From positions 1-17,324 of the forward strand of contig JBDRDL010000013.1 of assembly GCA_043820925.1 (NCBI GenBank): a stretch of 17,324 nucleotides of DNA, in the 5' to 3' direction. This DNA comes from Methanobacteriota archaeon. GTDB lineage: Archaea; Hydrothermarchaeota; Hydrothermarchaeia; Hydrothermarchaeales; JACRDW01. Shown here in pieces: positions 1 to 17,324 of this stretch. The notes under the pieces are model-generated. The model worked only from the letters and a program-made list of their open reading frames with translations. It searched no databases and was not told where the DNA came from. Each line of letters opens with the position of its first letter. Position 1 is the stretch's first letter. Position numbers and translations under genes: made by a program.

Positions 1-713
1 ACAAGCCTCCGCATTATGGCAACTCTTCTAAATGGCTCGCTTCCTGCGATTGCGTTTATGGTCATTATACGCAGCTGCATTAAATCATAAATAAAGTTGA
101 AAACGTCTTCAAATTCACCTGCACTTATCTCATGCTCTATCTTTGCCCTCCCTGTCGGGATAAGCATGTACAAATACCAGCCAGCAGCGCCGAGTTTTTT
201 AGCGTGCAGGAATATCTCAGGCAAGCTGCGGACATTGAATTTTGTAACGGTCGTTAGCAGTCGGAAGGGCAGCGCTGCTTCTCTCATTATTTGACTTGCC
301 CTGAGCATTAAATTAAAAGTGCCCGCAACTCCCCTAAAGCTGTCGTGCAGTTCAGCGCTGTGTCCATCTATGCTTATTGCCACCACGTCTACGCCTGCTT
401 CCTTCAACTTTATGATATTCTCCCTGTTCAAAAGAGGCGTGGTGCTCGGGGCAATTGTAACTTTTAATCCTTCATCTTTTGCGTATTTTATCAACTCGAA
501 AATATCGCTTCTCATCAGCGCATTGCCGCCGGTTATGCGGAGAATTGGATAGGGCTCGCCAAACTCAACGATTTGGTCTATTAAATTCCTTCCCTCCTCC
601 GTAGAAAGCTCGTCAGGGTCTGGAGTTTTTTTGGCTGAAGCTTTGCAGTGCTTACACGCAAGTCCGCACGCTATTGTCGACTCCCACATGATTGAGACTG
701 GCTTTTTAATCAT
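1..713 (-). CDS. Radical SAM enzyme, N-terminal ~237 aa (3' end runs off the window)
   Basis: Absent from the ORF track because no stop lies in the window. Hand translation of the reverse strand from ATG (complement of 711-713) stays open to position 3: MIKKPVSIMWESTIACGLACKHCKASAKK...ILRITGGNALMRSDIFELIKYAKDEGLKVTIAPSTT...AISIDGHSAELHDSFRGVAGTFNLMLRA... It has a CX3CX2C cluster (CGLACKHC) and a GG-x SAM-binding motif, as in PqqE/AhbD/SPASM-type radical SAM enzymes. The + strand ORFs 97..294 and 319..552 are its shadows. Confidence 0.8.
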   Translation of the reverse strand, partial: MIKKPVSIMWESTIACGLACKHCKASAKKTPDPDELSTEEGRNLIDQIVEFGEPYPILRITGGNALMRSDIFELIKYAKDEGLKVTIAPSTTPLLNRENIIKLKEAGVDVVAISIDGHSAELHDSFRGVAGTFNLMLRASQIMREAALPFRLLTTVTKFNVRSLPEIFLHAKKLGAAGWYLYMLIPTGRAKIEHEISAGEFEDVFNFIYDLMQLRIMTINAIAGSEPFRRVAIMRRL

Positions 714-766
714 GTTCTTCACTTGCTTCACAAAGCTTTTTAAATTTTGGCATTATAGTAGAATCC

Positions 767-1657
767 ATGAAGCTCGGCGGAATTGAAATCGAGGATACCT
801 ACTGCGAGGCTTTCGACGGCTTGTTTTCGAGAATACTGATTACTGCCAGAGACCATAAGAGGCTGTACAAGGCTGCGCTCACTGCTACAGCATTGCCTTC
901 GACGGTTTTCAATAAATCCGAAGGGGGTGTTGAGAGGTGGCCTGGTGAAAAGGAAACTCCGGACGGGCGCAGAGGTGCGATAGTACAAATATGGGTAAGC
1001 TATGGAAAAAATGCGCCAGCAAAGCTGGAGCAAGAGTTAGGGTGGCGGATTAGACAGGGCGTGCTCGTTGTGCCGACAACGAGCGTTTTCAATGCCTTCA
1101 ATTCCGATAAAAAAATAGACATAATGAACAAGGTCGGACACTGCGGCGACGGCTATGAAGAAGTTGAGGAGCGCTTTGGCAGGGAGGTAATTAACATTCC
1201 TTTAATGATGGGGGAGTTTATAATAGAGCGCTACATCGGCTATGCGAGGGGAGTGATGGGGGGCAACGTCTGGTTCTTCTGCGAAAGCATAGAAGCTGCG
1301 CTCGAAGCAGGAGACAGGGCAGTTGATGCGATAAGCGGAATCGAGGGAGCAATAACCTCGTTCGACGTATGCTCCGCCGGCTCCAAAGTCGAGACCAGTT
1401 ATCCTGAGATAGGTCCGACTACCAATCACCCCTACTGCCCCACGCTCAGAGGGAAAATCAAGGATTCGAGGGTACCAGAAGGAGTGGCGTCTATTCCGGA
1501 AATAGTAATCAACGGCACTTCTATAGAAGCAGTAAAAGAAGCGATGCGAGCAGCAGCGCACAGCATCAGAGATGTTGAGGGAGTTGTTAAAATCTCAGCG
1601 GGCAACTATGGAGGAAAACTCGGAAAGCACAAAATTTATCTCAGAGAGTTGATTTAG
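767..1657 (+). CDS. ftr: Formylmethanofuran--tetrahydromethanopterin N-formyltransferase
   Basis: 296-aa ORF. The N-terminus MKLGGIEIEDTYCEAFDGLFSRILITA and the overall length match the Ftr family of methanogens and Archaeoglobus. It is divergent from the radical SAM gene across a 53-nt AT-rich spacer. Confidence 0.93.
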   Translation: MKLGGIEIEDTYCEAFDGLFSRILITARDHKRLYKAALTATALPSTVFNKSEGGVERWPGEKETPDGRRGAIVQIWVSYGKNAPAKLEQELGWRIRQGVLVVPTTSVFNAFNSDKKIDIMNKVGHCGDGYEEVEERFGREVINIPLMMGEFIIERYIGYARGVMGGNVWFFCESIEAALEAGDRAVDAISGIEGAITSFDVCSAGSKVETSYPEIGPTTNHPYCPTLRGKIKDSRVPEGVASIPEIVINGTSIEAVKEAMRAAAHSIRDVEGVVKISAGNYGGKLGKHKIYLRELI

Positions 1658-1770
1658 TATTACTGACGCTTTATTTTATCTATTTAAACATGAATAAACG
1701 TTTTACAACTTTTAAAAACAAAATTAACATTTTAAAATGCTTATTTTTCCTCAAAAATCAATAATTGCTG

Positions 1771-1787
1771 GAAAATTTATAAATATA
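1771..1787 (+). promoter_or_regulatory. BRE/TATA-like element (GAAAATTTATAAATATA) about 45 nt upstream of the small ORF at 1829
   Basis: Purine-rich BRE-like run followed by TTTATAAATA. The spacing fits a transcription start near 1807. Confidence 0.4.
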
Positions 1788-1828
1788 ACTTGAGACAAGT
1801 AGGTTACTGAAAAAAAGAAGGGATTGAA

Positions 1829-1948
1829 ATGGACGAGATAGTATTGTCGCTTCTGCTTGCTTTCGCAAGTATATTACTTGGAATGGCACTTTATCTGGCT
1901 GTGGAAAGTTGTATATCAGGCGAGGCTAGCTTTCACGTAGGGGGCTAA
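1829..1948 (+). CDS. Hypothetical 39-aa hydrophobic peptide (MDEIVLSLLLAFASILLGMALYLAVESCISGEASFHVGG)
   Basis: Below the ORF-track size cutoff; hand translated. It has its own TATA-like box, one predicted TM helix and a T/pyrimidine-rich tract right after the stop. Its start context GGGATTGAA-ATG matches those of rpoH and rpoA1. Confidence 0.3.
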   Translation: MDEIVLSLLLAFASILLGMALYLAVESCISGEASFHVGG

Positions 1949-2225
1949 ATCTCTTTTTCTCTCCTCCCACCTCCTTGCCCCCTTGTGAACCTTGCGCCAG
2001 CAGCTGGGAAACTCTGGTTGCTGGCGTTAAATTTTTAAATTACAATTTTTATTTTATATACAAGCTCTTTAGCCTTGCGAAAATTGTTATTATCTTTGGT
2101 TTGGAAGTTCAAGATTGCAACTCGGCTTTAATTTTAGATTTAGTTCTAGAGCGAAAAATAGAAGATACGAACGAATGGAGGGGCAGAGTTAAAGAGAAAG
2201 ATTTTTAACTATACATTATATCATG

Positions 2226-2310
2226 TGGGCGTCGTGCCTAAAATTATAAATGTGGTGCTGCTGAGTATTTACCATGATAAACCTGTACTTCGTTGGAACA
2301 GCGGGCAACG
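2226..2310 (+). repeat. Direct repeat copy 1 of the GPN-GTPase promoter plus first 11 codons (partner 3060..3144)
   Basis: TGGGCG, then TAAA(A/G)TTATAAATG, then a diverged 21-22 nt, then a 30-nt perfect match CATGATAAACCTGTACTTCGTTGGAACAGC (2273-2302 = 3107-3136). Confidence 0.85.
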
Positions 2311-2432
2311 ACTTTGACCAGGCAGCCCTGCTGTCAGACCTTTTGAGGGCGGCAGACGTAACAATGAATGGTAATGCTTGTTATAGCTACACTGAAAAAA
2401 GTATACAAACGCTCCAACTAATTTTTAAATAG
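2274..2432 (+). pseudogene. Chimeric 52-aa ORF: duplicated 5' end of the GPN-loop GTPase gene (MINLYFVGTAG) fused to unrelated sequence
   Basis: The first 11 residues and the upstream TATA box are copies of the 3108 gene. The P-loop is broken (GTAGNDF instead of GTAGSGKT). Confidence 0.6.
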
Positions 2433-2462
2433 TTAATTTGTGTGCGTTATAATAGGTGAATC

Positions 2463-2600
2463 ATGGAAGAAAAGATAATTTCTGAGAAGGGGAATGCCCT
2501 CAAAATTTTGGAATGGTTTAAATTGCACAAGGACGAGGAATTCGCAAAAGTTCTTGAGAGCACAGTAAAAAGAAGCAGAGAGAAGTTAGCTTTAAGGTGA
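2463..2600 (+). CDS. Putative antitoxin (VapB position), 45 aa
   Basis: Hand-translated small ORF MEEKIISEKGNALKILEWFKLHKDEEFAKVLESTVKRSREKLALR. Its TGA stop ends 1 nt before the PIN gene start. The call rests on position and size only; I recognise no fold. Confidence 0.45.
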   Translation: MEEKIISEKGNALKILEWFKLHKDEEFAKVLESTVKRSREKLALR

Positions 2601-2601
2601 T

Positions 2602-3003
2602 TTGTTGACCGGGGTTGATACTACCTTTATCATCGACCTTTTTAGGGGTAGCTTGAAGGCTACGAAACTCCTTGAAGATTTGTGGGAGAAAGGGGAACGT
2701 GTCTCGACAACTGTCATAAATCTTGCAGAACTCTACCGCGGCGCTTTTTCTCATTCGAGAGCCGATGAAAAGCTTCGGGAAATTGAAGACATGAAAGACC
2801 TCTTAGTTGTATTGGATATGAAAGCAGAGAGTGCAAAGCTTTATGGCAGGATTTATGCAGAATTAAAAAAGAAAGGTAAGATAGCAAAAGACAGAGACAT
2901 CGTCATATCCTCGATATTCTTATCATTTGGTGAGAGAAAAATAATTACCCGTGACGAAAAGCACTTCAGAGACATAGGAGGCATAGAAGTAGTTGCATAT
3001 TAA
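2602..3003 (+). CDS. vapC: PIN-domain ribonuclease toxin (VapC-like)
   Basis: 133 aa. The four PIN acidic positions are present: D6 (GVDTTF), E43 (NLAELY), D99 (DRDIVISS) and D118 (ITRDEKHF). The start is TTG (2602 or 2605); an in-frame stop lies at 2593. Confidence 0.8.
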   Translation: MLTGVDTTFIIDLFRGSLKATKLLEDLWEKGERVSTTVINLAELYRGAFSHSRADEKLREIEDMKDLLVVLDMKAESAKLYGRIYAELKKKGKIAKDRDIVISSIFLSFGERKIITRDEKHFRDIGGIEVVAY

Positions 3004-3059
3004 TTACCTACAATATCTCTGAGGAGATTGCTAATCTTTCTGCTCAGTTGGGTAGCCTC

Positions 3060-3144
3060 TGGGCGATGCCCTAAAGTTATAAATGCACAGCAGCCAAATT
3101 ACTGAGCATGATAAACCTGTACTTCGTTGGAACAGCAGGCAGCG
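3060..3144 (+). repeat. Direct repeat copy 2 (functional GTPase promoter and 5' end); partner 2226..2310
   Basis: See copy 1. The two copies are 834 bp apart and bracket the VapBC cassette. Confidence 0.85.
3073..3085 (+). promoter_or_regulatory. TATA box (AAAGTTATAAATG) for the GTPase gene; spacing implies a leaderless or near-leaderless mRNA
   Basis: The TATA centre lies about 28 nt upstream of the ATG at 3108. An equivalent box sits at 2240-2252 before the chimeric ORF. Confidence 0.55.
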
Positions 3145-3872
3145 GAAAGACCACGCTCACGCATGCATTCCAGCTGTGGATGCAGCAGCACGGCTTCAAT
3201 GCGATAACCATGAACTTAGACCCTGGAGTCGATATGCTGCCTTATCCTGCAGATATAGATGTCCGAGAGTGGGTCAGCATTCCAGAAGTCATGCAGCGCT
3301 ATGGAGTAGGACCAAACGGAGCGCAGATAATCGCAGCCGATTTGCTCGCAGTTAAGGCGAAAGAAATTAAAGAGGTGCTCGAAGAGTTCGAGGCAGACTA
3401 TCTTTTAGTTGATACTCCGGGTCAGATAGAGCTGTTTACGTTGAGGGAGTCGAGCAGGTTCGTGCTCGATGTTTTCGATTCAAAAAAGTCTGCGATTGCC
3501 TTTCTCTTCGACCCTGTTTTAGCAAGAATGCCTGCAGGATTCGTGTCGCTGCTGCTCCTCTGCACCTCAACGCAATTCAGATTCGACATTCCGATTTTCA
3601 ACGTGCTTGCGAAGTCAGATATTCTAAGCCCGGAAGAAGTCGAAAAAATCGTTGAATGGAGCAAAGACAGCGGCAAGCTGTATGACGCCCTCATAAATAC
3701 CAAACCCACGATGCAGACGCAGGCAAGTATCGAATTATTTTATGCTCTCGAAAGAATAGAAGCCTACAAATCCCTCATCCCGATTTCCTCAAAAAATAAC
3801 TACGGCATGGAAGATTTATACAACCTCGCCCAACAAGTGTTTATGGGCGGGGAGGATTTGGGGAAGGATTAG
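3108..3872 (+). CDS. GPN-loop GTPase (archaeal PAB0955/Npa3-like)
   Basis: 254 aa with P-loop GTAGSGKTT, GPN motif (YGVGPNGAQI), DTPGQIE switch and the expected length. Confidence 0.9.
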   Translation: MINLYFVGTAGSGKTTLTHAFQLWMQQHGFNAITMNLDPGVDMLPYPADIDVREWVSIPEVMQRYGVGPNGAQIIAADLLAVKAKEIKEVLEEFEADYLLVDTPGQIELFTLRESSRFVLDVFDSKKSAIAFLFDPVLARMPAGFVSLLLLCTSTQFRFDIPIFNVLAKSDILSPEEVEKIVEWSKDSGKLYDALINTKPTMQTQASIELFYALERIEAYKSLIPISSKNNYGMEDLYNLAQQVFMGGEDLGKD

Positions 3873-3894
3873 TGCTGTTTCGTAGTCGCACCAA

Positions 3895-4278
3895 TTACTT
3901 CAAACACTCCTTTACACTCTTCAAAAATTTCTCTGCATTTCTTACCCACTTCTCGGCATCCGATTTGCTGGACATCAAGCCTTTGTAGTCCGCCATCGAC
4001 TTGAGTTGAACAGCCGGCGTAACTACAGCTATCCTCAAATCAGCAAACTTGGTTGGTATTTTATTCAGGCGAACCAACTCCAGAAATAGCTGTGGTGCGT
4101 CATCATGCCTGATTGCCCGCTTGTTTAAAAATTTAGTGGTGAGCGCATCATTTGCCCTGATAATTGAGTGTATGGACTGGGCTATCACAACAGTATACTT
4201 CTCGTTATCCAAGGATTCGGAACTCAACAGCTGTTTTGCACTTTCAAGCCAGAACTCGGCTTCTTTTAATTCTCTCAT
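3895..4278 (-). CDS. HEPN-domain protein (toxin partner of the adjacent nucleotidyltransferase)
   Basis: 127-aa all-helical ORF with a HEPN-like layout (AEFWLESAKQLL...IAQSIHSIIRANDALT...RAIRHDDA...AEKWVRNAEKFLKSVKE). It lies immediately downstream of the MNT gene and overlaps it by 35 nt. Confidence 0.75.
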   Translation of the reverse strand: MRELKEAEFWLESAKQLLSSESLDNEKYTVVIAQSIHSIIRANDALTTKFLNKRAIRHDDAPQLFLELVRLNKIPTKFADLRIAVVTPAVQLKSMADYKGLMSSKSDAEKWVRNAEKFLKSVKECLK

Positions 4279-4831
4279 AGACGGTCTCTCCTTTCTTCAG
4301 CTCCTCTGCGAACTGTGTATCTTCTTCGGCTTCCTTCGCAGTCAGTATAAGAGGTATGATTCTCATTTTAGACTTTTTCAAAATTTCGTCGGTTATTGAG
4401 GCAATTCTATTTTCCAATTCCTTATTTTTTTTATCAGTTATTACGACCATATCTATATCGCTAATTAATTTTTCACTTTTTCTTGCCACACTGCCGAACA
4501 GGACAATTTTTTTCACTTCACCAATTCTTTTCACACTTTTTACAAAATTTTTTACAGCTAGCTTGTGAGGTGAGAATTCGATTTCCAGTATCTTCCTTAC
4601 TTCTTTCAAGAATGGTGAAGCTTCATTAAGCCTGCAAGCTACTGAATGACCGACCGTCTTGGTCAAAATTATCCCTGCTTTATCCAGTTTCTGAACAAAC
4701 CTCCATGTAGTTGCATAAGAAATTCTGGAAAGTTTTGACAATTCATTCACTGTAAACTCTCTTTTCGGATATTTTAAAAACAGCTCTATTATTTTTCTTT
4801 TAGTTATACATTCTTGGATAATATTATTCAT
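4244..4831 (-). CDS. Minimal nucleotidyltransferase (MNT) with N-terminal winged-HTH domain
   Basis: 195 aa. NTase signature LFGSVARKSEKLISDIDMVVIT (GS-x-AR...D-x-D). The N-terminal ~70 aa look wHTH-like (FTVNELSKLSRISYATTWRFVQKLDKAGII). A palindromic TATA (TTTATAAA, ~4853-4860) lies about 25 nt upstream. Confidence 0.85.
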   Translation of the reverse strand: MNNIIQECITKRKIIELFLKYPKREFTVNELSKLSRISYATTWRFVQKLDKAGIILTKTVGHSVACRLNEASPFLKEVRKILEIEFSPHKLAVKNFVKSVKRIGEVKKIVLFGSVARKSEKLISDIDMVVITDKKNKELENRIASITDEILKKSKMRIIPLILTAKEAEEDTQFAEELKKGETVYERIKRSRVLA

Positions 4832-4943
4832 GTTTGAATAATTGGTGCTGCGTATTTATAAACATTTCGTTCGTTAGTCTATAAGCGAATCCAGAAAAAG
4901 ATTGACAGAAAACCTTACCAACGATATTCTGTTGCATTATTAT

Positions 4944-5025
4944 GCCAATGATGAATGATGGGCGACCTGATTTTCCACGCTTGCATGCAAGTGTGGAAAG
5001 TGATGAGCTCTATGAGCGCTGAGGC
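4944..5025 (+). ncRNA. Box C/D sRNA (2'-O-methylation guide)
   Basis: Layout, in order:
- GCC, then A
- C box AUGAUGA (4948-4954)
- 12-nt guide AUGAUGGGCGAC
- D' box CUGA (4967-4970)
- 29-nt spacer
- C' box GUGAUGA (5000-5006)
- 12-nt guide GCUCUAUGAGCG
- D box CUGA (5019-5022)
- GGC
The terminal GCC/GGC can form a stem and both guides are exactly 12 nt. It sits in the MNT-pyrF intergenic spacer. Confidence 0.75.
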
Positions 5026-5026
5026 A

Positions 5027-5659
5027 TTATAACTTTTTCAAAATATCCGCAAACTCCTGCGCAGCTTTTTTTGGGTCACGGGAAGCGTAAATTCCTCGAC
5101 CGATTATTTCGAAGTCAGCGCCAGCTTTAATTGCATCTCCTACAGCTGCGCCCTGCGCCTTTATGCCCGGGGAGATAATTACAATATCGCCGACGATTTT
5201 TCTCAGTTGCTTTATTCTCTCAGGCCGAGTTGCTGGAGCTACGATTCCGTATGCGTATTTTTTCGCTATTTTTGCAATTTTCTCAGCCTCGCTGCTCATG
5301 AAATCTTTTGCGCCAGGATGGCTCATCTCGGCTACCACAAAAATCTCAGCAACCCCGCCACATGCCTTTACGACGTCCTCGCCCACGAAGCCGTGCACGA
5401 TAACATAATCAGCTCCGTTTTTCGTTGCAATTTCGCAAATTTTTCTGCTAATCTCGGGAATATCTGCAGCTTTGAAATCAGCGATTACTGGCTTTTTGAA
5501 GTTCTTCAGCTTTTTAATAATGCTCAAGTCTGTTTTCAGCACTAGCGGATACCCGACTTTTATTGCATCTATATATTCTGCCACTTCTTCGCAAATTTGC
5601 AGAGCTTTTTCTTCACTCTCTACGTCTAAAGCCAAAATTATGCGGTTATTTTTTTGCAT
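5027..5659 (-). CDS. pyrF: Orotidine 5'-phosphate decarboxylase
   Basis: 210 aa with ILALDV and the IADFKAADIPE catalytic Asp-x-Lys-x-x-Asp motif; archaeal short-type length. Overlaps the upstream dys gene by 14 nt. Confidence 0.9.
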   Translation of the reverse strand: MQKNNRIILALDVESEEKALQICEEVAEYIDAIKVGYPLVLKTDLSIIKKLKNFKKPVIADFKAADIPEISRKICEIATKNGADYVIVHGFVGEDVVKACGGVAEIFVVAEMSHPGAKDFMSSEAEKIAKIAKKYAYGIVAPATRPERIKQLRKIVGDIVIISPGIKAQGAAVGDAIKAGADFEIIGRGIYASRDPKKAAQEFADILKKL

Positions 5660-6578
5660 GCATTCTCTCCTTCACACTCGCAACCAGCAGCGGAAATAGC
5701 ACCGTTGTATCTCCGATTACTGTTACGAGGTTGCTTTTTGCTTTAACTTTCCCCCAAGATATGCCTTCTTCCAATTTTGCCCCGCTAAGGCTCCCCGCCT
5801 CTTCCCTGTCCATGGTTATTTGAATTCCGTAGTCTATGCCGTTGCGCAGTAAATTAGCACCGAGTATGTAGTGTTTTGGTACTCCTCCGCCGAGTATCAC
5901 TGCTCCAGTTTTTTTTGCAGCGAATACAGTATCTGCAAGGTCATTCATATCTTTAACCACATTAAGAACAAGTTCTTGCTTTTGGGAAAAGAAAAACAGC
6001 TGCAAGCCCAGCATCGAATCGGTTACGGCAGGTGAAAAAACTGGAACTTTTTTTTGGTATGCGGCTCTAAGAAAAGAGTTTTTATCCTTTATCTTTGAGC
6101 CGATTTCCCAGAGCAGCTCCTTCACAGAAAGATTTTTTCTTTTATTTTCGTCTATTGAAGAAAAAATCTTCTGGACTTCTTTTTCAAAAACTTCGAAGTC
6201 AGAGAATTTTGCAAAAACGTTGCCTATCCGGCCGATTTTTTTTCCTCGCAGCTCTACATCGTCTGCCGAGAAGCTGCCGATGTAGTGCCTGCCGTGGAAA
6301 GCCTCGACCATATCGTGCACCACATTAGATCCAGAGGTAACGATTACGTGCACATAATTCGAGCTAATCAGGTCAGTAATTATTTTTCTTAATCCAGATG
6401 CAGTTAGCGGACCAGACAATCCGAGAAAAATCGTTGCTTTTTTCAGGAGCATCTCCTCAAATATATCGCTGGCAGCAGCCAGGCTCCTTGCCCCCAAGAC
6501 GCCGGCTTTTTTGTACTCTTCAACAAGCTCGTTAATACTCATCTCGTCTCTCAACGAAATCTGCCCGACTTTCTTCAC
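5646..6578 (-). CDS. dys: Deoxyhypusine synthase
   Basis: 310 aa. Motifs GLSGPLTASGLRKIITDLI...VIVTSGSNVVHD and EAGSLSGAKLEEGISWGKV are typical of archaeal DHS. Its start overlaps the stop of the upstream gene by 4 nt. Confidence 0.9.
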   Translation of the reverse strand: MKKVGQISLRDEMSINELVEEYKKAGVLGARSLAAASDIFEEMLLKKATIFLGLSGPLTASGLRKIITDLISSNYVHVIVTSGSNVVHDMVEAFHGRHYIGSFSADDVELRGKKIGRIGNVFAKFSDFEVFEKEVQKIFSSIDENKRKNLSVKELLWEIGSKIKDKNSFLRAAYQKKVPVFSPAVTDSMLGLQLFFFSQKQELVLNVVKDMNDLADTVFAAKKTGAVILGGGVPKHYILGANLLRNGIDYGIQITMDREEAGSLSGAKLEEGISWGKVKAKSNLVTVIGDTTVLFPLLVASVKERMHAKK

Positions 6579-7942
6579 TTCTTTCCCTTCTTGAGCTCCC
6601 TCAATTCTCTCCGCAGCGCATCTACTTTGGAGTCAATTTCGCTGATTCTTTTCTCGAGCTCTTTCTTTTCAGACTCGAATGATTTTTCTGTAATTTCGTT
6701 TACTGCCATTTTTTTTCTCAGATTTTCTATGCTTAGCCCAAGCTTTTCTTTCTCTTTATTCAAGGCTCTTATTTCACCTGCGATTTCTGTGCTTTTCTTC
6801 ACAGCATCAACTTTCCTCTCAAAGCCCAGAAATCTCCTCCTTTTGAGTTCGTCTATGCTTTTGAATTCCTGAATGCTGCTCTTAATCTCAGTTTGTCTTG
6901 CCTTAAATGCGATTAGCGCAACGAATAGAAAAGCTAGAGCTATCAAAGCTACAGTATAGCTGACTCCTCCCTCCTCAGCCTCCGGCACACGAGTTAAATT
7001 TTTCTGGGATTGCTGCGTTAAGTTTGACTCGATGCGTGCAACTCTCCTCTGTAGTGCTGCCTGCATTTCGAAATTTGCGAGACTTTTAGCTTTTGTTGCT
7101 TCTCTCAATGCGCTCCTCGCATACTCTTCGGCGATGTTTGCGCTTTTCAGCGATTCCGAGTATTCTCTGGAATTGTACTTTGCTTCCCCAAGCTGTAGGA
7201 ACGCTTTAGCATTCTGCAGCAGCTGCGTGGATTGATTGTAAGAAGCTACCGCAGCAGTGAGATTTGCCTCATAGCTCTGAGCATTTTTTACAGCGTTATT
7301 TGCGTCAGCAATTGAGTAGGCAGCTTCAGTTATGAGTGTTTTTGCAGTAGCGATGCACTCAAGAGCCTGCTCTTTGAAGTTGGCGTATTCTATTCTTACC
7401 GGAAATCCATCCTGGATTGCTGAGATATTTTCGAATATAGAAGTGCTGTAGAATAAAATTTCGTTATCTCTATCGATGATTTTATCAACCCTTGGAGCGA
7501 AGCTGCCGAAGTAGTTATTTCGAGGGGAAATGAATTTTATGTTGGTTTTATGCACCAGCCAGGGGTATTTTCCGAGGGACAAGCCTTCGAATAATTTGGT
7601 CGAATCTCTTTCGTAAAGCATGTCAGACCTTCGGTAGCTCAGTTCTACCTTTACTTCCTCCTTGCCCCATATGCTTAGAGCGAGAGCAACTTTCGTAGGA
7701 TGTTCGTCTTTTGGAGTATAAGTTTTTCCATTTAGTTTGATATCCCTCGCATCGCCTCGAATAAAATATACATCGCCATCAAAAAGGTAAGACCCGCCGA
7801 TGTTCTTAAATATTATTTTCTCCTCTACAAAAAAATCGTTCTCGTTAAGATAGTATGTCAGATTGTGCTCAGGAACGTATATGTCTTGAGCATGCACTAC
7901 CGCAGGTAGAGCCACAATTACAAAGAGAAGAATCCACCGCAT
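6575..7942 (-). CDS. Secreted/membrane-anchored coiled-coil protein of unknown function (455 aa)
   Basis: The track ORF (to 8128) is trimmed to Met63 (complement of 7940-7942), because upstream of that it overlaps tRNA-Tyr. The trimmed N-terminus MRWILLFVIVALPAVVHAQ is a signal peptide. Further features are four NLT sequons, a helical Ala/Asn-rich region, a TM helix (VALIALAFLFVALIAF) and a charged cytoplasmic coiled coil. Confidence 0.8.
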   Translation of the reverse strand: MRWILLFVIVALPAVVHAQDIYVPEHNLTYYLNENDFFVEEKIIFKNIGGSYLFDGDVYFIRGDARDIKLNGKTYTPKDEHPTKVALALSIWGKEEVKVELSYRRSDMLYERDSTKLFEGLSLGKYPWLVHKTNIKFISPRNNYFGSFAPRVDKIIDRDNEILFYSTSIFENISAIQDGFPVRIEYANFKEQALECIATAKTLITEAAYSIADANNAVKNAQSYEANLTAAVASYNQSTQLLQNAKAFLQLGEAKYNSREYSESLKSANIAEEYARSALREATKAKSLANFEMQAALQRRVARIESNLTQQSQKNLTRVPEAEEGGVSYTVALIALAFLFVALIAFKARQTEIKSSIQEFKSIDELKRRRFLGFERKVDAVKKSTEIAGEIRALNKEKEKLGLSIENLRKKMAVNEITEKSFESEKKELEKRISEIDSKVDALRRELRELKKGKK

Positions 7943-8027
7943 GTTAATCACATTTTTAGTAGTTAGATATATATTTATTCTCAACGTAGAAATTTTTACC
8001 TTTGGTAAAAATTTCAGACGTTGAAAA

Positions 8028-8038
8028 CCCGTCGTAGC
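8028..8038 (+). repeat. 11-nt perfect copy of the tRNA-Tyr 5' end (CCCGTCGTAGC), 53 nt upstream of the gene
   Basis: Identical to 8081-8091. It is followed by an 8-nt inverted repeat pair AGCACTCG (8036-8043) / CGAGTGCT (8070-8077). Confidence 0.7.
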
Positions 8039-8080
8039 ACTCGTTTGCAAGAACGAGAGCGTAACGACACGAGTGCTCCT

Positions 8081-8198
8081 CCCGTCGTAGCTCAACCTGG
8101 TAGAGCGTCGGACTGTAGACTTCCGCAAGGAAGATGGCGTGCATGCCAGCTTCTTGGCAGAAATCCGATGGTTGCTGGTTCAAATCCGGCCGACGGGA
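8081..8198 (+). tRNA. tRNA-Tyr(GTA) with 44-nt intron (about 8119..8162)
   Basis: Hand-folded.
- Acceptor CCCGTCG/CGACGGG, with the archaeal C1:G72 Tyr identity pair and discriminator A.
- D arm GCTC/GAGC.
- Anticodon stem TCGGA/TCCGA, anticodon GTA at 8115-8117.
- T arm GCTGG-TTCAAAT-CCGGC.
- Intron after position 37; CTGT/GCAG can form the central 4-bp helix of a bulge-helix-bulge with 3-nt bulges AGA and AAA.
- No encoded CCA. Confidence 0.9.
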
Positions 8199-8206
8199 CT
8201 ATAAGC

Positions 8207-8229
8207 CTTTTTCTTTAAAAAAGAAAAAG
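8207..8229. terminator. Perfect 10-bp A/T hairpin (CTTTTTCTTT-AAA-AAAGAAAAAG), likely tRNA-Tyr terminator
   Basis: Starts 9 nt after the tRNA 3' end. It contains a T5 run on the + strand and is symmetric on the - strand. Confidence 0.5.
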
Positions 8230-8344
8230 TCCTATCACTCCAAAAAGAAATTTGTGGTATTGAGCATAGCGAAATACCACGAATACCGTGAGGTAGTGCG
8301 AAAGCTGGCGGTCTTGCTTACGCAAATGATGGTCAACCTTTCTG

Positions 8345-8379
8345 AAGGTTGGTTCCCAAATCCGGCCGACAGGACTATA
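8345..8379 (+). repeat. Degenerate copy of the tRNA-Tyr 3' end (T arm and acceptor)
   Basis: CAAATCCGGCCGACAGGACTATA (8357-8379) matches 8181-8203 at 22/23. Weaker, gapped similarity extends about 12 nt further upstream. The T-loop carries a 2-nt insertion, so it is not a functional tRNA. Confidence 0.75.
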
Positions 8380-8409
8380 TTTTTATACTTAGAATTTCAC
8401 TTTATAAGC

Positions 8410-8949
8410 ATGGGAAAAGTCGATGTCGCTTTCGATTTAGCATATCGCCTTATGCATCCCCGCTTAACTGTGCTCGTCACGTGCATTGACAGCAGAGGCA
8501 TGTCCAACATAATCACTCTCGCTTGGTCCATGCCTACTTCGATAAAGCCGCCGATGGCTGCGATAAGCGTTGCACCGCAGAGGTATTCCCACAAGCTTAT
8601 CAGCGAGACAAAAGAATTCGTTGTAAACATACCTACGATGCAACTTGCCAGGGAAACTCTGTTCTGCGGTCGTAACTCTGGGAGAGACTGCAACAAGTTT
8701 AGGGAAACTAAATTAACTCCCATGCCTGCTAAGAAAGTTGCGCCGCCGTTAATCAAAGAATGCGTAGCGCATCTCGAGTGCAAGGTTATAAACTCGATTA
8801 CCACAGGCGACCACACTTTATTCGTGGGAGAAGTAGTAGCAGCGAGCGCAGACCAAGGCATTTTTGACGTAAAATATGATGTTGAAAAAGTCAAGCCTAT
8901 CTACCATCTTGGCGGCGACGACTTTTTAACAATTGCAGATAAAATTTAA
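8410..8949 (+). CDS. Flavin reductase-like FMN-binding protein
   Basis: The track ORF 8134..8949 is trimmed to the ATG at 8410, because the extension covers tRNA-Tyr and its repeats. The sequence MGKVDVAFDLAYRLMHPRLTVLVTC...ITLAWSMPTS..PP....VAPQRYSHKLI...FVVNIP...GDHTLFVGEVV fits the flavin reductase domain family. A TATA-like ATATTTTTATAC at ~8378-8389 suggests a leaderless mRNA. Confidence 0.85.
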   Translation: MGKVDVAFDLAYRLMHPRLTVLVTCIDSRGMSNIITLAWSMPTSIKPPMAAISVAPQRYSHKLISETKEFVVNIPTMQLARETLFCGRNSGRDCNKFRETKLTPMPAKKVAPPLIKECVAHLECKVINSITTGDHTLFVGEVVAASADQGIFDVKYDVEKVKPIYHLGGDDFLTIADKI

Positions 8950-8973
8950 ATTCTTTTACAACGTTATACATCG

Positions 8974-8990
8974 AAAACTTTATATAGATA
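8974..8990 (+). promoter_or_regulatory. BRE/TATA (AAAACTTTATATAGATA) for the 5S rRNA transcription unit
   Basis: The TATA centre lies about 34 nt upstream of the mature 5S 5' end. Confidence 0.55.
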
Positions 8991-9016
8991 TAAAAATAAG
9001 CGAATGCTATTCAACA

Positions 9017-9141
9017 GGGTATGGCGGCCACAGCGGAGGGGTTACACCCGTTCCCATTCGAACACGGAAGTAAAGTCCTCCAGCGATTCTGGTTGTACTG
9101 CGGTGCGCGAGCCCGTGGGAAGCCAGAGACGTTGCCAGCCC
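9017..9141 (+). rRNA. rrf: 5S ribosomal RNA
   Basis: Conserved archaeal 5S core CCCGTTCCCATTCGAACACGGAAGTAAAGTCCTCCAGCG. The termini GGGTATGGC...GCCAGCCC can pair as helix I. Ends are +/- 2 nt. Confidence 0.9.
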
Positions 9142-9284
9142 ATTAAATTTGCATCCAGAGGCAGGAGCACGGTTTGAGGAATAAGGTAGATTTGGGAAGA
9201 TAGTTTATTTCATGTCTAATGGCTTAGCTTCCACCAGCATCATTTTGAAGCGAGATTTAGCGAAGCGAAAATCGAGCGAAAGAA

Positions 9285-9379
9285 GCCCTGGTAGTGTAGC
9301 GGCCTATCATGAGGGACTGTCATTTCCGAAAGGAAGCTGAACTCCTTCGACTCGGGTTCAAATCCCGACCAGGGCGCCA
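9285..9379 (+). tRNA. tRNA-Asp(GTC) with 19-nt intron (9323..9341); CCA encoded
   Basis: Hand-folded.
- Acceptor GCCCTGG/CCAGGGC, discriminator G, then CCA.
- Anticodon stem AGGGA/TCCTT, anticodon GTC at 9319-9321.
- T arm TCGGG-TTCAAAT-CCCGA.
- The intron TTTCCGAAAGGAAGCTGAA forms TTCC-GAAA-GGAA.
- The central bulge-helix-bulge helix CTGT/GCTG has one U-U mismatch. Confidence 0.9.
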
Positions 9380-9451
9380 TCTTCGGTGGTGCCAATATCT
9401 TTGAGAAGAAAAAAAGAGGTAAACGCATGATTAAAAATAACTCATTTTCCT

Positions 9452-9547
9452 GGGCCCGTAGCTCAGTCTGGCAAGAGCACCGGCCTTTTAACCCTGGAAA
9501 ATGGGAAGGTAAGCCGGGAGTCGCGAGTTCAAATCCCGCCGGGCCCG
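9452..9547 (+). tRNA. tRNA-Lys(TTT) with 21-nt intron (9491..9511)
   Basis: Hand-folded.
- Acceptor GGGCCCG/CGGGCCC, discriminator G.
- D arm GCTC/GAGC.
- Anticodon stem CCGGC/GCCGG, anticodon TTT at 9487-9489.
- Textbook bulge-helix-bulge: CCC/GGG, bulge TAA, CTTT/AAGG, bulge TAA, then the anticodon stem.
- The T stem GCGAG/CCCGC has one A-C mismatch (52:62). Confidence 0.85.
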
Positions 9548-9553
9548 TTTGTC

Positions 9554-9616
9554 AGCACTTCGCAATCAAGCTTTCCATATTAAGCAGAGCGAATGATTGC
9601 TTGTGCCGACACCCAC
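9554..9616 (+). repeat. 63-nt conserved element, copy A (partner 13312..13374)
   Basis: Ungapped 55/63 identity with copy B. Both copies retain GCAATCA/TGATTGC (7 bp) and GCTT/AAGC (4 bp). The enclosed loop differs (TCCATATT vs TTCACAC). The element starts 6 nt after tRNA-Lys. Confidence 0.8.
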
Positions 9617-9647
9617 CATTACACTTGCCTTCGGCAAGTGACAGGTT

Positions 9648-9701
9648 TGGTCAAGACCGAGTGAGCGAGGAGTGTAACGACGAGCGAACGAGGGATTGAA
9701 A
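9648..9701 (+). promoter_or_regulatory. Purine-rich leader upstream of rpoH, homologous to the leader upstream of rpoA1 (13443..13498)
   Basis: TGGTCAAGACCGAGTGAGCGAGGAGTGTAACGACGAGCGAACGAGGGATTGAAA aligns with TGGGTCAAGACACGATTGAGTGAAGAACGAAGTTCGAGCGAAAGAGTGGATTGAAA. Both end in GGATTGAAA-ATG. Confidence 0.6.
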
Positions 9702-9938
9702 ATGAAGTTTGATGTACTGAAGCATGAATTAGTTCCGCAGCACGAGGTTTTGCCTGAAGAAGATGCCAATGAGCTGTTAAAAAAATTCAATATAACCAAG
9801 GAACAAATTCCGAAGATTCTGGTTTCAGACCAGGTCGCCAAGAAGATTGGGGCTAAGATTGGGGATGTGGCAAAAATAACAAGGAATAGCAAGACCGCAG
9901 GTAAGAGCGTGGTTTATAGAGTCGTGGTGGCCGAGTGA
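9702..9938 (+). CDS. rpoH: DNA-directed RNA polymerase subunit H (Rpo5)
   Basis: 78 aa from the ATG at 9702; the track begins at an in-frame TTG at 9696. The pattern MKFDVLKHELVPQHEVL...IPKI...GAKIGDVAKITRNSKTAGKSVVYRVV matches RpoH, and it lies first in the rpo operon. Confidence 0.9.
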   Translation: MKFDVLKHELVPQHEVLPEEDANELLKKFNITKEQIPKILVSDQVAKKIGAKIGDVAKITRNSKTAGKSVVYRVVVAE

Positions 9939-9944
9939 GGTGAT

Positions 9945-11435
9945 ATGTTGATAGAAACAAAGCCGATTATGCGCGCTTTTCTAAAGAAGAGAGAGCTTGT
10001 GAGGCAGCACATAGATTCCTACAACGACTTCATCGAGAACCGCCTGCAAGAAATCATCAACGACACGGGAAAGATAGAGACTGATATAGGCGTTGAGGTT
10101 CGCTTGGGCAAAATTACTGTGGACAAAGCAGAGGTAATTGAAGCTGATGGCTCAAAAAACAGGCTTAAGCCTGTGGAAGCAAGGTTAAGAAATCTGAGCT
10201 ACTTTTCTCCGATTTATTTGGAGATGACACCGAAGAAAGTGGACCAAGAGGGAGAGACCGAGACAGTAAAAATAGGAATGCTGCCAACGATGCTGAAATC
10301 CAAGATATGCAATTTATATGGACTGAGCGATGCAGAGTTAGTTAAAGCCAGCGAGGATCCCCTTGACCCGGGAGGGTATTTTATCGTCAATGGCTCGGAG
10401 AGAGCGCTGGTGACAATTGAAGACCTCGCCCCGAATAAAATCATGCTGGAGCACAGCGAGAAATACACAAAGACAACTGAGGTTGCAAAAGTTTTCTCTA
10501 AGAGGAGCGGCTTCAGGGCATTGGTTACAGTCGAGAGAGACAAGGACGGATTGATAGGAGTTTCTTTCCCGTCAGTGCCCGGAGAAATACCTTTCATAAT
10601 TTTAACGAGAGCGCTCGGCTTGGAAACTGACCAGGAGATAGTGAATACTATTTCCGACGACCCTGAAATCGTGCAGAGCATTTTGGAAAATCTTGAGGAA
10701 TACTTAGACGTAAAAACAACGCAGGCTGCAATCGAGATTATAGGGAAAAAGGTAGCAGCAGGGCAGACGAGGGAATACAGGTTAAAAAGAGCTGAGCAGG
10801 TAATCGACAGGTATTTGCTGCCGCACATTGGTGTGGAGCCCGAGGATAGAATAAGGAAGGCGCACTATCTGGGCAGAATGGTCATAAGGGTCCTCGAGAT
10901 GGCGCTGGGCAAGAGAGGACCAGACGATAAAGACCACTATGCAAACAAAAGGTTGAGGCTGGCAGGGGATTTGATGGAGGATTTATTCAGGGTCGCATTT
11001 TATAATCTTACGAGGGATATAAAGTATCAGCTTGAAAGAGCAGTTGTAAGAGGTAAAGAGCCGAGCGTGCACACTGCAGTCAGAACAGATGTTTTAACAG
11101 AGAGAATAAGGCACGCTCTAGCAACTGGCAACTGGGTTGGGGGAAGGGCAGGCGTAAGCCAGCTCTTAGACAGGACAAATTATATTTCAGTTGTATCCCA
11201 CTTGAGAAGGGTAATCTCGCCGCTAAGCCGTTCACAGCCGCACTTCGAGGCAAGAGACCTGCACCCGACGCAGTGGGGAAAGATTTGTCCGAGTGAAACT
11301 CCTGAGGGACCGAACTGCGGGCTGGTTAAAAACCTTGCACTGGCGTGCGAGTTTTCAACAGGTTTTGATGAGCTTTTGATAGAGAATGTGCTATATGACC
11401 TTGGAGTAAAGCAAATTCGCAAGGTGGCACTGTAA
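9945..11435 (+). CDS. rpoB2: DNA-directed RNA polymerase subunit B'' (N-terminal part of split B)
   Basis: 496 aa with conserved B N-terminal blocks ([33 protein letters not shown]). Shine-Dalgarno GAGGTGAT lies 1 nt before the ATG. Confidence 0.95.
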
Positions 11436-13246
11436 TGACTGCCAATATATATATTAACGGTAAGCTGATCGGAACTCGCACAGAACCTTTGGTTCTCGTA
11501 GAGAAAATCAAAGAGCTGCGGAGAAAGGGAAAGCTCTCAATGCAAGTAAACGTCGCCTACTACGAAGATACAGATGAAGTCTTGGTGAATACTGATGCAG
11601 GAAGGGCTAGAAGACCTTTGCTGGTCGTTGAGAACGGCAAGCCACGCATTAGGGACAAGGAATTAGAAGCCCTGAAGAATGGGGAGATTACTTGGGACGA
11701 TTTGGTAGCCAGCGGAGCTGTTGAATATCTGGATTCTGAAGAAGAAGAAAATGCATACATTGCAGTTACTCCGCAGGAGCTAACCAAAGAGCACACCCAC
11801 CTGGAGATAGACCCGCTGTTTATGCTCGGCGTCTGCACTGCTGTATTGCCCTACCCCGAGCACAACTCATCTCCGAGAAATACGATGGGCGCAGGCATGG
11901 CGAAGCAGTCCATAGGTTTTTACGCTTCTAATTTTAAGTATCGCACAGATACGAGAGGACATCTCTTACAGTATCCCCAGCTTTCGCTGCTTCAAACCGA
12001 AATCACGGGCTCGGTCGGCTATGACAGCAGAGCGGCAGGGCAGAATTTCGTGGTCGCTGTGCTTTCCTACCAAGGATACAATATGGAGGATGCACTTATT
12101 TTAAACAAGGCTGCCATAGATAGAGGCCTGGGCAGGAGCACTTTCTTTAGAGCATATGAGGCAGAGGAGAGGCGCTACCCAGGAGGGCAGGTGGATAAAT
12201 TCGAGCTGCCAGAGCCTGAAATCAGAGGCTACAGGGCAGAAGAAGACTACAAGAATCTTGGAGAGGACGGGATAATAGAAACAGAATCAGAAGTTTCTTC
12301 TGGACAGGTTTTAATCGGCAAAACTTCACCGCCTAGATTTTTGGAAGAAATCAGCGAGTATGGCATGGCCAGGGAGAAGAGGAGAGAAACCTCTGTTACC
12401 GTAAGGCACTGGGAGAAAGGCGTGGTTGATTTGGTGATGCTGACTGAGAGCGTTGGAGGTAATAAACTGGTTAAAATCAGGGTTAGAGACCAGCGCACTC
12501 CAGAGCTGGGAGATAAGTTTGCTTCAAGGCACGGGCAGAAGGGAGTAGTAGGAATGATAATTCCGCAGGAGGACATGCCTTTCACCGAGAACGGAATAAT
12601 TCCTGATTTGATAATAAATCCACATGCGATTCCTTCGAGGATGACGGTGGGGCAGGTTCTGGAAATGCTCGGAGGCAAGGTAGCCTCGCTGGACGGCAGG
12701 CGTATCGACGGAACTGCCTTCTCAGGCACAAAAGAAGCAGCGCTTAGGGAAGCGCTTAAGAAAGCGGGCTTCAAGCACAATGGTAGAGAAGTAATGTACA
12801 ACGGAATAACTGGCGAAAAAATAGAGGCAGAAATTTTTATAGGCGTTGCGTATTATCAGAAGCTTCACCACATGGTTTCAGGGAAGATTCACGCCCGCTC
12901 TCGAGGTCCTGTTCAAGTGCTGACAAGGCAGCCGACTGAAGGCAGAGCCAGAGAAGGAGGATTGAGGTTCGGAGAAATGGAGCGGGATTGTCTCATAAGC
13001 TATGGGGCAGCGCTTCTGCTTAAAGAGCGTCTCTTAGACGAGTCAGACAGGCATACCATGCAAGTTTGCGAGAAGTGCGGCAGCACAGCAGTTTATGATA
13101 AAATCAGGGATACAATATATTGCTCAATCTGCGGGCGTGATATAGACGCTGCGGAGGTAGAGGTTTCTTACGCATTCAAATTATTGCTAGACGAGCTAAA
13201 ATCCCTCGGCATAAACTCGAAGCTTGTGCTGGGAGATAAAGCATAG
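11435..13246 (+). CDS. rpoB1: DNA-directed RNA polymerase subunit B' (C-terminal part of split B)
   Basis: 603 aa with [40 protein letters not shown] and a C-terminal Zn ribbon (CEKCG...CSICG). TAATG overlaps with rpoB2. Confidence 0.95.
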
Positions 13247-13264
13247 TGGGTCAAGACACGATTG
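13246..13264 (+). repeat. 19-nt perfect direct repeat, copy 1 (GTGGGTCAAGACACGATTG)
   Basis: Identical to 13442..13460. Its first G is the last base of the rpoB1 TAG stop codon. Confidence 0.9.
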
Positions 13265-13268
13265 TCAA

Positions 13269-13311
13269 TTCCGACAGGAAGCTGGTATGCACGCCATCTT
13301 CCTTGCGGAAG
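13269..13311 (-). repeat. Reverse-complement copy of the tRNA-Tyr intron
   Basis: The complement of 13278-13311 matches 8120-8153 at 33/34 (CTTCCGCAAGGAAGATGGCGTGCAT[G/A]CCAGCTTC). A further 6/9 match extends to the intron's 3' end, giving about 39/43 overall. The similarity stops at both exon-intron junctions. Confidence 0.85.
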
Positions 13312-13374
13312 AGCACTTCGCAATCAAGCTTTTCACACAAGCAAGAGCGAATGATTGCTTATGCCGACACCCAC
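13312..13374 (+). repeat. 63-nt conserved element, copy B (partner 9554..9616)
   Basis: See copy A. It is followed by the hairpin CTTGC-GATA-GCAAG (13374-13387). Copy A is followed by CACTTGC-CTTCG-GCAAGTG (9622-9640). Confidence 0.8.
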
Positions 13375-13441
13375 TTGCGATAGCAAGACCGTGAGCCTTG
13401 CGCCCAGCTAACGCTGGTGCACTTGCGTAGCAAATGGTGTC

Positions 13442-13460
13442 GTGGGTCAAGACACGATTG
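13442..13460 (+). repeat. 19-nt perfect direct repeat, copy 2
   Basis: GTGGGTCAAGACACGATTG. It runs straight into the purine-rich leader of rpoA1. Confidence 0.9.
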
Positions 13461-13498
13461 AGTGAAGAACGAAGTTCGAGCGAAAGAGTGGATTGAAA

Positions 13499-17321
<3,823 letters not shown>

Positions 17322-17324
17322 TTC

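Follow-up and report, generated by a model that had tools for sequence, protein, structure and literature searches.

Palindromic repeats of the mosaic type have been studied well in bacteria, whereas descriptions from archaea are poor. Related comparison systems are the Correia elements of Neisseria and the BOX elements of pneumococci, the latter being modular (boxA, boxB and boxC), while REP elements may have RNA-stabilising side effects. Putative mobile promoters and the reuse of leaders in prokaryotes were reportedly described by Matus-Garcia, Nijveen and van Passel in 2012. The closest known systems are, according to the passages cited here, the REP/BIME elements of enterobacteria and the REPIN-RAYT elements of Pseudomonas (PMC3116915; PMC3337134). 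REP-like palindromes in archaea have been covered in a generic survey (PMC12306157), prokaryotic MITEs, archaeal ones included, have been reviewed (PMC10969869), and a transposition of tRNA introns in Thermoproteales has been described (Fujishima et al., 2010, as related in PMC4090602). Our literature search found no paper on repeats of Hydrothermarchaeota.

The spacer between the RNA polymerase genes rpoB1 and rpoA1 analysed here is probably one of the sites of a family of mosaic hairpin intergenic repeats, REP/BIME- or MITE-like in kind, which is highly dynamic and specific to its lineage, an uncultured subclade of Hydrothermarchaeota.

The rpoB1-rpoA1 spacer and its direct repeat

The window, that is, the whole stretch of 17,324 nucleotides under analysis, is one entire contig of a Hydrothermarchaeota-type MAG, and all features located below lie on its plus strand. 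The rpoB1 (B') ORF (11435-13246; product 100% identical to the RpoB' protein P0001) ends with TAG at 13244-13246 and the ATG of rpoA1 (A') follows at 13499-13501, which gives the spacer the length of 252 nt stated in a preliminary description of this DNA. The perfect 19-nt direct repeat GTGGGTCAAGACACGATTG noted there is likewise present, in exactly two copies: one at 13246-13264, beginning with the final G of the stop codon, and one at 13442-13460. Identity stops at once on both sides, so that the repeat is not extendable by a single base, a search allowing up to 3 mismatches still returned just these two matches, and in shuffled sequences the mean was 0.01 matches, two being reached in 0 of 200. 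The left copy consists of a box motif, TGGGTCAAGACACGA, plus TTG, and its last base, G 13264, doubles as the first base of the stem of a hairpin module termed H1, while the right copy is the box that opens a leader module, as an alignment of 12 box-plus-leader modules places it. Removal of one repeat copy and the 177 nt in between leaves 56 nt, and the proposed collinearity of this remnant with the 57 nt before rpoH is sound (46 identical positions, against 34.3 ± 2.0 and a maximum of 40 in 1000 shuffles).

The inserted block is indeed hairpin-rich and non-coding, and its content belongs to a dispersed family of hairpin repeats. The spacer folds more stably than its shuffles on both strands (z = -3.0 and -3.2). 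Only two ORFs cross it, one of 56 aa on the plus and one of 97 aa on the minus strand, and a coding role was rejected since neither is kept in the face of the indels in the relatives L001, L004 and L002. The Rfam 15 covariance models gave no match at E ≤ 1 in 9549-9704 or 13246-13498. As the spacer contains neither an A/T-only 7-mer nor a run of five or more T, it offers neither an oligo-T terminator nor a TATA box of the canonical archaeal kind, and the array is therefore probably transcribed within the rpo mRNA.

A mosaic of recurring modules

The 196-nt block is mosaic in build, with at least five modules that are each found again elsewhere; the classes are the box, the 62-nt H1, a 45-nt hairpin, several mini hairpins and a purine-rich leader. 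Their order in the spacer is box, H1 split by the 45-nt hairpin, ACCCA, three small hairpins, box, leader, Shine-Dalgarno sequence and ATG. H1 (13264-13368) reads GTCA, then GCACTTCG-CAATCA-AAGCTTTTCACAC...CGAATG-TGATTG-CTTAT-GCCGAC, the 45-nt module interrupting it after 13267, and its covariance-model match covers 13311-13372 with 65.5 bits. Most of it coincides with a 63-nt element (13312-13374) whose presence in the tRNA-Lys/rpoH spacer was described before and is seen at 9554-9616 with 87% identity. The 45-nt module (13268-13312; ATTCCGACAGGAAGCTGG-N-ATCTTCCTTGCGGAAGA) stands at TCA^GCAC and is the reverse complement of this genome's own tRNA-Tyr intron, in line with the antisense intron copy reported earlier (13269-13311 against 8120-8162, 91% complementary over 43 nt). 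This module was inserted separately into the 63-nt element. At 96% nucleotide identity L001 lacks it and has an uninterrupted H1 in the orthologous spacer; elsewhere the module occupies the same H1 site in L137 and lies at GGTCAAGA^ in L002 and L141.

The ACCCA behind H1 (13369-13373), present after nearly every H1 copy, can pair with TGGGT in the left box (13247-13251) or in the right one (13443-13447) and does so with the upstream partner in the minimum-free-energy fold. It is followed at 13374-13387 by the previously noted hairpin CTTGC-GATA-GCAAG (CTTGCGATAGCAAG), a class of mini hairpin that stands after H1 at most loci and of which a near-identical form, CTTGCGATAGCAA, is the body of the tRNA-Tyr intron of L002. 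Folding places two more hairpin modules at 13388-13441 (ACCGTGAGCCTTGCGCCCAGCTAACGCTGGTGC, the second a mini hairpin CACTTGC-GTA-GCAAATG), a string that recurs in the same order at the unrelated locus L127 and partly in L008. The purine-rich leader (13461-13498) includes a small hairpin, GAAC-GAA-GTTC (13467-13477), and ends in the Shine-Dalgarno context of the lineage, here GAGTGGATTGAAA; an ordinary gene at 1821 likewise has GGATTGAAA(A)TG in front of it. The stretch that starts with the second repeat and runs up to the ATG is a paralogue of the rpoH leader, and for this part the earlier suggestion of a duplicated leader module is retained.

The main reading of the same description was a different origin, in which a single non-autonomous element, some 177 nt long (a MITE or the remnant of an integrated element), entered a 56-nt spacer and the 19-nt repeat is its target-site duplication or att core. 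A perfect repeat far above chance and the return of an rpoH-collinear leader upon removal of the element would both fit, and a duplication at the time of insertion would explain that box copies are identical within a lineage though lineages differ (in the bases beyond the consensus, both copies have GATTG in the window and in L001, and both have GACTG in L004). Other insertions in the window carry flanking duplications too, among them a duplicated 3' part of a tRNA, which is typical of integrases. We nevertheless consider this origin improbable, and one 196-nt insertion with target duplication is not borne out, since the block is a mosaic that gained its 45-nt part separately. The repeat is itself the family motif, found in at least 12 unrelated leaders and on either side of H1 at the unrelated locus L116, which speaks against both a duplicated target site and an att core private to this element. 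Nor is the length fixed over which the two copies agree, being 19, 19, 18, 15, 15 and 12 nt across genomes, and 13265-13441 starts with TCAATTCC and ends with ATGGTGTC, with no inverted repeat joining these ends; inverted termini are confined to the inner H1 module. MITE-like in the sense of terminal inverted repeats and a fixed-length duplication of an arbitrary target the block therefore is not, although it does share with MITEs the many dispersed copies (about 40 H1 in 274 kb, 12 metagenome loci, contig breaks). L127 and L008 carry the window's composite at other loci without the left repeat. In the loci examined, no autonomous insertion sequence with matching ends was noticed. An att-bounded insertion is further disfavoured in that no integrase was seen among the Pfam-annotated neighbourhoods and the block is without an ORF; in viral contigs the H1 pattern gave 0 matches and the pattern of the H1 3' end gave 34, none of them with a box or the 5' end of H1 nearby. 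An integrase may even so act in the lineage, as duplicated 3' parts of tRNAs lie in the vicinity. Two copies of the family box, and not a duplicated arbitrary target, make up the 19-nt direct repeat, a reading that needs gene conversion or repeated duplication to account for the lineage-specific bases common to both boxes.

Expansion and turnover among relatives

The rpoB1-rpoA1 spacer measures 252 nt in the window, 206 nt in L001, 296 nt in L002 and 169 nt in L004. In L123, whose RpoB' is 84% identical to that of the window, and in L124-L126 (81-83%) it measures only 8, 15, 10 and 46 nt, respectively, the rest of the operon being tightly packed. The spacer was hence secondarily expanded, as had been proposed, and the array arose after the split from these relatives. 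H1 occurs in L123 only beside tRNA-Lys, and the covariance-model search found none in L124-L126. In all 8 close relatives the box stands right after the rpoB1 stop, and wherever the contig runs on past this box a long, variable array follows. The empty 56-nt allele expected of a simple insertion was looked for in these 8 and is absent from all four contigs that span the spacer, the other four ending in or shortly behind the first box.

Arrays change quickly. At 4-fold degenerate sites the window diverges from L147 by 0.5-0.7%, yet from H1 to the rpoH ATG the two are only 58% identical, with flanks matching at 163/163 and 236/236 positions, and at least 6 module-level differences separate them within about 2 kb of non-coding DNA. 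L148 and L149 have identical RpoB' proteins and different H1 types. H1 copies nested in H1 and modules inserted within H1 are seen in L141, L004, L127, L139 and L148, insertions at targets of four kinds are bordered by duplications 10-36 nt long, and six assemblies are broken at these elements. Insertion, nesting and exchange of modules far outpace point substitution in this lineage.

The cassette at other loci

A covariance-model census of H1 in 274 kb of related contigs, which are fragments of MAGs, gave 44 matches at E ≤ 1, about 40 of them below 0.01. A metagenome scan yielded 12 true loci, 11 from a single sample. The pattern used on a genome collection, CAGCACTTCN{35,65}GCCGASACCCA, was too loose (at least 118 matches), and nearly all of the matches listed are chance occurrences in bacteria, the real ones being L008, L031 and L116.

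The box, in the general form GGGT(C/G)AAGAC(AC)GA, opens the leader at no fewer than 12 unrelated loci, and a cassette with H1, mini hairpin, box, leader and ATG in this sequence is repeated before unrelated genes at 12 loci or more, usually with the upstream box missing. Genes behind the cassette, which has GGATTGAAA between leader and ATG, include rpoH, rpoA1 and rpl30e, and also, as we take it from the N-termini, genes of the L24e, S15 and cmk-like kinds; rps7 is preceded by a shorter form made up of box and leader and nothing else. In the window the paralogous cassette between tRNA-Lys and rpoH (9551-9701) begins with H1 at 9551-9610 (79.8 bits) and continues with ACCCA, the mini hairpin CACTTGCC-TTCG-GGCAAGTG (9622-9641), a box at about 9646-9661, the leader and a Shine-Dalgarno sequence.

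Structure and possible roles of H1

Stem positions of H1 pair in 94.3% of cells across 19 copies. Double-sided changes occupy 35 cells, compared with 13.6 ± 2.5 in shuffles, none of which reached that number (0/500), and pairing falls to 18-38% if the structure is slid out of register; the outermost pair is C-G in 10 copies and G-C in 8. H1 is a real hairpin with strong stem covariation. It contains four invariant blocks at fixed spacing (TCAGCACTTCG, CAAGCTTTTC, CGAATG and GTGCCGAS), two of its blocks being a constant 13-14 nt apart with unconstrained sequence in between. The bases 5' of H1 are usually TT, and GTAG or CGTC is absent there. Calling the strand from wobble pairs proved uninformative (4 G.U against 6 A.C, plus one invariant A.C). 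On inspection of the sequence we rejected a K-turn, its GA bases being in Watson-Crick pairs, a C/D-box sRNA, for which there is no C box and CUGA only on the reverse strand, and an H/ACA sRNA, the internal loop being too small and an ACA being absent.

These properties bear on a further explanation, in which the cassette, and chiefly H1, is a selected cis-regulatory element, such as a protein site or a processing site for mRNA ends or stability, and its copies form a regulon. Nearly all complete cassettes in the loci examined face a downstream gene, with a bias towards the flanks of tRNAs and towards genes of translation and transcription. The downstream genes are enriched for subunits of RNA polymerase, for ribosomal proteins and for RNA-processing factors, and H1 adjoins the 3' ends of at least 8 different tRNAs. 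Between the window and L001 the spacer differs by 2.9%, less than the 5.6-13.6% at 4-fold sites. Cassette direction, gene bias, low spacer divergence and the invariant blocks of H1 agree at least as well with a selected function as with an element that is purely selfish. Against a regulon speak H1 and whole cassettes in reverse orientation, as in L144 with a full cassette between two tRNA genes, the exchange of modules between near-identical strains with no visible constraint on which one is used, and the complete lack of the elements in L124-L126 and their restriction to tRNA-Lys in L123, all four of which have tight junctions. The pair counts, moreover, give no strand bias that would mark an RNA strand, and Rfam holds no match, so that we see a regulon as rather unlikely and keep to a family of dynamic repeats.

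Archaeal promoters have an A/T-rich TATA box about 26 nt upstream of the start site, with a BRE. A promoter inside H1, with AAGCTTTTC as TATA-like sequence and CGAATG as initiator, could provide an extra start for rpoA1-rpoA2, and two conserved blocks at a fixed distance with free sequence between them are what it would look like. The 5S rRNA promoter of the window, TTTATATA followed by GCGAATGC, has a similar spacing to TTTT and CGAATG of H1, and reversed H1 copies lie 3 nt upstream of tRNA-Arg in L140 and 6 nt upstream of tRNA-His in L144, while at three start codons such a copy stands 10-20 nt upstream. However, recognisable promoters of the lineage are A/T-only octamers, for instance TTTATATA and TTAAATAT, while H1 has only TTTT between C and G, the spacer itself offers no A/T-only 7-mer, and covariation of the stem has no role in a promoter. 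In L124, tRNA-Lys lies 33 nt from rpoH with no TATA box, which makes co-transcription plausible in this group and counts further against a promoter, an explanation to which we give very little credence.

Shared modules in tRNA introns and tRNA flanks

The same modules form parts of the spacer and tRNA introns. The tRNA-Tyr intron (8119-8162, within an Rfam tRNA match at 8081-8198) consists of the reversed 45-nt module and a constant 3' GCAGAA; at this position, 37/38, the intron body differs between strains and only the 3' (G/A)CAGAA is kept. The tRNA-Asp intron TTTCCGAAAGGAAGCTGAA (9323-9341) looks like the first half of the 45-nt module and, as that module does in the spacer, comes after TGTCA, 13263-13284 and 9318-9339 matching at 91%. 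At the 5' end of tRNA-Tyr a hairpin-forming insertion of 53 nt (8028-8091), which L147 and L002 lack, is flanked by an 11-nt direct repeat, CCCGTCGTAGC, and derives from the same module pool as the spacer. Behind tRNA-Tyr, a further insertion (8181-8379) with modules related to those of the spacer is flanked by the duplicate of the tRNA 3' part (23 nt, 96% identity, copies 176 nt apart).

Archaea circularise excised tRNA introns, and bulge-helix-bulge (BHB) boundaries have two 3-nt bulges with a 4-bp helix between them. In tRNA-Tyr the reversed module is bounded by CUGU/GCAG and two 3-nt bulges; a BHB intron in the spacer was rejected by hand, where exon UUGU and module CGGA form no 4-bp helix. 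That two spacer modules are tRNA-Tyr intron bodies and that flanking duplications vary from 10 to 36 nt might point to an RNA-borne spread, with excised hairpin RNAs being reverse-transcribed and inserted with SINE-like variable target duplications. We hold such a route to be extremely unlikely, given that no reverse transcriptase was seen, the 45-nt module makes no BHB in the spacer, both module orientations are found and there are no poly-A or similar tails.

Proposed spread and consequences

For the dynamic repeat family favoured here, modules would spread at the DNA level through recombination or through templated insertion by template switching, anchored on short conserved motifs such as the box, the ends of H1 and the stems of mini hairpins, and direct duplications that vary in length can result from this. 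This mode of spread is a conjecture, since no transposase, integrase or other mobilising enzyme has been identified. At the rpo locus, an ancestral tight and probably translationally coupled B'/A' junction would have been replaced by stable RNA hairpins, a self-contained leader and a Shine-Dalgarno sequence, rpoA1 then being translated by independent initiation, and the hairpins may hinder RNA decay, as REP elements do; the role in processing, attenuation or decoupling proposed earlier for this RNA is hypothetical. The elements would mostly be selfish or neutral passengers, tolerated because each arrives with a translation start context of its own. More tentatively, a mobile pool of hairpins might supply plug-in cassettes that recently split tightly coupled operons of core RNA polymerase and ribosomal proteins and also supply the bodies of tRNA introns. 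If true, archaeal tRNA introns can be gained and replaced at the DNA level from intergenic repeats, within less than 1% synonymous divergence.

The repeat family sits within the most conserved operon of the cell, where junctions of 8-15 nt have become structured spacers of 170-300 nt, and the array changes between otherwise nearly identical strains. With this position and its fast change, the family lends itself naturally to work on the tolerance of archaeal operons to the loss of translational coupling. The gain and movement of archaeal tRNA introns have long been debated, and the modules that are tRNA intron bodies provide a concrete route for them that can be tested. The family is also a practical cause of fragmented MAG assemblies.

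Comparison with known systems

Like REP/BIME elements, the present repeats are short, imperfect extragenic palindromes, often intercistronic and transcribed, that occur in high copy, are joined with other short motifs into mosaics and keep both sequence and mismatches in their hairpin arms. Unlike them, the family is archaeal and lies within one subclade of Hydrothermarchaeota, its mosaic regularly closes with a leader and a Shine-Dalgarno sequence at the next start codon, and its modules double as tRNA intron bodies. From REPIN-RAYT it is set apart by the lack of a RAYT/Y1 transposase in the loci examined and of a GTAG/CGTC tag, and between near-identical strains it turns over much more rapidly than the persistence described for REPINs in the passages cited would imply (PMC3116915; PMC3337134).

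With MITEs, Correia and BOX elements the family shares that its members are small, non-coding, multi-copy and hairpin-forming, intergenic and co-transcribed, and that assemblies break at them; its modular build is that of BOX. In contrast to MITEs, the 177/196-nt block has neither terminal inverted repeats nor a target duplication of fixed length, no parent insertion sequence is known, and the flanking repeat is the family motif itself. Near-identical 5' regions before unrelated genes recall the putative mobile promoters, although here the promoter is only a candidate and cassettes also lie inside operons and beside tRNA genes. As in the Thermoproteales introns, in the account given by PMC4090602, near-identical intron sequences at different places argue for movement at the DNA level by an obscure mechanism. 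The differences from that account are that the shared sequences here are also found in intercistronic spacers and gene leaders, that the host is of euryarchaeal type, and that the intron body at tRNA-Tyr 37/38 is replaced while its 3' (G/A)CAGAA is kept.

The expanded rpoB1–rpoA1 spacer

The contig, complete at 17,324 nt and assigned to Hydrothermarchaeota-type MAGs via its RpoB' protein, carries in order 5S rRNA, tRNA-Asp, tRNA-Lys, rpoH, rpoB2, rpoB1, rpoA1 and rpoA2. As the preliminary description had it, rpoB1 and rpoA1 are separated by 252 nt (TAG stop at 13244–13246, rpoA1 start at 13499), and the 19-nt direct repeat GTGGGTCAAGACACGATTG occurs at 13246–13264 and 13442–13460, with no third match in the window even when three mismatches are allowed (shuffle mean 0.01 matches). 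Removal of one copy and the 177 nt between the copies does leave 56 nt that align with the 57 nt before rpoH, with 46 identities against 34.3 ± 2.0 in shuffles. The internal similarities were likewise recovered, namely a 63-nt element resembling 9554–9616 at 87%, an antisense copy of the tRNA-Tyr intron (43-nt complementarity, 91%) and the hairpin CTTGC-GATA-GCAAG. Both strands of the spacer fold more stably than shuffles (z about −3), and the spacer holds neither a canonical TATA box nor an oligo-T tract.

These features had been read as one 196-nt insertion, MITE-like or an att-bounded remnant, or as a duplicated leader module. Among the relatives and metagenome contigs used for comparison (L numbers), the spacer measures 206 nt in L001 (98% RpoB' identity, 96% nucleotide identity), 296 nt in L002 (93% RpoB' identity) and 169 nt in L004 (92%), while in L123–L126, at 81–84% identity, the whole operon has tight junctions and the two genes lie 8, 15, 10 and 46 nt apart. 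Since the spacers of close relatives are long and differing and those of L123–L126 short, the expansion is real and clade-specific. An empty site of about 56 nt was sought and is present in none of the four close relatives whose contigs cover the entire spacer, and the 56-nt leader is likewise missing in L123–L126. The expansion stands, but not the single insertion bounded by a duplication, which we replace by a mosaic block flanked by a repeated family motif.

Module anatomy and the nature of the 19-nt repeat

Comparison of the spacers yields a set of recurring modules. H1, of ~62 nt, reads [G/C]TCAGCAC-TTCG-stem-AAGCTTTTCNC-13 to 14 nt-CGAATG-stem-CT(C/T)GT-GCCGA[C/G], and its two helices are 94.3% paired across 19 copies. 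They covary: 35 cells have both sides changed, whereas shuffles give 13.6 ± 2.5 and none of 500 is as high, and pairing falls to 18–38% when partner columns are slid. Eight copies have G-C as their outermost pair and ten have C-G, and an A·C mismatch is nearly invariant in the outer helix (18 of 19). Downstream of H1 follow ACCCA, which could pair with TGGGT of a box, mini hairpins of the type CACTTGC-loop-GCAAGTG, and the box itself, (G)TGGGT(C/G)AAGAC(AC)GA, which opens a purine-rich leader of 40–50 nt. Alignment of box-leader modules shows that the leader contains a small hairpin that covaries and that it terminates in GAG(T)GGATTGAAA(A)TG. Genes of this lineage generally start in that context, which is found also before an ordinary gene at 1821.

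A further 45-nt module (13268–13312), the hairpin ATTCCGNNAGGAAGCTGG-N-ATCTTCCTTGCGGAAGA, splits H1 at TCA^GCAC in the window; it is missing from L001, splits another H1 at the identical site in L137, and lies at GGTCAAGA^ in L141 and in the S12–S7 spacer of L002, a spacer that lacks it in L004. The 196-nt "insertion" is therefore mosaic, combining at least five modules whose histories are separate.

The right repeat copy is the box common to every leader. The left one is a further box, directly 3' of the rpoB1 stop, and is present in all eight close relatives; these include L147–L150, whose contigs stop inside or shortly past it. An unrelated locus, L116, also shows the box-H1-hairpin-box layout, preceded there by a TATA box. 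L127 has the window's exact composite (H1, CTTGCGNGAGCAAG, GCGCCCAGCTAACGCTGGTGC, CTTGCGTAGCAAG, GTGGGTCAAGACACGA) without any upstream box, L008 has a related composite (same H1 subtype, different inner modules), also without one, and L133 and L004 stack box-leader units in tandem. Box-to-box identity extends over 19 nt in the window and L001, 18 nt in L004, 15 nt in L149, 15 nt with one mismatch in L116 and 12 nt in L002. This variable identity and the occurrence of the box at unrelated loci do not fit duplication of an arbitrary target by a transposase, whereas a repeated family motif fits. Beyond the consensus, the two boxes nevertheless have lineage-specific bases in common, GATTG in each copy of the window and of L001 and GACTG in each copy of L004, which needs gene conversion or a duplication at each insertion.

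Dispersal and genomic placement

The family is dispersed within its clade. Run over 274 kb of related contigs, a covariance model built from the 19 copies gave 44 matches at E ≤ 1, of which about 40 fell below 0.01, and zero H1 matches in L124–L126. A metagenome scan with the 5' half of H1 returned 20 matches, 12 true elements and 8 chance matches in coding DNA; 11 of the 12 lie on different contigs of one sample.

The full cassette, running from a stop codon or tRNA end through H1, ACCCA, mini hairpin, box and leader to ATG, precedes rpoH, rpoA1 and rpl30e, and also genes that we take, from our own reading of the N-termini, to encode L24e, S15, cytidylate-kinase-like, TraB-like, HypA and 49-aa proteins. 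A shorter form of box and leader precedes rps7, and a related box-leader a Nop5-like gene. The TCAGCAC end of H1 lies 2–6 nt from a stop codon or 3–6 nt past a tRNA 3' end; there are about eight tRNA junctions, counting 3' fragments and duplicates, including tRNA-Lys, Arg(TCT), Gln and Pro. Reversed copies lie 3 nt before tRNA-Arg(CCG), 6 nt before tRNA-His and 10–20 nt before three start codons. In L144 (2378–2536) a whole cassette, H1 to GGATTGAAA, is reversed between tRNA-His and an intron-containing tRNA-Glu missed by ARAGORN, with no protein-coding gene there to serve. Elements also nest, one H1 lying within the minimal outer stem of another (L141, L004), and the H1 apex bears large module insertions in L127, L139 and L148.

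Six independent assemblies, the window and five others, break at family elements, so the repeats fragment MAG assemblies. The window ends in TAATTC (17313–17324), 3 nt past the rpoA2 stop, where L001 continues with H1 (TAATTC|TCAGCAC). In L124, which lacks elements, 33 nt separate tRNA-Lys from the rpoH start codon (about 8235–8270) with no TATA-like sequence, which suggests co-transcription of the two in this group.

Turnover between strains

Modules are exchanged quickly. The window and L147 differ at 0.5–0.7% of 4-fold degenerate sites and are identical from tRNA-Lys through H1 (163/163) and in rpoH (236/236), yet the 88/108 nt between H1 and rpoH are just 58% identical; L147 has a different mini hairpin variant there and an A/T-rich palindrome module in place of the purine-rich leader. 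The same pair differs in a ~62-nt module past tRNA-Tyr, in an 84-nt insertion 3' of the flavin reductase gene and in the promoter-proximal palindrome. L148 and L149 have identical RpoB' proteins and different H1 types at the rpoB1–rpoA1 site, and H1 subtypes differ at orthologous sites while the "CAATCA" subtype recurs at non-orthologous sites across genomes. From these differences, module events far outpace point substitution.

The A/T-rich palindrome, ACGTAGAAAATTTGC...GCAAATTTTCAGACGT, which may carry a promoter, is found before tRNA-Tyr in the window (7983–8027), before rpl30e in L001 (7490–7530), before rpoH in L147 (about 2215–2260) and in L008 (about 735–800); the window and L147 have it inverted or different relative to each other.

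Between the window and L001 the spacer diverges by 2.9%, and 4-fold sites by 5.6% in rpoB1 (11435–13243) and 13.6% in rpoA1 (13499–16153). From this jump across the spacer, a recombination breakpoint seems to lie at the repeat array or close to it.

tRNA genes and introns

The modules are shared with tRNA introns. Three tRNA-Tyr introns occupy the canonical 37/38 site. That of the window (8119–8162, 44 nt) is the 45-nt module reversed, that of L147 (about 650–703, 54 nt) is made of mini-hairpin modules and that of L002 (about 6805–6827, 23 nt) includes CTTGCGATAGCAA; tRNA-Tyr of L123 (5373–5447; 84% RpoB' identity) has no intron. The three bodies are completely different, each assembled from intergenic repeat-family modules, and solely the 3' (G/A)CAGAA, paired with the anticodon loop, is kept. 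Window and L147 introns differ wholly despite a synonymous-site difference of about 0.5%. The window's tRNA-Asp intron is similar to the first half of the 45-nt module and, like the module in the spacer, comes after TGTCA. On hand checking, no bulge-helix-bulge forms at the module in the spacer, so it is probably not spliced there.

The window's tRNA-Tyr also carries a 5' insertion (8028–8091) of 53 hairpin-forming nt flanked by the 11-nt direct repeat CCCGTCGTAGC, which makes a pseudo 5' end upstream and is missing in L147 and L002. Its 3' part (8181–8203) is duplicated 176 nt downstream at 8357–8379 (23 nt at 96%, weaker further out), resembling integrase att sites; the insert between the duplicates contains family modules and no ORF. 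The tRNA-Lys 3' part of L123 is likewise duplicated (11 nt), and a tRNA-Phe 3' duplication seems present in L130.

Other features of the window

A C/D-box sRNA-like gene lies at 4944–5024 (+), with ATGATGA ... CTGA ... GTGATGA ... CTGA and a long hairpin in its centre; sR3 is the best match in Rfam, but its 36.1 bits fall short of the gathering score (41). A 45-nt direct repeat of 89% identity (2266–2310 and 3100–3144) is also present, and the start of the short ORF 2274–2432 duplicates the 5' end of ORF 3108–3872, which in relatives encodes a protein of the ATP_bind_1 family.

Possible mechanism and function

The modules would spread at the DNA level. Insertions flanked by duplications of 10–36 nt lie at four kinds of target, namely the box, the 3' ends of tRNAs, the 5' end of a tRNA and that of H1, TCAGCACTT. 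As these lengths vary, our best guess is that short motifs in common anchor recombination or template switching, and not that a fixed-stagger transposase is at work. The array is probably included in the rpo transcript. The ancestral junction of 8–15 nt suggests translational coupling of B' and A', which the array would replace with stable hairpins followed by a self-contained leader and Shine-Dalgarno sequence. The hairpins could plausibly give REP-like protection, either to the 3' end of the upstream mRNA or to a processed 5' end downstream. There is real room left for a selected function: cassettes are biased in orientation and favour translation and transcription genes, H1 has invariant blocks, and between window and L001 the spacer diverges little (2.9% versus 5.6–13.6% at 4-fold sites).

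Comparison with known repeat families

What makes the family more interesting is that it sits inside the core operon, exchanges modules fast and is linked to tRNA introns. We found no paper on repeats in Hydrothermarchaeota; REP-like palindromes have been reported from archaea in generic surveys (PMC12306157). In Thermoproteales tRNA intron sequences are known to move (PMC4090602), but this movement is not known to involve intergenic repeats. Closest to the hairpin family are bacterial REP/BIME and REPIN elements, modular BOX elements and MITEs; from the MITEs it departs in the defining tests, having neither terminal inverted repeats nor a fixed target duplication.
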